Origin: a virus
Taxonomy: Duplodnaviria; Caudoviricetes
Direction: 5' to 3' (one strand)
IMG/VR virus record: IMGVR_UViG_3300032327_000953
Location: 174,136 to 238,135 of that record
Length of the DNA: 64,000 nucleotides
Under the pieces are notes generated by a model. The model was given only the letters and a program-made list of their open reading frames with translations. It searched no databases and was not told the origin of the DNA. The first letter of the stretch is position 1; the number at the start of each line of letters is the position of its first letter. Below, piece by piece: positions 1 to 64,000 of this stretch. Both the position numbers and the translations under genes were made by a program.

Positions 1-513
1 AATATTGAACAGCTTAAAGAAGCTCTTGACGGCGTTTCTGCTGTGGTTAATATTGTTGCTAATAAAACTAGTGACGAATGGTTTAAGGAATATGCTAAAG
101 CTTATAAGAAGTCTGATATTACTGGGGTTCCAGTATCAGTTAATGTTGCTGCAACTATTGCTGATCAGATGAAATCTCTGAACCTTAAGAACAGCACTGT
201 ATTCTGTAATACATATACTAACAGCACAGATAATATCAAGCCTGTTTATGGTAGTGTTTTTCAAAAGGCTTATGGTGATCCTACTCCAGTATCTCCTGTG
301 GTTGAGGATGATACAGATTCTCTTGGGACGCTTCCTGCTGACGCTGGAGGCGAGGATTTAGATCTTGACGGTTCACAGACCAAGCTTTTAAAGACGGTCG
401 TGGAGTTCCTTAATCAAGTCTCAACGCCCCTCTACTTTAGCAACAATAGGTTCCTGTCTAATGCTGCTAAAGAACTAGCGTCTAAGATCAGTGACAAGTT
501 TTGTATCGGTTGA
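1..513 (+). CDS. hypothetical protein, 5'-truncated by window edge
   Basis: Frame open from base 1 (NIEQLKEAL...) to TGA 513; acidic linker. Confidence 0.75.
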   Translation, partial: NIEQLKEALDGVSAVVNIVANKTSDEWFKEYAKAYKKSDITGVPVSVNVAATIADQMKSLNLKNSTVFCNTYTNSTDNIKPVYGSVFQKAYGDPTPVSPVVEDDTDSLGTLPADAGGEDLDLDGSQTKLLKTVVEFLNQVSTPLYFSNNRFLSNAAKELASKISDKFCIG

Positions 514-520
514 GGGTTCT

Positions 521-557
521 GTGTCAGGGGTATTGGACATTCCATACCCTTTGACAC
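521..557 (+). other. intergenic hairpin (about 15 bp imperfect stem)
   Basis: GTGTCAGGGGTATTGG-ACATT-CCATACCCTTTGACAC inverted repeat between stop 513 and SD AAGGAG of the next gene; no U-tail. Confidence 0.6.
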
Positions 558-578
558 AACCACATAAGGAGAAAACAA

Positions 579-857
579 ATGGGCAGACATACTAATGAAT
601 TAACACAGATATTGCTTGATGACGAATCAGCGAAACAAGAATTTGTTGAACTGATGAAGAAATACAATTGTTCTTTCGATGTTTATGAACACATTAAAAA
701 GAATGGTTTTAGGGGTATCCGTTTCTATGCTGGATATCAAAGCATGTGTCATGTTATACGTCGATTAGGATTTAAAGGAGCAAGAAGAGGAAGAAAACCA
801 ACAAGAGCAAATGTAATTGCCACCACTGGATCAAGATGGTCTAATATAGAAAATTGA
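579..857 (+). CDS. small basic hypothetical protein
   Basis: SD AAGGAG upstream; RRLGFKGARRGRKP basic tail. Confidence 0.8.
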   Translation: MGRHTNELTQILLDDESAKQEFVELMKKYNCSFDVYEHIKKNGFRGIRFYAGYQSMCHVIRRLGFKGARRGRKPTRANVIATTGSRWSNIEN

Positions 858-864
858 GAATTTT

Positions 865-1281
865 ATGGGACAACAAGATGAAGACTATAACTATGACGAT
901 TATGACTATGAAGATAGTCAGGACAATTTAGAGAGTCATTATAAACATTACTTCAAATTTGATCCCGATGCGTGGGATGCTTGGGGTAAAATGTTATACG
1001 ATGCTCTAAACGACATAGTTGAGTATCCGTCGAACGTATGGTATATTGGGCCTAGCTTCCCAAAGAAGTCGTTACCTGTGAATAGTTGGAATCCCAAAGC
1101 TGGTAAGGATAAAACCTTCCAGTATTTGGGGTCCAATTATCAGGGACAACCCATTTGGAAAAAGAAATATTTTGTTTGCGATCCAATCAATACTCTGTAT
1201 AAGAAGCATGTGCAGAGTAATGCTGTTCATTTTATAAATCAACCTCACTACTACAAAGGACTGTTCGACATACTGAACTAA
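865..1281 (+). CDS. hypothetical protein
   Basis: ORF tightly packed in operon; acidic N-terminus. Confidence 0.75.
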   Translation: MGQQDEDYNYDDYDYEDSQDNLESHYKHYFKFDPDAWDAWGKMLYDALNDIVEYPSNVWYIGPSFPKKSLPVNSWNPKAGKDKTFQYLGSNYQGQPIWKKKYFVCDPINTLYKKHVQSNAVHFINQPHYYKGLFDILN

Positions 1282-1283
1282 AT

Positions 1284-1547
1284 ATGATTCCAGCAATATT
1301 CTTGTTTGTAGCTATGGGAGCATCTTCATTAACAGAGACTCCTTTTTTAGCATATGAACTAGCTTCAAACATGGCTCAGTGTAAGAAATTCGATTGGACT
1401 AAAATGGAAGATGATGAGAATAATGTTCGCTACACAATAACATTTCAGCGTATGCCTTTTATTGCACAGCTAAAGTTTGAAAGAACTATGGTAAATCAGT
1501 ACAATACAAAGCAATTCAAAAAGGCAAATAACAATGGGCAAAAATAA
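1284..1547 (+). CDS. hypothetical protein, hydrophobic N-terminus
   Basis: ORF packing; signal/TM-like MIPAIFLFVAMG. Confidence 0.65.
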   Translation: MIPAIFLFVAMGASSLTETPFLAYELASNMAQCKKFDWTKMEDDENNVRYTITFQRMPFIAQLKFERTMVNQYNTKQFKKANNNGQK

Positions 1548-1974
1548 TGAATGGTTTATTATTGATGATCTTGAAAGATTTGTTGAGTCTAGCAGAGTTT
1601 TGATATTTGATAGTTTTGGTAAAAATGATTCTACAAATATTGATGATTTGTCAATCATGATATCCGATCTTCCAATAGACGAAATAGAAGAACTAAATAA
1701 GGTCTTAACTCAAGAAGAATGTTTAGTTATAGCTAAGTCGTTTATGAGGTTAGAAAAGAATAAAAGAACTCAGGAAATCAGGCATATTATCAGTTCTAAA
1801 AAATATATGGAGATGCTTGAGTCTTTCAACAGTAGAATGGTCAGCAACTTGCTGCACCACTTGGTAAATAAGGGAGTATTGGACAGTGCTTATGATAGCG
1901 ATTCTGATGACTTTATTTTTTGGGTGAAAGATGAAGATGATAACAAACAAAAAGAAACTCCTGAAACCGATTGA
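1534..1974 (+). CDS. hypothetical phage protein
   Basis: 146-aa ORF overlapping both neighbours. Confidence 0.75.
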   Translation: MGKNNEWFIIDDLERFVESSRVLIFDSFGKNDSTNIDDLSIMISDLPIDEIEELNKVLTQEECLVIAKSFMRLEKNKRTQEIRHIISSKKYMEMLESFNSRMVSNLLHHLVNKGVLDSAYDSDSDDFIFWVKDEDDNKQKETPETD

Positions 1975-2503
1975 GCATGAGGTTCATCTAAAGTATAGAT
2001 GCCCAGAATGTTCTATGGATCGCTGGATATCTCTAAGAGAATCTCAGACTGCTGGATTTATTATTGTGTGTGAATGTAATAATATTTTTAGCGTCAAAAC
2101 TGTAGAAAAGATAGTCTTAAGATATAAGGATAGAAAAGTAAAAAGAGTGGTGGAAGAAAATAAGAATGACTCCCCACTAGAGTTAGTCAAAGAAATTGTT
2201 GAAACAAAACTTGAAGAAGAAAAATTAGAACTACAGATTGAAGATAAAATACAAGTTATTGAAGAAATCAAAGAAGTAGAAGAGATAATAGAGAAACCAA
2301 TTATTCCAGATCATATGCTACAAAATTCTTGTGATGTTCTGGTTAACTATGGATTTACTGTTACCGAAGCTAAAGACTTGATAAGACAAACATACGCTGA
2401 TAATCCTGTAGATTCAGTTGGTATTATTATAACAAATTGTTTAAAAACCCTTAAAATTGGAGATAATGAAGATGTCGCAATTAATGAGACCGACTCGCTT
2501 TGA
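1931..2503 (+). CDS. Zn-ribbon protein with C-terminal RuvA domain III-like helical bundle
   Basis: CPEC...CEC at N-terminus, E/K-rich linker, C-terminal DVLVNYGFTVTEAKDLI...IIITNCLK resembling RuvA ALxALGYxxxEA...LIxxAL; directly upstream of ruvB. Confidence 0.6.
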   Translation: MKMITNKKKLLKPIEHEVHLKYRCPECSMDRWISLRESQTAGFIIVCECNNIFSVKTVEKIVLRYKDRKVKRVVEENKNDSPLELVKEIVETKLEEEKLELQIEDKIQVIEEIKEVEEIIEKPIIPDHMLQNSCDVLVNYGFTVTEAKDLIRQTYADNPVDSVGIIITNCLKTLKIGDNEDVAINETDSL

Positions 2504-3365
2504 AGATGTCATTGGTCAGTCTGCCGTTGTGGATCGCTTACGCATCGTTGTAGCGGGTTATAAAAACTGTGAGGCTGCGATGCCGCACACTTTATTAGAC
2601 GGCCCTCCCGGCCTTGGCAAGACCACCATAGCGAGTGCTATATCGTCAGAGATCGGAGTGAACCTTTATACGATCAATGCGGCCAATGTTAGAAGCATAA
2701 AGAACCTTCTGCCGTATTTGATGGGTATTGAACCAAGGTCTGTTCTTTTTATTGATGAAATCCACAGACTTCCTAAAATTGTAGAAGAATTTCTATATCC
2801 AGTTATGGAAGATTTTGTTCTGAGTATCGTTATTGAGAATAAGCCAGAAACTATTCAGCTACCAGTATTTACTATGGTAGGGGCTACAACTAGTGGTGGT
2901 AGTCTTAGCCAGCCATTCTATGATAGATTCACAATTAAAGAGCATCTATCTTTTTACTCACCAGAAGAGTTAGCTAAACTAGCAGGGTTGAACGCTAAAA
3001 AGCTCGGACTAACACTTTCTGAGGATGATCTATTGGAAGTGGCAAAAAGAAGCAAGGGAACTCCAAGGATTTTGAATTCAAGACTTCAATGGTATAAGAG
3101 CTTTGTTTCATACCATAACAAAACTGATGTTATTATTGATGATGTATTCAATAGTCAGGGAATTGATGCAAGAGGGTTGGATGTTTATGATCGTCTATAT
3201 TTGGATTTATTGTCCAAGAATAAGACAAATCCACTTGGTCTAAAGAGTATTTCTTCCTTGACAGGAATTGCTATGGAGACTATTGAGAATAGTATCGAGC
3301 CGTTCCTTATTCGTATGGGTTATGTTGTTCGTACTCAAAAGGGAAGAGTTATAGGAAAGATGTGA
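2457..3365 (+). CDS. ruvB: Holliday junction branch-migration AAA+ ATPase RuvB
   Basis: LMRPTRFEDVIGQ, Walker A GPPGLGKTT, Walker B LFIDEIHRL, VGATT, DRF, GTPR; exact start uncertain (2457-2478). Confidence 0.93.
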   Translation: MEIMKMSQLMRPTRFEDVIGQSAVVDRLRIVVAGYKNCEAAMPHTLLDGPPGLGKTTIASAISSEIGVNLYTINAANVRSIKNLLPYLMGIEPRSVLFIDEIHRLPKIVEEFLYPVMEDFVLSIVIENKPETIQLPVFTMVGATTSGGSLSQPFYDRFTIKEHLSFYSPEELAKLAGLNAKKLGLTLSEDDLLEVAKRSKGTPRILNSRLQWYKSFVSYHNKTDVIIDDVFNSQGIDARGLDVYDRLYLDLLSKNKTNPLGLKSISSLTGIAMETIENSIEPFLIRMGYVVRTQKGRVIGKM

Positions 3366-3685
3366 TGTTTAGTATCCTAGGCTTTGGTAGATTACGATAT
3401 GCTATTAGATCTCCAAGATGGAGAACAGTTAGAAAAGAATTTATTAAGAATAATAATAGCTGTGCAGCATGTGGTTCTACCAAAGACCTAGAAGTACATC
3501 ATGTTATACCAGTACATATTGATGAATCAAAAGAGCTTGATATGGATAATTTAATAACCTTGTGTTCAGAATCATGTCATATATTGTTTGGTCATTTGAT
3601 GGACTTTAAAAGCCACAATCCTATGGTAAGGGAAGATTGTGCTTTAATGTCCAATAAAATAAAAACTAGACCTTATTTGGAGTAG
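3362..3685 (+). CDS. small HNH endonuclease
   Basis: CAACG...LEVHHVIP...NLITLCxxxCH. Confidence 0.88.
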   Translation: MMFSILGFGRLRYAIRSPRWRTVRKEFIKNNNSCAACGSTKDLEVHHVIPVHIDESKELDMDNLITLCSESCHILFGHLMDFKSHNPMVREDCALMSNKIKTRPYLE

Positions 3686-3723
3686 TCTGGAATAGCATAG
3701 GCCACTTTGATTGCTCTATATTG

Positions 3724-3731
3724 GGTGTATA
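3724..3731 (+). promoter_or_regulatory. putative phage late promoter motif GGTGTATA
   Basis: Same motif recurs in intergenic DNA 20-50 nt upstream of several operon starts. Confidence 0.6.
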
Positions 3732-3764
3732 GATAGTCATATCTATATTCTAATTAGGTGACTT

Positions 3765-4508
3765 ATGTTTAAATTCTTATTAGTTTTTCTAGTATGTATT
3801 TTTGGTTCTATTTCAAATGCTGGAACCATAGATCCTAGAAAAACAGATACTCAATATATAGAATATGGAAAGAAATTTATTCATGTTGGTAAAATATATG
3901 GTCAAGATCTAAATGATGTGCAATATAGCGGATCTTGTGTAGCCTATAGCGATAGGGTGGTGCTAACTGCAGCACACATATTACATGATAGTAAAAATGC
4001 TGCAATCCATATTAACGATAAAGACATTAAAGTAAATAAATGGATAATCCATGAGAATTTTGAATATAAAAAGTTGGGCTTTAATGATATTGCAATTTGC
4101 TTTCTAGAAGAAGATATTGGCCTAGGATGGTATCCATCTCTCTATAAGAATAAAAACGAGGTGGGACAAGTCTGCTCTTTGTCTGGTTATGGTTCTACTG
4201 GAACATTTATAACCGGCCCTAAAAAACAAGATGATATAAGAAGAGCAGGATCAAATTTAATCAGTACAATAGAAAATGGAGTGTTGATGTGTGATCCTTC
4301 AATGGATAATACAAAAACACAATTAGAATTTTTTATATGTCCTGGTGATAGTGGGGGTGGTTTATTTATTGATCAACAAATTGCTGGTATACACTCGTAC
4401 ACAATGAAATTTATACCATCAAATAAACAATTTAGTGGACATACTCGTGTAAGTAATTATGTTGAATGGATCAATAACAAAAAACAATTACTAGAGAATA
4501 ATAAATGA
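3765..4508 (+). CDS. trypsin-like (S1) serine protease with signal peptide
   Basis: VLTAAH, NDIAI, GDSGG triad motifs; hydrophobic N-terminus. Confidence 0.92.
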   Translation: MFKFLLVFLVCIFGSISNAGTIDPRKTDTQYIEYGKKFIHVGKIYGQDLNDVQYSGSCVAYSDRVVLTAAHILHDSKNAAIHINDKDIKVNKWIIHENFEYKKLGFNDIAICFLEEDIGLGWYPSLYKNKNEVGQVCSLSGYGSTGTFITGPKKQDDIRRAGSNLISTIENGVLMCDPSMDNTKTQLEFFICPGDSGGGLFIDQQIAGIHSYTMKFIPSNKQFSGHTRVSNYVEWINNKKQLLENNK

Positions 4509-5446
4509 AAAAAATACTCAATAAGTTCTTTAATAAAAAGATTGGATTACTTCCATATATTAGAGAAGATATTAATAGCTTATCTACAACCAGTCCTCAA
4601 GTTCGTGGATGGGAAATAGAAAAATTTGATATTCCTAGTTTATGGTCAAAATCTCAAGGTGAAGGAGTAGTAGTTGGAGTTATTGATACTGGATGTGATT
4701 TTAATCACGAAGATATTAAAGACAATATTTTGCAGGGAATAAACTTTGTTAATCCTGGCCGCGACCCTATGGATGTTGCTGGTCATGGTACGCATGTATC
4801 GTCAACTATTGCCGCAAGTAATAATGGTACTGGTATCGTGGGTGTTGCTCCAAAAACTAAAATAGTTCCTATCAAAGCTCTTGGTGATGATGGTAATGGC
4901 AGACTTGATCATATCGTTAAAGCTATCATTTGGGCGGCTGATCGTGGTGTTGATTTTATTAGTATGAGTTTGGGTGCGCCAACTCCTAGTAGAGATTTAG
5001 AACAGGCTATTAATTATGCTGCCAGTAAGGGTTGTATTATTTTTTGTGCTGCTGGTAATTCTGGCCCAAATGTAGATATTATGTATCCTGCTAAATATGA
5101 TCATACTATAGCCATTGGAGCTATTGACGAAAATTTAAATAGAACATCATTTACTTGTAGTGGAGACTCATTAGACTTCTTAGCTCCCGGACATAATATT
5201 TTAGGGTGTGTCCCAGGAAATAACTATGCCATGATGAGTGGAACAAGCATGAGTAATCCATTTTTTGTGGGTTGTGCATCGCTATTATTATCTCATTTAA
5301 AGCACGAAGGACGATTAAAACCAAAAAGCACAGATGAGTACATAGATATTTTTAAAAACCATACCATTCATTTGAGAGATAGTAAATTTGCTGGTCAGAA
5401 AAAATATGAAGGTTATGGTATTATCAATCCAAAAGGATTAGTATAA
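4505..5446 (+). CDS. subtilisin-like (S8) serine protease
   Basis: VIDTG, GHGTHV, AAGN, SGTSM. Confidence 0.95.
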   Translation: MKKILNKFFNKKIGLLPYIREDINSLSTTSPQVRGWEIEKFDIPSLWSKSQGEGVVVGVIDTGCDFNHEDIKDNILQGINFVNPGRDPMDVAGHGTHVSSTIAASNNGTGIVGVAPKTKIVPIKALGDDGNGRLDHIVKAIIWAADRGVDFISMSLGAPTPSRDLEQAINYAASKGCIIFCAAGNSGPNVDIMYPAKYDHTIAIGAIDENLNRTSFTCSGDSLDFLAPGHNILGCVPGNNYAMMSGTSMSNPFFVGCASLLLSHLKHEGRLKPKSTDEYIDIFKNHTIHLRDSKFAGQKKYEGYGIINPKGLV

Positions 5447-5793
5447 TGAGTTTAGATATATTTTTGCTCATTATAAGTCATACAGTTTTTCTCTTGCTAG
5501 GATACTTTGCCCATTCTGCAATACATAAACACACATCAAATAATCATATTAATACTTTTGGAATTCAACAAGTATCTGCTCCTAGAAAAAAATCAGAACC
5601 ATCAGTAGAAACAACTGAGAAAATAAGAAAGATACATATAGATACAAGCAAAGTTGTTGTAAATGATCTTGATAATGAATTTGAAAAACATTTTGATACA
5701 TTTGGCAATATAAAAACAGAAAAAGATAATATCGAAGAAGTAGTAAATAAATTAGCTCAACTTAAAAAGAATAATGGAGGCAATAATGGCTAA
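5446..5793 (+). CDS. single-pass membrane protein
   Basis: N-terminal hydrophobic IFLLIISHTVFLLLGYFA; charged C-terminus; translationally coupled to the actin-like gene. Confidence 0.7.
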   Translation: MSLDIFLLIISHTVFLLLGYFAHSAIHKHTSNNHINTFGIQQVSAPRKKSEPSVETTEKIRKIHIDTSKVVVNDLDNEFEKHFDTFGNIKTEKDNIEEVVNKLAQLKKNNGGNNG

Positions 5794-6802
5794 AGGTTTA
5801 GACGTAGGCACATCATATATTGTTATGGCAAATCATCTAGATAAAAATGATACATTAACAGCAATGAATTATGTAGATTTTAGAGATGCTTTTTATGTTC
5901 TTAAACCAACTAGCGCTATAGCTAAAAGTATGATGGAAAAAGGATTGGCTGGTAAAGTATTCGTAAAAGATACAGATGACTCTTTTATTCTATTAGGTCA
6001 AGATGCTATAGATAAGGCTCTTGAAAGAAATGAGAGTGCAAGTAGACCAATGTTCAGGGGAATTATATCAGCCAAAGAAAAAAATGCTAAAAAAGTTTTG
6101 GCATTTATCATAGGTCAGGCAGTTGGTCAAGCATCAGAAGCTAATGAAAAAATAGTATTCTCAATTCCAGCACAACCAATTGATCAAGAAGATGATGATT
6201 TTGATGTTGGATATCATGAAGATGTTATTAATACTATTCTAACAAAATTAGGTTATAAATCTAAAGCTATTAATGAAGCTGAAGCTTTATGTTATTCTGA
6301 GTTAACCGAATCTAATTATACTGGTATCGGATTATCTTGGGGTGCCGGTATGGTTAATGTTTGTATCATGTTAAATGGAGAACCGATCTCAGTGTTCTCA
6401 ACAACCAAATCTGGGGACTGGATTGATAGAATGGCTGCTTCTGCCACTGGAGAAACAGATACGGTTATTCAGTATGAGAAAGAGAATGGTAGTTTTATAA
6501 TTGGGGAGTCTAATGATAATCCAATTCTGTCGGCAGTCTCGGCCTATTATCAGAGACTAATTGATTATACTACCAAGTATTTAGAAGTTGCAATTAGTGA
6601 GCATAAATTATTGTCTAAATTTAAAGATCCTCTAAATATTGTTGTTGGTGGAGGAACTACTCAAGCTAAAGGATTTGTAGAAGAGTTTGAGAAGAAATTG
6701 AAAGAAAATAATTTTCCACTCAAAATTAAAGCTGTATCCAAAGCAAAAGATCCTCTTCATGCCGTTGCAAGAGGATGTTATATAGCAGCTAAAATACTGT
6801 AA
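5786..6802 (+). CDS. actin-fold ATPase (MreB/ParM/FtsA superfamily)
   Basis: Phosphate-1 GLDVGTS, connect-1 EAEA, phosphate-2 SWGAGMV, adenosine VVGGGT, connect-2 DPLHAVARG; start taken at ATG 5786 (MAKGLDVGT). Confidence 0.85.
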   Translation: MAKGLDVGTSYIVMANHLDKNDTLTAMNYVDFRDAFYVLKPTSAIAKSMMEKGLAGKVFVKDTDDSFILLGQDAIDKALERNESASRPMFRGIISAKEKNAKKVLAFIIGQAVGQASEANEKIVFSIPAQPIDQEDDDFDVGYHEDVINTILTKLGYKSKAINEAEALCYSELTESNYTGIGLSWGAGMVNVCIMLNGEPISVFSTTKSGDWIDRMAASATGETDTVIQYEKENGSFIIGESNDNPILSAVSAYYQRLIDYTTKYLEVAISEHKLLSKFKDPLNIVVGGGTTQAKGFVEEFEKKLKENNFPLKIKAVSKAKDPLHAVARGCYIAAKIL

Positions 6803-7449
6803 TGAATTTATTTGGTGGGTCTTTACATCCAGATTTTTTAGATTCCAGATACATAGAGTATGCTGAGTGGATACCTATTGTAAAGATTATCACAAATAGC
6901 AGTTATTGTAGTGGAACCATTATTAGTAATAGATTTATTTTAACTATTAAACATGCTATTGAATATGAATCAAAGCTTGAAATCATATTTGATAATCAAA
7001 TTTTAAAGTATGAGAAAGTTATTATTCATCCTAAAATGGATATTTCTATTATAGAACTAAAAAAATCAGTTAAAACTACTAATCTTGAATTCTATGAAAG
7101 CTCTGATCTGATAGGAAAGATGTGTGTTATAGGTGGGTATGGTATTTGTAAGAAGCTTGGAAAAGAACCAAAACTAGATGGCTATAAAAGGGCTGGTAAC
7201 AATATCATAGTCTGGGAGAACTCAGACCTCTTTGAATGTTGCATGGATGGGTTGAATCCTATTGATCTTGAGTTTATATCCACCCCAGGTGATAGTGGAG
7301 GCCCAGTTTTAATTAATAATCAACTGGCTGGAGTAAATCAGTATGTTAAAGCTGATGACAACAATCCAGATAGTAGCGTTGGGGATAGGTCAGGACATAT
7401 TAAGATATCTAGTATAAAAAACTGGATAGACAAATATATCAACAGTTAA
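6802..7449 (+). CDS. trypsin-like (S1) serine protease
   Basis: ILTIKHA, DISII, GDSGGP; paralogous to 3765-4508 (KRAGNN / RRAGSN). Confidence 0.88.
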   Translation: MNLFGGSLHPDFLDSRYIEYAEWIPIVKIITNSSYCSGTIISNRFILTIKHAIEYESKLEIIFDNQILKYEKVIIHPKMDISIIELKKSVKTTNLEFYESSDLIGKMCVIGGYGICKKLGKEPKLDGYKRAGNNIIVWENSDLFECCMDGLNPIDLEFISTPGDSGGPVLINNQLAGVNQYVKADDNNPDSSVGDRSGHIKISSIKNWIDKYINS

Positions 7450-8323
7450 GTTCTTCAAGTATCTTATAGAAACTTTTGCTTTTGGATAGAACTTCACTTT
7501 CTTTTCCTTCATATAAGTTAGCAATATTATCCTCATGCCACCATAAATCAAAGAATATGCTTTGGAAAAGTTCAGGATGATTATAGTATAATGCTGTCAT
7601 AATTTGTTCTTCACTATATAATTCTATCTCTTGATCTAATAATGACATGAGTAGATCTAAAAATTTATTGCATATATTATTTACTATTGATTTTTGTCCA
7701 CCAAAGAACCCACCAATAATATGATGATCTCTACATAAATTAGTATAGTATGTATCTGGTATGGTTTGACTCCAGAAAAAATCAGTATTGTTTTTAGCAA
7801 TAACAAAGAATTTATCTTTTGTATACTCTATTAAACACTTTAAGAAATTATTATTATACAGATGAGAGTTGAAGTATTTATCATAGTAAGTATTTCCAAT
7901 GATATTCAAATGTTTATCTGGAATCAGTCCTGAGTAGGATAATCCAGCATCGAACCAGTAAATATAATCAGTATTATTTTTAGGCAAGTGATTTAATAGC
8001 CAATAAATTTTAAGATACTGAAGCTCAAAGCATCTAAATGATTTTTTCATATCATCTAAATTTTTTAGTTTCTGAATTTTTTCCTTATGAGGAGTAGCAT
8101 TTAGATCAAAAGGAATAAGAGTAATATCTGTTGGGCTATCTCCATTTTCTTTTAAATATGTATTTAATTTATCAATTTCATTAGTATATACAATAAATTT
8201 AGCATCAGACATTCTAGATAATGTTTTTAAACTAGAATAATAATGAACTTCTCTAGATGGTCTACCACCATAATCTGTGCCATGTAAATGATTAAATATT
8301 GCACTAACTATCGTTATTGACAT
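7439..8323 (-). CDS. WlaTC/HtrL-family glycosyltransferase-like protein
   Basis: YIYWFDAG, IGGFFGG, SEEQIMT; paralogous to N-half of 10218-11858; start at ATG 8323 overlapping the upstream stop. Confidence 0.7.
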   Translation of the reverse strand: MSITIVSAIFNHLHGTDYGGRPSREVHYYSSLKTLSRMSDAKFIVYTNEIDKLNTYLKENGDSPTDITLIPFDLNATPHKEKIQKLKNLDDMKKSFRCFELQYLKIYWLLNHLPKNNTDYIYWFDAGLSYSGLIPDKHLNIIGNTYYDKYFNSHLYNNNFLKCLIEYTKDKFFVIAKNNTDFFWSQTIPDTYYTNLCRDHHIIGGFFGGQKSIVNNICNKFLDLLMSLLDQEIELYSEEQIMTALYYNHPELFQSIFFDLWWHEDNIANLYEGKESEVLSKSKSFYKILEELNC

Positions 8324-9597
8324 TAGTTTAAAGTGCCTTCTATAATTGGACACCAACCCTTGCTAACACTGTGGGGCCAGACAACCCACTTCTTTGGAAG
8401 AACTTTAGTCTGGAACTCTCTCCATACCTTACAATATCCATCTGGATCATTTTTCATTCTGGCTATTTCATCAGGAGTCGCATCTAGTCTATATAGATCA
8501 TTTTCTTTCTCATCTTTAAATGCAACACACCAGAAATCATAATCTGTTTCAGGTACCTGGGAATATCCGATGTCTATACAATGTTTGAAAATATTCAATA
8601 AAGAATTTTCCCATTGATCATCTGGAACTTCAGAGTTGGGTGGTTCTTTATGCTCTAATGTTTCTTGCTGTATTGCTCTATCTTTAAAACTAATTCCAGC
8701 ATACTTTTCAAAATCATGTAAAGATCTAACATTACCAAATCCATACATACCCATATCTATTTGTTCTTCATTGTCCATACCAAATAGTTGCCTATTCATT
8801 TTATGAGCTTTATTATTTTTGGCGACCCATTCTTTGTCGTCATCCCACTGTTTAGATCGACCCTTCCTTGTATACTCATGCCAACATACAACCTTGTGAG
8901 GGTGATATAGATCGTAGCCGTGGGTATATGCTCGGACACCGACACTAATTTCTTCCCCATGAAAGTAATAGTCTGGGTTATGCTGGACCTCTTTGGAAAA
9001 TTCTCCAACAGTAAAAGCAAAATGAGCACTATAAAATCTAGCTCTTAAAGGTCTATCCTTAGCATTGAATCCGTCGAATGATGCTGGCAGAAAGAAGATT
9101 GCTCCTTCTGGAATGAATCTATCAAAATTCATTTTCCATGGTTCTTGGACTCTTGCTGCTGGATCATTATCTGGGTCAAAACTTGGGATATATGCTGTAA
9201 GTAATGGCTTAGGGCTTCCATTCTTCTGAAGATCCACTATCATATCAATTAAAGTAGTATCCCATCCTGGCGCAAATCTATGATGAGAGTCTATTTGTAA
9301 TGTATATTTTTCATCAACATAAAGTTGTTGTACAGCATTTCTGGCCCAGCAAACACCCTTTGATTCTAGATAATCAATATCTATAATTCTGAATCTATCA
9401 TCATTTTGATATTCATTTAGATTATCCCAAGCATCTTCTTTGTTATGCTGCCAAGCTATTCCTATCCTAAGATTCTCTGGGTGGTCAGCTTTTTCAAGCA
9501 TGTCTTTCAAAGTTGGCAATAATTGAGGGTCTCTATAAGAAGCTATCTGTACAAATATAGTTGAAGTATTCTTTTTCTTGCCCTTAGACTTTTTCAT
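8323..9597 (-). CDS. GT60-family polypeptide N-acetylglucosaminyltransferase (Gnt1-like)
   Basis: IFVQIASYRD, LQIDSHHRF (DSH motif), FYSAHFAF, YFHGEEI, RAYTHGYDLYHP. Confidence 0.85.
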   Translation of the reverse strand: MKKSKGKKKNTSTIFVQIASYRDPQLLPTLKDMLEKADHPENLRIGIAWQHNKEDAWDNLNEYQNDDRFRIIDIDYLESKGVCWARNAVQQLYVDEKYTLQIDSHHRFAPGWDTTLIDMIVDLQKNGSPKPLLTAYIPSFDPDNDPAARVQEPWKMNFDRFIPEGAIFFLPASFDGFNAKDRPLRARFYSAHFAFTVGEFSKEVQHNPDYYFHGEEISVGVRAYTHGYDLYHPHKVVCWHEYTRKGRSKQWDDDKEWVAKNNKAHKMNRQLFGMDNEEQIDMGMYGFGNVRSLHDFEKYAGISFKDRAIQQETLEHKEPPNSEVPDDQWENSLLNIFKHCIDIGYSQVPETDYDFWCVAFKDEKENDLYRLDATPDEIARMKNDPDGYCKVWREFQTKVLPKKWVVWPHSVSKGWCPIIEGTLN

Positions 9598-10218
9598 TTA
9601 TTCAGATTCCTTATTTAAGTTTACAATTTTTCTATGACTATATTGTTCTGTCAATTTAGAGATTTCTTCGTCTGGTAAATCAACTAGATATAGATTTTCT
9701 TTATTATTATCGTTAGTATTTCTGATATAAATACCATAATCATATCTTATACAAAAAGGAATTAGACCTTCGTACATTGATAAGAATTTTTCATTTGTTA
9801 GATCGTTTTGAATATGTATCTCATACTCATTTCCCATCACTGGTCCTTGTGAGGCTTGAAATGGTACGGCAATTAATAATTCACAATGTTTTAATCTATC
9901 TAGAACCTTTAAAGAATCAGCATAGAACATATGTTCAACAACATCGCCAAGAATAGCAAAAGTATAATCATTTAAATAGATATCACTAGTAATGATATTA
10001 TCAATATAAACTGATCTATATTTTAGTTTTAATTGATATCCATCAACATAATTTTGAAAAACTTCGATAGCATCAATATTTTCATAACCTAATGGCCTTA
10101 ACATATCAGCATATGTGCCTAGACCAGCACCAATATCAATAATATTAGCTGACTTATCAATGCGTCTTACTATATAATCTTTAGTTTGTTCTTTAAAAAT
10201 TGGCGTACTAGTTGGCAT
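9598..10218 (-). CDS. class I SAM-dependent methyltransferase
   Basis: IIDIGAGLG motif I, AIEVF, GDVVEHM. Confidence 0.85.
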   Translation of the reverse strand: MPTSTPIFKEQTKDYIVRRIDKSANIIDIGAGLGTYADMLRPLGYENIDAIEVFQNYVDGYQLKLKYRSVYIDNIITSDIYLNDYTFAILGDVVEHMFYADSLKVLDRLKHCELLIAVPFQASQGPVMGNEYEIHIQNDLTNEKFLSMYEGLIPFCIRYDYGIYIRNTNDNNKENLYLVDLPDEEISKLTEQYSHRKIVNLNKESE

Positions 10219-11858
10219 TAGTTCTCCTTACGTTCTTTATCACCATAAAAATAAACTCTATTATGTGTTATTGGACTAGCTAAAAGAATAGCTGGTTTAA
10301 CTTCTTCATTTTTGGTTAAAGTATAGATGTGACTCATCCATGTTTGTTCATAAGGATATTGCCACTTAGTATCAAGAAACATTTTTTTATTGCCTTCTTG
10401 GGTTACTATCTGTGGCCAATTAGAATAAAAGATTTCTCCTTCGGCATATGGTATCTTTTCAAAAGTTTTTATATTTGTGAATTTAGTAAATGGTTTTTTA
10501 TTGATCGATCCAAAATATTCTTCTTTTCTTGGATTGGGAACATTATGCCATGCCCACTGCTCTCCATTATGACCATAAAATTCACTAAAAGTTAATTTGA
10601 GATAATCATAGTATTCTTTATTCATTAATTTAATAATGTTCTCATAAAAATTAGGAACTAGTTTATTAAATCCAAAATTACATTTCATATTAGATAAATC
10701 TAACAACATATCATCTTCAAAAAACATCATATACTTAGCGCCAGACTCTTCAAAATGTTCGGCAGCAAATTGTCTTGCTCCACAAACTCCAAGATTGCCC
10801 TTCTTAATCTGTGTAAAGTTATGTTTATCGGCTATTAAATCATATTGAGGCATTAATGTATCAACAGTGCTATTGTTGATCAAATAAATTTTTGTTGCAG
10901 AAAGGAATCTATTGTCGTGGGTCTCAAATGAACTAATTAATAGTTTCAACTGCTCTGGAGTATTAAACGTATTAATATACAGGATAACGTCATCATTTTT
11001 GTATGATTTGAGTGGTTTATTTGCTTCTATATCATAGTTTTTAAGATATTCAAAGAATGTACCAAGAAGACCATTATCCTCAATCATCTTTATTTCGTAT
11101 GTTTCTGGGTCATTGTAGGTCATTAGAGTAAATATGCTCTCTTCAGTACCCATGTATCCCATTTCTAATGAATCTTTTAATAGATTATAGTATAGTTCAT
11201 TAGCTTGAGAAATAAAATCAACATGACCTCCAAAGAAACCACCTCTTGCAACTCTATTAACTTTTTCTTTGGCAAATTTATTCATTCCTTCGATATTAAA
11301 GCCATGTATTTCTGACGTTGTTTCGTATGGAAAACAAATGAATAGAAATTTATTGACAATATATTTGATTTTTTCTAATACATTATCATGACTAAAATAA
11401 CCAGGATGTATGGTATTTGTTATTCCTCCATCAATCCAGAAATAATAATTGTCATTAAATGGATTAAAACACTTAGCATTATGAAGTAAGAACATTTTAC
11501 TCATAACCATAGGATTATACCACTCTAAACATCCTTGGGTACTATCTTTTAACCACCCAACTTGATCAAACCATTCTGGACTAGTCCTAATAGATTGAAT
11601 TTTATCAAAAAATGGGAAAAAACTACCCTTAAAATTCTCTTTTGGATGATGTATAATTCTTGTATTGTGTTTTTCTCTTATCTCCCATATCATACTTTCT
11701 AAGCTTGGATCAACAAAAATACACATATTAGTGTCTTTTGCAGAGATTAGCAGCTTCTTAAAGTTTTCTATGTAGTGATCAAATGATCTACTCCACCCAT
11801 CAGAGGCAGATTCCCTCTTGAGATCCCATATACCAGTAACTAGTGTAATGTCATGCAT
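10218..11858 (-). CDS. HtrL-family / GT2-like glycosyltransferase fusion
   Basis: ITLVTGIWD, YFWIDGG, GGFFGG, TEESIFT in N-half; GNLGVCGARQ and MFFEDDM (DxD-like) in C-half. Confidence 0.75.
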   Translation of the reverse strand: MHDITLVTGIWDLKRESASDGWSRSFDHYIENFKKLLISAKDTNMCIFVDPSLESMIWEIREKHNTRIIHHPKENFKGSFFPFFDKIQSIRTSPEWFDQVGWLKDSTQGCLEWYNPMVMSKMFLLHNAKCFNPFNDNYYFWIDGGITNTIHPGYFSHDNVLEKIKYIVNKFLFICFPYETTSEIHGFNIEGMNKFAKEKVNRVARGGFFGGHVDFISQANELYYNLLKDSLEMGYMGTEESIFTLMTYNDPETYEIKMIEDNGLLGTFFEYLKNYDIEANKPLKSYKNDDVILYINTFNTPEQLKLLISSFETHDNRFLSATKIYLINNSTVDTLMPQYDLIADKHNFTQIKKGNLGVCGARQFAAEHFEESGAKYMMFFEDDMLLDLSNMKCNFGFNKLVPNFYENIIKLMNKEYYDYLKLTFSEFYGHNGEQWAWHNVPNPRKEEYFGSINKKPFTKFTNIKTFEKIPYAEGEIFYSNWPQIVTQEGNKKMFLDTKWQYPYEQTWMSHIYTLTKNEEVKPAILLASPITHNRVYFYGDKERKEN

Positions 11859-11946
11859 TGTATTAAGAGATTATAAGTCACGGACCTGCATAATAATTAG
11901 TACTTACCACTATTGAGGTCAAGTTTAGAAAATTTTGTTTTTCAAC

Positions 11947-11974
11947 TTGACACGAAACTGGGTTTGGTGATAAT
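11947..11974 (+). promoter_or_regulatory. sigma70-type promoter (TTGACA-N16-GATAAT)
   Basis: In the gap between the minus-strand block and the 12007 operon. Confidence 0.6.
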
Positions 11975-12006
11975 AATGTCAAGTCAGTTTTTGAGCGAGA
12001 ACCGAA

Positions 12007-12201
12007 ATGTTTGATGAAAATAAAAAAGAAAATCGAAGAAAAAATTTAAATACCAAAAAGAAGAAGGACAACTCAAAGAAACGTTTTCAAGATTTTAGTG
12101 AAGACGCATCTTTTGGGGATGGCCATAATATTAGATATCAAAAGAATAATATTAAGGCAGATGAAATATGGGAAGAATGGAATAATAGAGAAGAAGAATA
12201 A
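12007..12201 (+). CDS. small charged hypothetical protein
   Basis: 64-aa ORF after promoter, coupled TAATG to next gene. Confidence 0.7.
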   Translation: MFDENKKENRRKNLNTKKKKDNSKKRFQDFSEDASFGDGHNIRYQKNNIKADEIWEEWNNREEE

Positions 12202-12950
12202 TGGACGGTGATGGTCTATCGTTAGTTTTTTCCGTAATGAATAGAACTAATGTTCTCATTCAAAGTATACCATCATGGTTAAAAAGTAAATCATTTGACG
12301 AATTGATTATCGTCGATTGGTCTTCAACAATCCCCATATATAATGATCCAATAGTTAAAGATATTATCAAAGATGATAGAATAAAGATTATCAGAGTAGA
12401 AAATGAAAAATCCTTTATTTCTCCATCTTTTCCTCTTAATCTTGGTATTTCAAAAGCATTAAATGAGAATATTATCAAATTAGATATAGATTATCAACTT
12501 ATTAATTTAGAACTATTTGATTTCATAAACACAATAAAGCCACTACTTAAAAAATCTTTTTTTGTCACAGACTCACCATTTTGCAAGACAACGATATCCA
12601 TTATTGGATTCATTTTGTTAAATAAGTATCATTTCCTTTATGTGAATGGATACAATGAAAATTTAAAGGGTTGGGGTTTTGAGGATCTTGATCTGTATCA
12701 AAGACTCGAATCATTAATAGCAAAAAATATACTAACAGATCTTGATGATTATATTTTTCACATTCCTCACGACGATTCCTTAAGAATAGCAAACTATGTT
12801 GACAAACAGACTCCAATCGGTGATAATGAAAGAATGAACAGATCCAGAGCAAAAGCTTTCCCTCCGACAAAACTATCAGAATATAAAACTATTGATACCA
12901 TTTATTGTAATAATAAAGTAAAATACGAATTAGTTGAAAGAATTAGATAA
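12201..12950 (+). CDS. glycosyltransferase (GT2/GT7 galactosyltransferase-like)
   Basis: IIVDWSS, KLDIDY, NGYNENLKGWGFEDLDLYQRL. Confidence 0.85.
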   Translation: MDGDGLSLVFSVMNRTNVLIQSIPSWLKSKSFDELIIVDWSSTIPIYNDPIVKDIIKDDRIKIIRVENEKSFISPSFPLNLGISKALNENIIKLDIDYQLINLELFDFINTIKPLLKKSFFVTDSPFCKTTISIIGFILLNKYHFLYVNGYNENLKGWGFEDLDLYQRLESLIAKNILTDLDDYIFHIPHDDSLRIANYVDKQTPIGDNERMNRSRAKAFPPTKLSEYKTIDTIYCNNKVKYELVERIR

Positions 12951-12951
12951 T

Positions 12952-13197
12952 ATGCTATATAAAGTTATCACATTTTTTAAATCCCTCTATTTTCATATTG
13001 GTGCTGGTTTACCAAAGACCTCTCAAGAGGATATAGACTTTAGGTATAGTATTTGTCTTGGTTGCGATCAATTTAACAGCAAAAAATCAGAATGCTATGT
13101 TTGTGGATGTAATATCAATCAAAAAAGAATATTCATGAATAAGTTGGCGTGGGCAGACCAAGAATGTCCTTTACACAAGTGGAAAAAAACAGTTTAA
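12952..13197 (+). CDS. small Cys-rich Zn-binding protein
   Basis: RYSICLGC...CYVCGC...CPLHKW. Confidence 0.75.
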   Translation: MLYKVITFFKSLYFHIGAGLPKTSQEDIDFRYSICLGCDQFNSKKSECYVCGCNINQKRIFMNKLAWADQECPLHKWKKTV

Positions 13198-13208
13198 AGG
13201 TTTTAATT

Positions 13209-13772
13209 ATGCCATATACACAAGACGGAAAAAACAATACTTTTACTCTACATACAAATAGAGATATTTTTGAATCTGTGAGAACCAGAGTTCTTGCTGA
13301 TCAAACGGGTTCGTCCGTAATTATCCCCCATGTTTGCAACAATATTAATCTTTTTGGTGCTGGATTTGCCGATGCCCTAGCAGATAAATATCCAGAGACT
13401 AAAGAAAATTATCATTTACTAGGAAATTCTTTTCTAAGAAATAATCTGGGATATGTTCAATTTATAGAAGTGTCCAAGAACCAAAAATATGGACATAAAT
13501 TAATTGTAGCAAATATGATAGCACAAAACGGTATTAAAAAAGCTAATAATCCCAGACCTTTAAATTATATTGCTCTGGGAAAATGTATGCTTAATGTATC
13601 GGTTTATGCTAGAGCTTTAAAGACAGCAGCAAAAGAGAGTCATTCATCATGCGAGATTCATGCTCCCAAGTTTGGATCTGGTTTAGCTGGAGGAAATTGG
13701 AACTTCATCTCAGACATGATAGATGACGCTTGGAAAGACTTTAATGTTTTTGTATATCAACACCATAAATAA
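13209..13772 (+). CDS. macrodomain protein (ADP-ribose binding/hydrolase, Poa1p/TARG1-like)
   Basis: IPHVCNN..FGAGFADAL..KYP, VANMIAQ, IHAPKFGSGLAGGNW. Confidence 0.82.
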   Translation: MPYTQDGKNNTFTLHTNRDIFESVRTRVLADQTGSSVIIPHVCNNINLFGAGFADALADKYPETKENYHLLGNSFLRNNLGYVQFIEVSKNQKYGHKLIVANMIAQNGIKKANNPRPLNYIALGKCMLNVSVYARALKTAAKESHSSCEIHAPKFGSGLAGGNWNFISDMIDDAWKDFNVFVYQHHK

Positions 13773-13774
13773 TC

Positions 13775-14083
13775 ATGACAAATAAAGATTTTAAAAAGTT
13801 TTTGAAGTGGATGAAAAACAGACTCATACATAAATATGGTGAGACTGATCAAGAAGTTATCTTTCTATTCAATTGTTTGATCAATAATCACTTTTTCTTG
13901 ATTGATCATGAAATAAAAGAGCCAGATTTAACAAACATATGTAGAAAATACTATGCGGACTACGACTACGAAAGGGACGTTGACTCCGTGATCCGTCTTG
14001 GCTATACTAATGAAGAACGTGATGAGATTCGTGGTTTCATCAACGAATTGAGCAAAGATCTTTTGGAGACATATAATCAATGA
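13775..14083 (+). CDS. hypothetical protein
   Basis: ORF packing. Confidence 0.7.
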   Translation: MTNKDFKKFLKWMKNRLIHKYGETDQEVIFLFNCLINNHFFLIDHEIKEPDLTNICRKYYADYDYERDVDSVIRLGYTNEERDEIRGFINELSKDLLETYNQ

Positions 14084-14232
14084 TCCTATTTCTTGCATTT
14101 TTTTTAGCAATTATTGTTGGTGTGATGCAAGGTGTGGTTGAAATGGGTGAAATTCACGCTGGTAAAAAACCCGGCGTAAGAGAATCTGAAAATTTATTGG
14201 ATTTTATGCTTAACGGTGATAAGAGGAAATGA
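14080..14232 (+). CDS. 50-aa membrane peptide (not in supplied ORF track)
   Basis: MILFLAFFLAIIVGVMQG...KRK*; ATGA overlaps at both ends fill the gap exactly. Confidence 0.7.
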   Translation: MILFLAFFLAIIVGVMQGVVEMGEIHAGKKPGVRESENLLDFMLNGDKRK

Positions 14233-14759
14233 ATAGACTTAAAGATCAAAGAGTGTATCTCGCTGGCGCTATGGATCGCGTTGCAGATAGGGGAAGTACT
14301 TGGAGAGACAATATCACCCCATTTCTAGAAGAGATGGGTATTATTGTATTTAATCCAATAACTAAACCAACAACAACAGGTATGGAGGACCATGATTCTC
14401 ATATGATCAAAACCAAATTAAAAGGTTCTGAAAGATATGACGAATTAGCTGAGATGATGAAAGTTATCAGAAGGGTAGACCTTAGATTGGTTGATATTAG
14501 TGATTTTCTAATAGTAAATCTTAATCTAGATATTCATCCTTGTGGTACATACGAAGAAATTTTTTGGGCCAATAGACAAAAGAAACCAATCGTTGTTCAT
14601 ATGGAACAGGGCAAAATAAATGCTCCGGATTGGTTGTTTGGAACTATACCCCATCAAACTATCTTCTCTTCTTGGACAGATATTAAAGAATACTTATCTC
14701 ATATTAACTCTTCAGAGAATATAGATACATACAAGAGATGGTACTTTTTTAAGACATAA
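14229..14759 (+). CDS. nucleoside 2-deoxyribosyltransferase-like / nucleotide N-glycosidase
   Basis: VYLAGAM, DLRLVDISDFLIV, GTYEEIFWA..KKP. Confidence 0.8.
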   Translation: MNRLKDQRVYLAGAMDRVADRGSTWRDNITPFLEEMGIIVFNPITKPTTTGMEDHDSHMIKTKLKGSERYDELAEMMKVIRRVDLRLVDISDFLIVNLNLDIHPCGTYEEIFWANRQKKPIVVHMEQGKINAPDWLFGTIPHQTIFSSWTDIKEYLSHINSSENIDTYKRWYFFKT

Positions 14760-14761
14760 CA

Positions 14762-15499
14762 ATGCCAAGAAAATTAACCATAACATTAACTTGCTCAAAT
14801 AGAGCAGATTATCTCAAGGAAGTTATAGATACTATCAGAGATGCAGACAAGACAGATATAGAAATTCTGTTCTTGCCATCTATTGACTATAAATCTCAAA
14901 AGGTTGTTGATATTATCAGTAATGTAGACTTTATTGAGAAAGATATTTATATACATAATCCAAGATTAGGATGTAATCAGAATACTCTTTTTGCTATCAA
15001 TAGAGGTATTCGATATGGTTTCTCAGACTATGTTTTACATTTAGAAGATGATACTCCAATATCAAAAGATGCTCTTCAATACTTCATGTATTGTTTCAAG
15101 AAGTATGATGATGATAAAAATATTCTTAGTGTTGGTGGATATAATAAAACAGAAGACTTTGATGAATCAGAAATATATGAAATATTCACACAAAACTTTT
15201 TCTCCGCATGGGGTTGCGGATTTTGGAAAAGCAAGTGGGATATTTTTGTTAAAAATTGGTCAAAATCTAATAGTAACTTTGATATGTCTTGGGATTCATA
15301 TATACATGAGATACTCTTTGTAAAAGAGTTATTCCATCAAGCCAGACCCAAGATTTCTCGTATTCAAAATATTGGTGCTCTTAATGGTACTTGGGTTCAA
15401 GATCCAGTTTGGCACTACTATAATCATAGATCTCCATATTTATCAAATGACTTTGAAGGAAATATAGACTGGATTCAATATGCAAAAAATAATCAATGA
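14762..15499 (+). CDS. GT-A fold glycosyltransferase
   Basis: TCSNRADYL, LHLEDD, SAWGCGFW, SWD, RIQNIG. Confidence 0.75.
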   Translation: MPRKLTITLTCSNRADYLKEVIDTIRDADKTDIEILFLPSIDYKSQKVVDIISNVDFIEKDIYIHNPRLGCNQNTLFAINRGIRYGFSDYVLHLEDDTPISKDALQYFMYCFKKYDDDKNILSVGGYNKTEDFDESEIYEIFTQNFFSAWGCGFWKSKWDIFVKNWSKSNSNFDMSWDSYIHEILFVKELFHQARPKISRIQNIGALNGTWVQDPVWHYYNHRSPYLSNDFEGNIDWIQYAKNNQ

Positions 15500-16622
15500 A
15501 CTCAAACTAGATTTTGACGATGTACTTATCAAGCCAAAGAGGTCAAAATTAGGTAGTAGATCAGAGGTTAGTCTACAAAGAGATTTTAAATTTTTATATT
15601 CCACAAGATCATTATCATGTACTCCCATCATCGCCGCCAACATGGATACAACTGGTAGCATGAGTATGGCAAGTGTTCTTTCAAAATTCAATGCCATAAC
15701 CTGCCTGCACAAACACTACTCAATTGATCAAATAGTTCAATACTTTTCAACAGATGAAAATCCAAGCTTAAGCTTTTATTCGACAGGAATAAATAAAGCA
15801 GATATAGAAAAACTAACAGAAGTTTTTGATAAGCTAAAATCTAAAAATCTTTACATACCTAATATCTGTATTGATGTAGCTAACGGTTATAGTGATAGAT
15901 TTGTAAAAGTAATCAAAAATATTAGAGATTCCTACCCTGATATTATTATTATGGCTGGAAATGTTGTTACTCCAGAAATGACAGAAGAATTACTAATGCA
16001 CGGATGCGTTGACATAGTTAAGGTTGGTATAGGTTCGGGGTCTGTGTGTACTACCAGATTAAAAACTGGCGTGGGATACCCCCAACTATCCGCTGTGATG
16101 GAGTGTGCAGACGCGGCTCATGGAATAGGTGGTCATATTTGTAGCGACGGAGGTTGCAAAATAGTTGCTGATGTTTGCAAAGCTTTTGGTGGAAATACTG
16201 ATTTTGTTATGCTTGGAAGTATGTTAGCTGGTACAGATTGCTGTGAAGGAGAATGGGAATATGAATATAAATGCGCTAAAGCTGGTATGGCTGGAGAATT
16301 TTGGCAACCTTTTTATCCAGGATATGAAACAGAAAAGCGTAAAATAAATCTTAAATTCTATGGTATGAGTTCAAGAGATGCTATGGAAAAATATCATAAT
16401 GGTGTTGCTAATTATAGAACAAGCGAAGGAAGATCAGTAATAATTCCATATAAGGGAACAACCGAAGAAATTATGCTAGATATTTTAGGTGGACTTCGTA
16501 GCTCTTGCACTTATATAGGAGCATCGAAGATCAAAGACTTCGGCAAGAAAACCACATTCATACAAGTTAATAATACTCATAATAGAGTATATGAAAATAA
16601 TCCAACCAGGAGTGCAAAATGA
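15480..16622 (+). CDS. guaC: GMP reductase
   Basis: LDFDDVLIKPKRS, ANMDTTG, IDVANGYS, KVGIGSGSVCTTR, DGGC, FYGMSS, YRTSEG, GGLRSSCTY. Confidence 0.93.
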   Translation: MQKIINELKLDFDDVLIKPKRSKLGSRSEVSLQRDFKFLYSTRSLSCTPIIAANMDTTGSMSMASVLSKFNAITCLHKHYSIDQIVQYFSTDENPSLSFYSTGINKADIEKLTEVFDKLKSKNLYIPNICIDVANGYSDRFVKVIKNIRDSYPDIIIMAGNVVTPEMTEELLMHGCVDIVKVGIGSGSVCTTRLKTGVGYPQLSAVMECADAAHGIGGHICSDGGCKIVADVCKAFGGNTDFVMLGSMLAGTDCCEGEWEYEYKCAKAGMAGEFWQPFYPGYETEKRKINLKFYGMSSRDAMEKYHNGVANYRTSEGRSVIIPYKGTTEEIMLDILGGLRSSCTYIGASKIKDFGKKTTFIQVNNTHNRVYENNPTRSAK

Positions 16623-17689
16623 AAGTTAATTTCTATAGTCCAATTGGCTATACAGGTTATGGTGTAGCAGGAATGAATCTTTTACGAGCAATATCTACAG
16701 ATAATGAAGTTGCTCTTTTCCCCATTGGACAAATGCATCCAGAGTCTCAAGAAGATTCGGCAGTTTGTTTAAAAGGTTTTGAAAAGCAAGAAACATACGA
16801 CCCAGAGGCACCCTGCGTAAAGATATGGCATCAATTTGATTTGGCAACAAGAATTGGGCGAGGTAAATTCTTTGCATTTCCATTCTTTGAACTTACAGAT
16901 TTAACAAAAAAAGAAATTCATCATTTGAGTAATGCGGATGAGATTATCGTCACATGCGAATGGGGCAAAAAAGTTCTTGAACAAAATGGAATAACTAAAA
17001 AAATACATACTGTTCCTCTGGGTGTTAATACAAAAATTTTTGATCATAGTATTAAATCATCGCTAAAAACTGATGACAAATTTATTTTTATGAATATTGG
17101 TAAGTGGGAAGTAAGAAAGGGACATGACTTACTTATTGATCTATTTAATGAAACATTTAATGAATCAGATAATGTTGAGCTTTGGGTAGCAGCATCTTCT
17201 AGCGAGTTAGCATTTACCCAACAAGAAATTGACAAGTGGCATAATCTATATCAAAATTGTAAACTAAAAAATAAGATCAAAATCTTTCCGAGACTAAATA
17301 CTCAGACCGAGATTGCTCAATTAATGAGTTATGCAGACTGTGGAGTATTTCCAACTCATGCCGAAGGGTGGAATTTGGAACTATTAGAGATGATGGCAAT
17401 GAATAAACCAGTTATAACTACTAATTATTCAGCACATACAGAGTTTTGCACAAAAGACAACTCTTTCCTTGTAGATATTGACGAATTGGAAAGTGCTAAT
17501 GATAATAAATATTTTAATGGATTCGGCAAATGGGCCAAAATAGATACTAAACAGTTGGATCAATTCAAGTACTATATGAGAAAAGTGTATTCAGATAATA
17601 TAAGATCTAATCCAGAAGGTCTTAAAACGGCTAATAATCTATCTTGGGAAAATGCCGGATCAAAACTCATAAAGTGTATATCAAGTTGA
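16619..17689 (+). CDS. GT4 (GT-B) glycosyltransferase
   Basis: IGKWEVRKG, FPTHAEGWNLELLEMMA..KPVITT. Confidence 0.88.
   Translation: MKVNFYSPIGYTGYGVAGMNLLRAISTDNEVALFPIGQMHPESQEDSAVCLKGFEKQETYDPEAPCVKIWHQFDLATRIGRGKFFAFPFFELTDLTKKEIHHLSNADEIIVTCEWGKKVLEQNGITKKIHTVPLGVNTKIFDHSIKSSLKTDDKFIFMNIGKWEVRKGHDLLIDLFNETFNESDNVELWVAASSSELAFTQQEIDKWHNLYQNCKLKNKIKIFPRLNTQTEIAQLMSYADCGVFPTHAEGWNLELLEMMAMNKPVITTNYSAHTEFCTKDNSFLVDIDELESANDNKYFNGFGKWAKIDTKQLDQFKYYMRKVYSDNIRSNPEGLKTANNLSWENAGSKLIKCISS
17673..17680 (+). promoter_or_regulatory. putative late promoter variant AGTGTATA
   Basis: 20 nt upstream of ATG 17701. Confidence 0.45.
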
Positions 17690-17700
17690 AAGGGATCAAT

Positions 17701-18258
17701 ATGCCAATTCCAAAACCAAATAAAGATGAAGATAAGCAAAAATTTGTTGCTCGCTGTATGGGTGACGAAGTAATGAAAAAAGACTACCCAGATTCTAGTC
17801 AAAGAGTAGCTATTTGTCTTGGCCAAACTAAAAAGTCCAAGGGAAATTTAATCAATCAAGTACTAGAAATATTAGGATTTACAGCAAGTTTCGATTGCGA
17901 AGATTGTGGATCTTCAGAAGAAATAAATTCTTCAAATATAATTATTCCTAGTGAAGAAGATTATATTGATGCAGGAGAAGAAACTGAGGATTACGATATC
18001 TCACATATAGTTGCATCAGAATATCAAGGTAAAAAAGTAACTCTTAATAAATACTTTAGAACTCCAGATGGTCCTAAAAAATTTAGTGTTTATGTTAAGA
18101 ATGAAAAAGGTAATGTTGTTAAAGTAAATTTTGGCGATCCAAACATGGAAATCAAAAAAGATATTCCAGCAAGAAGAAAAAGCTTTAGGGCCAGAATGAG
18201 ATGTGATACTCCAGGGCCAAAATGGAAAGCTAGATATTGGGCATGTAAGAGTTGGTAA
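17701..18258 (+). CDS. modular phage hypothetical protein
   Basis: Start MPIPKPNKDEDKQKFVARCM; C-terminal KVNFGDPNM...RKSFRARMRC...ARYWAC module. Confidence 0.8.
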   Translation: MPIPKPNKDEDKQKFVARCMGDEVMKKDYPDSSQRVAICLGQTKKSKGNLINQVLEILGFTASFDCEDCGSSEEINSSNIIIPSEEDYIDAGEETEDYDISHIVASEYQGKKVTLNKYFRTPDGPKKFSVYVKNEKGNVVKVNFGDPNMEIKKDIPARRKSFRARMRCDTPGPKWKARYWACKSW

Positions 18259-18299
18259 TAATTCTAAAAAATAATCCCCTATAAAACGGACTAATAATT

Positions 18300-18857
18300 A
18301 TGACTAAAAGTATACAAGAACTATTAAACGAACAATCTCAAATTGCTAAGGTAGATAATTCAAATGAAACATCTGCGCAAGAAATTACAGGATATACATC
18401 TGATACTGTAATTGAACTTATCAAAAAATCATTAAATATTCACTGGCAGCAAACTACTGTATTAACAGCCCAAGCCGAACATCTTCAAAGATGGGGTTAC
18501 AAGAAACTAGCAGCAATTATCAAAGAAGATGCAATTCAAGAACAAACACATGCTGCAATTAATATTAAAAGACTAGAATTTTTTGATGTTGATTATCAAC
18601 CATTAGTTTTGAATCCTCCAGCTTGGAAGAGACATGATATGGTCGCAATGATAGAATATAATCTCTCTTCTGTAAGAGAAGCGTCAGCAGCTGAAAGAGC
18701 AACAATAGTTGCTGCCAGATCAGTTGGTGATGAAATAACTGCCAATATGTTCATTGAACTACTACAAGGTAGTGAAGACGGTATTGAACTTTACGAAGGT
18801 TTTCTAAAACTTATTGAGCAAATGGGTGTTGATAACTTCCTAACACTACAGGTCTAA
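18300..18857 (+). CDS. bacterioferritin-like protein with degenerate ferroxidase centre
   Basis: WGYKKLA, EQTHA, MIEYNL, LIEQMGVDNFL align to Bfr WGLKRL, EMKHA, MLRSDL, LIQKMGLQNYL. Confidence 0.8.
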   Translation: MTKSIQELLNEQSQIAKVDNSNETSAQEITGYTSDTVIELIKKSLNIHWQQTTVLTAQAEHLQRWGYKKLAAIIKEDAIQEQTHAAINIKRLEFFDVDYQPLVLNPPAWKRHDMVAMIEYNLSSVREASAAERATIVAARSVGDEITANMFIELLQGSEDGIELYEGFLKLIEQMGVDNFLTLQV

Positions 18858-18888
18858 AATAACCTTTCTTAAATAATGGAGATTACTA

Positions 18889-19470
18889 ATGGATAGTATG
18901 CGTAAATTATTAAACGATGTAAATGAAATTTTATTGAATAATCGTAAAGTTTGCTCTGATATAGAATCAGATTTACAAACAGATGATGGATCAATGTTAG
19001 AAGATGAAATATTAGATATGGTTTTATCCTCTCTGAGAAGTATTAGTAATAATACAGCATCAATACTTTCTAATGCCAATCTGGATCGCGTACAGAAAAA
19101 TTTGACAGAGCCGTGGGTATTGGGTATGATTGCTGTTGTTGAGGACAATATCCGAAATGTCCACGATTACGTCAAGTTTTCGGGTGAGGCTTCCGATAGA
19201 GATAGTGCGCTCCCCATGTCTGTCACTTGCGAAAATTGTGGAGCAATAAATGAATTAGATGGTGACACTTTAATGGAAGAAGAATTTACATGTGCAATAT
19301 GCAAAACCATGTCTACTATAGCATCTAAATCTCGACCAGGACTTTGGGAAAATATTAGGAAGAAAAAAGAAAGAGAAGGTAAAGATTACAAACCAGCAAA
19401 ACGTGGAGAAAATGACAGACCAGATCCGGAACAATGGAAGAAGTTGACCGAAGAGAATAAGAAAAAGTAA
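18889..19470 (+). CDS. hypothetical protein with Zn ribbon
   Basis: CENCG...CAIC; C-terminal PGLWENIRKKKER module. Confidence 0.75.
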   Translation: MDSMRKLLNDVNEILLNNRKVCSDIESDLQTDDGSMLEDEILDMVLSSLRSISNNTASILSNANLDRVQKNLTEPWVLGMIAVVEDNIRNVHDYVKFSGEASDRDSALPMSVTCENCGAINELDGDTLMEEEFTCAICKTMSTIASKSRPGLWENIRKKKEREGKDYKPAKRGENDRPDPEQWKKLTEENKKK

Positions 19471-19507
19471 GAATTTTAGACAAGACCAATCTTTTAAGGA
19501 CTAACTA

Positions 19508-20095
19508 ATGGAAAAACAGTTTGATGATCTATCTACGTATATTAATCTAGCCAAAAGAACAATATCGAAGTTTTCTAGTAAGTATCATAGCTCTCTAAGA
19601 AATGAGATGCTAAAGAACGAAGATGCCATATCCGACGTTGCATCAGCTATTATGTATGCTGATTGGCGATGGGATTCTAATAGGGTAGGAAAGGCATCTG
19701 GTATGGTCAAGAGTAAGTACGCATATAGAAATCAATGTGCTATATGGGCAATTCAGACATATATCACAAAGAAGTACAAGACCAAACATAAAAAGTTATC
19801 TCTAGATGCCGTAATGGCAGATAGCCAGCTTTCTCACGCTAGTATTATAGAATCAAAAACTGAGCAAGATCCTTTAGAGGGTATTATTGAGAACGAAAAA
19901 ACAGATTTAATTCATTCTCATATTCAAGATCTTATAAATAGCGATATAATAAACGATAAACAAAGACAACAACTAAAGATGTATTATTTTGATGATATGA
20001 CATTAAATGAAATTGGGAAGAAGTTTAATGTAACTAGAGAAGCAGTAAGGCAAAATATTAAAAAGGCCATAACTCTATTCCAAGAAATAGCATGA
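19508..20095 (+). CDS. phage sigma factor (sigma70 family, region 4 HTH)
   Basis: YYFDDMTLNEIGKKFNVTREAVRQ; region-2-like helices upstream. Confidence 0.85.
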   Translation: MEKQFDDLSTYINLAKRTISKFSSKYHSSLRNEMLKNEDAISDVASAIMYADWRWDSNRVGKASGMVKSKYAYRNQCAIWAIQTYITKKYKTKHKKLSLDAVMADSQLSHASIIESKTEQDPLEGIIENEKTDLIHSHIQDLINSDIINDKQRQQLKMYYFDDMTLNEIGKKFNVTREAVRQNIKKAITLFQEIA

Positions 20096-20433
20096 CAAAA
20101 TTAATTCTATGTCTATTCACAATAGATAATAAAGATGCTTTAGACTATATCTTATCAAGAAGTAATATAACATTATCTTTACCTTATATAGAGAATAATA
20201 TAAACATATCTATTCAAGATAATCTAAAAAAATTAGTGGATTCTTGCGTGAGAGCAGATATTGATTGGCTTAAACTTAAGATCTTTGAAATAAGAAATAC
20301 TCAACAAGATACTGAAATTCTATACTTTGGTCGCATACCATACGAATATAAGTATATGGTTAAAAATGCGTTTTTCGTAAGACCATCTATTACAGAAGAT
20401 CAAACTATTTTAAAGATGAAATATTTCATATGA
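20092..20433 (+). CDS. hypothetical protein
   Basis: ATGA-coupled ORF. Confidence 0.7.
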   Translation: MTKLILCLFTIDNKDALDYILSRSNITLSLPYIENNINISIQDNLKKLVDSCVRADIDWLKLKIFEIRNTQQDTEILYFGRIPYEYKYMVKNAFFVRPSITEDQTILKMKYFI

Positions 20434-20849
20434 ACTATATTATAGGCTGGATTAAAAGCTTTTTTATTAAGGCTAATCCTCCAGAAATCAAAGAAGTTCC
20501 AGTAGAAGCAAAGCCAGTAAAAGACAAATCGTTAATTTGTGGAGTTGCATTTGACTATTTTACAAATCACACAATTGGAATAGAATTACTAATGGGTGGT
20601 CAGTATGATTCTGATAATCTAAAATTTTCTGAAAAATTTGCACAATTTATTTATCATATCACACAACCATCATTTAGGCAGACTATTCTGGATAATATTA
20701 GGGATAATAGTGAAACCCCAGAAGATACTTTGTTTTACCAGAATGTTGTTTTTAATATAGCTCTTTTAGATACATATAAAAAGGAGAATACAAATACAAA
20801 AGATACAGAACCAGTCGTCAGACCGCTCGCTGTTTTCAGCAGACAATAA
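20430..20849 (+). CDS. hypothetical protein
   Basis: ATGA-coupled ORF. Confidence 0.7.
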   Translation: MNYIIGWIKSFFIKANPPEIKEVPVEAKPVKDKSLICGVAFDYFTNHTIGIELLMGGQYDSDNLKFSEKFAQFIYHITQPSFRQTILDNIRDNSETPEDTLFYQNVVFNIALLDTYKKENTNTKDTEPVVRPLAVFSRQ

Positions 20850-20859
20850 TGGTGAAATT

Positions 20860-21303
20860 ATGACATCTAGAACTCCTTTGATAGTCTGGGAAAAATGGAT
20901 CGATCCTCTTGGATTAGATAATGAAGAAGATATTGAAGACAATCCATTCTTTGATGATGAAAACGAAGAAGATACCCAAGATGCTGAACATGGTCATGAT
21001 CCTATGGAGATGCTAGATCAACATCTTATTAAAAAAACAAAAAATGTCAGAGTAATATCAACGCCCATGGGAATTATTCCTATGGAAGAAATGTTAGCTT
21101 CTGGTAAAATTTTTAATTTTTGGGTAGGCTATACTAATTTCAGTATCACAAAAAACATAGCTTATATTTTAGAAAAAACTGATGGTGTTGAAACTTTAGA
21201 TATATTTACAAGATATAGATTTAGAGTTGGAGTTGGCAAACTATTTGAGGATGGAGAAGTAATGAGAAACATTAATGCTAAGGTATACGAATATTTGTTA
21301 TGA
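20860..21303 (+). CDS. hypothetical phage protein
   Basis: Acidic linker; FNFWVGYTNF...RYRFRVGVGKLF. Confidence 0.75.
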   Translation: MTSRTPLIVWEKWIDPLGLDNEEDIEDNPFFDDENEEDTQDAEHGHDPMEMLDQHLIKKTKNVRVISTPMGIIPMEEMLASGKIFNFWVGYTNFSITKNIAYILEKTDGVETLDIFTRYRFRVGVGKLFEDGEVMRNINAKVYEYLL

Positions 21304-21968
21304 CAATACCAAAAACAATTACTAATGATGATATCCATTTGATACATAACCAAAATATAGATCCTGGAAACAGAGAGATATATCTACATTCTTACGTTTG
21401 TGAAGGAGAGTTTGAGCCTGGAGTAGATTATCGTGCTGCTATAAACTTTGAAAAAAATCTGAGATATTTGAGTTTAACATCAAAAGAACCCATACTAATA
21501 CATATGCATATTCCTGGTGGAGACTGGGAAGATTGCATGGCTATCTATGATTCTATCAAAACATGTAAAGTTAAAACTACTATTCTAGGATATGGTAAAA
21601 TTCAATCGGCAAGTAGTATTATTCTACAAGCTCCTAATCATAGAATAATAATGCCAAATACTAATATTCTTATCCACTACGGTTCTATTAGTCTAGATAG
21701 TGAGCATAGTAAAGCGGCAGCAAGTAGCGTTCAATGGAATGAACGAGAATGTGAAAAAATGGTAGATATTTTTGTTGATAGATGCATGAATAGCCCATTA
21801 GCAAAAGAAAAAAATTGGAAACGAATGATGGTAAAAAAACATATCGTTTCTCAACTGGCTAATAAATGCGATTGGATACTAACTGCAGAAGAAGCGGTGT
21901 ATTATGGTTTTGCAGACGGCATTTTAGGAGATGTCAAATATCCAAGCATTAACAGTCTTAAAAAATAA
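21300..21968 (+). CDS. ClpP-like (S14) protease
   Basis: IPGG, GKIQSAS (Ser), LIHYG (His), CDWILTAEEAVYYGFAD (Asp). Confidence 0.85.
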   Translation: MTIPKTITNDDIHLIHNQNIDPGNREIYLHSYVCEGEFEPGVDYRAAINFEKNLRYLSLTSKEPILIHMHIPGGDWEDCMAIYDSIKTCKVKTTILGYGKIQSASSIILQAPNHRIIMPNTNILIHYGSISLDSEHSKAAASSVQWNERECEKMVDIFVDRCMNSPLAKEKNWKRMMVKKHIVSQLANKCDWILTAEEAVYYGFADGILGDVKYPSINSLKK

Positions 21969-22627
21969 TGTATATAGAATACGCATATTACGATTTATCA
22001 TCAAATGAAGCAGAAACAAAACAAAATATAAACCAAGCAATTAAGCTAGGTGTTCATAATATCTCCGTATTGCCATCATATGTTAAGATGGCTAAATCTA
22101 TTGTTGAAAAATTGACCGTATCTTGTCCAATAGATTATCCCCTCGGCGTTCTGGATCTAAAAAGCAGAATAAGTGCCGTGGAGGGCGCTGTTAAAAATGG
22201 TGTGAATATTGTAGATGTGGTCTGCCCAGCTTACCCTTTGTGCCATAGAAAATATGATAAGTTTAGAGAGGATATAAAAAATCTTAAAGATCTATGTGAT
22301 TATAATAAAATACAACTTAGATATTTTTTAGAATACAGAATATACTCATATGATTTGCTTTATAAAATAGCTCAAGTTTTATTAGAATTTGATATTAATA
22401 TTTGTTTTCCTTCTACTGGACATTTATTAGACGATATTAATGATAATCTCATTGCATCAGCCATGATCAATAAAAAGACAGAAAAAATTAATATGGTCAT
22501 TAATGGTAACATATGGAATAGTTCTCAGGCTAATTTGATCTTAAAGTCCAAACCATATGGAATTAGGCTAAATTCTATTAACTCTTTACAACTCGTTTTG
22601 GAAAATAGTAAGAAAATAGCCGATTAG
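21968..22627 (+). CDS. DeoC/DERA-like TIM barrel lacking catalytic lysines
   Basis: IDYPLG, GVNIVDVV, FLE, CFPSTG align to DERA NFPHG, GADEVDVV, IIE, IKTSTG. Confidence 0.75.
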   Translation: MYIEYAYYDLSSNEAETKQNINQAIKLGVHNISVLPSYVKMAKSIVEKLTVSCPIDYPLGVLDLKSRISAVEGAVKNGVNIVDVVCPAYPLCHRKYDKFREDIKNLKDLCDYNKIQLRYFLEYRIYSYDLLYKIAQVLLEFDINICFPSTGHLLDDINDNLIASAMINKKTEKINMVINGNIWNSSQANLILKSKPYGIRLNSINSLQLVLENSKKIAD

Positions 22628-22634
22628 GTGTATA
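22627..22634 (+). promoter_or_regulatory. putative late promoter GGTGTATA(AAT)
   Basis: 40 nt upstream of 22675; contains T4-like TATAAAT. Confidence 0.65.
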
Positions 22635-22674
22635 AATTTTTGATTCTTTCACCATATTTTATCTGGAGACTAAA

Positions 22675-23265
22675 ATGGCAACAGTACAAATCGACGGTTC
22701 AACTGCTGTAACAGGCACATACTGGAGCGGTACTTCAACAAAAAACAATCACGGTGTGGCCGTTAAAACTGGTTCAGCATCTTCTATTCTAAGCAACAGA
22801 TCAGTTGCTAGTCCAGCTACAACTGTGTTTGGATCAACCGTAGTCCCAGCTTCTAGTACAGTTAATGATTATGCAACAAAGGCTCTAAGTGCTGGTACTT
22901 TCAGATACAACAATCAAAGACCATTAGCTAGAAGACTAACAACCACAATTAGTGGCGTTAGTAATACTGTGCTAAGAAGTGGAGCTCTTGTTCCATCACT
23001 TGTTACAACAATCAATAGATCTCGTGTTAGAAATGGTAGTGGTAATCTTGTTGATGGAGTTAGAACAAGAAGAGATACAACAGCTATTAGGGCTGGTAAT
23101 TTCAACCTCTACACAGGCAAGTTCACAGTTGCACCAACCGTTGCTGCTGACACATACAATTCAGACTCAGCTGCAACACCAACAAGAGATGTTCCTGGTC
23201 AACTTGTTTTCAGAACAGGTTCCAAGGTTCCAGTTACAAGAGACTATGCGGCTAAAACAGCCTAA
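22675..23265 (+). CDS. probable virion structural protein (S/T/G/A-rich)
   Basis: SD GGAG; own late-motif promoter and strong terminator; composition. Confidence 0.6.
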   Translation: MATVQIDGSTAVTGTYWSGTSTKNNHGVAVKTGSASSILSNRSVASPATTVFGSTVVPASSTVNDYATKALSAGTFRYNNQRPLARRLTTTISGVSNTVLRSGALVPSLVTTINRSRVRNGSGNLVDGVRTRRDTTAIRAGNFNLYTGKFTVAPTVAADTYNSDSAATPTRDVPGQLVFRTGSKVPVTRDYAAKTA

Positions 23266-23293
23266 TAAGGTTCTTATTAAGACAATTCAAACA

Positions 23294-23327
23294 AGGCCAG
23301 TAACTTCGGTTGCTGGCTTTTGTTTTT
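23294..23327 (+). terminator. rho-independent terminator
   Basis: GCCAGTAAC-TTCG-GTTGCTGGC followed by TTTTGTTTTT. Confidence 0.9.
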
Positions 23328-23349
23328 AATATGCCGAAATATTTGAAGT

Positions 23350-23357
23350 GGTGTATA
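23350..23357 (+). promoter_or_regulatory. putative late promoter GGTGTATA
   Basis: Just after the terminator, 50 nt upstream of ATG 23408. Confidence 0.65.
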
Positions 23358-23407
23358 ATAATACGTTTATTTCACGACTTTCTTTCCCTGTTATAAATGG
23401 GCCAAAA

Positions 23408-23725
23408 ATGTCAGAAACCATTATTCATTTCTGGGAAAATATCGCAACCACCAGCATTGGTATTATTGTTACCATGGTTGGTTTTTGGGTGGCAATAGGA
23501 AGAAATATGGCTACAAAATCAGAAGTATTAGTTATGATTGAAACACAATCACCATATGTTCATGATAAACAATTTATTATGGAAAGACTAGCCTCAAATA
23601 AAGAAAGTCAAGCAGCTTTCGCATTAGCGTTACAAAGAAACACAGATGTTATGACAGAACTAAAAGTTCAAATAGCAATGCTTGGTAAAACTTTAGAAGC
23701 CCTTGAAGACAGAATAGAAAGGTAA
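23408..23725 (+). CDS. membrane-anchored coiled-coil protein
   Basis: TM IGIIVTMVGFWVAIG then heptad-like helix; start moved to ATG 23408. Confidence 0.7.
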   Translation: MSETIIHFWENIATTSIGIIVTMVGFWVAIGRNMATKSEVLVMIETQSPYVHDKQFIMERLASNKESQAAFALALQRNTDVMTELKVQIAMLGKTLEALEDRIER

Positions 23726-23731
23726 TAATTT

Positions 23732-23944
23732 ATGACAAACGATATTCAAAAAGCAGTTTCTGCAAATCCAGTAAAAAATGGTACTATGCTTGTTGGTACA
23801 TCATGGACAGGCAATTATAGCACAAGAGATACCTATGTTAAAAATACTCCTACTATGAATACTATTGAAGCTAAATATGATAACAGATTCTACAATGGTA
23901 TTTTTGTTACATTAACTGGTAATCAAACAATAGTAGGTGGTTAA
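23732..23944 (+). CDS. small hypothetical (probably virion) protein
   Basis: ORF packing in late operon. Confidence 0.65.
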   Translation: MTNDIQKAVSANPVKNGTMLVGTSWTGNYSTRDTYVKNTPTMNTIEAKYDNRFYNGIFVTLTGNQTIVGG

Positions 23945-24203
23945 CATGAGTATTCAAAGAATAAATGAATTTCCAGCAGCTAGTGGATTAACTAGCGATG
24001 ATATATTTTTGATCATGGACGATCCCGCTGGATCTGCTTTGACTAAAAAAGTCTCTCTATCTACTCTTCATTCTGGTTTAGTTCAGAGCAACACTAGTTT
24101 AGTTAGTAATTCTATCAATATTACAAATATAGTCAGCATATCTCAAGCCAATTACGATGCTTTAGAAACAAAAGATCCTAGTACATTATATGTTATTCAA
24201 TAA
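23937..24203 (+). CDS. tail-fibre-associated small protein
   Basis: QRINEFPAA N-terminus and ISQANYDALETKDPSTLYVI motif, typical of phage fibre proteins. Confidence 0.65.
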   Translation: MVNMSIQRINEFPAASGLTSDDIFLIMDDPAGSALTKKVSLSTLHSGLVQSNTSLVSNSINITNIVSISQANYDALETKDPSTLYVIQ

Positions 24204-24216
24204 TTAAGGATCTCTT

Positions 24217-27200
24217 ATGGCAGATTTTACAATAGAGTTCTGGACCAAGATTTCATCTAATAATAGTCAAACTAATTTTTTTAATATTGGCACAGAGACA
24301 TCTTTAAAATACTCAGCTTCCGTATGGACATTAAAACTTGCTGGAAGTAATAAAACTACATTTAGTTATAGTTTGCCATTGAATACTTGGACACATATTG
24401 CAATAACAAGATCAAATACTACGGTCAAATTATTTATTGGTGGGGTAGCAAAAAGAACATATATTGGCACATCAGACAATATAAATGACACTTCAGGACT
24501 GCTAACAATAGGAAACGCCGATACTCCTGATAGCACAAAAAATGTCAAGGGGTATATTAGTAATTTTCATATAGTAAAAGGAACATCTCTTTATAATGGA
24601 AATACATACACTCCTTCAACAGCTATACCAACAACAATATCAGGACAATCTGTTTTATTGATGGATTTCTATGATAATGATACAAGATTTTTAGAAGAGA
24701 TTAGTGGTAATGGAACAACTAAAACTATATCAAATTCTGGAGTAGTATTTAATTCTGATAATCCTGCTGGTGTTGGAAATCCTGGAAGTGCAAATTTTGG
24801 ATCAGTTGGATCAACTAATAATTTAACAGTATCTAATGATGGAGATTTTGCTTTTGGTCTTGCTGGCGCAGATTTAACACCAACTCCAACACCTACTCAA
24901 ACAGCAACTCCAACATCCAGCATAACAGCAACTCCAAGTTTGACTCCTAGCACAAGCGGTCCAGCTACAGGATATTGTGTTTATGAGTGGAGCGCTAGTG
25001 GATCAGTATGGAATAATATACAATCTCTTTGTTCTGTAGGATATGAATGTGGAAGTGCTCCAGGATTTAATGGAACATTCGATGGGCAAAGAGTAAATAT
25101 ATCTTGTGTATTTACAGCAACTCCACCAGTTACTCCAACACAAACACACACACCAACCAATACCCTTACAGCCAGTCCAACAAATACAAAAACCTCAACA
25201 CCAACTCCAAGTAATAGTGGATATGTTAGTGGATACTGCACATATGAATATAGCTCAAGCAATGGAGGAGTTTGGAATAATATTTTAACTAATTGTGCCC
25301 CAGGATATGTTTGTGGAAATCAACCTGAATTTAATGGATTTAATGGACAAAAAGTAAATGTATCTTGTGTTATTGGAGTAACACCAACTCCAACGTCAAC
25401 CGTTTCAGCCACTCCAAGTAATTTTGCCCCATACTCATATACAATAAAATACAGAGAAGCTGATGGCTCAAATAATAAGTATGGTTGGTTTGATAATGAA
25501 ACAGCTTGTACTTTAGAATCAGAGGGCTGGGGAGAAATAACCATATACTCTCCAAGCTCAATATTTACTAATGGCATGAGTTTTTATTTGGATTCTTCAG
25601 GATCACAAATTGTTAATGTAGTTGCAAATCAATATTACTATTATTCAGATGAAAATAAATCATTCATGTGGGTTGCTGGAAATACTATTTCAAACATAGC
25701 AGCTTGTAATACCTGTAACTCAATTACTTTAGTTGGTCTTAATGCTAACACAACATCAAATTCTGCAATTAGTACTCATGGAGGAGGATGGACAGCATCA
25801 GCATATTCTACAGAAACTTATACTAGTCCAGTTTCAGTAACATTTAAGACATCGGCAAGCGACAATTATTTAATGGGTGGATTCTCTTATACCCCAACTT
25901 CAAATTCAGAAACCTATATCAATACAACTTATGGTCTCTATATACAGCCAGGGTTTTTAGAGATATATGAATATGGTGGTCAGGTTAATGTTCCAGGATC
26001 TATTACTAGATCAGTAAATGATATCTGGAAAGTTGATTATAATGGAACAAATGTTAAATATTACCAAAATAATACTTTAATTTATACTTCATCAAATATA
26101 GTAAATCAACCATTACATGTATTTTTCCCTCTTTTAACAGGTGGGGCGGGAGTTACAGATGTTTGTGTTAATATACCGGCCCCTACTCCAACTCCAACGC
26201 CAACCCCTACAGCGACACCAGTCAATCCTAATGATCTAATATTTGATTCAAATTACTTGGGAGATTTTATAGTATTAAGTAATTATGATTGTACGGCTTC
26301 ATTTACTTCTGATACTAGTGAAAATGAAACATCTGTTTTAACAAATTATAGAATAAGTGATGGACAAAAAGTGGTTTTCAGTATGGTCACAACTTATGGT
26401 GGCACCAGTGATTACACAGGTGTAGGAGTAGCCAACCGTCAATTTAATGTAAATAATTATTTAGGGGGTACCAATTCAATTGGTCTCTATGATGGCGGTG
26501 AGCTATATTATGCACTATTAAATAATAATGGATATATCACTCTAGACTTAAATTTTCAACAAGATGGAAATATTGTAGATGTTGCCGTTGATAGAGTTAA
26601 TAATTTAATATGGTTTAGGGTAGATGGAGGATATTGGAATGGTGATGAAACACAAGACCCAGAGACAGCCTCGGGAGGAATAGATATCTCTGGTATCTCT
26701 GGAGATGTTTATCCTGGAGCTTGTCCATATGCTTACGACGGTATCTTTGGTCTAATATCTATCAATAATAGGGTATCTAATCCACCAGCAGGATTTACTG
26801 TATTAAAAAGTTCACATGCTCCTCTAATTAATAGAGCATTTTCTAGTCAAATATATTTAAGTGATTCTAATATAACTTCTATTAAACTAGGAAATGATGA
26901 CGTTTCTAAAATATTTTTAGGAGATGTTTTAGTATTCGGTGGAGTAACACCGACTCCAACAGCTACGCCTACTCCTACTCCTACTCCGACACATGCTAGC
27001 TTTGGTAGTTCAGGATTCCAATGGATGAATATTAATTCTGTTACTTCGAATACAGCATCAGGAATAGGCCAAAATAATATTACAATATCGATTACACAAA
27101 CTGGTGGTGGAATGGCATCTCATAATGGAATGGTTGGTGGATCAACTTTCCCTGAAACCTACGGTGTCCCACTAGGTGGAACTCAAATTTTAAATAGTCA

Positions 27201-27501
27201 ATCTGGTATATTTACGGCAGTTTTTAGTCAACCAGTTACAGATGCACTGGTTGCATTTGCTAGTGTCGGTCAACCAGGATTATCAGTACCAGTACAAGTA
27301 TCTACTCCCTTTACTCCAGTTTGGAGTACTGATACCACATATCAAAATGCGGTAAATGGTACTCAATATTCTCAATTTACTGGAGAAGAAGGATATAATA
27401 TAATCAGAATAGATGGTACAGTAACTACTGTCACTTTCAACTATACTGTTAGTGAATATTATTGCACGGTTTGTTTTGGATTTGTTGACCAAAACGCTTA
27501 A
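24217..27501 (+). CDS. large modular fibre/adhesin-like protein (LamG/ConA-like, Cys-rich repeats, SPRY-like; Pro/Thr linkers)
   Basis: FTIEFW...WTHIAITR...GYISNFHIVKG (LamG-like); VDVAVDRVNNLIWFRVDG (SPRY-like); five (PT)n linkers. Confidence 0.75.
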   Translation: MADFTIEFWTKISSNNSQTNFFNIGTETSLKYSASVWTLKLAGSNKTTFSYSLPLNTWTHIAITRSNTTVKLFIGGVAKRTYIGTSDNINDTSGLLTIGNADTPDSTKNVKGYISNFHIVKGTSLYNGNTYTPSTAIPTTISGQSVLLMDFYDNDTRFLEEISGNGTTKTISNSGVVFNSDNPAGVGNPGSANFGSVGSTNNLTVSNDGDFAFGLAGADLTPTPTPTQTATPTSSITATPSLTPSTSGPATGYCVYEWSASGSVWNNIQSLCSVGYECGSAPGFNGTFDGQRVNISCVFTATPPVTPTQTHTPTNTLTASPTNTKTSTPTPSNSGYVSGYCTYEYSSSNGGVWNNILTNCAPGYVCGNQPEFNGFNGQKVNVSCVIGVTPTPTSTVSATPSNFAPYSYTIKYREADGSNNKYGWFDNETACTLESEGWGEITIYSPSSIFTNGMSFYLDSSGSQIVNVVANQYYYYSDENKSFMWVAGNTISNIAACNTCNSITLVGLNANTTSNSAISTHGGGWTASAYSTETYTSPVSVTFKTSASDNYLMGGFSYTPTSNSETYINTTYGLYIQPGFLEIYEYGGQVNVPGSITRSVNDIWKVDYNGTNVKYYQNNTLIYTSSNIVNQPLHVFFPLLTGGAGVTDVCVNIPAPTPTPTPTPTATPVNPNDLIFDSNYLGDFIVLSNYDCTASFTSDTSENETSVLTNYRISDGQKVVFSMVTTYGGTSDYTGVGVANRQFNVNNYLGGTNSIGLYDGGELYYALLNNNGYITLDLNFQQDGNIVDVAVDRVNNLIWFRVDGGYWNGDETQDPETASGGIDISGISGDVYPGACPYAYDGIFGLISINNRVSNPPAGFTVLKSSHAPLINRAFSSQIYLSDSNITSIKLGNDDVSKIFLGDVLVFGGVTPTPTATPTPTPTPTHASFGSSGFQWMNINSVTSNTASGIGQNNITISITQTGGGMASHNGMVGGSTFPETYGVPLGGTQILNSQSGIFTAVFSQPVTDALVAFASVGQPGLSVPVQVSTPFTPVWSTDTTYQNAVNGTQYSQFTGEEGYNIIRIDGTVTTVTFNYTVSEYYCTVCFGFVDQNA
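24970..25371 (+). repeat. tandem duplicated 4-Cys module inside fibre (24970-25110 and 25231-25371)
   Basis: GYCVYEW..VWNN..LCSVGYECG..FNG..GQRVNISCV vs GYCTYEY..VWNN..NCAPGYVCG..FNG..GQKVNVSCV. Confidence 0.9.
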
Positions 27502-27509
27502 GACTAATT

Positions 27510-27517
27510 GGTGTATA
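27510..27517 (+). promoter_or_regulatory. putative late promoter GGTGTATA
   Basis: 40 nt upstream of 27557. Confidence 0.65.
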
Positions 27518-27556
27518 TTATACTAGTATTTACTATCTTTATTGGAGTAATATATT

Positions 27557-27883
27557 ATGGTAAAACCTGGCTATAGAACTAGTGAATTTTGGTTCACAAT
27601 GGTAAGTTTTATATTTAGTGGTTTATATTTACTTGGAATTATTGGAGAAAATTCTCAAAAAGAAGATCTGATTCAAGAAACTAGCAGGGGATTAGAAGCT
27701 ACAATTCTTATTATCGGACAACTCACTATACTCTTCAAATATGTAAAAGGAAGAACCGATCTTAAAAAGACTTGGTGGAGCACAGCAACACCAGAAGAAA
27801 GAAAAGAAGCTAATAAAAAGAACAGTCAACCATTAAGAAAAAAGAAAAAGAAAAATGCAAGTCCAAAACCTATCAGTAAATAA
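27557..27883 (+). CDS. holin-like two-TM membrane protein
   Basis: KPGYRTSEFW, two hydrophobic segments, highly basic C-tail. Confidence 0.55.
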   Translation: MVKPGYRTSEFWFTMVSFIFSGLYLLGIIGENSQKEDLIQETSRGLEATILIIGQLTILFKYVKGRTDLKKTWWSTATPEERKEANKKNSQPLRKKKKKNASPKPISK

Positions 27884-28280
27884 TATTCAATCTTTAGTAG
27901 ATAAAGCTAAAGCTATACTAAAAGCTGTAAAAGAAGTAGCAATGCCTCAAGCATGGAATGTGCTCCAGCTTGCTACAGTAGATGTTATTCAAAGTATAGA
28001 AAATAATAGTCCAACTTTAAAAGGTGCAGATAAAAAGACACTAGCTATGACCATGATTAGTAACTTTTACGATCAGGTCTTTACTGTAGTGAACTTTCCA
28101 TTTGTTCCAAAAATTTTACAACCTATTATACAGAAGTACGTCAAGCAATTGTTGATGTTGTTGGTCAGTTCATCTATCGATGCGTTAGTAACCACTTTCA
28201 GAGATAACGGGATTTTTACTGATCCACACTCCACAATAACTACTGACGTAGATAAAGTTCCAGAGGTTTCAGACAAATAA
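27855..28280 (+). CDS. hypothetical helical protein
   Basis: ORF packing. Confidence 0.7.
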   Translation: MQVQNLSVNNIQSLVDKAKAILKAVKEVAMPQAWNVLQLATVDVIQSIENNSPTLKGADKKTLAMTMISNFYDQVFTVVNFPFVPKILQPIIQKYVKQLLMLLVSSSIDALVTTFRDNGIFTDPHSTITTDVDKVPEVSDK

Positions 28281-28290
28281 GGGGATTAAA

Positions 28291-28680
28291 ATGAATTTCA
28301 CAGAAAGTTTTGAACAGTTTAGTAGTAAATTAACAACAATGGATTTGGCTCTATATGCTGGGGTGGGTCTTGTTCTTTGGGTTCTTTTTAAGGATAAGTT
28401 GAGCCCAGTACAGTCTTTACTTTTATCTTTGATGAATAAGGTAAAGGGAGTCTCTGGGGTAAAGACTCCAGATTCATTAGTTCCAGTTGTTGTTCCTCCA
28501 GTAGTAGAAGTAGCTACTCCAAAGGTAAATGAGCAAGATACATTCTTTAAGCTAGTTGTTTCTTGGAAACAAACAAGAGATTTGGCTGTTGAAAGCGGTT
28601 GCTCAGAAGCAGTAAAGGTTGCAGATCAGATGTTTCCATTTTTAAGTCCAAATGTTTGCGGTAAAAAGGATGTTCTATGA
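28291..28680 (+). CDS. membrane protein
   Basis: TM LALYAGVGLVLWVLF. Confidence 0.7.
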   Translation: MNFTESFEQFSSKLTTMDLALYAGVGLVLWVLFKDKLSPVQSLLLSLMNKVKGVSGVKTPDSLVPVVVPPVVEVATPKVNEQDTFFKLVVSWKQTRDLAVESGCSEAVKVADQMFPFLSPNVCGKKDVL

Positions 28681-29171
28681 ATAATAAAGTAATACTAGTA
28701 CTAGCTGCTTTGCTAATAGTTCTTGGCTTGGTTCAGCCTAATCTATCTAATTGGGGAGTTCCAAGCAAACCAGTATCAGTAGATGTTCTGGAGCTTTCGG
28801 CACCAGTTGATGAAAATGTAAAAAAGGAAGCTGATGATGTGGTATCCTTACTAAAGGAATCTGGATCTTCAGTAAAAGTTGATGCTAAACGTTTAAGAGA
28901 TCTATATTTAGACTTGGCAAAACTTGTTGAGCTTGATGGTGAAGAAGAAGTGATCAAAAGTACTGAAGAAATTCGTCAAGCTAATAGTTTAGCTGGACTT
29001 ATGCTAAGATTAGATATCAAAGGAAAGTATCCTAATTTAGCAAAAGAAGCTAAAGAAGTTGTTGTGTCAGCTATTGGTGATGATCAAATTCTTTTATCCA
29101 AAGAGCTTAGAGTTAAAGCTGTAGAAGGTCTAAATGCTTTAGCTTGGGCTTGCAATGAAGGTGGTAAATAA
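28677..29171 (+). CDS. signal-anchored helical protein
   Basis: MNNKVILVLAALLIVLGLV. Confidence 0.72.
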   Translation: MNNKVILVLAALLIVLGLVQPNLSNWGVPSKPVSVDVLELSAPVDENVKKEADDVVSLLKESGSSVKVDAKRLRDLYLDLAKLVELDGEEEVIKSTEEIRQANSLAGLMLRLDIKGKYPNLAKEAKEVVVSAIGDDQILLSKELRVKAVEGLNALAWACNEGGK

Positions 29172-30097
29172 TGGCTAGACTATCTCCAAAAGAACTATAC
29201 GATAATTATCGCAAAGGCTTTTCCGGATGTATCTGGGAACAGCATGTTTTTGATCATTTGATGGAAACATCTAAATATCCACTATTTGGAGATGCTAGTA
29301 AAAAAATTAGTGGTAGTGGTAAGGGTAAATTGTCAACACCATTCAAAAGCGTATTGAAGTTTGAGAAGAATCCTTATAATGAAAGACAAACCACTGGAGA
29401 TTGTGTGAGCCATGGAACACGAAATGCTTGTGATGTTTCACGAGCAGTAGAAATAGATATTGGCAACGAAAGAGAGGATTGGATAGCAAAAGGAGCTACA
29501 GAAGCAATCTATGGATATCGTGGATTTTCTGGTCAAGGTATGAGTTGTGCAAGAGCAGCTGAGTTTGTTAGTAAAGTTGGTGGTATTGTTGTTAGAAAAG
29601 ATTATCCCGGCATTGCAGACTTCACCAAGTATAACGGCAATCTAGGTGCCGGATGGGGTGGACGAGGACTACCAGATAAAGTATTGGATCTTGCAAACGA
29701 CCATCAAATCCGTACTGCATCATTAATAAGAACAGTAGAAGAAGCAAGAGATGCATTAGCTAATGGTTATGGTTTAGCAGTATGCTCTAACTATGGTTTT
29801 GCCAGTACAAGAGATAAGAAGGGATTTGCAAAACAGTCTGGATCCTGGGGACATTGTATGGCTTGGACAGCTTGTGATGATACTAATGGTGAGCCAGCAT
29901 TTCTAGTACAAAATAGTTGGGGAAAATGGAATGATGGTGGACATCCAGAATGGGGTCCAATTCCTGACGGTAGTTTTTTAATTCATGCTGATGTGGCAGA
30001 AGGGATGTTGTCTCAAAATGGGTCTTATGCTTTTAGTGGGTTTGATGGATTTCCACTTCAAAAGCTTCCTTCATACGGTTTTGAGGATTATCTATGA
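29171..30097 (+). CDS. papain-like (C1) cysteine peptidase
   Basis: QTTGDCVSHG (Gln/Cys), WGHCM (His), VQNSWG (Asn). Confidence 0.88.
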   Translation: MARLSPKELYDNYRKGFSGCIWEQHVFDHLMETSKYPLFGDASKKISGSGKGKLSTPFKSVLKFEKNPYNERQTTGDCVSHGTRNACDVSRAVEIDIGNEREDWIAKGATEAIYGYRGFSGQGMSCARAAEFVSKVGGIVVRKDYPGIADFTKYNGNLGAGWGGRGLPDKVLDLANDHQIRTASLIRTVEEARDALANGYGLAVCSNYGFASTRDKKGFAKQSGSWGHCMAWTACDDTNGEPAFLVQNSWGKWNDGGHPEWGPIPDGSFLIHADVAEGMLSQNGSYAFSGFDGFPLQKLPSYGFEDYL

Positions 30098-30321
30098 ACC
30101 TACGCGAAAGATTAGAGTTACGTGCTATAATTAATATGGTTATTGGCATTATAGAAAGATTAGTAAGTCTTTTTGAGAAAGCTTCATCTAAATTTACGCC
30201 AAAACCAAAAGTTGATATCCCAGAAGAACCAATTAAACCACACAGACCAAAGCCACTTAAAAAAGTAATAGATACTATAGATAATATAATTCCATTACCA
30301 TGGAGAGATAAAAATGAATAA
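30094..30321 (+). CDS. small hypothetical protein
   Basis: ATGA-coupled ORF. Confidence 0.65.
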   Translation: MNLRERLELRAIINMVIGIIERLVSLFEKASSKFTPKPKVDIPEEPIKPHRPKPLKKVIDTIDNIIPLPWRDKNE

Positions 30322-30556
30322 AGTGTTTATTGGACTGTTTTGTCTTGGACTATTTTTCACAGAATCCCATTACTATGGATCAACAACGGCCCCAGTTACT
30401 CTTGCTGGAGGCATTATTAAAGCAAAGCACTCCCAGGAGGCAACAGTTAAATATAAAAGAAAAGACTGCCCCGTTTGCAAAGGTAAGGGTTGGTATATGA
30501 GTGGTGATGGTATAAAAAAAATAGAATGTACTTACTGTGAACCAGAGGTAAAATAA
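30314..30556 (+). CDS. small exported/membrane protein with DnaJ-type Cys pair
   Basis: Hydrophobic N-terminus; CPVCKGKG...CTYC. Confidence 0.7.
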   Translation: MNKVFIGLFCLGLFFTESHYYGSTTAPVTLAGGIIKAKHSQEATVKYKRKDCPVCKGKGWYMSGDGIKKIECTYCEPEVK

Positions 30557-30558
30557 TT

Positions 30559-30966
30559 ATGAGCAAAATTATCCCTGATGATAAATTAAAAGCTATTGCA
30601 ACAAAGATATTAGAAAAATCTAATGTTCCAAAAGAAGACAATTATGGTTTTGCAATAGTAACAATTTTGATGATAATTAGCATAGTACTAACTTGTGTAA
30701 GAATACTTCAAGAGTGTAATAAAAATAAACTAACATCTCAATCTACAGCAGAAGATAAATACTCAATGTACGGCGAACAACTTCATACTTTTAGTGAGCG
30801 TAGAGGTTGGTTTACAAAAATGAGAATCAAAAAAATTCTTCGCAGAGAAATGAAAAAAGAAGATTATGAGAAATATTCGTTAAGTATTTTAAACGCTTTG
30901 TTAGAAACAGGAGAAGTTCTCACGGAGGATGAAATCCAAACACTAGTGGAGGCAGCAAATGTTTAA
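30559..30966 (+). CDS. single-TM hypothetical protein
   Basis: FAIVTILMIISIVLTCV. Confidence 0.7.
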   Translation: MSKIIPDDKLKAIATKILEKSNVPKEDNYGFAIVTILMIISIVLTCVRILQECNKNKLTSQSTAEDKYSMYGEQLHTFSERRGWFTKMRIKKILRREMKKEDYEKYSLSILNALLETGEVLTEDEIQTLVEAANV

Positions 30967-31210
30967 TATTTTAGTATGGTGTGTTTATGGCATCTTTGTT
31001 GGTAGCATAGCTAAAAGCATAGTTCCAGGAGAAGAAAACTTCGGATTCCTGAAAACTGTAGCTCTTGGTGTGGCCGGATCTTATATGGGTGGGGCTATAT
31101 GTTATATGGTAGGCCAATATAGTTCATTACAGCCATCTGGTATTTTTATGGGTGTTGCTGGATCAGTTTTAGCTATAGTTCTTTACAATAAGCTGTCTCA
31201 AAAAGCTTAA
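30959..31210 (+). CDS. GlsB/YeaQ/YmgE (transglycosylase-associated) membrane protein
   Basis: GIFVGSIAKSIVPG...VALGVAGSYMGG...GVAGSVLAIVLY. Confidence 0.85.
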   Translation: MFNILVWCVYGIFVGSIAKSIVPGEENFGFLKTVALGVAGSYMGGAICYMVGQYSSLQPSGIFMGVAGSVLAIVLYNKLSQKA

Positions 31211-31224
31211 AAAGTATTTTTCTC

Positions 31225-31252
31225 TTGACCATTATTTAATAGGCTGTACTAT
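31225..31252 (+). promoter_or_regulatory. sigma70-type promoter (TTGACC-N16-TACTAT)
   Basis: At the boundary between the late cluster and the glycosylation cluster. Confidence 0.5.
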
Positions 31253-31262
31253 AACTGTAGCT

Positions 31263-31544
31263 TTGTCTAATGACAGATTGCTCAGACTATTGACTATTAA
31301 ATGGATATCTATGAAATACCTAGAGGAATTAAAAGCTAGTGATTGCTTCTCCAATAATGATGAAATATTCATTGTTAGCTCAGATTTTAAAAGATCTGGA
31401 GATAAAATATGCATATCAACAAAGACTGGTTTTGTTAGAAGCTTTCCAACAGATCTCATTGTTGAACAAGCTCATCTTTATATCTTAGATAAAGACAATA
31501 ATATTATTCCTATCAATCCGATAGCTAAAGAATCTTTAGAATAA
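31263..31544 (+). CDS. hypothetical protein (true start may be ATG 31311)
   Basis: ORF track; no motif. Confidence 0.55.
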   Translation: MSNDRLLRLLTIKWISMKYLEELKASDCFSNNDEIFIVSSDFKRSGDKICISTKTGFVRSFPTDLIVEQAHLYILDKDNNIIPINPIAKESLE

Positions 31545-31551
31545 ATGAACT

Positions 31552-32385
31552 ATGAAATTGCAAAGAATAGGATATACAGAAGGAACATTGCTTTTTTGCA
31601 ACTATCTCAAGAATACTATTGGTGTTGATAAACAAATTATTGACCCAAAAGAAGCATTATTTATTAATTGGCTATATAGCTCCAGTGGATGGTATGATAA
31701 AGACCTATCTTACTCTTATTTTGACATGAACTATGATGAAGTATATCAAAATTCTAATTATCATAAATTTCTAAATATCTATAAAAGCTCTATAGAAAAT
31801 AGTGATCATTTAATAGTATTATTACATGAGTATTATGTCAATAATTATTTAAATCATAAACCTTCTTTTATCTCTAGTTTGAAATCAAATTGGTCTCAAC
31901 ATTATGCGGATTACTGGTGTCATAGTGAAAAAATATATGATCTATTAAATAGTAAAAATATTTTAGTTATTAATAGTTTTGATGAATTAATTTACAATCA
32001 GTACCATAGTGGCAATGTAAATAAAATTTTCCATGATTTCCCAGTTTTTAAAAGTTTATCAACCATCAATTTCCCGTATTGTTTTTTTAACGACGGCCCG
32101 CACCAGAATAGTTTTGAAACTATAGATCATATAATACATCAAGTGCAAAATTATGAATTTGATATAGCATTAATTGGAGCTGGCCCAAGCGGAGCTATAA
32201 TAACAGATAAAATTATTCAAATGGGAAAGAGTGCCATAACTATGTGTTCAGGAATTACTAAAATGTTTGGTATAGATCCTGGTTCAGAACACAAAGACTT
32301 CTGGGTTACTACTATACCAGAACAATATATTCCTAAAAATTTTGAGAAAATAGAAAATGGAAGATATTGGATTGGAGTAAAATAA
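31552..32385 (+). CDS. hypothetical protein, possibly glycan-related
   Basis: FDIALIGAG; located in GT cluster. Confidence 0.6.
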   Translation: MKLQRIGYTEGTLLFCNYLKNTIGVDKQIIDPKEALFINWLYSSSGWYDKDLSYSYFDMNYDEVYQNSNYHKFLNIYKSSIENSDHLIVLLHEYYVNNYLNHKPSFISSLKSNWSQHYADYWCHSEKIYDLLNSKNILVINSFDELIYNQYHSGNVNKIFHDFPVFKSLSTINFPYCFFNDGPHQNSFETIDHIIHQVQNYEFDIALIGAGPSGAIITDKIIQMGKSAITMCSGITKMFGIDPGSEHKDFWVTTIPEQYIPKNFEKIENGRYWIGVK

Positions 32386-33065
32386 TGGCTAAATATTTAA
32401 TACTAAATCATATACCAAGATGTGGTGGATCAAGTTTAAGAAAAAGTATATATGATGGAATAAAAAATAACTCCCACTTCCGTCATGATCCCGCATATAT
32501 TTCAGATCATACACACTCAAATATTTGTTTATATGAAAAACCACAGTTAATAGAAGCTATTCATCCAGAGACTCTCCTGTTTATAGATCATAGTCCAGCT
32601 TTTTTTCTTGAAGATAATTTTAATCTACCAATAAGTGATACTTATCGAATAATTACTCTTAGAAATCCATTATCAAGAATTATCAGTCATATTCATTTTT
32701 TTTATGAGCAACATATAGATACTATACCAGATAATATTTTAATAAATTACCTAAAACAATTTGGTAATCTAACAATACATTTTTTAACTAAGTATCAATA
32801 TCCAAACTTATCATTACAGCAACAATATAAAGAAGCTAAAAATATTCTAAAAGATTATCAATTTTACTTCCAAGTAGAAAATCAAAAACTTTGTGAAGTC
32901 TTTAATTCATCAAATCCTTTTGAATTACATATTCCAAATTATCATATCAATAGATCTAGTATTGATAGTACCATAAAAATTAATCAAATTACAAAAAATA
33001 TCATCTATAATGAAATCAAATTAGAAATTAAATTACTAGAAAAATATTATGAAGTGGATCTCTAA
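32385..33065 (+). CDS. sulfotransferase-family protein
   Basis: 5'PSB-like HIPRCGGSSL; 3'PB-like TLRNPLSRIISH. Confidence 0.8.
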   Translation: MAKYLILNHIPRCGGSSLRKSIYDGIKNNSHFRHDPAYISDHTHSNICLYEKPQLIEAIHPETLLFIDHSPAFFLEDNFNLPISDTYRIITLRNPLSRIISHIHFFYEQHIDTIPDNILINYLKQFGNLTIHFLTKYQYPNLSLQQQYKEAKNILKDYQFYFQVENQKLCEVFNSSNPFELHIPNYHINRSSIDSTIKINQITKNIIYNEIKLEIKLLEKYYEVDL

Positions 33066-35196
33066 TCAACATACTAAACAATTGGTTGAAAAATATTCAT
33101 ATTTAATACCTAAAGATTTTGATCCAATAACTTATGCGTTAATGCATCCGGATCTTATTCAATGCAAGGTGGATGATATTCAAAAAGCTACTGAGCATTA
33201 TCTAATGTTTGGAATGAGAGAAAATCGTAGATATAAGAAAGAAATAATAAAAAAACTGAAAATAGAAAATAAAAATATTCCTGAATTTTGGAATAATGGA
33301 AAGAATCTACTATACTTTTCCCCAATGGCTCCTGATTTTGATTGTAGTAGTGGAGGAAATAGATTGTTACAGATTCTTAAAATTTTAAAACTTGATTTAG
33401 AATATAATGTATGGTTTTTATGTAATGGTTCTAATAAACAAAAGTATATAGATATTGTTAAAAGTTTAAATATACCTATTTTTTTACCAGATATCGATAA
33501 AGAAATATATTTGAATAAATACTTGGAACAAGCAGTCAAGGATAAGTTAATTTTTGATAATGCTATTTTTTCTTGGTATGATATAGGTAACCAATATATA
33601 GATATCGTCAAATCATTTTTTCCAAATATCAAGATTTTAGTAGACAGCGTTGATGTTCATTGGATAAGAGAACAAAGAGGAGTAGATTCTGGGCAGTTAT
33701 TAATGTCTCAAGAGAACATAGATTATAGGAAAAACATAGAAACAAACGTGTATTCTAAAGCTAATACCATATTTGCCATAACTGAGGATGATAAAAAACA
33801 TATTCAGAAAGAATTGGGTTACGGACACAATATTAAAATATTAAGCAATATACATGACGCTAAAAATATTAAATTAGGTAAACATATGTCATTTATAGGA
33901 AACTATAATCATGGACCAAATGTAGAAGCTGTCAAAAAAACCATAGATATTTATACAAAATTTCAGAATAGCAAAATATACCAATCTTTAAAATCCAAAC
34001 CCAAGCTACTTATAGTTGGACCACACCTAGACGAATCTATCCAACAGACTGTAAAAAATATTCCCAATATACAATACCTAGGACAAGTAGAAGATTTAAA
34101 TGATATCTATAAAAAATCTGCTTTAATTATAGCACCATTATCTTGGGGCGCAGGCATCAAGGGAAAAATTTGCGATGCAGGAATGTGCGGGCTACCAATA
34201 CTCACTTCTGATATAGGTAATGAAGGAATAAAATTTAACCATAAACAAAATGCCCTGATAGCAAATTCAGAAGAAGAGTTTGTGGAAGAATTGCAATACT
34301 TCTTCTCGTTATCTGCAAAACAAAAATCTGATTTAGGTAAAGCGGCACAAAAACACTTGTCGCAAATAGTATCAACAGCATCAGCAGCGAACATGCTTAA
34401 ACACGCATTACAAGACAAACATATTGTTATTAGTATTGTAACATATAACCAACCAAAAAAACTTAAAAAATGTCTTCATACCATATTAACTAAAACAACA
34501 TATACGAATTATACAATAGTTATAACTGATAATGGTCCAATAAATCAATCAAAATTCATAAAAAATCAATTCAAGACAAAGAAAATTAGATACATAAAAA
34601 ACAAAACAAATGAATACTTTATTGTTCCAAATAATAAAATCATAAATGATACAGAATATCAATTTTCTGATATACTTTTAGTTAATGATGATATAGAAAT
34701 TATTGATAGATATTGGTTAAATTATTTATACTCTAGCGCATATAGTGCTGATTATATAGCGGCCGTTGGGGGCAAAACTTTATATCCAAACGGTACAATA
34801 GCCGAAGCTGGCGCTGAATTATATTCTGATGGTACTGGTAGAAATAAAGGAAGATATCAAAATTCCGATGATATACAATTTAATATTCCTCACTATACTG
34901 GCTATTGTTCTGGATGCCTACTATACATGAGAAGAGACGCTTTGAATAAACTAGGTCCATTAAGCGATAAACTTGATAAGATGTACTATGAAGATAGTGA
35001 ATGGCAATATCGCGCACATATTCATGGCTTAAAAACTTTATATGAACCACGATGCATTGCTATTCATGATGAAGGATCTTCTAGTGGAACAGATATAACA
35101 AAGGGTATGAAAAAATATCAAGAAATTAATAGGATCAAATTTTTAAAATTAATGAATAGTCAAACAAATATGAAAATAGAAACATTTAATGAATAG
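33049..35196 (+). CDS. GT4 + GT2 glycosyltransferase fusion
   Basis: FDPITYALMHPDL..EHYLMFG N-module; APLSWGAGIKGK; LLVNDD, YYEDSEW, HDEGSSSG. Confidence 0.88.
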   Translation: MKWISNQHTKQLVEKYSYLIPKDFDPITYALMHPDLIQCKVDDIQKATEHYLMFGMRENRRYKKEIIKKLKIENKNIPEFWNNGKNLLYFSPMAPDFDCSSGGNRLLQILKILKLDLEYNVWFLCNGSNKQKYIDIVKSLNIPIFLPDIDKEIYLNKYLEQAVKDKLIFDNAIFSWYDIGNQYIDIVKSFFPNIKILVDSVDVHWIREQRGVDSGQLLMSQENIDYRKNIETNVYSKANTIFAITEDDKKHIQKELGYGHNIKILSNIHDAKNIKLGKHMSFIGNYNHGPNVEAVKKTIDIYTKFQNSKIYQSLKSKPKLLIVGPHLDESIQQTVKNIPNIQYLGQVEDLNDIYKKSALIIAPLSWGAGIKGKICDAGMCGLPILTSDIGNEGIKFNHKQNALIANSEEEFVEELQYFFSLSAKQKSDLGKAAQKHLSQIVSTASAANMLKHALQDKHIVISIVTYNQPKKLKKCLHTILTKTTYTNYTIVITDNGPINQSKFIKNQFKTKKIRYIKNKTNEYFIVPNNKIINDTEYQFSDILLVNDDIEIIDRYWLNYLYSSAYSADYIAAVGGKTLYPNGTIAEAGAELYSDGTGRNKGRYQNSDDIQFNIPHYTGYCSGCLLYMRRDALNKLGPLSDKLDKMYYEDSEWQYRAHIHGLKTLYEPRCIAIHDEGSSSGTDITKGMKKYQEINRIKFLKLMNSQTNMKIETFNE

Positions 35197-36481
35197 TTTA
35201 GCTATTTTAACTACAATTTATAATCATCAAAATTCACCACTAGTGATGGAAAATTTTCATAGATTTATTTCGTTTATTAACGAATGTGGATTGGGCAATC
35301 ATTTATATATTTGTGAAATTATACCTGAAAATACTACATCTAATTTGAATATAGATAGTGGCACAGTATTCACTATACATAACAGTAGTCCTTTGTGGCA
35401 TAAAGAATCAGGTATTAATTTCTTACTAAAACAAGTCCCTAAACGCTATGAATATATTGTGGTTGCTGATAATGATATTATGTTAAATGATAGTAATTGG
35501 TATTATAAAGTTTACAACTTATTAAAGAATCATGTTATGGTTCAATGCTTTGACACTATTAAATATCTTGGTCCTGATGGTTTAGGTATTGATAAATACT
35601 ATGAAGGAACTGTCAAATTTGCATCAATAAATAATAATATCGATGAAGGCAATCCCGGAGCATTCATAGCATATAGAAGAGATTATTTATCTCATACTAA
35701 AGGTTTGTTTGATAAATGTCTGGTGGGAGGTGGAGATACTATAAATATAGTTCCATTTTTTTCTGATAGTCATTATATATCTATGAATATTTTTAATAAA
35801 GTATTTTATGATCATCAAATACAAATTTTAAATTATATTGAAAAAAGCAAACAGTTTATCAATTCAACAAGTCATAAAAAAGCAACTTACATCAAAAATT
35901 GTCATGCAACCCATCAATACCATGGAATGATTAATGATAGAAGCTATAATAACCGATATAATCTAATTAATAAATTAAATTCTACAAATTATATTGAACA
36001 AAATAAAAATGGATTCTACACACTTACTGATCAATTAATATCAACCTATAATTTATCAAAAGATTTAGAATGTTTTTTCAATAATAGATCTAGCTCTTAT
36101 GCTGATATTAAATCGCTAATTTATAATTCTAATAAATATGCAGTTGAAAACAATATATTATGGTTATCTGATAATAACTGTTTTAGTTTCAGAAATATCG
36201 ATAAAGTAAAAATTAGTTTTAAAAAACCACATCAAATCCAATATATCAATATTTTTACTAATGGTTCTAAAATAGATACAAAAAATTTATTATCTGATGG
36301 ATCTATGACGATAGAGATAATAGAACCAATCAGCATGATTATTGATTCAGATTATATTATTCCAAAAAATCTAGAATTAAGTCAAGACATAAGAAGGCTT
36401 TCTCTCTACATAGACAATATTCAGATCACTTCTTCCGACAATTCGGACTACATTGAGTATCCGTTGATGGATGTTCTGTAA
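35189..36481 (+). CDS. GT-A fold glycosyltransferase
   Basis: WHKESGIN, VADNDI, GGGD, HQYHG. Confidence 0.72.
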   Translation: MNSLAILTTIYNHQNSPLVMENFHRFISFINECGLGNHLYICEIIPENTTSNLNIDSGTVFTIHNSSPLWHKESGINFLLKQVPKRYEYIVVADNDIMLNDSNWYYKVYNLLKNHVMVQCFDTIKYLGPDGLGIDKYYEGTVKFASINNNIDEGNPGAFIAYRRDYLSHTKGLFDKCLVGGGDTINIVPFFSDSHYISMNIFNKVFYDHQIQILNYIEKSKQFINSTSHKKATYIKNCHATHQYHGMINDRSYNNRYNLINKLNSTNYIEQNKNGFYTLTDQLISTYNLSKDLECFFNNRSSSYADIKSLIYNSNKYAVENNILWLSDNNCFSFRNIDKVKISFKKPHQIQYINIFTNGSKIDTKNLLSDGSMTIEIIEPISMIIDSDYIIPKNLELSQDIRRLSLYIDNIQITSSDNSDYIEYPLMDVL

Positions 36482-36513
36482 AAAGTTATTTTGCAAAAAG
36501 TAAAAAGACACCA

Positions 36514-36541
36514 TTGCTATTCTGATTCGAGCGCATATAAT
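36514..36541 (+). promoter_or_regulatory. sigma70-type promoter (TTGCTA-N16-TATAAT)
   Basis: Upstream of the nucleotide-metabolism/replication block. Confidence 0.6.
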
Positions 36542-36603
36542 GAACTATCTTGGTGGTTACATCAATGATTCAAAAATTAATAAAGAGTTAGCGCAAGATA
36601 AAA

Positions 36604-37071
36604 ATGAGACCGATCTGGACGGATTATTTTCTTGGTATGGCGAAAGTTGTATCTCAAAGAAGTCACGACATTCATACTCAGCATGGATGTGTTATTACGG
36701 ATCAAAATAATAGAATCTTAGGGGTTGGATATAATGGTTATCCAAGAGGTTTAGATGATTCTAAACTTCCAAAAAATCGACCAGACAAATATCCCTGGAT
36801 GGTACATTCTGAAAGAAATGCTTTGTCTAATTGTGTAGTGCGACCAGATAATGGAATAGCTTATGTAACCGGACAGTGCTGCAATGATTGCATTATGGCT
36901 TTGTGGCAAGAAGGGGTGTGTACTGTTTATATGGCTGATGACCACGGAACACATTTATTTGATGATAATGCTAAAAAAATATTTGATACTTTTGTGGAAA
37001 TGAGTGGTATAAAAATAATTAAAGTAACACCAGATCTCTCTTGGCTGAAGACCCTGTGTGGTGTATTATGA
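36604..37071 (+). CDS. dCMP deaminase
   Basis: GYNG, HSERNAL, CCNDC. Confidence 0.9.
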   Translation: MRPIWTDYFLGMAKVVSQRSHDIHTQHGCVITDQNNRILGVGYNGYPRGLDDSKLPKNRPDKYPWMVHSERNALSNCVVRPDNGIAYVTGQCCNDCIMALWQEGVCTVYMADDHGTHLFDDNAKKIFDTFVEMSGIKIIKVTPDLSWLKTLCGVL

Positions 37072-37194
37072 ATATAACAAACAGTGTTTTTACAACATTT
37101 ACATCTCAAAATTAAACCGGTGAATCAATTGAATATCAATAGTCTTCTTTCATCGGTATTCTCAGACTTATAGCATTATTTAATAGGAGAAAAT

Positions 37195-39387
37195 ATGTCG
37201 GCGCTTCAAGAATTGCAGAATTATACATTTGTTAGTAAGTATGCCAGATGGATAGAAAGCGAAAATCGCAGAGAAACATGGAAAGAAGCAGTCGATAGAG
37301 TTAGAGAGATGATGCATACTCGATATGACTCATTCGGTATCTCTGAAGATATTGATTGGGCATATGATGTAATGTACAAAAAGAAGGTATTAGGAAGCCA
37401 AAGAGCGCTCCAATTTGGTGGAGAGCCTATCATCAAAAGACACGCTAAAATCTATAACTGCACAAGTTCTTACTGTGATAGATTACGATTTTTTCAGGAA
37501 TGTTTTTGGTTATTGCTGTGTGGTAGTGGTACTGGATTTAGTGTGCAAAAGCATCACGTATCCAAGTTACCAACACTAGAACATAATCCAGAACAAGGTA
37601 TTGCTACCAAATATTTAATTGAAGATAGTATCGAAGGCTGGGCAGATTCATTAGGAGTATTACTTAGTTCTTATTTTAGCAAGCCTATTGACGAATTTAA
37701 AGAATATAAGAATTGTCATGTTGTATTTGATTATTCTAATATCAGAAAGAAAGGTTCTGCTTTAAGCTCTGGGGTAGGAAAAGCTCCTGGTTATGAACCT
37801 TTAGCTAATGGATTAGAAAAAGTCAGAGCCTTGCTTGATAGATGTATTTCTAGTGGTCAAAAGAAACTAAGACCAATTGATGCTTATGACATTATTATGC
37901 ATAGTAGTGATGCTGTATTATCCGGCGGCGTTAGAAGAAGTGCCTCTTTAGCATTATTTAGTCATGATGATAATGAAATGGCCAAAGCAAAGACTGGTAA
38001 TTGGTATATGGAGAATCCACAAAGAGCACGAAGCAATAACTCTGCGCTACTCTTAAAGGAAAATACAACTTATGAAGAATTCTCAGCATTGATGGAATCT
38101 GTCAAAGAATTTGGAGAGCCAGGATTTATCTGGAGCGATTCAACAGAAATGACATTTAATCCATGTGTTGAGGTCGGAATGTGGCCCGTTGATGAAGAAA
38201 GTGGCAAGTCTGGTTGGCAGGGTTGCAATCTATCTACCATTAATTGTGCAAATGTTGCAGATGAGGATGATTTCTATGAGAGATGCAAGGCTGCTGCCAT
38301 AATCGGGACATTACAGGCTGGGTTTACTGATCTTGATTATCTTGGCGATATTAGTAAGAAAATCTTTGCCAGAGAAGCCTTATTGGGCGTTTCTTTGACT
38401 GGTACTATGGAAAAGCACGATATTGTATTGACTGAGAAAGTTCTAAAGAATGGGGCTAAAATAGCAGTCGAAACCAATAAAGAATTTTCCAAAAAGATCA
38501 AAATCAACCAAGCTGCCAGAGTCACCTGTTTAAAACCAGAGGGTACTTCCTCAAGTATGTTAGGAACGTCCTCTGGAATCCATCCTCACCACGCTAAACG
38601 CTATATTAGGCATGTGCAGGCTAATATTCTAGAAGCTCCATATCAACACTTTAAAAAGGTCAATCCACAAGCTTGTGAAAAGTCCTCTTGGTCGGCCAAT
38701 AATACCGATGAAGTGGTTAAATTTCCTATTGAGGTTCCAGATGGGGCCAAGTTAAAGAATCAATTACCAGCAATAGAAATGTTATCTGTTGTAAAAGATA
38801 CTCAAAAGAATTGGGTATATTCTGGTAAAAATAGGTCATTATGTACTCAGGACTATCTTAGTCATAATGTTAGCAATACTGTTACAGTTAAGCCTGATGA
38901 ATGGTCTGATGTAACCAAATATATCTATGACAATAGAAAGTATTTTGCTGGTATTTCACTAATTCCACAAAGTGGAGATAAGGATTATCCTCAAGCTCCC
39001 TTTACAACAGTGTATACTAGTAGAGAGATTGTCAAAGAATACGGAGATGCTGCATTGTGGTGCTCCGGATTGATAGAGTTAGGTCTTAATGCTTTTGATA
39101 GTAATCTTTGGGCTGCTTGCGATTATGTAAGCATGAACCAAGGAAAAGATCAAGATGATGAAACTAAACTAAAATTTGTCACCAAAATGAAAAACTTTGC
39201 TGGCAAGTACTTCGATGGAGATGTTAAGAGATTAACATATTGTATGAAAGATGTATACAACTGGAAGCTTTACTGTGATCTATATAATAGCTTTGGCAAA
39301 GTTGATTATACGCAGTTATTGGAGACAGAGGACAACACTTTAGGCATAGAGGAAATTAGTTGTGCTGGCGGCGCATGTCTAATCTAA
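37195..39387 (+). CDS. nrdJ: class II (AdoCbl) monomeric ribonucleoside-triphosphate reductase
   Basis: SKYAR..RRETW, QRALQFGG, YNC, GTGFSV, NPCVE, CNL, KPEGTSS, C-terminal CAGGAC. Confidence 0.92.
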   Translation: MSALQELQNYTFVSKYARWIESENRRETWKEAVDRVREMMHTRYDSFGISEDIDWAYDVMYKKKVLGSQRALQFGGEPIIKRHAKIYNCTSSYCDRLRFFQECFWLLLCGSGTGFSVQKHHVSKLPTLEHNPEQGIATKYLIEDSIEGWADSLGVLLSSYFSKPIDEFKEYKNCHVVFDYSNIRKKGSALSSGVGKAPGYEPLANGLEKVRALLDRCISSGQKKLRPIDAYDIIMHSSDAVLSGGVRRSASLALFSHDDNEMAKAKTGNWYMENPQRARSNNSALLLKENTTYEEFSALMESVKEFGEPGFIWSDSTEMTFNPCVEVGMWPVDEESGKSGWQGCNLSTINCANVADEDDFYERCKAAAIIGTLQAGFTDLDYLGDISKKIFAREALLGVSLTGTMEKHDIVLTEKVLKNGAKIAVETNKEFSKKIKINQAARVTCLKPEGTSSSMLGTSSGIHPHHAKRYIRHVQANILEAPYQHFKKVNPQACEKSSWSANNTDEVVKFPIEVPDGAKLKNQLPAIEMLSVVKDTQKNWVYSGKNRSLCTQDYLSHNVSNTVTVKPDEWSDVTKYIYDNRKYFAGISLIPQSGDKDYPQAPFTTVYTSREIVKEYGDAALWCSGLIELGLNAFDSNLWAACDYVSMNQGKDQDDETKLKFVTKMKNFAGKYFDGDVKRLTYCMKDVYNWKLYCDLYNSFGKVDYTQLLETEDNTLGIEEISCAGGACLI

Positions 39388-39411
39388 ACCTCTAACCCTA
39401 AAGGGGCAAAC

Positions 39412-40131
39412 TTGAGAAAAAAAAATACGTCCAAAAAGAAAAATAATCGTCCTATAGATGCCACTAATAATCTTGAATCACCAATCAAGAATGTCTATAG
39501 GAATAGACTAAAGCCTCGTAGTAAAAATCAACAAGAGTATATTCGTAGTGTTGCTGAAAACTGCATTACTTTATGCCATGGCGTTGCTGGTTGTGGTAAA
39601 ACACACATAGCAATTGGTATGGCTATAGAATATCTTATAGAGGAAAAAGTTAAGAAAATCGTTATTACTAGACCAGTAGTAGAATCCGGCGAAAGAATCG
39701 GATATTTACCTGGAACAGCAGAAGAAAAGCTTCATCCTTACTTATTACCAATTTTGGACGAAATTAATTATTTTATGTCGGCTGGTGAGTATAATACTCA
39801 TAAAACTAATCATAGAATAGAAGTTGTTCCACTAGGTTTAATGAGAGGTAGAAATTTCCATAATACCTTCATTGTTGCTGACGAATGTCAAAATGCATCA
39901 TATGATCAATTAAAAATGCTCTTGACAAGACTAGGTACCGACAGTAAAATGGTATTAACTGGAGATACTAGTCAGTCAGACCTAGCTAAGTTTGCTCGTG
40001 GCGGTTTTGCTACGATGATGGAAGCTTTATCTGGCTTGGAAGGAATCGGTGTTTCTCATTTGGATTATAGCGATATTGTTCGCAATCCAATTATAGAAAA
40101 GATATTATTAAGACTAGACAATATAGATTAA
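39412..40131 (+). CDS. phoH: PhoH-family ATPase
   Basis: GVAGCGKT, ITRP, GYLPG, RGRNF, ADECQN, GDTSQSD; TTG start. Confidence 0.93.
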   Translation: MRKKNTSKKKNNRPIDATNNLESPIKNVYRNRLKPRSKNQQEYIRSVAENCITLCHGVAGCGKTHIAIGMAIEYLIEEKVKKIVITRPVVESGERIGYLPGTAEEKLHPYLLPILDEINYFMSAGEYNTHKTNHRIEVVPLGLMRGRNFHNTFIVADECQNASYDQLKMLLTRLGTDSKMVLTGDTSQSDLAKFARGGFATMMEALSGLEGIGVSHLDYSDIVRNPIIEKILLRLDNID

Positions 40132-40132
40132 T

Positions 40133-40714
40133 ATGCTTCATGAACATAAACAGTGTCTGATATTAAATTCAGACTACTCTCTACTAACAGTTATGCACTG
40201 GCAGAAAGCTATTGTATTGTCTGTTAGACATGGATATAATAAAAATCTGGGTGTTGAGATCCTTGATTTTTATAAAGATGATTTTATTTGTGGAGTTAAT
40301 AATAAAAAACATCCAATACCTGCTGTTGCTAAAACTGTAAAATTCTTAAAAGTATTTAATCATACTGTTAAGTTTTCCAGAATGAATTTATTTATTAGAG
40401 ATAATTATACATGTCAATATTGTGGAATTAGAAAAGAGATTTCTGATTTAACATATGATCATGTCATACCTAAATCAGCTTGGTTGAATGATAGGGCTTC
40501 TCCTACTTCATGGACTAATATTGTAACAGCATGTACAAGATGTAACAGAAGAAAGAGTAATAGAACACCAGCACAAGCAAATATGCCAATTAAGAATCTC
40601 CCAATTGCACCAAGAAAACACGAAAAATACTTGCCAGTAACGTCCTATCTAGCTAACATAAGGTCGAACATCCCAGAAGAATGGGCTTACTATTTGCCAG
40701 GATCATATCAATAA
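40133..40714 (+). CDS. HNH endonuclease
   Basis: RDNYTCQYCG, TYDHVIP, NIVTACTRCNRRK. Confidence 0.9.
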   Translation: MLHEHKQCLILNSDYSLLTVMHWQKAIVLSVRHGYNKNLGVEILDFYKDDFICGVNNKKHPIPAVAKTVKFLKVFNHTVKFSRMNLFIRDNYTCQYCGIRKEISDLTYDHVIPKSAWLNDRASPTSWTNIVTACTRCNRRKSNRTPAQANMPIKNLPIAPRKHEKYLPVTSYLANIRSNIPEEWAYYLPGSYQ

Positions 40715-41115
40715 TGCCAGTTTATTCTTATTTGTGTAATAGTTGTGGAAATAATTTTGAGATATTCTGTAGTTTTTCTCAATATGAAAAGAATCCACCA
40801 CCAAAATGTTCATCATGCTCTTCTAAGTCAACGGTTAGAAGATATGCAGAAGATGTTCAAACCATCAGTTCTTCTATTAAAAAATCAGACTCTGAACTTA
40901 AAACTATTGGAGATATAGCTAATAGAAATAGAGACAGGATGTCTGACGATGAAAAACGAGCAATATATGAAAAACACAATGCTTACAAAGAAGTAGAAAG
41001 CCAGAATGAACTACCAACTGGTATGACAAGGATGAGGAAAACGAATAAAGTACAATGGACAGATAAGCCACTCAGGAAAAAAAGAAAAATCAATGAGAAA
41101 AAATCCAATTCATAA
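40714..41115 (+). CDS. FmdB-family Zn-ribbon protein
   Basis: MPVYSYLCNSCGNNFE...CSSC. Confidence 0.8.
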   Translation: MPVYSYLCNSCGNNFEIFCSFSQYEKNPPPKCSSCSSKSTVRRYAEDVQTISSSIKKSDSELKTIGDIANRNRDRMSDDEKRAIYEKHNAYKEVESQNELPTGMTRMRKTNKVQWTDKPLRKKRKINEKKSNS

Positions 41116-41491
41116 TATTACTAAAAATGATGGGATTAGTGAGTATTATACTTTATTAGGTAATCATTCTTTTCTAGACGACGAAGGTTTCCCTCGCCTG
41201 GATAATGAGTCTTCTGAAATGGTATTTGCTAAATGCATTAGAAATAAACTAACTAAGACTTTTGGATCATCCAGTAAGTTTAGGTTCTATATGCTATTAT
41301 CTCCAAGTAATAAGCCATACAATCCAATTCAAAAAGAAACAATCTCAGACGGCAGAAAATTCATAGATAAGGTTTGCAAAGACCCTTTTACTTTTAAGGA
41401 AGTTAATCAAACCATTTTCCAGAAATATCTAGAATTTTTGAAATCTAAAAATACCAGATGGATCACAGATATAGAAAGAGATTTAAAATAA
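41093..41491 (+). CDS. hypothetical protein, paralog A
   Basis: HSFLDD, KPYNPI, VNQTIF..YLEFL shared with the next gene. Confidence 0.78.
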   Translation: MRKNPIHNITKNDGISEYYTLLGNHSFLDDEGFPRLDNESSEMVFAKCIRNKLTKTFGSSSKFRFYMLLSPSNKPYNPIQKETISDGRKFIDKVCKDPFTFKEVNQTIFQKYLEFLKSKNTRWITDIERDLK

Positions 41492-41865
41492 TGGACAACT
41501 CATTTATCTTCACAAGACAAACGGATTCTGCTGAACAGGCTAAGTTTTTTACTTTCATAGGTGAACACGATTTTTTAGATGAACAAAAGAATCCAAGATC
41601 AACTACAGAAGAAAACGAAAAGACTCTAGCTAAACTTATTATTAGAGAAGATAATAGTAAAAAGTTTATGATTAAGGTTGATGCTACTTATAAACCATAT
41701 AATCCTATTTCTATATATGGCAATAAACAAGCATATAAGAAAATGGACAAGACTAGACCAGAGAGCAAGTTTATATCCGTCAATCAAGAAGCTTTCAACA
41801 ATTATGTGAATTTTTTAAGAACTAGAATTGTTTCGTGGTTACACAATACAGAAAGGTCAATATAA
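41491..41865 (+). CDS. hypothetical protein, paralog B
   Basis: HDFLDE, KPYNPI, VNQEAF..YVNFL. Confidence 0.78.
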   Translation: MDNSFIFTRQTDSAEQAKFFTFIGEHDFLDEQKNPRSTTEENEKTLAKLIIREDNSKKFMIKVDATYKPYNPISIYGNKQAYKKMDKTRPESKFISVNQEAFNNYVNFLRTRIVSWLHNTERSI

Positions 41866-42200
41866 TGGCAAGATTAAATAAGACTCAGAAGTATGCTATT
41901 CAGTGGTTAAATAGTAATGGTAAGACTATTGAAGAAATATCATCTGAATTAGAAATATCAGAAAAGCAAATTGGTTCGGTACTAGAAAAAAATTCTAATG
42001 CAGGAAACAATGATAAGATTCCTGTAGCAACATCAAAGGTTGGCAAGATCCCGAATTTGATGATTAATGAGACAGCGGCCAAGAGAAACAAAGGTGTGGC
42101 GATCATGACCAAGGAAGCCTCAGAAGTTCATGATGCTGCCAGATCAAAGCTTGTTAGTCAAAAGAAAAATGTAGAAGGAATTTTCCGTCCTAGAGGATAA
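41865..42200 (+). CDS. HTH-containing protein
   Basis: GKTIEEISSELEISEKQI. Confidence 0.7.
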   Translation: MARLNKTQKYAIQWLNSNGKTIEEISSELEISEKQIGSVLEKNSNAGNNDKIPVATSKVGKIPNLMINETAAKRNKGVAIMTKEASEVHDAARSKLVSQKKNVEGIFRPRG

Positions 42201-42208
42201 GAATATCA

Positions 42209-42631
42209 ATGGCTGATAAGTACCCATCGAAGTACTCTAACGATAAGCTTGTTTCTGCAGCACAGTATATTACTGAGCTAATTTGTGAAAAGAAAGCGAA
42301 GTTAGATAAAGAAGATGTTCATGCTAAATTTTGGTTAACAAAGAAGTGGGAAGCTTACTATAGGAATCAAATACCAACAGCTAACAAGTTGGTAAAAAAG
42401 TTCAACGATAAAGCTATCATAAGGGCATTGAATAGTCCCAAGGCTCAAAAAATCTATTCTCTGCGAGCGCCACATCTTATTCCTATAATAGAGCAAGAAA
42501 ATGAAAAGATTCAAAAGGAATCCACAGACATAACTACAAAACTAGATAGGTCTGATAAATCTACATTCAGGAAAAACAAAGTAAATAAATCAATTCTATC
42601 AAAATTAGAGGACTTAGATAATGGCTCTTAA
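42209..42631 (+). CDS. hypothetical protein
   Basis: ORF packing upstream of recA. Confidence 0.75.
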   Translation: MADKYPSKYSNDKLVSAAQYITELICEKKAKLDKEDVHAKFWLTKKWEAYYRNQIPTANKLVKKFNDKAIIRALNSPKAQKIYSLRAPHLIPIIEQENEKIQKESTDITTKLDRSDKSTFRKNKVNKSILSKLEDLDNGS

Positions 42632-43640
42632 AGAAGATGTAAAGAAGAATTTTGGCGAAAATGTTATGTTAACAGCCAATTCTGTTATAGATAAAACTAT
42701 GGTAACAATTCCAGTGAGTCCTGCTCTGGATATTGTTTTAAATGGTGGTATACCAGAAGGTTCCTTCGTAATTTTTACTGGTCAACCCAAGTGTGGAAAG
42801 ACTACAACATCCCTAGACTTCTGTGCCACTGCTCAAAGACCAGAGTATGCTTATGGGTCGTTTAAAGAAGGTAGAGAAGTTTATTATCTGAATATTGAGG
42901 GTCGTTTAAAGAAAAGAGACCTAGAAGGTATTCCAGGATTAAATCTAGAAAAATTTAACATTATCGGATCTCAAGAAGGTAAAATCTTACACGCCGAAGA
43001 ATATCTACAAATTGGTGAAAGAATTATTAATGAGATTCCAGGATCAGTAGTTATTATAGACTCCTATTCTGCTTTATGTACAGAAGCAGAAATCACTAGT
43101 GATATGAATAAGATGCAAAGAGCAGATGGTGCTAAACTACTAGCTAAGTTTTGCAGGAAGGTGGCGAATGTTATTCCTGTTAATAGAAATGTAGTTATAG
43201 GTATCACTCATCAAATGGGTAATCCCGGTATGGGTCATAGTGAATGGAAAGAAAAGAGTGGTCAAGCTATTGCATATCAAACAGATATTAAGATTAAAGC
43301 TAACTACTTTAGTCCATGGAATTTAAGTACTGATAGTCCACAAATTGGTCAAGAAGTACATTGGCAAGTTCTCTGCTCTGCATTAGGTGCTCCTGGCGGT
43401 AAAATTACCAGTTATATCAGATATGGACAGGGTATTGATAAGCAGATGGAATTATTAACTCTTGCTGTGGATTTGGGGCTTGTATCTAAAGGTGGTGCAT
43501 GGTATACTATGTCATCTGTCGAGGATAAGCCTAAATTTCAGGGTCTTGAGAAAACAAGACAATATTTAGTAGATCATCCCGAAGTTTATGACGATTTATG
43601 GACGAAGGTCAAGGATACTATGGGAATCAAATGCAAGTAA
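42621..43640 (+). CDS. recA: RecA/UvsX recombinase
   Basis: SPALDIVLNGGIP, GQPKCGKTT, IIDSYSAL, ITHQ, YGQGID. Confidence 0.92.
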   Translation: MALKEDVKKNFGENVMLTANSVIDKTMVTIPVSPALDIVLNGGIPEGSFVIFTGQPKCGKTTTSLDFCATAQRPEYAYGSFKEGREVYYLNIEGRLKKRDLEGIPGLNLEKFNIIGSQEGKILHAEEYLQIGERIINEIPGSVVIIDSYSALCTEAEITSDMNKMQRADGAKLLAKFCRKVANVIPVNRNVVIGITHQMGNPGMGHSEWKEKSGQAIAYQTDIKIKANYFSPWNLSTDSPQIGQEVHWQVLCSALGAPGGKITSYIRYGQGIDKQMELLTLAVDLGLVSKGGAWYTMSSVEDKPKFQGLEKTRQYLVDHPEVYDDLWTKVKDTMGIKCK

Positions 43641-44053
43641 AAGATCTCGACGGTAATTCTTATAATTGGCAACTAATTGGGAATATCGCCCATGGTTCTG
43701 CTAAGAATAAGTCTAGTTTACATTTACAAGCTAGAGATTTGATCCATGAGTGTTTTCCAACACTACAGGTATTAGAAGAAGTCTCTGTAAATATCAGAAG
43801 AACGGAAATTTTATACTTAGATTTTTATCTTCCATTAATTAAAAAATGCGTAGAAGTTCATGGTGAGCAACATTACAAATTTAATAAATTCTTCCATAAT
43901 AGTGCCTTGGGTTTTATAAGACACAAGAAGCGAGATCAAGAAAAACAAGAATGGTGTGCATTAAATGGTATAGAATATATCGAATTACCATTTGACCAAA
44001 TAGACCAATGGAAAGCGAGGATAAAAAATGAATACCAAAGAACAAGTGAATGA
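43631..44053 (+). CDS. PD-(D/E)XK (DUF559/Vsr-like) endonuclease
   Basis: LYLDFYLP..VEVHGEQHY..RDQEK. Confidence 0.78.
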   Translation: MQVKDLDGNSYNWQLIGNIAHGSAKNKSSLHLQARDLIHECFPTLQVLEEVSVNIRRTEILYLDFYLPLIKKCVEVHGEQHYKFNKFFHNSALGFIRHKKRDQEKQEWCALNGIEYIELPFDQIDQWKARIKNEYQRTSE

Positions 44054-44510
44054 ATGGGATAAAATACTAGATGAATATGAAAAAGGTATTGGTCTTGGAA
44101 CTTACAGAGCAGATTCTTTTCCAGAAGAAGAGCTTAATAACTATTTCCAAATGAGTAGGGACGAACTAGAAAAGACAACACCAGAAGTTTGTGGAGAAAT
44201 AGCGTATAGATTAGGCCAATTTGCATTTCATGTTCAGAGGTCTATTAATAGAGAGTTGAGCAGACTAAATTGGGCCGATGAGACCATTAAAGAAACCATA
44301 GCCGAAGAGTTGAATAACTATAAGGGTTATGGATATATTGAAAAGTCCTGTCAGGCAATTAAGAATAATGAAAAAGCAACATCATTAAATAAGATTAAGA
44401 AGTATGCTAAGCAAAGAAGTGATAGGCTTCAATACTTAGCTAATAGTATCAAACATTTGTCAGATATCATGTTATCTATTCAAAGAGCAAAGGTGAAAAA
44501 TGGATCTTGA
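44028..44510 (+). CDS. helical protein, possible UvsY-like recombination mediator
   Basis: Coiled-coil character and position next to recA only. Confidence 0.45.
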   Translation: MNTKEQVNEWDKILDEYEKGIGLGTYRADSFPEEELNNYFQMSRDELEKTTPEVCGEIAYRLGQFAFHVQRSINRELSRLNWADETIKETIAEELNNYKGYGYIEKSCQAIKNNEKATSLNKIKKYAKQRSDRLQYLANSIKHLSDIMLSIQRAKVKNGS

Positions 44511-44889
44511 AAATTTAGCCAGTAATCCAGAACAAATCAAACAATTAATTTCTCTGCTATCATCACTGCTTCCAAAAGATCAAGCAAATGTTATGGAGCA
44601 AGACCCACCAGAAGAACCAGAATCAGTTATTAGAACAAAGAAAGTTAAGCAGGATAAAAAGAGGCATGTTAATAAATTTTTAGCTATGCCAGAATCCAAG
44701 ATGCATAAGGATGATGTCGAGATAGATAAGAAATTACAGAAATACCCACCAACTGCAAGAAATAGAGAATCAGCCTTGGTTGAAGTAACGTGTCGCGTTT
44801 GTGGTAAAACCGAAGAAATTGCAAGTCTGCTCGCATCCGAGAGTCGTGGTAGATATAAGTGTAACCAATGCTCAACAAGTCCGGGGTGA
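44500..44889 (+). CDS. Zn-finger hypothetical protein
   Basis: CRVCG...CNQC. Confidence 0.7.
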   Translation: MDLENLASNPEQIKQLISLLSSLLPKDQANVMEQDPPEEPESVIRTKKVKQDKKRHVNKFLAMPESKMHKDDVEIDKKLQKYPPTARNRESALVEVTCRVCGKTEEIASLLASESRGRYKCNQCSTSPG

Positions 44890-44892
44890 AAA

Positions 44893-45291
44893 ATGTTAGA
44901 TGATTCGATTGTCTCTTCTTTAACAGAGGACGAGAAAAAAGTTTTATTGGACCTGTATATGAAGATTGCAGCAAATGCTGAAAAAAATCAACCTCCAGTA
45001 AACAAAGAAGAAGATCTATTAACAAAGATAGAATATCAAGCACTACATCAGTATGATGCTCTGGAACAAGGCTTATCAAAACTGAATAGTCCAGTAGAAT
45101 TGGTATTCACTATCAATTGCACAGTATATGAGAAGAATCCCGCAGGCGAACTCATTAATAATAATGATATTTTCATCAAGAACTATCATGTGCCACTAGA
45201 GAACCAGAGTCAAATCAAAGAGTTTATTGAGTTGTTTTTTAAGAAATTTGTAAGAGTAACAGAAGACACTTGTAGAGAAGTTATCAAATAA
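44893..45291 (+). CDS. hypothetical protein
   Basis: ORF packing. Confidence 0.7.
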   Translation: MLDDSIVSSLTEDEKKVLLDLYMKIAANAEKNQPPVNKEEDLLTKIEYQALHQYDALEQGLSKLNSPVELVFTINCTVYEKNPAGELINNNDIFIKNYHVPLENQSQIKEFIELFFKKFVRVTEDTCREVIK

Positions 45292-46751
45292 TGATTTTAT
45301 CAGATCCAGCAGCAGAAAGAGCTGTACTTGCCGGTGTGTGTAGCTATGGCGATAAAGCATACTATGACATATCAGATATTCTTTCGGAATCTTGCTTTAC
45401 AATAGATAGCAATGCTCTTCTTTATAAGTGTTTAAAAAACTTATTCGATAAGGGTCATTCTACCAATATAGACATTCCTTCTATAATGTCATCAGCCCAA
45501 GAATTAAATCTTGGACATTTGTTGTCAAAGAAGGAAGAAGCACAGCATCTTAAAGCAGTATTAGACTTTCCAGTAAGTCTAGATAATGTTCGCAAGTTTG
45601 CTGCAAAAATTAAGAAGTTAGATATTGCAAGATTATTGCATAAACAATTAAAGGTTGCTCAGGATAAAATACTTGATGTAAACGGATCAGAAAGCATAGC
45701 GTCGATTCTCAGTATTGCAGAAGATACGGTCTTTGATTTTACTTCAAAGCTAAACGATAGTGAGGCTGGGCCAGAAGCTATTTCTTCTAATCTTGAAGAA
45801 TATATTAAGTATCTGGAAGATCATCCCATTGATCAGGCGGGCATATCAACGGGTTTTAAAATCTATGATCAGGCTATTGGTGGGGGATTAAGAAAGAGTA
45901 CCGTTAATGTTATTGCAGCAAGACCAAAAACGGGCAAAACTCTATTAGCCGATAATATGGGATTTTATATAGCAAATAAGCTAGGTATTCCAGTATTGAA
46001 TATGGATACGGAAATGACCAAAGAAGATCATCTCCATAGAGTATTGGCTATGATGACAGAAATAGAAATTAACACAATCGAAACTGGCAAGTTTGCAGAT
46101 ACCAATGACAAGAAGGCCAAGATAACAGAAGCTGTAGAAGATCTAAAGAAGACTAAACTATACTACAAGACGATTGCTGGTAAGCCATTTGAAGAACAAT
46201 TGTCCATTATGCGTAGATGGATAATTAAGGAGGTTGGTCTTAATGAGGATGGTACAGCAAAAGATTGTGTTATATTCTATGACTATCTAAAGCTCATGGA
46301 CTCTGCTGGAATATCTCAGGATATGAAGGAGTATCAAGTTCTTGGTTTTATGATGACATCCTTGCATAATTTTGCTACAAAATATAAAGTTCCAATTGTG
46401 GCATTCATACAGTTGAATAGAGACGGTATTACTAAAGAGAGTACGGATACAGCATCTGGCTCAGATAGAATCATTTGGCTATGTAGTAATTTTACAATCT
46501 TTAAGAGAAAGTCCGATGAAGAGATAGCTGAAGATGGACCAAATAATGGTAATAGAAAACTAGTACCATTGATTAGCCGACATGGTGGTGGATTGGATGA
46601 CAATGACTATATTAATTGTCAAATGAAGGGGTGGTGCGCTAAGATCACCGAAGGAAATACTAGACTTGAATTAATTAATAACATCAAACCTAAACAGGCT
46701 GACGGATTTATAATAGATGAAAACAATGACCAAGAAATCAACTTCGTATAA
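45291..46751 (+). CDS. dnaB: replicative DNA helicase
   Basis: AERAVL, STGF, AARPKTGKT, DTEM, FYDYLKL, QLNR. Confidence 0.93.
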   Translation: MILSDPAAERAVLAGVCSYGDKAYYDISDILSESCFTIDSNALLYKCLKNLFDKGHSTNIDIPSIMSSAQELNLGHLLSKKEEAQHLKAVLDFPVSLDNVRKFAAKIKKLDIARLLHKQLKVAQDKILDVNGSESIASILSIAEDTVFDFTSKLNDSEAGPEAISSNLEEYIKYLEDHPIDQAGISTGFKIYDQAIGGGLRKSTVNVIAARPKTGKTLLADNMGFYIANKLGIPVLNMDTEMTKEDHLHRVLAMMTEIEINTIETGKFADTNDKKAKITEAVEDLKKTKLYYKTIAGKPFEEQLSIMRRWIIKEVGLNEDGTAKDCVIFYDYLKLMDSAGISQDMKEYQVLGFMMTSLHNFATKYKVPIVAFIQLNRDGITKESTDTASGSDRIIWLCSNFTIFKRKSDEEIAEDGPNNGNRKLVPLISRHGGGLDDNDYINCQMKGWCAKITEGNTRLELINNIKPKQADGFIIDENNDQEINFV

Positions 46752-47877
46752 TCAGAACGAACTTAAATTAATATGCGATGCCTTGTGTGATGATATTGAC
46801 ACAGTTTTGGAAAAGCTTGGAATAGAGTACAAGCAAGCCGGAAGAATGGTATCAATGTCATGCCCTATACATGGTGGAGATAATCCATCAGCATTAAATC
46901 TATATCCAGAGGGCGAAACCTATAGAGGCAATTGGAAGTGTAGAACACACGGATGTGAAAATACTTTCAAGTCTTCAATTATTGGTTTTATTCGTGGAGT
47001 ATTATCACACAAGCAACTAGGATGGATAAAAGAAGGAGACGACTCTGTATCATTTTCTGTGGCTATTAATTTTGCTAAACAAATATTGAAAGATGATTTT
47101 AATGGCATAAAGGTTTCGAAAACACAAATAGAAAAAAGTACGTTCTCTTCTTTTGTAGGTAATGTTTCCGTAAAAGATAAACCAGTAGAAACAGCATCTT
47201 TGGTCTCTAGGAGCGCCGTTAAAAAGAGTCTAAATATACCAGCCCAATATTTCGTGGATCGTGGATTTAGTCCAACAATGCTAGGTAAATATGATGTTGG
47301 TTTGTGTGACAAGCTTGGAAAAGAGATGTACGAAAGGGCAGTTGCTCCAATATATGATAATGATCATAAATTTATGGTAGGATGTACTGGTAGAAGCATA
47401 TTTAATAAATGTGAAAATTGTTCTAGCTATCATAATCCATCAATGTCTTGTCCAGATGTGGAGAATCGTTGGAAACATTCAAAATGGAAACATAACTATG
47501 GATTTAAAACACAAAACCACCTATACAACTTGTGGTTTGCAAAAGACTATATCAGAGACACAAAAACTGTTATAGTAGTTGAAAGCCCAGGAAACGTATG
47601 GAAGTTGGAAGAATGCGGTTTTAGAAATAGTGTTGCAATTTTTGGATCTTCATTAGCAGATAAACAAAAAATGTTATTAGATTCATCTGGGGCAATGCAA
47701 CTAATACTCTTATTAGACAATGATAATGCGGGTAAGCAAGCCACGGATATTATTGCTAAAAAATGCTCCAGAACGTATAACATATATACTCCAACATTCG
47801 TGACTTCGGACATAGCAGATATGGATCAAGAAATTATTATAGAGGAACTTGGTAAACTAACTCAGAGGTTTGTATGA
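46717..47877 (+). CDS. dnaG: DnaG-type primase
   Basis: CPIH..C Zn finger, YFVDRG, TOPRIM VVES and LDND. Confidence 0.88.
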   Translation: MKTMTKKSTSYNQNELKLICDALCDDIDTVLEKLGIEYKQAGRMVSMSCPIHGGDNPSALNLYPEGETYRGNWKCRTHGCENTFKSSIIGFIRGVLSHKQLGWIKEGDDSVSFSVAINFAKQILKDDFNGIKVSKTQIEKSTFSSFVGNVSVKDKPVETASLVSRSAVKKSLNIPAQYFVDRGFSPTMLGKYDVGLCDKLGKEMYERAVAPIYDNDHKFMVGCTGRSIFNKCENCSSYHNPSMSCPDVENRWKHSKWKHNYGFKTQNHLYNLWFAKDYIRDTKTVIVVESPGNVWKLEECGFRNSVAIFGSSLADKQKMLLDSSGAMQLILLLDNDNAGKQATDIIAKKCSRTYNIYTPTFVTSDIADMDQEIIIEELGKLTQRFV

Positions 47878-48608
47878 CTAAAATTATAGGTTTTTCTGGC
47901 AAAAAACAATCTGGTAAAAATACATCAGCAAACTTTATCTACAGTTTGTATATGATTAATCAGGCTCATTGTCAGAAAGCAAAGATTAATCCCCAAGGTT
48001 TAATCGATGTTGTTAAAAATGATAATATGAATATTACTATTGATGTTAATGAATATTATCTTAATGCCTCTAACTATATAGATCAAGAAATGCTTGATGT
48101 TATCAACAAACTAAATTCATACATTAAAATCTATAGTTTTGCGGATATTCTAAAAAAGAACATATGCATGGATCTACTAGACTTAACATACGAACAATGT
48201 TATGGTCCAGATTCTTCAAAAAATGAAGTGACAAATGTATTTTGGGAAAACAAATATCTAACTGCCAGAGAAGTTATGCAGTTCGTTGGAACTGATTTAT
48301 TCAGAGCAATGAAACCTAATATTTGGCCAGAAAGTACAATTAAAAGAATTCAAGAGGATGCTCCTGAGTTAGCTCTTATTACTGATTGCAGATTTCCAAA
48401 TGAAGTGGATGCTATTCATAGTGCTGGTGGTATAGTTATTAGGCTAACAAAAGATAAACATCTATCGTCCAGTCATATTAGTGAAACTATTTTAGATAAA
48501 AATTCTTATGATTGGAATAATTTTGATTTTATTTTAGATAATGACAATATGTCAATCTATGAACAGTCGATGGCTCTATATGAACTTTTACAAAATATCC
48601 TAGCGTGA
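47874..48608 (+). CDS. deoxynucleoside monophosphate kinase
   Basis: IIGFSGKKQSGK, SFADILK, REVMQFVGT, ITDCRFPNE. Confidence 0.88.
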   Translation: MTKIIGFSGKKQSGKNTSANFIYSLYMINQAHCQKAKINPQGLIDVVKNDNMNITIDVNEYYLNASNYIDQEMLDVINKLNSYIKIYSFADILKKNICMDLLDLTYEQCYGPDSSKNEVTNVFWENKYLTAREVMQFVGTDLFRAMKPNIWPESTIKRIQEDAPELALITDCRFPNEVDAIHSAGGIVIRLTKDKHLSSSHISETILDKNSYDWNNFDFILDNDNMSIYEQSMALYELLQNILA

Positions 48609-48616
48609 GGTGACCC

Positions 48617-49657
48617 ATTATAATTACATACTTTAGAAGCTCATCATATAATACTCATTCAATGTGTGAGCAACAGTACTTTATGGAGTACGTATTAGGT
48701 TGGAGATCGCCTAGTAATCAAAAAGCAGACAAGGGAACTATTGTTCATAAGGTTTTGGAAATCTTGGCCGTTATCAAAAAAGCACAGCAAGATAATCAAG
48801 ATTCTATAAATGATGATATTCTTGGAGATCTTCCAGTAGTTGGATATGATCTGGAAAACATCATAAAAAATGTATACGATTATTATATAGGATTATGCCA
48901 TCACCATAAGTGGGCAGAAAAAGATTTTACAGATTGTCGGAAGTGGGTATATAAAGCTCTAGAATTTAATAATGGGATGTTTGATCCTAGGAATAGAGAT
49001 ATCCTGTGTCCAGAACAAAGGTTTGACATAGCTATCAATAAGAAGTGGGCAGAATATGAGTATGACTATAAAGATCAAAAAATTAAAGGTACTCTTGGCC
49101 TAAAGGGAACTATAGACCTAATAACCAAAGTTGATGATTCAACCATAGAAATTATTGACTGGAAAACAGGGAAAAGATTAGATTGGGCTACTGGACAAGA
49201 AAAGACCCAAGAAAAGCTAGAAAATGATCCACAGTTAAGAATCTATCACTATGCTGTTCAAAAACTATATCCCGATATTCCCCATGTTATCGTTACGATA
49301 TTTTTTATCAACGACGGTGGTCCATTCAGTATAATCTTTGACAAGTCTGATCTGCCAAAAACAGAAGAAATGCTAAAAGATAAATTTGAGATTATTAAGA
49401 AAGCAAGAAAACCAGCATTAAAGAAAAGCTGGATGTGCAGTAAGCTATGTCACTTTGGTAAAACAACTTTTGACAATACTCATATTAATCCATTAGAAGA
49501 ATATAGAGATGGACAGCTTTGTGCCAAAGACTCCAATATGACCAAGTGCGAACAAATAAAGCATGACATAGAGATGAAAGGTATGGATATGGTCATTGAC
49601 GAATACTCCGCCAAGGGGCATAATATAGGAAACTACAAAGCCCCAGGAACCATTTAA
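48617..49657 (+). CDS. PD-(D/E)XK exonuclease (RecB/AddB/Cas4-like), probable non-AUG start
   Basis: RSSSY....CEQQY, GTIVH, EQRF, GTIDLI, IIDWKTG, QLRIY, CSKLC; frame extends upstream of ATG 48662 to ATT 48617 behind SD GAGGTG. Confidence 0.85.
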   Translation: MIITYFRSSSYNTHSMCEQQYFMEYVLGWRSPSNQKADKGTIVHKVLEILAVIKKAQQDNQDSINDDILGDLPVVGYDLENIIKNVYDYYIGLCHHHKWAEKDFTDCRKWVYKALEFNNGMFDPRNRDILCPEQRFDIAINKKWAEYEYDYKDQKIKGTLGLKGTIDLITKVDDSTIEIIDWKTGKRLDWATGQEKTQEKLENDPQLRIYHYAVQKLYPDIPHVIVTIFFINDGGPFSIIFDKSDLPKTEEMLKDKFEIIKKARKPALKKSWMCSKLCHFGKTTFDNTHINPLEEYRDGQLCAKDSNMTKCEQIKHDIEMKGMDMVIDEYSAKGHNIGNYKAPGTI

Positions 49658-49694
49658 TACACACTCATACACATTTTAAGTTTTTCTCCAAATT

Positions 49695-49702
49695 AGTGTA
49701 TA
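49695..49702 (+). promoter_or_regulatory. putative late promoter variant AGTGTATA for the endonuclease gene
   Basis: In the gap before SD AAGGAG / ATG 49724. Confidence 0.5.
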
Positions 49703-49723
49703 TGTATGTATAAGGAGAAACAT

Positions 49724-50443
49724 ATGGGGCGTAAAATCGAAAATGGCAGATTTACTAAATGTTACGATAAAAAGCTAACTAAAAAATTCTTAGAAAAAGA
49801 ATATCCAAAAAAAGGGGCATATGTTCTTTCTAAATCTTTAAATATACATGTTAAGACGATATATAATTATTTAGAATACTATAACATACCTAGAACCAGA
49901 AAAATAAGTAAAACCCTCAAATCTGGACAAATTTTTGGACTTCTAACATTACTTCATCCAGAAGGTAAAAATAAAAGCGACGGTGGAACTAAATGGAAAT
50001 GCCAATGCAGTTGTGGAAATACTACTATAGTACCACAATCTAGATTGAAGACGAATAGAGTAAAGAGTTGTGGTTGTTGGAAAAAAAGAAAAATGAACCA
50101 CAGATGGAAAGGATATTGCGGAATCAGTGGAGCTAGGGTTTCAGAGATAAAAGGCAGAGCAAGAAAACATAATTTTGATTTTGATCTAGATCCTAAATTT
50201 TTATGGAATTTGTATATCGATCAAAATAAGAAATGTGCAATCACGGGTAAGCCCATAGAGATTGACATCGACGGATCACTGGATAGAATAGACAGCAGCA
50301 AGGGCTACGTCAGAGATAATGTCTGGTGGGTCACAAAAAATATTAACAAAATGAAACTAGATTTTTCGCTACCTATATTTATAGATCTATGCGAACAAGT
50401 CGTAGCCAACAAGGAGAAAATAAAGTATGGACGTGAAGCATAA
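49724..50443 (+). mobile_element. free-standing HNH-like putative homing endonuclease
   Basis: HTH-like N-terminus, GQIFGLLT..WKCQCSCG..SCGC, SLDRIDSSKGY..N....N..K; own promoter and SD; wedged between exonuclease and dnaE. Confidence 0.75.
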
Positions 50444-52319
50444 CTATGTGCCTCTACACGTCCATTCTTAGCGATCTCACTACTCGCTATTGGATGGACT
50501 CTCTAAACCAGATCAAATTGCTGAAAGATGTTTAGCTATCGGAGCTAAGTCTTGCGCTATAACAGATCATGGTTCAATTTCAGGTGCTGTTTCATTCTAT
50601 CAGTCAATGAAAAAGAAAAACATCAAGCCTATTCTTGGATGTGAGCTTTATATTTGTGAAGGTTTATCTACCAATCAGAATAAGGAAAATGGCTCCTTAT
50701 CTCATATGTTGGTTCTGGCAAAAAACCAGAAAGGCTGGCAAAATCTCATCCGTTTAGTTTCAACTACCAACGAGCCATCAAGGTTTTATAGAAAGCCTAG
50801 GATCAGTCTAAGTGAGATGGAGAACCTAGATATGAGCGGACTACTCTGTATCACTGGTCATCTTGGTTCCAATCTGGCCGATGCTGTTGGAAATGGTAGT
50901 GATTTGACCAAAGCAGAAAATATGATTGGTCAGTTATCTGGTATATTTGGAAAAGACCATCTATTTTTTGAAGCCCAATTAATGGATAAGGAACATACTC
51001 CAAGTCAGATAGTTTTAACTGATATTATGAGAAATTTATCTGTCAAGCATAAAGTAAAAATGATAGCAACTCCAGACGCTCACTATGCCAAAAAAGAAGA
51101 TGCTATTGATCAAAGAGTTCTTTTGTGCAACACATTGAAAACAACATTTCCAGAAGTTAATAAAAAGATAGTTAATGATCAAGATGTTCCTCTTGGATGT
51201 TTTTTCAAATCAGATAATTTCTATATACTGTCCAACGAAGAAATGATAGAACTTCATACGGAAGAAGAATTAAGGAACACGAATCTTGTAGATGAAATGT
51301 GTGAAGAATATAATATCCTCAAAACTCCACAACTTCCTAGGTTTACAGATAATGAAGACGAATATCTAAGACAGCTTTGTAGAAATGGATGGAGAAAACG
51401 AGGATTTACTCAAGCCTCAGAAGAGGACCAAGCAATTTATGCAGAAAGAATCAAGCAGGAGTTGCAAGTTTTACAAGGAGCTAATCTATCTGGCTACTTC
51501 TTGATTGTTCAAGACATATTGGGTTATATACGATCAAAAGAGTGGTTACCCGGACCCGGACGAGGTTCGGCGGCAGGATGTCTAGTATCCTACTTATTAG
51601 AGATTACTAATATTGATCCTATAAAGTATAATCTTTTGTTTGAGAGATTTTATAACGCTGGTCGAAATAGTGGAGATAGAGTTTCCATGCCAGATATTGA
51701 TATTGACGTACCAATGACAACCAGAGATGACGTTATCTCATATATCAAAAACAAATATGGTGAAAATAAAGTTTCTCAAATGATTACTTTTAATACCATG
51801 AAGGGGCGAGGAGCCTTAAAAGAAGTATTAAGAGTTTATGGGGGATTAACCTATGAGGAAATGAATCAAATTACCAAAAATATTCCTGATGAGGCAAAGA
51901 TTGCAGATGAACTCCAAGAAATGAAAGAAGAAACCGGAGAGTCTTCAATTATACAGTGGTCTTTAGAGAATATGCCAGAAAAGTTCAAAGAGTGGTGCAA
52001 AATAGAAGATGACGGCTCAATAAGTGGACTATTTGCAAAAAGATTTGAACAAGCTATTAGATTAGAAGGAACCAAGTCCAATCAATCAAAACACGCTGCT
52101 GGTATTGCCATTTCGGCCCATAATTTAGATGAGATTTGTCCTATGGTGTATGATTCTAAGACCGGTAATCCTATTGCTGGTATGGAAATGCAAGATCTAG
52201 AATCATTAGGTATTGTTAAGTTTGATATTTTGGGTATCGGTATGTTAGATAAAATTATGTGCATTCAATCTATTTTAAAGGGTAATAATTATGTCACAAC
52301 AACAAACAACATTTGCTAA
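50427..52319 (+). CDS. dnaE: DNA polymerase III alpha, N-terminal part (PHP + palm); in-frame TAG at 50469-50471
   Basis: SD AAGGAG 50411-50416, ATG 50427, YVPLHVHS*RSHYSLLDG, TDHG, GCE, TPDAHY, GRGSAAG, PDIDID, KHAAG, KFDILG. Confidence 0.92.
50460..50499 (+). other. 9-nt insert TAGCGATCT (50469-50477) within a 14-bp hairpin; candidate ribosomal bypass element
   Basis: Matched TCT codons flank TAG CGA; GTCCATTC/GGATGGAC and TAGCGA/TCGCTA stems; 9-nt loop. Confidence 0.8.
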
Positions 52320-52473
52320 TATCGCTAATGATACAGTCTTTATCTATAATGGAATAGACTATAAGAAAACTGCAGAAGTAAGGGTTTCTTGCTGTAGAAA
52401 ACTCAATGCCGTTATGGTCAATAATAATGAAAAAGTTTTTATTCCAGATAATGCAGTTATAACAATCAAGTAA
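52291..52473 (+). CDS. 60-aa protein with CC motif
   Basis: TFANI..DTVF..YKK...CCRKLNA, similar to an internal segment of the next gene. Confidence 0.7.
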   Translation: MSQQQTTFANIANDTVFIYNGIDYKKTAEVRVSCCRKLNAVMVNNNEKVFIPDNAVITIK

Positions 52474-52495
52474 TAAAGTTTATTAGGATTATTTA

Positions 52496-54946
52496 ATGAC
52501 TCATATTTTAGAGATACAGGACGGTGTTCTGTACTCATCTGGAGATAATGACTATGGACAGTTGGGGTTGGGAGATGTTAAAAGGCACGAAACCTCTCAG
52601 ATAGTCACCACCGGAATTGCAACATACGATGCTATTCCATGGATAGAAGCAAAAACCGGACTCAACCATTCTATAGGCGTTAAAAAAGATAAGAGCATAT
52701 GGTTTTGGGGGTCTAATGTGGAAGGCCAAATGGCACTTCCTAGTGAGATATTGTATCTTACGAAACCAAAAAAGATGGATATACCCATTAATGTATCTAA
52801 AGATATAGATATAAATAGTGGATTATATTTTACGATTATAGCTCAAACATCAGAGAAAGCATACGGATTTGGTACTTTTCAAAATTTCAAATCAAATGTA
52901 GTTGAATTATATAGGACTATTGTTCCTATTTATTCTATTGATCCTCTGGGAGATGTATTCTTAACAATAGACACTAGTTCCAAAACAATAATTGGACGCA
53001 TACAAGACGTTGGCTATGTTTATTCCGACTGGTCTGGGGATTTATTTGTTAATGAGTATGTTAAATTTTCTGATTTAAGAACAGGAGATCATTTTACACT
53101 ATATGATCCAAGTAATAGAGAAAGACTAGTATATAAAAAAGTAGATATGTTCCAGCTAGCAGACGGATGCTGTAAAATTAATGCTGCTTGTATGCATAGA
53201 AAGTTTAGAGAATTATTAAGTTCAGTACCAATACAATATCCTACTTTGCCTGGATTTGCTGTGGATCAATTACTTGGTACAGATAGAACCAGACTTGTTC
53301 CAGCAACCGATCAGTATGGAGCAAATTTTGTATTTAATTCAGCTATTGCTGGCATGAATATTGCTGCATCTTCTTTTCCTAATAATGTAGATCCAATAAC
53401 ATTAAAAGGATTGTATTTAGCAACAGGTAAAAATACTCTATTAGATATTCTATTATTTGGGGGATTATATTTTAGTCCAGATTTAACACAAACATTGAAT
53501 ATTAATACTGTAGTTCAAAAAATATATGCTAGAGAGGTTTATAAGAAAGATGCTTTTCCTCCATATTTTTCCGAAGTTGGTGATTATGAGTTATTGCCTG
53601 GGAGAGAATATAATCCAGATCCAATAGCTAGATATAACCAATATGAAAAAGCAGCGCCAATGTATTGGTTTAAATTAGATTCAGATAAGAAACCCATCAA
53701 ATATAAAACCGCCCATAGAGACTTCCTGTATACTGCACCAGTACAAAGAATGAGTACTCTGGAAAAAAATCTATTTGATTTGTATTTCAGCACTTCATCA
53801 GGATTCTTCTATACTGAGCCACCAAAAAATGATGGAGACACCCCCAATATAATAAAACATGAAGTTGATCTTCCTGCAGATGAAAATAATCATATCACAG
53901 TAGAGGATCGTATTTTAGATTATCCGTATCTAATCTCATATGACATAACCACCGGTCAATCATCCTTTGCTCAAAACTTTTTTGACCCATACTTAAGAGT
54001 TAAAATACAAGATCCAACACAAGGGGGGATAGCATGTAATGATCCCGGCACGGGCGCTGGACCAATTACAACAATAAGTTCAGATGATATCAAATGGCTT
54101 TATGAATGCGAAGTACACACAGGAAACAGAACATATCCAACTTACAATATAGGTATTTATGCTCAACAACTCATTGATTATTTTTTAAATCCAGATACTG
54201 ATCCAGAAGAAACTAATAAATTCTTCGGCTTTGCAAAATTTGAATTAGAAGAATTAGTTACCACTATTAAAACTGGTAATCCAGATAAGCCAGGATATGG
54301 GGTAGTCAAAAAATCTTTTGGTTTACTGAGAGATGTACTTAATGTTCAAATCAATAATAAGTTTTATTTTTCTCCCACTACTAATCAACCAATATTTAAA
54401 ATAAGTCAAACAGAAGATTCTGAATCTAGTCAAACAATATCTTTTACAAATGCAATAAGAAATTATACTTTATATGGTACTTATGATGGAGTTCATAAGA
54501 TTAGAATACCATATAAGAAGATATCTTGTTTTACATATTTTTCCAAAACAGCCAAAGTAGAGAATAATAAACTTGTTTACTCATATACTCCAGATAGATC
54601 CACAATAGTTGTGCCAACAGATATTACCAATAGAATTATTGCCACAAATACTAAAATAAGTTATTGGGTACCCAAAAAAGTTGATGAAAAGGGGAATTTT
54701 ATACAATATGCAAATAACTTAATGCAACAAACAGTGAGTGTTGTGGTAACGAAAGTAACATACGACTCTGCAACGAATCTTACAAAAATAACTCTGGACA
54801 AACCGTTCAGTGTTGACTATATTATAGGATGTATCCCATACATAGGACCACCACCGGGATGTGGCCCAATTATCTCTCCAGAAATTTATTACAATAACCT
54901 TTTCGATACTACACTAGCTTTACAGGACACAACGGGATCATTATGA
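52496..54946 (+). CDS. large protein with N-terminal RCC1-like repeats
   Basis: LYSSGDNDYGQLGLG, GLNHSIGV..IWFWGSNVEGQM, SGLYFT..AYGFG. Confidence 0.75.
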   Translation: MTHILEIQDGVLYSSGDNDYGQLGLGDVKRHETSQIVTTGIATYDAIPWIEAKTGLNHSIGVKKDKSIWFWGSNVEGQMALPSEILYLTKPKKMDIPINVSKDIDINSGLYFTIIAQTSEKAYGFGTFQNFKSNVVELYRTIVPIYSIDPLGDVFLTIDTSSKTIIGRIQDVGYVYSDWSGDLFVNEYVKFSDLRTGDHFTLYDPSNRERLVYKKVDMFQLADGCCKINAACMHRKFRELLSSVPIQYPTLPGFAVDQLLGTDRTRLVPATDQYGANFVFNSAIAGMNIAASSFPNNVDPITLKGLYLATGKNTLLDILLFGGLYFSPDLTQTLNINTVVQKIYAREVYKKDAFPPYFSEVGDYELLPGREYNPDPIARYNQYEKAAPMYWFKLDSDKKPIKYKTAHRDFLYTAPVQRMSTLEKNLFDLYFSTSSGFFYTEPPKNDGDTPNIIKHEVDLPADENNHITVEDRILDYPYLISYDITTGQSSFAQNFFDPYLRVKIQDPTQGGIACNDPGTGAGPITTISSDDIKWLYECEVHTGNRTYPTYNIGIYAQQLIDYFLNPDTDPEETNKFFGFAKFELEELVTTIKTGNPDKPGYGVVKKSFGLLRDVLNVQINNKFYFSPTTNQPIFKISQTEDSESSQTISFTNAIRNYTLYGTYDGVHKIRIPYKKISCFTYFSKTAKVENNKLVYSYTPDRSTIVVPTDITNRIIATNTKISYWVPKKVDEKGNFIQYANNLMQQTVSVVVTKVTYDSATNLTKITLDKPFSVDYIIGCIPYIGPPPGCGPIISPEIYYNNLFDTTLALQDTTGSL

Positions 54947-55644
54947 AAAATAAGATATGCGTATTTGACTTTGAAACAGATGGAATCAATACGGATGAAT
55001 GTAGCCCGGTACAGATTGCTGCTATTATCGTGGACCCATACAATTTGTCTATCGTAAAAGATTCTGAATTCAATATTATGGTTAAGCCAGAAAAGCTTGA
55101 ACTAGATAAAGATTATACATATAAGGATTCTGATATTCTGGATTTTCATGCTAAAGTGAGAAGTTCAACCCCAGAAAAAATACTTGAGTCTTGGCAAAAC
55201 GCAATATCTCAACAACAAGCTTGGTCAATGTTCTCCAAATATCTAGAGATCTACCATCTCAACAGATCAAAAAAGAGTATGTTTTCTGCACCAGTAGCAT
55301 CAGGATATAACATACTCAGATTCGATATGAAAATAGTGGAAAGATTTAGTCGTAAATTTGGCTATGTTAATAGTGAAAATGGCACAAGTCTATTTTATCC
55401 AAGAGATACTCTAGATATGATGAATCTGTTATTTTACTGGTTTGAAAGTAATAATGATATGAAGAGTCTAAGTTTAGACAATATCCGCGATTATATGGGA
55501 ATAACCAAAGAGGGCGCTCACGACGCTTTGAAAGATGTCAGAGATTCTGCTGAACTGGTTATCAGATTTCTAAGGTTGCATCGTAATCTTTCCAAAAAAA
55601 TTAAGTTTAAGGACTCTTTTTCGTCAGATAGCACACTAGTTTAA
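54943..55644 (+). CDS. dnaQ: DEDDh 3'-5' exonuclease (epsilon-like)
   Basis: FDFETDG, GYNILRFD, HDALKDV. Confidence 0.88.
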   Translation: MKNKICVFDFETDGINTDECSPVQIAAIIVDPYNLSIVKDSEFNIMVKPEKLELDKDYTYKDSDILDFHAKVRSSTPEKILESWQNAISQQQAWSMFSKYLEIYHLNRSKKSMFSAPVASGYNILRFDMKIVERFSRKFGYVNSENGTSLFYPRDTLDMMNLLFYWFESNNDMKSLSLDNIRDYMGITKEGAHDALKDVRDSAELVIRFLRLHRNLSKKIKFKDSFSSDSTLV

Positions 55645-55645
55645 T

Positions 55646-57265
55646 ATGACAAAATATTTAAAGTTTTCTTGCGGATGTAAATTTTTGGTTGATGATATCG
55701 ATCATTTGGATTTCGATATTAATACCATTCCTTTGGATTGTCAAAAAACATGGGATCTTATTGCAGATGGAAATACTAAGGGATGTTTTCAGCTTGAATC
55801 AAGATTGGGTCAAGCTATGGCTAAAAAACTTAAGCCAGAAAATATCGAACAATTAGCTGGTCTAATTAGTATTATGCGTCCCGGTTGCTTAGAAGCGGTT
55901 AGAGAAGGAAAAACTGTTAGTAATCACTTTATTGATAGGAAAAATGGTAATGAAAGTATAGATTATTATCATCCAGCACTTAAAGGGATTTTGGAATCTA
56001 CTTATGGTGAGATGGTTTATCAAGAACAAAGTATGCAAATAGCCCAAGAATTGGCGGGCTTTGATTTGCAAGAAGCGGACATGTTAAGAAAAGCTATTGG
56101 TAAAAAGAAGCCAGAAGAGATGGCCAAATTAAAGAAGGTATTTATTAATGGATGTATAGGTAAGAAAATAGTCTCAGAGCCAGAAGCAGAAGAAATTTTC
56201 GGCTGGATTGAAAAGTCTCAGAGATATTCATTTAATAAATCACATGCTGTTAGTTATGCGATTAATGGATACTTATCGGCATATGCTAAAGCTCATTTTC
56301 CAAAGATATTTTTTGTATCATATCTAAGATTCGCAAAAGATAAAATAGATCCTCAGCAAGAAATCAAAGAGCTTGTTAATAATGCAAGCACTATGGGTAT
56401 ACAGGTATTATTACCAAAATTCAAGTTGATGAATAAAGAATTCATATCGATAGGAGATAATATCTATTTCGGCTTAACTAATATCAAGGGTGTCGGAGAA
56501 TCTGTATTTGACAATCTATTAGAACAATATAAAAATACTGGCATAGATGATAATTCAAGCATTATAACAATTTTTTGCAGACTATTGTGCAATATTAATA
56601 GTGCTGCTGCTAAGGCTATGATATCAGCCGGATGTTTTGATGACTATAAGACACCAAGAACAGAACTACTATTATATTTAGAATTGCTCAATAAATTAAC
56701 CAAAAAAGAATCAGAACAAATCTGCATAAATAACCTTGATAAGAATAATAAAAAGTTCAGAGATGTTTTTGTTCAGTTATTAGATTGTAAGGTTACTAAA
56801 AAGAGAAAAATATTAATTCAAGAATTTATAGACACAATAGATAAGCCTCCATATTCGCTAAAAGACAATATGCAATGGATAGCAGAGACAGAAGGATCTC
56901 TATTAGGTCTACCGATCACATGCACCAAAACGGATTGTTATTCTCAAAATTATGAAGCAAATATTATAACTTGCAAAGAATTTAAAGATATAATGACACA
57001 AAATAAGAAAGTTTCGGTCATGGGTGAAATTAGTCGTCTTAGTGTTATCAGAACAAAACAAGGAAAAAACAAAGGAGCAAATATGGCTTTTTTGGAAATC
57101 TTTGATAGCTCTGGCACAATAGATTCGGTAGTGCTATTTCCAGAACAGTATACTAATTTTAGTGACGTTCTTAAGGAAAACGAAGTTTTAGTTTTTGTGG
57201 GTTCTAAATCAAAAAAATCTGACAATAGCCTGATTGTAGAAAAATGTTTTATTCCAGAGTCTTGA
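55646..57265 (+). CDS. dnaE: DNA polymerase III alpha, C-terminal part (fingers, HhH, OB)
   Basis: TKGCFQLES, RPG, YQEQ, AGF..ADMLRKA.GKK, YSFNKSHA, FGLTNIKGVG, MAFLEIFD. Confidence 0.92.
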   Translation: MTKYLKFSCGCKFLVDDIDHLDFDINTIPLDCQKTWDLIADGNTKGCFQLESRLGQAMAKKLKPENIEQLAGLISIMRPGCLEAVREGKTVSNHFIDRKNGNESIDYYHPALKGILESTYGEMVYQEQSMQIAQELAGFDLQEADMLRKAIGKKKPEEMAKLKKVFINGCIGKKIVSEPEAEEIFGWIEKSQRYSFNKSHAVSYAINGYLSAYAKAHFPKIFFVSYLRFAKDKIDPQQEIKELVNNASTMGIQVLLPKFKLMNKEFISIGDNIYFGLTNIKGVGESVFDNLLEQYKNTGIDDNSSIITIFCRLLCNINSAAAKAMISAGCFDDYKTPRTELLLYLELLNKLTKKESEQICINNLDKNNKKFRDVFVQLLDCKVTKKRKILIQEFIDTIDKPPYSLKDNMQWIAETEGSLLGLPITCTKTDCYSQNYEANIITCKEFKDIMTQNKKVSVMGEISRLSVIRTKQGKNKGANMAFLEIFDSSGTIDSVVLFPEQYTNFSDVLKENEVLVFVGSKSKKSDNSLIVEKCFIPES

Positions 57266-57289
57266 CACTAGGGACACCAAATCTATAAT
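57262..57289 (+). promoter_or_regulatory. consensus sigma70 promoter TTGACA-N16-TATAAT
   Basis: Perfect hexamers upstream of ssb. Confidence 0.8.
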
Positions 57290-57332
57290 AAGCCAGTGGT
57301 TGGTTTTGTTTATACCTTTACAGGAGTTTGAC

Positions 57333-57728
57333 ATGAATATTGTTATTTTGAGAGGAAATTTGACCAGGGATCCAGAGCTACGACACATTAACTCTTCTGC
57401 TTCGGATAGAAAGACAGCTGTGGTAAATTTTACCGTGGCAGTGTCTCGTGAGTTTAGCAGAGCTAATGGAACGAAGGATAAGGTAACATCTTTTATTTCT
57501 TGTGAAGCTTGGGATAGTGGTGCCGAGACCATTGCCAATTCTTTCGCAAAGGGCGATTTAGTCCTTGTCGAAGGAACTCTTCGTAATGATTCTTGGGAAA
57601 AGGATGGGGTTAAGCACAGCACCCTTAAGGTTAGAGTAAATAACTTCTCTAAGATTACGAAGATCTCAAAGAAGAATGCTCAGACTAATGAGCAGCAAGA
57701 GACCGAAGAAGAGACTGTGGCGTTCTGA
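57333..57728 (+). CDS. ssb: single-stranded DNA-binding protein
   Basis: MNIVILRGNLTRDPELR, CEAW, GDLVLVEG.LR, acidic tail ending in F; SD AGGAG. Confidence 0.93.
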   Translation: MNIVILRGNLTRDPELRHINSSASDRKTAVVNFTVAVSREFSRANGTKDKVTSFISCEAWDSGAETIANSFAKGDLVLVEGTLRNDSWEKDGVKHSTLKVRVNNFSKITKISKKNAQTNEQQETEEETVAF

Positions 57729-57752
57729 TTCTAAACAATAAGTTGTCTAATA

Positions 57753-57784
57753 AGCGTGGGGGTGGAAAACACCCCCTGCTTTTT
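57753..57784 (+). terminator. rho-independent terminator
   Basis: GGGGGTG-GAAAA-CACCCCC core stem plus T tail. Confidence 0.85.
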
Positions 57785-57804
57785 AGATTCTATCAAGGCT
57801 AAAG

Positions 57805-59475
57805 ATGACTCAAAAATATAAGCCCAAAATTTTAATGTGTTCCGAAGCTAGCTTTTTACACTCTGGCTATGGTACATATGCTAAAGAAGTATTGACAAGA
57901 CTCTACAATAGTGGTAAATATGAAATAGCAGAATTTGCATCCTATGGTCATATGAATGATCCTAGAGATAAGAATATTCCATGGAAGTATTATCCTAATG
58001 CTGTTAGAGAAGACGATAAAAGATTCCAAGAGTATAATTCAAATCCAGAAAATGCTTTTGGTAAATGGAGATTTGATCGTGTTGTACTTGATTTCATGCC
58101 AGATATAGTTTTTGATATTCGAGATTTCTGGATGAATTCTTATCAAAAATTCTCAATACTAAGACCGTTCTTTAATTGGGTAGTTATGCCAACTGTAGAT
58201 TCTAAGCCACAACAAGAAGAATGGCTTGATGTTTATATGGATGCTGATGCAGTATTGTCGTACTCTGATTGGGGTGGTTCTGTTCTACAATCGCAAACTA
58301 ATAATAAGATCAAGTATTTTGATAAGGCTCCCCCAGCAGTTGATCTCAATGTATTCAGACCATTAAATCAAGAAGAGATCAGAAAGAATCTGGGTGTTCC
58401 TGTTGAAGCAAATATTATTGGTTCTGTTATGCGAAATCAAAAACGCAAACTAATTCCAGATTTGATCGAATCAGTTAGAATCTTTTTGAATAAGTGCGAA
58501 CAACAAAAGAGTGAGGTTGGCCCCGACACTTATCTATATTTACATACTAGCTATCCAGATGCAGGATGGAGTCTTCCAAGTCTTCTAAAAGAACATAGCA
58601 TGGGCAAAAGAGTTCTCTTCACCTACCTATGCAAAAACTGCAAACAAATTCATGCTCATGCATTTTGCCATACTATCAAAACGTGCCCTCATTGCGGACA
58701 AAAAGCAGCAGCATTTCCATCAGTATCAGATGGTGTTTCTACTGAACAATTAGCTCAGGTATATAATACTTTTGATATTTATGTACAATATGCGATTTGT
58801 GAAGGCTTCGGTATGCCACAGGTAGAGGCTGCTGCTTGTGGTATTCCAATAGCATCTGTTAATTATAGCGCAATGTCAGACCTTATTAAGATATTGAATG
58901 GATACTCTATTGAACCTCAAAGATTCTTTAAAGAGATGGAAACAGAGGCGTATAGGGTATTCCCAAATAATGATCAACTAATCTTTACTCTATGGACATA
59001 TTTTGGAATAGAAAAAGAAAAGAGACAACAGATTTCATCAAAGGTTAGAAAATTAGTAGAGGATAATTTTAATTGGGATAAGACTACTGATGTATGGATG
59101 AAGATATTTGATAATATACTAGCCAATAAAAATCGTAGGGTGTGGGGTTCAATAGAGCAAGACTATATTGCCAAACTTGATATAGAAGAATTTAAGTCTT
59201 TTACCAAGTCATACGAAGCATTAAAGTATATATGCAATGATAGAATAAAAGAACCAGATCTAACAAACAATATGCTTAGTTTGAATCTTTTAAAATATAG
59301 TGATTATGGGTTTGTTACAAATGGCATGAATATTAAAAAGTTTAGTTTCCAAGATTTGATGAATGTATATAATAAATACATCGAAAATAAAAATATAGTT
59401 AAGTATGCTATGAATAATAAAGAGCTTCTTAATAATGAAGATTATATCAGATACTCCAATCAGAGATCTCAATGA
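57805..59475 (+). CDS. GT4 glycosyltransferase with Zn-ribbon insert
   Basis: RNQKRK, CKNC..CPHC, YNTFDIYV..CEGFGMPQVEAAACG. Confidence 0.88.
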   Translation: MTQKYKPKILMCSEASFLHSGYGTYAKEVLTRLYNSGKYEIAEFASYGHMNDPRDKNIPWKYYPNAVREDDKRFQEYNSNPENAFGKWRFDRVVLDFMPDIVFDIRDFWMNSYQKFSILRPFFNWVVMPTVDSKPQQEEWLDVYMDADAVLSYSDWGGSVLQSQTNNKIKYFDKAPPAVDLNVFRPLNQEEIRKNLGVPVEANIIGSVMRNQKRKLIPDLIESVRIFLNKCEQQKSEVGPDTYLYLHTSYPDAGWSLPSLLKEHSMGKRVLFTYLCKNCKQIHAHAFCHTIKTCPHCGQKAAAFPSVSDGVSTEQLAQVYNTFDIYVQYAICEGFGMPQVEAAACGIPIASVNYSAMSDLIKILNGYSIEPQRFFKEMETEAYRVFPNNDQLIFTLWTYFGIEKEKRQQISSKVRKLVEDNFNWDKTTDVWMKIFDNILANKNRRVWGSIEQDYIAKLDIEEFKSFTKSYEALKYICNDRIKEPDLTNNMLSLNLLKYSDYGFVTNGMNIKKFSFQDLMNVYNKYIENKNIVKYAMNNKELLNNEDYIRYSNQRSQ

Positions 59476-60638
59476 AAAATATTCTATACGTAGGACCATA
59501 TAAACAGAATGACGGATGGGGATATGCTGCTAGAGACTATCTAAAGTCTATAGGATATGCATGTAAAAAACTTGGATATAATCTCAAATCATCTCCAATT
59601 TTCCTATCTGGTAATGTTGATAAAGAAATTCCAGAAGAGATAAGAGCTTACGAAAAAGCTACAATATCTGGTAAGTTTGATACTATTATTCAAAAAGCAT
59701 TACCTCAAGCAATATGTCCTATCTATCCTTATAAGAATATAGGCCTATGTGTTTTTGAGCAGAGAAATTTGGGGCATTCCTCTTATATTAAACAAGTATT
59801 CAGTAGGATGGATAGTCTTTGGGTTCCTTCTAAAATTGAGAAAGAAGAGCTAATAAAAGCAGGAATCGAATCAACACGTAACATATCACAACCTATAGAC
59901 TGTGATGAAATAGATTCATTAGTAGGCCCCTTAGAGAAAAATAAGTTTGATCTGCTAAAATTGAATTCTAAGTATAAAAACTATACGAAGTTTTATTTTA
60001 TTGGGGCTTTCACTACCCGTAAAAATATTATGAATCTTATTATTGCTTTTAGCCATGAATTTAAAGCTAATGATAAAGCAATTCTAATTATTAAAACTGA
60101 TCATATGTCTACACAACAAAGAGATATGGTGATAAAAAATATAAAGGAAGTATTATCATCATCAAAATACAATAAAGAACTAAGAGACAACATTATTATT
60201 ATTACTGATCGTATGGATCGTAACCAACTATTAGCACTACATTATAGTTGTGATGCTTTTGTTTGTGCTTCAAAAGGAGAGGCTTTTTGCCGTCCTCTAG
60301 CAGAATCAATAAGAATTGGAAAATACCCAATTGCGGTTGATGGAACAGGAGCAGGGGAATTAATAGATACTAATGTTGGAGGTATGCTTATTCCATCTCA
60401 TTTAGAATATGTAGAACCAAATCCAGCTAATGTAAGTTTGGATCATGAGTGCGAGTTGGAGCAGTGGTGTGAGCCGTCCATGATTGATATGAGAAAAGTG
60501 CTACGACAAACACACTCTTATTTATCAGGACTTAGTAGCGATGAGAGAACTGATTTGTCAATGAGTCTTAAAAATTATGCTAACAAATTTTCTATTCAAA
60601 GTATAGGTGATAATATATGTTCTTTGGATATAATGTAG
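59472..60638 (+). CDS. GT4 glycosyltransferase
   Basis: DGWGYAA, RKNI, SKGEAFCRPLAES. Confidence 0.82.
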   Translation: MKNILYVGPYKQNDGWGYAARDYLKSIGYACKKLGYNLKSSPIFLSGNVDKEIPEEIRAYEKATISGKFDTIIQKALPQAICPIYPYKNIGLCVFEQRNLGHSSYIKQVFSRMDSLWVPSKIEKEELIKAGIESTRNISQPIDCDEIDSLVGPLEKNKFDLLKLNSKYKNYTKFYFIGAFTTRKNIMNLIIAFSHEFKANDKAILIIKTDHMSTQQRDMVIKNIKEVLSSSKYNKELRDNIIIITDRMDRNQLLALHYSCDAFVCASKGEAFCRPLAESIRIGKYPIAVDGTGAGELIDTNVGGMLIPSHLEYVEPNPANVSLDHECELEQWCEPSMIDMRKVLRQTHSYLSGLSSDERTDLSMSLKNYANKFSIQSIGDNICSLDIM

Positions 60639-61519
60639 GATCTACTTTACACAAAGTAATTACTAGTGATATTAATCTATTTTATGGTATTACTCATACT
60701 TTAACAGATAACTTTATTAGTAACTTATTAGATCAAGACAGACATTCTATTTTTGTGGAAACATCTAGTGGCACAAGACCAGAAAACTTTGTCACAATAA
60801 AAAAACCATCAGAGCCACCAGTATTTTTAGATACATGGATCGGCTCCTATAAAGATTCTAAAACATTAGCCTTTATGCATATTCCAGGAATAATCAATAT
60901 TCCCACTGCACATGCTATTGATCAAAATCAAAGATTAAAATCAGCAGTACATATCTGCTATGATGAACAAACTCTAGAATATCTAAATAATCTTGGAGTT
61001 TCATGCCAATTGATTCAACCAGCAATACTGCCATCATTTATTCAAACCAATGTGGACATATCAGATAAAAGTATAGATATTGGAATTCTGCAAAATAGTT
61101 ATGAATCAGATAGACTAGAATCTATACTACAAACAATGAAGACCAGTTTACCAAACCTCAATATACAGATCTTCCAAGATAATCAAACTAACGAATATTT
61201 AGATGAGAAACTAAAACAAACTAAAATTGTAGTCACTCTTGATCCAGTATCCCCAATAGATATAACATACGCAACCAATTTTTGCAATGTTATAATCTGC
61301 ACAAATCTACCCTCTAATGAACTTCCAAATAGAGTATATACTGCCAAGAACTTAGAAATACTTTTAGAAAAAAGCAATAAGATATTAACCGAATATGATA
61401 AGCTTTTTAATACTTTGAGTACGGAAAAAAATAGATTGCTATTAAATAATAATTTTGACAAAAGCCGTGAACTAATGAATTCACTATTAGAATATCTTTC
61501 GGAGAAAACTGCACTATGA
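60617..61519 (+). CDS. divergent GT-B-like hypothetical protein
   Basis: Context and weak KSIDIG / KIVV pattern. Confidence 0.5.
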   Translation: MFFGYNVGSTLHKVITSDINLFYGITHTLTDNFISNLLDQDRHSIFVETSSGTRPENFVTIKKPSEPPVFLDTWIGSYKDSKTLAFMHIPGIINIPTAHAIDQNQRLKSAVHICYDEQTLEYLNNLGVSCQLIQPAILPSFIQTNVDISDKSIDIGILQNSYESDRLESILQTMKTSLPNLNIQIFQDNQTNEYLDEKLKQTKIVVTLDPVSPIDITYATNFCNVIICTNLPSNELPNRVYTAKNLEILLEKSNKILTEYDKLFNTLSTEKNRLLLNNNFDKSRELMNSLLEYLSEKTAL

Positions 61520-61929
61520 AAAAACATATACATTGTTTTATATCTGAGTCTAATCAATTGGATGGAGCCAGAAATGTTGATATTAATGAAATGAAAAATG
61601 TAGCCAATGGTTCTTGTGATTATGTATCTTTTGTGGAACTAAATAGTATCCCCTTGGATAATATAGACGCTGTGGTTACAGCATTGAGTAAAAAAATAAA
61701 GCTAGGAACAGGAAGATTATTAATTGAATTCCTAAACTTTGATAAAACTATTAGTGATATCATGTTTTCAAAACTAGATATTAATAAGTTAAATAGCCTT
61801 TTATCAGACAAAGGTTCTTTTTTCTATGAAGAAATGCTAACTAAAATATTTGAAAAAAATAATATACAGTTAGAACACATAATATACGAAAACTACAATA
61901 CTAAGATGAGCGTGTTAAGAAATGAATAA
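61516..61929 (+). CDS. hypothetical protein, possibly degenerate methyltransferase
   Basis: NGSCDYV, LLIEF. Confidence 0.5.
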   Translation: MKKHIHCFISESNQLDGARNVDINEMKNVANGSCDYVSFVELNSIPLDNIDAVVTALSKKIKLGTGRLLIEFLNFDKTISDIMFSKLDINKLNSLLSDKGSFFYEEMLTKIFEKNNIQLEHIIYENYNTKMSVLRNE

Positions 61930-62413
61930 TTACTATCTAATACTTTTTATTGATGAATTTGATCCAGATAAAATAACTGAGATTCTTAATCTGGAAAAGA
62001 AAATAGGATTCTGTTCTTTGATTTATAAACCCGAATATGGATATAAGTTTGAGACTCTACTAAAACACGTAACAGAGATAGATAAAAAATATCCGTGGAA
62101 AATACATGAGATGACTTTAGAGGACTATCCTATTACCGAATGTATAGACGTTGTTTTAGATACTAATATTCGTAAAAATAGTACAACTCATTACATTGTA
62201 TTCAAAAACTACAAGTTATTCGATGGCAAATTTATCGATCTAGTTAATGATATCTATGATAAGAATGATAAAATTGATGCTATTATGAAAAAAGACGACG
62301 AGAATAATGGCTTCACAACATCCTTCAGCACCCACATGATTTTAAACAAAAACAATCAAGACACTCTTGTTCAAAAACTGTTAGATAATGACAAAGAAAT
62401 CTACTACCTGTAA
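61922..62413 (+). CDS. hypothetical protein
   Basis: ORF packing. Confidence 0.65.
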   Translation: MNNYYLILFIDEFDPDKITEILNLEKKIGFCSLIYKPEYGYKFETLLKHVTEIDKKYPWKIHEMTLEDYPITECIDVVLDTNIRKNSTTHYIVFKNYKLFDGKFIDLVNDIYDKNDKIDAIMKKDDENNGFTTSFSTHMILNKNNQDTLVQKLLDNDKEIYYL

Positions 62414-63065
62414 TAAATATAATGTTATTCTTTTAGCATATGAAATTACAAAAGGCATGAAATCTATTGGCTCTAAAAGTTTAATGAACATTAAGATAGA
62501 TAACCATCAAGATACCATTTTGAAACATCAAATTGTGTCTGTAAAAAAACATATACCTAGTTTAGCTTCCATAAGTGTTGTGTTAGGTTTTGATAAAGAG
62601 AAAATTAAGAAGAAAATTTCTTTTGGTCATGGAGTTACTCTAATAGATAATGATGAATATGATAAATATGGTCAATCATATGCTATTAAATTAGCTCTAG
62701 AAAAAATTCATAATAATTATCCAACAGTTATTATTGGTAGTCATATTATTTTACGAAAGAATATATTTGATGTTTGTAGCATTCAACACAATAATATTTT
62801 TTCCATAAAGAACTGTACTAATGCGTTTTTTAAAATTGGCTGTACTCATCATGACGGAAATGTGGAATATTTGTGTTATGATCTTAGTCCTAAATGGGCA
62901 GAAATTTTTGTATTACAGCAAAACGGAATAAAAGATTTCATAAGTATACTTGATCAGAATAATCACATGATGCTGTTTGAAGCTATAAATAATTCCATAG
63001 ACAACACTAGTACTATTAATCATTATATCTATAACAACTCTCTCTTAACCATAAATCACAAATGA
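62388..63065 (+). CDS. nucleotidyltransferase-like (NTP_transf/LicC-like) protein
   Basis: VILLAY..KGMKSIGSKSL, SVVLGF, YGQSYAI. Confidence 0.65.
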   Translation: MTKKSTTCNKYNVILLAYEITKGMKSIGSKSLMNIKIDNHQDTILKHQIVSVKKHIPSLASISVVLGFDKEKIKKKISFGHGVTLIDNDEYDKYGQSYAIKLALEKIHNNYPTVIIGSHIILRKNIFDVCSIQHNNIFSIKNCTNAFFKIGCTHHDGNVEYLCYDLSPKWAEIFVLQQNGIKDFISILDQNNHMMLFEAINNSIDNTSTINHYIYNNSLLTINHK

Positions 63066-63859
63066 AATTTACAATACAGTTCACATTCAACACGAAGTTT
63101 TTGCAACATATGGCATATGATATTAATGCCTTTGGCGAATTATCAGCATATCGCCCAGGATCTTTATTCGATCAATACTTCTCATATGAAGATAAAGCAA
63201 ATCACAAATTCATCTTTAGTGCATCGGCAATTAACACAGAGATTATTAGTTTTATTCAAGAAGTAGAACACAAGAGAAACATTTTCCTATATTTTGATAC
63301 CTTTAATAAGTCTTTACATGACGATGCCACAAAGAACAATATACAATGTTTGGTACATCAACAAGATACTAAGAATATCAAGAACTTAAAATCAACAATT
63401 AAAATAGATACAATGTTCAGTGAGCACCTACTAAATTCTTTTGATAAGCAGAAACAACTTTCTGGTATTGACATTATTGCCAACTTGAATGGTCTAGAAC
63501 ATCTACCAGAATCATTAAATACATTTCTATATCCAAAGAATAAAAAACTTAATATCAAAATGTTTGATGGTGGAAAAATTTCACATCCACAAAATCTAGG
63601 ATGGGTTGATGATCAGACATTCTTGGAATTGATAAATAATTGCAGAATTTTAGTAGCACCAACAAATACATTTTTAACATACGGTCTACTTTTGAAGAAA
63701 CCAACAATAGCATTAGAAAATAATAATTGGATCAAAAAAATAGACCTAACAGAGGATCTTCTACTTGATGAAAGTAAAATACCAGAACCATCTTTAAGCA
63801 TCAAGGATATTAGAAGAGTAAATTCGTACAAAAACTTTATAGAGAAAAACATACTATGA
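63062..63859 (+). CDS. divergent GT-like hypothetical protein
   Basis: QNLGW..D..ELINNC C-terminal pattern; context. Confidence 0.5.
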   Translation: MKFTIQFTFNTKFLQHMAYDINAFGELSAYRPGSLFDQYFSYEDKANHKFIFSASAINTEIISFIQEVEHKRNIFLYFDTFNKSLHDDATKNNIQCLVHQQDTKNIKNLKSTIKIDTMFSEHLLNSFDKQKQLSGIDIIANLNGLEHLPESLNTFLYPKNKKLNIKMFDGGKISHPQNLGWVDDQTFLELINNCRILVAPTNTFLTYGLLLKKPTIALENNNWIKKIDLTEDLLLDESKIPEPSLSIKDIRRVNSYKNFIEKNIL

Positions 63860-64000
63860 ATAACGCATTAGGATTTATAGCTATCAATATAGAAGATAAT
63901 CCTCAATCCAAGTTTACTGTGGACATGATCAATAAGCTTAGCGACTCTGCTCCATATATGGATCATATTCTATTTAATAGCTACTATCAGTTTTTACCTA
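63856..64000 (+). CDS. hypothetical protein, 3'-truncated by window edge
   Basis: ATGA-coupled start, open to the end. Confidence 0.65.
   Translation, partial: MNNALGFIAINIEDNPQSKFTVDMINKLSDSAPYMDHILFNSYYQFLP

Follow-up and report, generated by a model that had tools for sequence, protein, structure and literature searches.

A 64,000-nucleotide stretch of a jumbo phage genome (the window; IMG/VR record IMGVR_UViG_3300032327_000953) carries a dnaE gene interrupted by a 9-nt insert that contains a stop codon, and the sequences of the gene and its relatives suggest that ribosomes most likely hop over this insert. Positions 49658..50499 of the window probably form a mobile cassette, consisting of an HNH-fold homing endonuclease gene and a replacement dnaE 5' end with a programmed stop-hop. 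By analogy, it is most likely the second natural cassette of the gene 60/mobA type, after that of phage T4, and of independent origin.

The interruption in dnaE

The phage DnaE is encoded in two halves, the first of which is interrupted near its start by the insert.

50411-50416, + strand: dnaE Shine-Dalgarno (SD) sequence AAGGAG, inside the 3' end of the nuclease gene
50427..50468, + strand: first dnaE reading frame (ORF1), 14 codons MDVKHNYVPLHVHS, ending at the take-off codon TCT (50466-50468)
50469..50477, + strand: 9-nt insert, comprising the stop codon TAG (50469-71), CGA (50472-74) and the landing codon TCT (50475-77)
50478..52319, + strand: N-terminal half of dnaE (ORF2; PHP and polymerase palm; Pfam PHP and DNA_pol3_alpha), resuming at CAC 50478
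55646..57265, + strand: C-terminal half of dnaE (fingers, HhH and OB; Pfam DNA_pol3_finger, HHH_6 and tRNA_anti-codon), a separate gene 3.3 kb downstream

From its start codon ATG at 50427, dnaE reads MDVKHNYVPLHVHS-TAG-RSH-YSLLDG across the site. Removal of the 9 nt (TAGCGATCT) yields HVHSHYSLLDG, the exact PHP motif of uninterrupted relatives. An initial annotation of this DNA had placed a 9-nt insert within the PHP motif, 25 nt past the stop codon of the nuclease gene, and the TAG at 50469 and the canonical motif restored by the deletion bear this out. An assembly error as the origin of the insert is ruled out by the presence of the same insert type in many independent metagenome assemblies. 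The phage has no close cultured relatives; the best DnaE identity among GenBank phages is 34%, with no match at the DNA level.

Insert alleles in related phages

Among de-duplicated relatives, 54 alleles carry an insert of 8-12 nt at exactly the same site and 47 carry none. Every length from 8 to 12 nt (8, 9, 10, 11 or 12) is represented, 8, 10 and 11 nt being common, and readthrough is excluded because these lengths include non-multiples of three. The insert begins with a stop codon in every allele, and usually has a matching Ser codon at its end. TAG, TAA or TGA directly follows the Ser codon TCY in 42 of 42 unique alleles, as it does in all 24 alleles found without a stop-anchored pattern (21, and 3 from separate searches). 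Of 34 unique alleles, 26 have TCT, TCA or TCC as the landing triplet. In the remaining 8 it is ACT, GCT or GCC, which matches the Ser anticodon at two of three positions and has its first base used in a stem; the second base of the triplet is invariably C. Deletion of the insert restores HVHS[H/M][Y/F]SLLDG in the relatives.

Judged from the pattern of codon changes, both flanks of the insert are under selection at the protein level. The ORF1 motif Y-x-P-L-H-V-H-S persists across 42 unique alleles, in which the codons for Y, P, L and H differ synonymously and in no other way, five Leu codons being in use. On the other side, the resume codons match the host clade's own residues (MF, MY or HY), whilst HVHS is cassette-borne in 93 of 93 loci.

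These features bear on three alternatives to hopping. Conventional recoding would pass the 9- and 12-nt inserts by readthrough and the others by -1 or +1 frameshifting, leaving three or four extra residues in the PHP motif. The window insert is in frame, no stop interrupts the -1 frame over the insert in several 8- and 11-nt alleles, and a sister nuclease lineage seems to use a +1 shift at UUU_N. Such recoding is nevertheless very unlikely, given that all four or five insert lengths share a single conserved architecture, that the +1 frame of allele L021 meets TGA inside the insert, that a slippery heptamer is absent and that TAG is a normal stop with no suppressor tRNA. The extra residues would moreover fall between metal ligands, in a motif that keeps a constant spacing in all uninterrupted relatives. 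Reassignment or suppression of TAG was itself considered and ruled out: TAG ends 4 of 75 long plus-strand open reading frames, and none of the 10 tRNAs is a suppressor.

Termination followed by re-initiation is unlikely, albeit less so. The 14-aa peptide would be released and translation would restart at the TTG of LDG, or at ATG in Met-type alleles, giving a DnaE-N without the first H-x-H of PHP; the stem-loops described below would tune the coupling and the insert would be a tolerated scar. A TTG does lie 21 nt past the stop in the window, in some alleles an ATG follows directly on the landing triplet and is preceded, at 3-4 nt, by a purine-rich run, and gene callers choose such TTG or ATG starts. 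However, several alleles (L019, L084) have CTG in place of TTG and no ATG, and the H/M-Y/F-S-L codons between the stop and the TTG are held in frame, with no indels and only synonymous changes in the loop. Re-initiation would leave the Ser-like landing triplet without a role, and the purifying selection on the ORF1 motif is sensible only if ORF1 is joined to the rest of the domain. It would also discard an H-x-H that is kept in 43 of 43 unique insert-less alleles of the clade.

Finally, the insert might be removed or neutralised before translation, by RNA excision or editing, or the interrupted dnaE might be dead. No positive point was found for either, and both are scarcely credible. Neither bacteria nor phages are known to excise 8-12 nt from an mRNA. 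All insert-bearing alleles have kept the 609-aa ORF2 intact despite divergence down to 62% identity, DnaE-N is the replicative polymerase half, and the cassette outlasts the nuclease gene in many lineages.

RNA structures around the take-off site

The preferred reading, a ribosomal hop, is further suggested by the RNA structures that can form around the take-off codon.

50427..50435, + strand: 5' arm of helix 1, AUGGACGUG, the start codon plus 6 nt, pairing with 50457-50465
50457..50465, + strand: 3' arm of helix 1, CACGUCCAU, directly 5' of the take-off codon
50460..50467, + strand: 5' arm of the lower stem, GUCCAUUC, including the first two bases of the take-off codon, pairing with 50492-50499
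50492..50499, + strand: 3' arm of the lower stem, GGAUGGAC, in the Leu-Asp-Gly-Leu codons
50469-50474, + strand: 5' arm of the upper stem, made of insert bases
50484..50489, + strand: 3' arm of the upper stem, UCGCUA, in the Ser-Leu codons of YSLLDG

Helix 1 joins the start codon region to the 9 nt before take-off by 9 bp in the window. It is 8-9 bp long in 42 of 42 cassette alleles, with 12 double compensatory changes, G-C/A-U covariation and G.U wobbles, and was recovered unaided by RNAalifold; insert-less alleles have 0-5 bp at the same positions. Helix 1 and the lower stem are mutually exclusive, the latter being conserved without covariation support. The two-tier take-off stem-loop adopts the same fold in 10 of 10 alleles (z -3.6 to -6.9).

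The six pairs of the upper stem are canonical in 30-34 of 34 alleles. Three Watson-Crick pair types occur at each of two positions, together with G.U intermediates, and the covariation involves silent bases of the Tyr, Ser and Leu codons. Because a MAFFT alignment of the inserts mixes two pairing registers, the upper stem was counted both by a register-aware script and by a pair-counting tool. The observed pairing was reached by none of 2000 shuffles of the 5' arms, and 95% of cells are paired versus 32-56% in slid controls. The G.U pairs place the structure in the sense-strand RNA. Only 5-9 nt separate take-off from landing, leaving no room for an SD such as that of gene 60, 5-7 nt before landing; purine-rich GGUGA- or GUGGG-like runs lie 0-3 nt before landing in many alleles, though not in all.

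The nuclease gene

48662..49657, + strand: Cas4-like PD-(D/E)XK nuclease gene, the upstream flank (Pfam PDDEXK_1, E 7e-17)
49712-49717, + strand: SD of the nuclease gene, AAGGAG
49724..50443, + strand: free-standing homing-endonuclease-like gene, 239 aa (HNH fold by model; PHROG 3322/374, endonuclease or HNH)

The maximal reading frame of the nuclease gene is 49706..50443; its true start is likely to be ATG 49724, since homologues begin MGR... As the initial annotation held, a free-standing HNH-like endonuclease gene with its own ribosome-binding site lies directly 5' of dnaE, and its last codons contain the dnaE SD and ATG in a 17-nt overlap (SD 50411-50416, ATG 50427, stop codon TAA 50441-50443). 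The promoter also ascribed to it fared less well: a sigma-70 scan returned 7 sites against 5.1 expected, with none directly before the gene. In cassette-free relatives (L166 and other insert-less loci) it is the stop codon of the Cas4-like gene that overlaps the dnaE ATG.

The predicted protein begins with a helix-turn-helix (HTH), followed by a Cys-rich zinc finger (CxCxC..CGC), and ends in an HNH/beta-beta-alpha-Me domain with an invariant S-L-D-R-I-D..Y..N..N motif. An AlphaFold2 model (pLDDT 86) places the nuclease domain in the beta-beta-alpha-Me (HNH) fold. In fold comparison the top match of residues 133-233 is the PacI HNH domain (Z 8.3 over 97 residues), followed by the Gme HNH nickase (6.3), Cas9 HNH domains (about 6) and T4 endonuclease VII (4.4). 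The nuclease domain had no match in Pfam (which found only the HTH), in NCBI-style names or in a PDB sequence search.

Seven intact orthologues are 57-68% identical, and cultured-phage matches, annotated as endonuclease, HNH endonuclease or hypothetical protein, are 25-45% identical. A scan with the single protein gave too few loci. A profile scan brought up 79 distant members of the family (31-45% identity); just one of them adjoins dnaE, implying that the wider family has other targets. The canonical general-base His of the H-N-H motif is absent from an alignment of 37 diverse members. Arg194 stands in SLDRID where canonical HNH enzymes have His, as had been noticed from the start, and its invariance in all 37 indicates that it is not a decay mutation. 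Tyr201, Asp193/196 and Asn205/214 are likewise invariant. PacI also has no general-base His and uses Tyr instead (PMC4081073), and with its invariant Tyr201 the modelled nuclease may employ a PacI-like Tyr mechanism. The two share only about 19% sequence identity, however, and the likeness is one of overall fold; furthermore PacI is a restriction enzyme, whereas the present family carries an additional HTH and Cys-rich zinc finger and has no nuclease Pfam match.

Mobility of the cassette

The nuclease gene is intact beside 9 of the 54 insert alleles, reduced to a 3' remnant of 27-76 aa beside 4 and absent from 41. Every insert allele retains the last 20 nt or so of the nuclease gene as the dnaE SD and start, and the SD AAGGAG survives in every relative from which the nuclease gene has disappeared. 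Decay of the gene accounts for the insert alleles without it, as is also reported for mobA. The series is seen among close relatives of the window. L166, its sister at 97% amino acid identity, has neither nuclease gene nor insert, L167 (87%) has the last 63 nuclease codons and an identical insert, and L170 (83%) has both nuclease gene and insert.

The insert alleles are polyphyletic: their monophyly is rejected on the DnaE tree (AU test, p 5e-5), and no fewer than 16 changes are needed to explain the insert state on the DnaE-N tree (at least 11 on starred branches). Nucleotide identity between the window and L170 is about 0.75 in the Cas4-like gene, about 0.85 in the nuclease gene and 0.98-1.0 over the last 100 nt before LDG, falling then to about 0.70. 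Identity to other cassette-bearing phages likewise falls sharply right after the 3' arm of the lower stem, which marks the 3' edge of the cassette. The initial proposal that nuclease gene and bypass insert form one mobile cassette is thus upheld by the polyphyly, the sharp 3' boundary of identity, the decay series and the hallmarks of bypassing.

A second expectation, that nuclease and insert co-occur, holds in part. All 10 members of clade A of the nuclease tree have hop inserts, and within the window's clade no nuclease gene was found beside an insert-less allele. In a phylogenetically controlled but underpowered comparison every informative pair points in the same direction (4-5 versus 0 pairs), which is not significant (p about 0.125). 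Both kinds of locus that the initial annotation had named as refuting the link do occur: most insert alleles have no nuclease gene, and the distant nuclease homologues L177 and L178 (48-49% identity) precede uninterrupted dnaE. Because of these two homologues, immunity does not appear to require the insert. Three further distant homologues precede dnaE genes with a 1-nt insertion that would need a +1 frameshift; a DNA pattern search for this +1 class in viral contigs matched only unrelated sequence. The comparison of these loci indicates that the insert is one solution within the nuclease lineage and not an obligatory partner.

A model for hopping and homing

Ribosomes would initiate at AUG 50427 and translate 14 codons, placing peptidyl-tRNA-Ser on UCU 50466 with UAG in the A site. 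The upper stem, which starts with the stop codon, may then refold at the A site and hinder release-factor access. The tRNA would unpair, the mRNA slide by 9 nt and the tRNA re-pair with UCU 50475, decoding restarting at CAC. The expected product is a single DnaE-N chain with the PHP motif HVHSHYSLLDG intact; the predicted junction peptide is ..PLHVHSHYSLLDG.. or ..YVPLHVHSHYSLLDGLSK.., with no extra residues. Once clear of the ribosome, the 9 nt that precede the take-off codon could pair with the start-codon region as helix 1 and so may set the direction of the slide, a role like that proposed in T4 for the stem-loop on the 5' side of the gene 60 bypass. At the DNA level, the nuclease would cut cassette-free dnaE alleles in or near the conserved PHP motif, and repair would copy the cassette in; the insert would split the target and render carriers immune.

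A broader reading stands about an even chance of being correct. Homing endonucleases targeting dnaE would repeatedly have left 'saviour' indels in the first PHP motif, repaired in translation by dedicated recoding signals, namely an efficient, natural stop-hop of 8-12 nt in one nuclease lineage and, in a sister lineage, a +1 frameshift at UUU_N. A switchable RNA device would then drive the hop, with GUCCAU alternating between the start-codon region and the downstream GGAUGGAC as its pairing partner.

Comparison with known systems

In T4, the gene 60 bypass spreads along with MobA, outlives the nuclease gene and blocks MobA nicking (bioRxiv 10.1101/2022.08.31.505936); the gene 60 cassette is called 'unique' by Manning & Atkins in the same work. 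The comparison made here draws on that source and on Bonocora 2011 as cited in it. Both systems have a free-standing HNH-type nuclease gene just 5' of an insert in a conserved replication-related motif, a stop codon right after the take-off codon and, for most of the dnaE alleles, a landing codon that matches the take-off codon. In both, a covarying stem-loop has the take-off codon on its 5' side and a top that begins with the stop codon, an additional stem-loop lies on the 5' side, and both are patchily distributed, with progressive loss of the nuclease gene and retention of the bypass.

Despite this, there is no sequence homology between the two, and the target is dnaE here but the topoisomerase II large-subunit gene in T4. 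In dnaE 8-12 nt would be skipped as opposed to 20-50 nt, and the loop of the take-off stem-loop itself contains the landing codon. The nascent chain has reached a length of only 13-14 residues by take-off, and there is no SD-like element 5-7 nt before landing. The 5' helix here takes in the start codon, and it and the lower stem compete. In contrast to mobA, the nuclease gene does not split the gene that it accompanies, dnaE being split elsewhere and clade-wide.

Synthetic stop-hops offer a second parallel, as on the window's UCU-UAG-CGA-UCU a single tRNA would likewise move 9 nt past a stop codon and pair again. Those hops are of low efficiency and occur in artificial constructs, whereas the dnaE sites are natural, widespread and frame-independent (8-12 nt), with conserved RNA flanks. 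A review of stop-hopping states that no natural in-frame case is known. The mitochondrial 'byp' elements of Magnusiomyces capitatus, as summarised in the literature, are also short mobile inserts in essential genes that are neutralised by translational bypassing. They differ in being GC-cluster-like yeast mitochondrial elements of 27-55 nt, with no linked nuclease gene in that summary, and in having next to the take-off codon a sense codon that cannot be read, where dnaE has a stop.

Implications

Gene callers truncate the interrupted dnaE or assign it false N-termini, with the result that a core replication gene is mis-annotated in many aquatic jumbo phages. The only published cases of programmed bypassing in phages are T4 gene 60 and its homologues, and short stop-hops are known only from synthetic constructs; on the broader reading above, the dnaE sites would be the first natural stop-hops. 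They form a non-homologous family with dozens of natural alleles, graded gaps of 8-12 nt and compact, covarying RNA signals, which would provide a minimal and readily cloned system for studying ribosome take-off, slide and landing. The association of a homing nuclease with a translationally repaired disruption of its target would then have evolved more than once. On the broader reading, translational recoding would represent a general route to self-immunity for homing elements that have neither intron nor intein.

An interrupted dnaE start

The IMG/VR record, from a jumbo phage, is 238,135 bp long and bears direct terminal repeats; the window is its final 64 kb. GC content is 33%. No close cultured relative was found, the top DnaE identity among GenBank phages being 34%. 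The genes concerned lie in a replication module.

Gene order in the replication module
DnaB-like helicase
Primase
dNMP kinase
48662..49657, Cas4-like PD-(D/E)XK nuclease gene
49706..50443 (+), 245-aa open reading frame, the HNH-fold homing-endonuclease-like protein (hereafter the nuclease; 239 aa from its probable start at 49724)
From 50427, dnaE N-half (PHP and palm)
60-aa open reading frame
816-aa RCC1-like open reading frame
RNase T-like exonuclease
55646..57265, dnaE C-half

The dnaE gene is split, its C-half (fingers, HhH and OB) lying 3.3 kb from the N-half (window 50427-57265) with three open reading frames between. The layout is identical in the related loci L167 and L170, and is thus clade-wide and unrelated to the cassette, that is, the nuclease gene together with an insert-bearing replacement 5' end of dnaE.

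Since nuclease homologues begin MGR.., the nuclease probably starts at ATG 49724, behind AAGGAG. Its frame ends at TAA 50441-50443 and contains the dnaE Shine-Dalgarno sequence (SD; 50411-50416) and ATG (50427), which bears out the 17-nt overlap described in the initial annotation. The dnaE reading then runs MDVKHNYVPLHVHS, TAG, RSH-YSLLDG. At the site the DNA is CAT-TCT / TAG-CGA-TCT / CAC-TAC, so that the stop is flanked by two identical Ser codons. A 9-nt insert in the PHP motif had been proposed here, and rightly: its deletion yields HVHSHYSLLDG, the N-terminus of uninterrupted relatives (e.g. proteins P0005 to P0007).

Inserts across relatives

A protein-based scan of viral contigs gave 80 dnaE N-half loci, 21 of which have extra bases at exactly the window position; more loci came from a DNA pattern scan and protein look-ups. 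De-duplication left 47 insert-less alleles and 54 with an insert of 8, 9, 10 or 11 nt, plus L174 with 12 nt. Each insert directly follows a Ser codon, TCY, and opens with TAG, TAA or TGA; just before the resume codon most alleles have TCN, the others ACT or GCY. Readthrough as a general answer is excluded by the insert lengths other than multiples of three. Suppression or reassignment of TAG was also rejected: TAG terminates genes in the ordinary way here, and the 10 tRNAs of the genome include no suppressor. These are clustered outside the window (genome 124340-133031: Arg, Thr, Gln, Asn, Ser-ACU, Ile, Trp, Glu, Lys and Gly), and none of the 10 genes encodes a UCN- or stop-reading tRNA.

Codon patterns indicate that both flanks of the insert are translated. 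ORF1, the dnaE codons before the insert, retains Y-x-P-L-H-V-H-S in 42 unique alleles, where the Tyr, Pro, Leu and first-His codons show synonymous changes only (Leu has five codons) and residues 2-6 vary freely. Past the insert, the H/M-Y/F-S-L codons are in frame with the remaining gene, with zero indels. Gene callers assign insert alleles truncated or out-of-frame N-termini (MDGLSKP.., MSHYSLLDG.., MSIPKWSHYSLLDG..). The main rival to a ribosomal hop over the insert, namely termination at the stop followed by re-initiation downstream, we consider improbable. All 93 insert-bearing loci (93/93) have HVHS, including those of clades with HCHS, HAHS or HTHS in insert-less members, and the two residues past the landing site mostly match the host clade (MF, MY, HY), which argues that the upstream part is cassette-borne and the downstream part often the recipient's.

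A predicted RNA device

An upper stem is predicted to start at the first or second stop-codon base and to reach the third base of the YSLLDG Leu codon, UAGCGA pairing with UCGCUA in the window. It folds in 42/42 alleles and covaries with synonymous positions of the coding arm: the Ser third base and its partner occur as A-U, G-C, U-A and G.U, the Tyr third base as U-A or C-G, and the Leu third base as A-U, U-A or C-G, which sets the stop as UAG, UAA or UGA. When 5' arms were shuffled among alleles, the observed pairing was reached in 0/2000 trials. A lower stem joins GUCCAUUC, which takes in the take-off codon's first two bases, to GGAUGGAC within the Leu-Asp-Gly-Leu codons, conservation being its sole support. 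UGGAUGGA is present in 18/18 pattern-unbiased alleles with the cassette as against 9/46 insert-less ones. Together the stems make a two-tier stem-loop of ~40 nt in 10/10 folded alleles (MFE -13.5 to -21.8 kcal/mol; z -3.6 to -6.9).

In helix 1, AUGGACGUG (the start codon and two further codons) can pair at every base with the nine nucleotides preceding the take-off codon, CACGUCCAU, its exact reverse complement. Alleles with AUGGACAUG carry the compensating CAUGUCCAU, and with GGC or GAU as second codon pairing is kept via G.U. RNAalifold recovers this helix unaided, counting 12 double changes and 0 broken pairs across 41 sequences; the same region forms 0-5 bp only in insert-less alleles. By pair counting, both helices jointly have 95.2% paired cells versus 32-56% for slid partners, a pairing reached in 0/500 shuffles. 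GUCCAU may pair either with upstream sequence, forming helix 1, or with downstream sequence, forming the lower stem, the two being mutually exclusive. The frequent G.U pairs, which are A-C mismatches on the opposite strand, point to mRNA structure rather than a DNA palindrome.

The arrangement resembles T4 gene 60 in its stop after the take-off codon, its landing codon (matched in most alleles) and its 5' stem-loop. As in gene 60, too, a covarying stem-loop holds the take-off codon in its 5' side and forms its top at the A site. It differs in that the dnaE cassette has no sequence relationship to gene 60 and its gap is far shorter. The geometry of the window's own allele matches a synthetic 9-nt 'stop-hop'; according to a 2016 review, no natural in-frame stop-hop is known.

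The nuclease

No Pfam nuclease domain matched the nuclease, and a PDB sequence search returned zero matches. Its family is large and uncharacterised (4869 proteins at E <= 1e-5). An AlphaFold2 model (pLDDT 86) predicts an HTH, a small beta domain with a Cys cluster and, over residues 133-233, a C-terminal domain. Among solved structures the C-terminal domain is best matched by PacI (Z 8.3), the Gme HNH nickase, Cas9 HNH domains and T4 endonuclease VII. Activity had been doubted on account of Arg in place of His in SLDRID. The Arg is real, but it is a family trait and not a lesion, being invariant in 37 diverse members, as are Tyr201, Asp193/196, Asn205/214 and the cysteines. Furthermore, PacI is without a general-base His and uses Tyr instead (PMC4081073), so the missing His of this putative endonuclease is no argument for inactivity.

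Elsewhere in the genome, locus L173 (genome 157333-160641, outside the window) holds a second, shorter paralogue (177 aa, SASLDRIDNTKGY) adjoining an endonuclease VII-like gene (114 aa), and the pair immediately precedes a gene for an ATP-dependent DNA ligase. In several relatives the interval from the dNMP kinase gene to the Cas4-like gene holds further members or fragments of the nuclease family (L019:1464-1796, L053:1456-1791, L005:1674-1904 and L072:1764-1904), and is a second insertion site in the replication module.

Probable mobility of the cassette

The initial annotation had the nuclease gene and the insert spreading together. In keeping with this, the gene is absent between the Cas4-like gene and dnaE in 47/47 insert-less alleles of the window's clade. 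Co-occurrence is nevertheless incomplete: a gene that is intact and 57-89% identical to that of the window accompanies 9/54 inserts and a 3' remnant of 27-76 codons another four, the remaining 41 having only a 77-173-nt spacer, and loci L177 and L178 have a distant homologue of the gene without the insert. The SD and start, AAGGAGA..AUGG[AG][CU].., are kept in all insert alleles; in the window they are the nuclease gene's 3' end. Such loss of the nuclease gene with retention of the insert resembles mobA, which is reported to spread and then lose the nuclease while bypass persists (Manning & Atkins, bioRxiv 10.1101/2022.08.31.505936). At the insert-less locus L047:2372-2956, a 194-aa open reading frame between the Cas4-like gene and dnaE is methyltransferase-like by eye, and of another family than the nuclease.

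Among close relatives, L166 (97% DnaE identity) lacks both gene and insert, its dnaE ATG overlapping the Cas4-like stop; L167 (87%) has the gene cut to its last 63 codons and an insert identical to the window's; L170 (83%) has both. Nucleotide identity between the window and L170 is ~0.75 across the Cas4-like gene and ~0.85 across the nuclease gene, reaches 0.98-1.0 over the last 100 nt before LDG, then falls abruptly to ~0.70, which places the cassette's 3' edge directly after the stem-loop. Explaining the insert state on the DnaE-N tree takes at least 16 changes, of which at least 11 are on well-supported branches, and a tree constrained to hold the 35 insert rows as a single clade is worse by 1450 log-likelihood units (AU p 5e-5). 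Among phylogenetically independent pairs, every informative pair links gene and insert in the same direction, with too few pairs for significance (p ~0.125).

A promoter of the nuclease gene's own, also claimed initially, was unsupported by a sigma-70 scan. A near-consensus sigma-70-like site (TTGACA, 16 nt, TAGAAT; 11/12) lies at 50262-50289, ~140 nt upstream of the dnaE ATG and in the 3' part of the nuclease gene. The L167 remnant begins with exactly this TTGACA, which hints that nuclease-gene remnants may be retained as a dnaE promoter. By eye, TTGACA, 16-17 nt, TACAAT occurs in the short Cas4-like/dnaE spacer of L019:2840-2900, L026 and L053, which have lost the nuclease gene.

Other nucleases at the dnaE 5' end

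Protein look-up gave nine further nuclease homologues; for eight the DNA was readable, and in every case dnaE follows directly. Three accompany hop inserts (L174, 12 nt; L175, 10 nt; L260, 9 nt with a TGA stop). In another three, from independent assemblies (L176:3226-3300, L258:2220-2290, L259:2214-2290), one surplus base directly follows CAC-UUU, two codons past the hop-insert site (HSHF-N-SLLDG), and these would need a +1 shift at UUU_C or UUU_U for an intact HSHFSLLDG; the L259 nuclease, P0186, is present on 13 contigs. In the other two dnaE is uninterrupted (L177:3202-3270, HCHSHYSLLDG; L178:3208-3270, HNHSTFSLLDA), the nuclease homologues having 48-49% identity. Of 79 more distant family members (31-45% identity) returned by a profile scan, all but one lie away from dnaE. 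The nuclease tree has a well-supported clade of 10 with hop inserts in 10/10; the other clade has one hop, three +1 cases and two uninterrupted genes.

The observation is thus real, and it is unusual. The reading with most support, and in our judgement a likely one, is a mobile nuclease cassette with a programmed stop-hop; the hop and its efficiency, the roles of the individual helices and protection by the insert against cleavage are proposals drawn from sequence. The hop and 1-nt alleles indicate that the same motif is interrupted in at least two forms, and, from the distribution of states on the nuclease tree, association of this nuclease lineage with the dnaE 5' end predates the hop insert. 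As L177 and L178 have the nuclease beside an uninterrupted dnaE, the putative immunity can do without interruption.

What the first reader, a model, noticed from the sequence alone, without database searches (positions are those of the whole stretch)
50411..50500. Candidate 9-nt ribosomal bypass (stop-hop) inside the dnaE PHP motif
Seen: SD AAGGAG (50411) and ATG 50427 open a frame reading MDVKHNYVPLHVHS-TAG-CGA-TCT-HYSLLDGLSKP, continuous with the 609-aa DnaE ORF. Removing 9 nt gives HVHSHYSLLD, the H-x-H-x6-D spacing of the PHP metal site. The other PHP ligands (DH, GCE, H, DAH) are intact downstream. The codon before the stop (TCT 50466) is repeated just after it (TCT 50475). The inserted TAGCGA is the exact reverse complement of downstream TCGCTA, closing a 14-bp hairpin (50460-50499) with the second TCT in its 9-nt loop. 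Established: T4 gene 60 is translated by ribosomal bypassing with matched take-off/landing codons, an adjacent UAG and a stem-loop. Inference: peptidyl-tRNA-Ser hops TCT to TCT over the stop, giving an ultra-short programmed bypass in a replicative polymerase gene. It could also throttle polymerase levels. RNA-level excision is a less likely alternative.
Basis: partly seen in the sequence, partly recalled or inferred. Interest (0 to 1): 0.95.

Follow-up and report, generated by a model that had tools for sequence, protein, structure and literature searches.

The report
Ribosome-hop gap in phage dnaE
The DNA polymerase gene of this uncultured jumbo phage carries a 9-base stop-containing insert in a catalytic motif. 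More than 100 related loci hold 8 to 11-base versions in a co-varying RNA hairpin, often next to a selfish nuclease gene, so ribosomes most likely hop over it, as in phage T4 gene 60.

Summary
SD 50411-50416 and ATG 50427 open a 14-codon leader ending in HVHS. It is followed by TAG-CGA-TCT (50469-50477), then HYSLLDG and the rest of dnaE-N, all inside a 14-bp two-tier hairpin (50460-50499).

It is not an assembly error. About 110 independent metagenomic loci carry an insert at the same point.
- Insert lengths are 8, 9, 10 or 11 nt, so read-through cannot be the general answer.
- A stop codon (TAA, TAG or TGA) always follows a TCY serine codon directly.
- The leader peptide codons are under purifying selection.
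- The inner stem co-varies.

The phage uses the standard genetic code and has no suppressor tRNA.

The insert is patchy on the DnaE tree; the window's closest relatives lack it. In the window it arrived with an HNH endonuclease gene (49706-50443) as an ~800-nt cassette, parallel to T4 mobA/gene 60.

Best reading (~0.7): a programmed short translational bypass.

No RNA or protein data could be obtained. The scan has noted the same kind of dnaE hop on other genomes. I found no published description.

The parts
49706..50443 (+). Free-standing HNH/endonuclease-VII-like endonuclease gene (245 aa). Its last 17 nt overlap the dnaE start.
   Evidence: PHROG matches: phrog_3322 endonuclease 5e-23, phrog_374 HNH endonuclease 6e-18, phrog_1035 endonuclease VII 9e-15. 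Phage homologues are annotated HNH endonuclease. A CxCxC...CGC cluster and an SLDRID...N..WV...N motif are visible in the translation. The gene is absent from the syntenic position in the closest relatives L002-L004.
49660..50502 (+). Cassette present in the window but not in its closest relatives: the HNH gene plus a replacement dnaE 5' end (SD, leader, insert, hairpin).
   Evidence: Synteny with L002/L003/L004 runs up to ~49659 and resumes at ~50475. Over SD to outer stem the window is 93% identical to L149, then 68%. Against L002 it is 47% there, then 78%.
50411..50416 (+). Shine-Dalgarno AAGGAG of dnaE.
   Evidence: Read directly. A comparable SD precedes the leader ATG in the insert-bearing loci.
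50427..50468 (+). 14-codon leader ORF MDVKHNYVPLHVHS, carrying the first PHP metal-ligand motif HxH. The take-off codon TCT is at 50466-50468.
   Evidence: In 63 unique related contexts the Y, P, L and H codons show 0 non-synonymous changes and 2 to 5 synonymous codons each. The leader is 14 codons long in 52 of 63.
50469..50477 (+). The 9 nt not represented in the protein: stop TAG (50469-50471), CGA, and landing triplet TCT (50475-50477).
   Evidence: Homologous inserts of 8, 9, 10 and 11 nt occur in 8, 12, 29 and 20 loci. Relatives without the insert read HVHS-HYSLLDG continuously.
50460..50499 (+). Two-tier RNA hairpin. Outer stem 50460-50467 with 50492-50499, inner stem 50469-50474 with 50484-50489, loop 50475-50483. 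The take-off codon sits at the junction of the two stems, and the skipped bases form the 5' arm of the inner stem.
   Evidence: Fold of -20.1 kcal/mol, z = -4.4. All 42 unique variants fold the same way. 98.2% of cells are paired, and 4 pairs carry compensatory changes.
50478..52319 (+). Body of dnaE-N (PHP plus palm/NTPase domains), resuming at CAC (His).
   Evidence: Pfam PHP 4.8e-32 and DNA_pol3_alpha 1.2e-72.
55646..57265 (+). dnaE-C (fingers, HhH, OB), the second half of the split polymerase.
   Evidence: Pfam DNA_pol3_finger 1.4e-48, HHH_6 and an OB fold.

Best explanation
This is a programmed short-range translational bypass (hop).

Proposed steps, inferred by analogy with T4 gene 60:
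1. Ribosomes start at ATG 50427 and make the 14-residue leader ending in HVHS.
2. They pause with peptidyl-tRNA-Ser on UCU (50466-50468) and UAG in the A site.
3. The stop and the next bases form the 5' arm of a small stem-loop. This hinders release-factor action.
4. The peptidyl-tRNA lets go of its codon and the mRNA slides 9 nt (8 to 11 nt in relatives).
5. The tRNA re-pairs on the NCN triplet at the top of that arm (UCU 50475-50477).
6. Decoding resumes at CAC 50478. One DnaE-N chain results with an intact HVHSHYSLLDG metal site.

Origin: the insert is the protective scar and partner of an HNH homing-endonuclease cassette (49706-50443 plus the new dnaE 5' end). This cassette moves between related phages, as the 50-nt gap of T4 gene 60 goes with mobA.

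Shown here: the anatomy, conservation, covariation, frame logic, patchiness, and the cassette insertion and mosaicism.
Inferred: the hop itself, its efficiency, and cleavage of insert-free alleles by the HNH enzyme.
For: 1. The gap must be skipped.
- Of the 80 best IMG/VR relatives, 60 read HxHS-(H/M)(Y/F)SLLDG continuously and 20 carry an insert at exactly this point.
- Across 69 loci the insert is 8, 9, 10 or 11 nt.
- Of 34 distinct take-off plus insert combinations, 8 have the stop in frame and 2 of the 10-nt inserts have TGA in the +1 frame. No single frameshift or read-through mechanism serves them all.

2. A stop always follows Ser TCY directly. TAA occurs 37 times and TAG 32 times. A TGA variant has a compensating Leu codon CTC. 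In the unbiased set the Ser codon is TCY in 20/20 insert-bearing loci against 16/60 without the insert.

3. The leader is translated and selected. In 63 unique contexts the Y, P, L and H codons are never changed non-synonymously, yet use 2 to 5 synonymous codons each. The SD and ATG are always kept.

4. The hairpin is conserved.
- Mean fold energy is -19.5 kcal/mol with the insert and -4.3 without.
- GTCCATTC is present in 20/20 insert-bearing loci against 0/60.
- 98.2% of cells are paired. Four pairs carry double changes (U-A/A-U/C-G, G-C/A-U, A-U/G-C).
- The covariation score is 0.133 against 0.091 in shuffles (0 of 500 reach it). Slid registers pair at most 48.6% of cells.

5. Standard code. 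TAG ends 27 of 205 long ORFs, and none of the 10 phage tRNAs is a suppressor.

6. Natural precise-loss alleles (L167/L182) keep the 14-codon leader and both outer arms and read HVHS-HFSLLDG. This is the predicted hop product.

7. Mobile cassette.
- The insert needs at least 9 gains or losses on the DnaE-N tree, and the window's nearest relatives (82% aa) lack it.
- This HNH family lies directly upstream, intact or as a remnant, in 15 of 78 insert-bearing loci against 0 of 60 insert-free loci.
- The window has an ~800-nt insertion relative to L002-L004.
- The 5' module is 87 to 100% identical between loci whose gene bodies are 63 to 75% identical.

8. The layout matches what is described for gene 60: take-off codon in the 5' side of a stem, stop next to it, and an adjacent HNH-type homing endonuclease whose cutting the gap prevents (bioRxiv 10.1101/2022.08.31.505936).
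Against: - There is no RNA, ribosome-profiling or protein evidence.
- The landing triplet matches the Ser take-off codon in only about half of the loci. ACT and GCY need a first-position mismatch. This departs from the matched-codon rule of gene 60 and of synthetic stop-hops.
- The landing site lies inside the hairpin loop rather than beyond it, so the gene 60 mechanism cannot simply be transferred.
- The outer stem never varies. Its support is synonymous-site conservation, not covariation, and most loci were collected with a pattern that required it. The unbiased set has only 20 insert-bearing loci.
- The take-off is only 14 codons from the start, so the nascent-peptide signal known from gene 60 cannot be assumed.
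- 24 of the 34 insert variants would also be open to a simple +1 or -1 shift, giving 3 or 4 extra residues.
Confidence: 0.72

Rival explanations
1. Termination and restart, giving a two-piece protein. Ribosomes stop at UAG and release the 14-residue leader. DnaE-N is then made separately from a downstream start (TTG 50490 in the window, or the ATG right after the gap in M-type relatives). It would either lack the HxH ligands or be complemented in trans by the free leader peptide.
For: TTG 50490 opens the 609-aa ORF. In M-type relatives an ATG follows the gap by a few bases, and some inserts contain SD-like AGGTGA or AGGTG. The phage has a separate DnaQ-like exonuclease, so a crippled PHP site might be tolerable.
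Against: H-type relatives, including the window, have no start codon at the resume position, yet they keep the H/M and Y/F codons in the unpaired loop. The leader's Y-x-P-L-H codons are under purifying selection in 63 contexts. This is hard to explain for a discarded peptide. Natural loss alleles fuse leader and body exactly. A single mechanism would also have to use different start codons in different relatives.
Confidence: 0.08
2. Mixed conventional recoding. The stop is read through in 9-nt inserts and the ribosome shifts +1 or -1 in the 10-, 8- and 11-nt inserts. Each gives a DnaE with 3 or 4 extra, variable residues inside the PHP motif.
For: 24 of 34 insert variants are open in the frame that a +1 or -1 shift would reach. 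The read-through product still scores 119 bits for PHP.
Against: It needs three different mechanisms in sequences that share one conserved structure. Two 10-nt variants have TGA in the +1 frame. There is no slippery motif: UCU/UCC to UUC or CUU would be non-cognate. No suppressor tRNA is encoded, and TAG is a normal stop. The extra residues would not be conserved. None of the 60 uninterrupted relatives has extra residues here.
Confidence: 0.07
3. A shorter slide with the NCN triplet decoded. The mRNA slides only 5 to 8 nt and the 'landing' triplet is read in the A site as Ser, Thr or Ala. The product is HVHS-(S/T/A)-HYSLLDG, with one extra small residue.
For: The triplet is always TCN, ACT or GCY, that is Ser, Thr or Ala, and never Pro. 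This would also explain why it need not match the take-off codon.
Against: After such a slide the P-site tRNA would have nothing to pair with. The first base of the triplet is explained by its pairing within the inner stem. No uninterrupted relative, nor the precise-loss alleles, has an extra residue here.
Confidence: 0.06
4. Removal at the RNA level. The 8 to 11 nt are cut out of the transcript, or skipped by RNA polymerase, under the guidance of the hairpin.
For: The skipped bases are exactly one arm of a conserved helix. No RNA data exclude it.
Against: No bacterial or phage mechanism is known that excises 8 to 11 nt precisely. The structure is not a bulge-helix-bulge motif. An obligatory stop codon directly after the last decoded codon (all three stop codons occur, with compensating Leu codons) is a translational signature that splicing would not need. 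No near-identical contig pair with and without the insert was found in viral or metagenome collections.
Confidence: 0.05
5. Assembly error or a dead gene.
For: Reads for this window could not be inspected.
Against: About 110 independent loci from many samples carry the feature, with an intact leader, SD and downstream ORF. L149 from another sample shares 93% of the module. dnaE is this genome's replicative polymerase gene, and the rest of it is intact.
Confidence: 0.02

Closest known systems
Phage T4 gene 60 translational bypass with the mobA homing-endonuclease cassette (Huang 1988; Bonocora 2011, from my own knowledge; summarised in bioRxiv 10.1101/2022.08.31.505936)
   Same: - An essential phage replication gene is interrupted by untranslated bases.
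- The take-off codon is followed directly by a stop.
- The take-off codon and the stop lie in the 5' side of a stem-loop.
- An HNH-type free-standing endonuclease gene lies immediately upstream.
- The element is patchy among relatives and behaves as a mobile cassette.
- The host gene is also split into two genes.
   Different: - The gap is 8 to 11 nt rather than 50 nt, and there is no sequence similarity.
- The gene is dnaE (PHP motif), not topoisomerase.
- The landing triplet lies inside the hairpin loop, not beyond it.
- The landing triplet matches the take-off codon in only about half of the family.
- The take-off is at codon 14, not codon 46, so a long nascent-peptide signal is unlikely.
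- No experiment exists.
Synthetic 'stop-hops' in E. coli (Weiss, Dunn, Atkins, Gesteland 1987; reviewed in PMC5009743)
   Same: A short forward hop of peptidyl-tRNA over a stop codon to a nearby similar codon. The review says natural counterparts were long presumed but that none is known.
   Different: The synthetic hops are codon-stop-codon (+6, low efficiency) without a dedicated structure. Here the hop is +8 to +11, with a conserved co-varying hairpin and natural selection on an essential gene.
Candidate 10-nt bypass in the large terminase of Streptomyces phage phiHau3 (PMC10732093)
   Same: A short (7 to 10 nt) frame-breaking insert in a conserved phage gene, with local RNA structure that brings the landing codon near the take-off site. 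Relatives lack the insert.
   Different: The trigger there is the rare UUA sense codon (a hungry codon) and a regulatory role is proposed. Here the trigger is a stop codon. The family is much larger (more than 100 loci) and is linked to a homing endonuclease.
Byp elements of Magnusiomyces capitatus mitochondria (cited)
   Same: Mobile short inserts that are tolerated because ribosomes bypass them. Take-off and landing codons usually match.
   Different: Those are 27 to 55 nt, number 81 copies in many genes, occur in a mitochondrial system, and have an unassigned sense codon in the A site.

Membership tests
Programmed translational bypassing (functional class) | A block of bases inside a coding sequence that must be left untranslated to give the conserved protein | tested here: met
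   Insert-free relatives read HVHS-HYSLLDG. Inserts of 8 to 11 nt occur at one point. Precise-loss alleles exist.
Programmed translational bypassing (functional class) | A slow-to-decode A-site codon (stop or hungry codon) directly 3' of the take-off codon | tested here: met
   TAA, TAG or TGA follows in every insert-bearing locus. This holds for 20/20 in the unbiased set.
Programmed translational bypassing (functional class) | A landing codon that matches the take-off codon | tested here: inconclusive
   The window has TCT/TCT. In the family the triplet is TCN in 34 loci, ACT in 19 and GCY in 16 of 69. C at position 2 is invariant.
Programmed translational bypassing (functional class) | A stimulatory mRNA structure that includes the take-off site | tested here: met
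   Two-tier hairpin with z = -4.4, 98.2% of cells paired, 4 compensatory pairs, and controls exceeded.
Programmed translational bypassing (functional class) | Insert retained in mRNA and absent from the protein (RT-PCR, MS) | not testable with these tools
T4 gene 60 / MobA cassette (homologous family) | A 50-nt gap cassette in the topoisomerase large-subunit gene, homologous in sequence | tested here: not met
   The gene is different (dnaE), the gap is 8 to 11 nt, and no sequence relation is seen. This is an analogue, not a member.
Free-standing HNH homing endonuclease | HNH-type nuclease domain | tested here: met
   PHROG endonuclease/HNH/EndoVII families at 5e-23 to 9e-15. Annotated phage homologues exist. 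Pfam and PDB sequence searches found nothing.
Free-standing HNH homing endonuclease | Sporadic presence at a fixed intergenic site among close relatives, with decayed copies | tested here: met
   The gene is absent from the syntenic site in L002-L004. It is intact or truncated and adjacent in 15 of 78 insert-bearing loci and in 0 of 60 insert-free loci.
Free-standing HNH homing endonuclease | Cuts the allele that lacks the element, while its own allele is protected by the insert | not testable with these tools
   Inferred only from the association and from the gene 60 precedent.
Stop-codon reassignment or suppressor read-through | In-frame stops in many genes, or a suppressor tRNA, with inserts in whole codons | tested here: not met
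   TAG ends 27 of 205 ORFs. No tRNA has a CUA anticodon. 57 of 69 inserts are not multiples of 3.
DnaE (Pol III alpha) PHP domain | HxH...D, DH, E, H and DxH metal ligands with profile spacing | tested here: met
   Pfam PHP spans profile positions 2-162 over 172 residues in L002 and 175 residues in the window's read-through product. The hop would restore 172.

The most novel reading that the evidence does not exclude
This is a large natural family of ultra-short (8 to 11 nt), hairpin-guided translational hops in an essential replicative polymerase gene. The landing position is set mainly by RNA structure rather than by a matched codon. The site is created and spread by an HNH homing-endonuclease cassette as self-protection. 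It would be a second, independent and far more variable counterpart of T4 gene 60.
Probability: 0.6. Interest if true: 0.88.

Novelty: new variant of a known kind. Interest (0 to 1): 0.82.

Why it matters
Efficient programmed bypassing in bacteria and phages rests essentially on one model, T4 gene 60. The 2016 recoding review (PMC5009743) says shorter counterparts were long presumed and that no natural stop-hop is known.

This family would supply:
- More than 30 natural sequence variants of a minimal hop site, with four gap lengths, three stop codons and matched or mismatched landing triplets.
- A ready-made mutational series for asking what makes a ribosome let go and re-land.
- A second case in which a homing endonuclease and a bypass gap travel together.

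It also matters for annotation. Gene callers truncate these polymerase genes at an internal TTG and lose the first metal-binding motif.

Tried and rejected
- Alternative genetic code or suppressor tRNA: rejected.
- Cultured or annotated relatives in the phage collection: none closer than 34% aa identity.
- Co-conversion tract downstream of the hairpin: no clear excess identity beyond the stem. The mosaic boundary lies at the end of the outer stem.
- Genome-wide scan for other stop-at-junction two-tier hairpins: it recovered the dnaE site, but the other 83 hits looked like noise.
- The second HNH paralogue (genome 158836-159138): no similar interrupted gene lies next to it.
- MAFFT alignment A1 mixes two pairing registers, so it was not used for pair counts. 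A covariance-model alignment was used instead, which leans towards the structure.
- Pfam and PDB sequence searches for the endonuclease: no hits.
- Literature searches for a described dnaE bypass: none found.
- SD-like sequence in the gap (AGGTGA, AGGTGATC): present in some variants but not in the window's TAGCGA, so it is not treated as a defining signal.
Full report
**What is there**

The window is the last 64 kb of a 238-kb IMG/VR phage record with terminal repeats and 35% GC. At 50411-50416 lies AAGGAG, and ATG 50427 opens MDVKHNYVPLHVHS.

The Ser codon TCT (50466-50468) is followed by TAG CGA TCT (50469-50477). Then come CAC TAC TCG CTA TTG GAT GGA, reading HYSLLDG, and the rest of a 609-aa ORF with PHP and Pol III alpha palm domains.

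TAGCGA pairs with TCGCTA, and GTCCATTC pairs with GGATGGAC. This gives a 14-bp two-tier hairpin at 50460-50499 with a 9-nt loop that starts with the second TCT. The fold is -20.1 kcal/mol with z = -4.4.

**Not a code change**

Long ORFs of the genome end in TAA 110 times, TGA 68 times and TAG 27 times. No genes are strung together by in-frame TAGs. The ten phage tRNAs include no suppressor.

**Relatives**

A protein-guided scan of IMG/VR found 327 relatives of DnaE-N. In the best 80, 60 read HxHS-(H/M)(Y/F)SLLDG without interruption and 20 carry an insert at exactly this point.

DNA-pattern scans raised the number of insert-bearing loci to 69 in IMG/VR, plus two with a TGA stop. Another 40 turned up in metagenome contigs, 11 of them new variants. 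One hit came from an 8-kb contig binned with a Chitinophagia MAG.

Insert lengths are 8, 9, 10 and 11 nt in 8, 12, 29 and 20 loci, so 57 of 69 break the frame.

In every case:
- a 13 to 15-codon leader (14 codons in 52 of 63 unique contexts) with a strong SD ends in PLHVHS;
- the Ser codon is TCT or TCC;
- a stop codon follows at once;
- the frame of (H/M)(Y/F)SLLDG resumes after an NCN triplet.

Pfam places the leader on PHP profile positions 2-6. The uninterrupted relative L002 covers the profile in 172 residues, and the window's read-through product covers it in 175.

**Selection**

In 63 unique contexts the leader codons for Y, P, L and H never change the amino acid. They nevertheless use 2, 3, 5 and 2 synonymous codons respectively. 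The leader is therefore translated and its sequence matters. This fits a peptide that ends up as the first strand and HxH ligands of the PHP domain.

Two contigs (L167/L182) keep the long leader and both outer-stem arms but lack the insert. They read HVHS-HFSLLDG. Their nearest relative (77% identity) carries an 11-nt insert. This is what a precise loss looks like, and it equals the predicted hop product.

**RNA structure**

- All 42 unique variants first collected fold into the same two-tier hairpin.
- Mean energy is -19.5 kcal/mol with the insert and -4.3 for the same codons in insert-free relatives.
- In the unbiased set GTCCATTC occurs in 20/20 insert-bearing and 0/60 insert-free loci. The Asp, Gly and Leu codons opposite it are similarly fixed.
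- The skipped bases are the 5' arm of the inner stem, and the 3' arm is the (Y)SL codons.
- On a covariance-model alignment of 55 distinct rows, 98.2% of cells pair (0 of 500 shuffles reach this).
- Four pairs change on both sides: U-A/A-U/C-G at the Ser wobble base, G-C/A-U at the Tyr/Phe wobble base, G-C/A-U, and A-U/G-C.
- The covariation score is 0.133 against 0.091, and slid registers pair at most 48.6%.
- The stop codon itself co-varies with the Leu codon: TAG with CTA, TAA with TTA or CTT, and TGA with CTC.

Caveats: the alignment was fitted to the structure. The outer stem is supported by synonymous-site conservation rather than by covariation.

**Why a hop**

Ten of the 34 distinct take-off plus insert combinations cannot be passed by any simple frameshift. 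Eight have the stop in frame, and two 10-nt inserts have TGA in the +1 frame.

The others would need +1 shifts in some relatives and -1 shifts in others, on non-slippery codons. They would also add 3 or 4 unconserved residues inside a metal-binding motif that no uninterrupted relative ever lengthens.

One mechanism explains all lengths. Peptidyl-tRNA-Ser leaves UCY with a stop in the A site, the mRNA slides 8 to 11 nt, and decoding resumes after the NCN triplet.

The layout matches what is described for T4 gene 60: the take-off codon in the 5' side of a stem, a stop codon next to it, and the top of the stem thought to form in the A site.

It differs in two ways. The landing triplet lies at the stem-loop junction. 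It also equals a Ser codon in only 34 of 69 loci, with ACT in 19 and GCY in 16. In the ACT and GCY cases the first base is used for stem pairing. C at position 2 is invariant. Landing may therefore depend on two base pairs plus geometry. That is an inference.

**The cassette**

The ORF directly upstream (49706-50443) overlaps the dnaE start by 17 nt and belongs to phage HNH/endonuclease VII-like families.

Against its closest relatives (L002-L004, 72 to 82% aa identity in DnaE-N) the window is collinear up to about 49659, the end of a PD-(D/E)XK exonuclease gene, and again from about 50475. The ~800 nt between are the HNH gene plus a different dnaE 5' end with the insert.

From the SD to the end of the outer stem the window is 93% identical to L149, whose gene body is only 68% identical. 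Against L002 the figures are 47% and 78%. Many other locus pairs show the same mosaic, with 87 to 100% identity in the leader module against 63 to 75% in the gene body.

This HNH family lies directly upstream, full-length or as C-terminal remnants, in 15 of 78 insert-bearing loci and 0 of 60 insert-free loci. These counts are not phylogenetically independent.

On a DnaE-N tree the insert needs 17 changes, at least 9 of them forced by well-supported branches.

This is the life cycle expected of a homing element: invasion, decay and loss. It parallels mobA/gene 60, where the gap protects the carrier from the nuclease. Cleavage specificity was not and could not be tested here.

**Literature and the scan's own notes**

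I found no description of a dnaE bypass.
- The 2016 review states that short counterparts of gene 60 were long presumed and that no natural stop-hop is known (PMC5009743).
- A 10-nt candidate exists in Streptomyces phage Hau3 terminase (PMC10732093).

Earlier notes of this scan report the same kind of dnaE PHP-motif hop on other genomes, and a note on this window proposes the HNH cassette. I treated these as leads. I tested the cassette idea here and did not test the other genomes.

One earlier bacterial case was later priced low because all its gaps were whole codons. That objection does not apply here, since most gaps break the frame.

**Limits**

No reads, RNA or protein data were available, and there is no cultured relative. 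The hop, its efficiency and the nuclease's target are inferred.

Noticed in passing
window 50427-52319, 52496-54946, 54943-55644, 55646-57265: dnaE is split after the palm domain (KFDILG...). An 816-aa RCC1-repeat protein gene and a DnaQ/RNase T-like exonuclease gene lie between dnaE-N and dnaE-C (fingers, HhH, OB). No intein signature was seen in Pfam. The same order is kept in L002-L005.
   Followed up: partly
L086, L097, L112, L124, L126, L142 (dnaE-N about 460 aa into the ORF); L149 (about 422 aa): In several insert-bearing relatives the dnaE-N ORF ends early in a sequence that looks like an intein N-part (...KFLTxNRGWxEAQYL...). L149 has another, different interruption. dnaE of this phage group seems to be a hotspot for selfish elements.
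   Followed up: no
L167:396-425, L182:5244-5273: These uninterrupted alleles keep the 14-codon leader and both outer-stem arms (GTCCATTC...GGATGGAC) but have no insert. They look like precise losses of the gap.
   Followed up: partly
L157:5986-6024, L159:3292-3330, L247: These variants use TGA as the stop (TCT TGAGTG TCA), with the Leu codon changed to CTC so that the stem still pairs. All three stop codons therefore occur in the family.
   Followed up: yes
insert-bearing loci, e.g. L087, L085, L137 (flanks of the hairpin): A third helix tier is predicted in many relatives between the Pro-Leu codons upstream (TTTAC or CTGC) and the Ser-Lys/Gln codons downstream (GTAAA or GCAG). Both sides appear to change together. 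It is not predicted in the window itself.
   Followed up: no
genome C1:127583-127672 (outside the window): ARAGORN calls a phage tRNA-Ser with anticodon ACT, which is unusual for Ser (normally GCT). It cannot read UCN, so it is not the hopping tRNA.
   Followed up: no
L213 (RFVO01000077.1, 8.1-kb contig of a Chitinophagia MAG): This is the only hit to the site in the species-genome collection. It is probably a phage contig binned with the MAG and is at best a weak hint about the host.
   Followed up: no
window 52291-52473: A 60-aa ORF without family matches overlaps the end of dnaE-N and precedes the RCC1-like gene.
   Followed up: no
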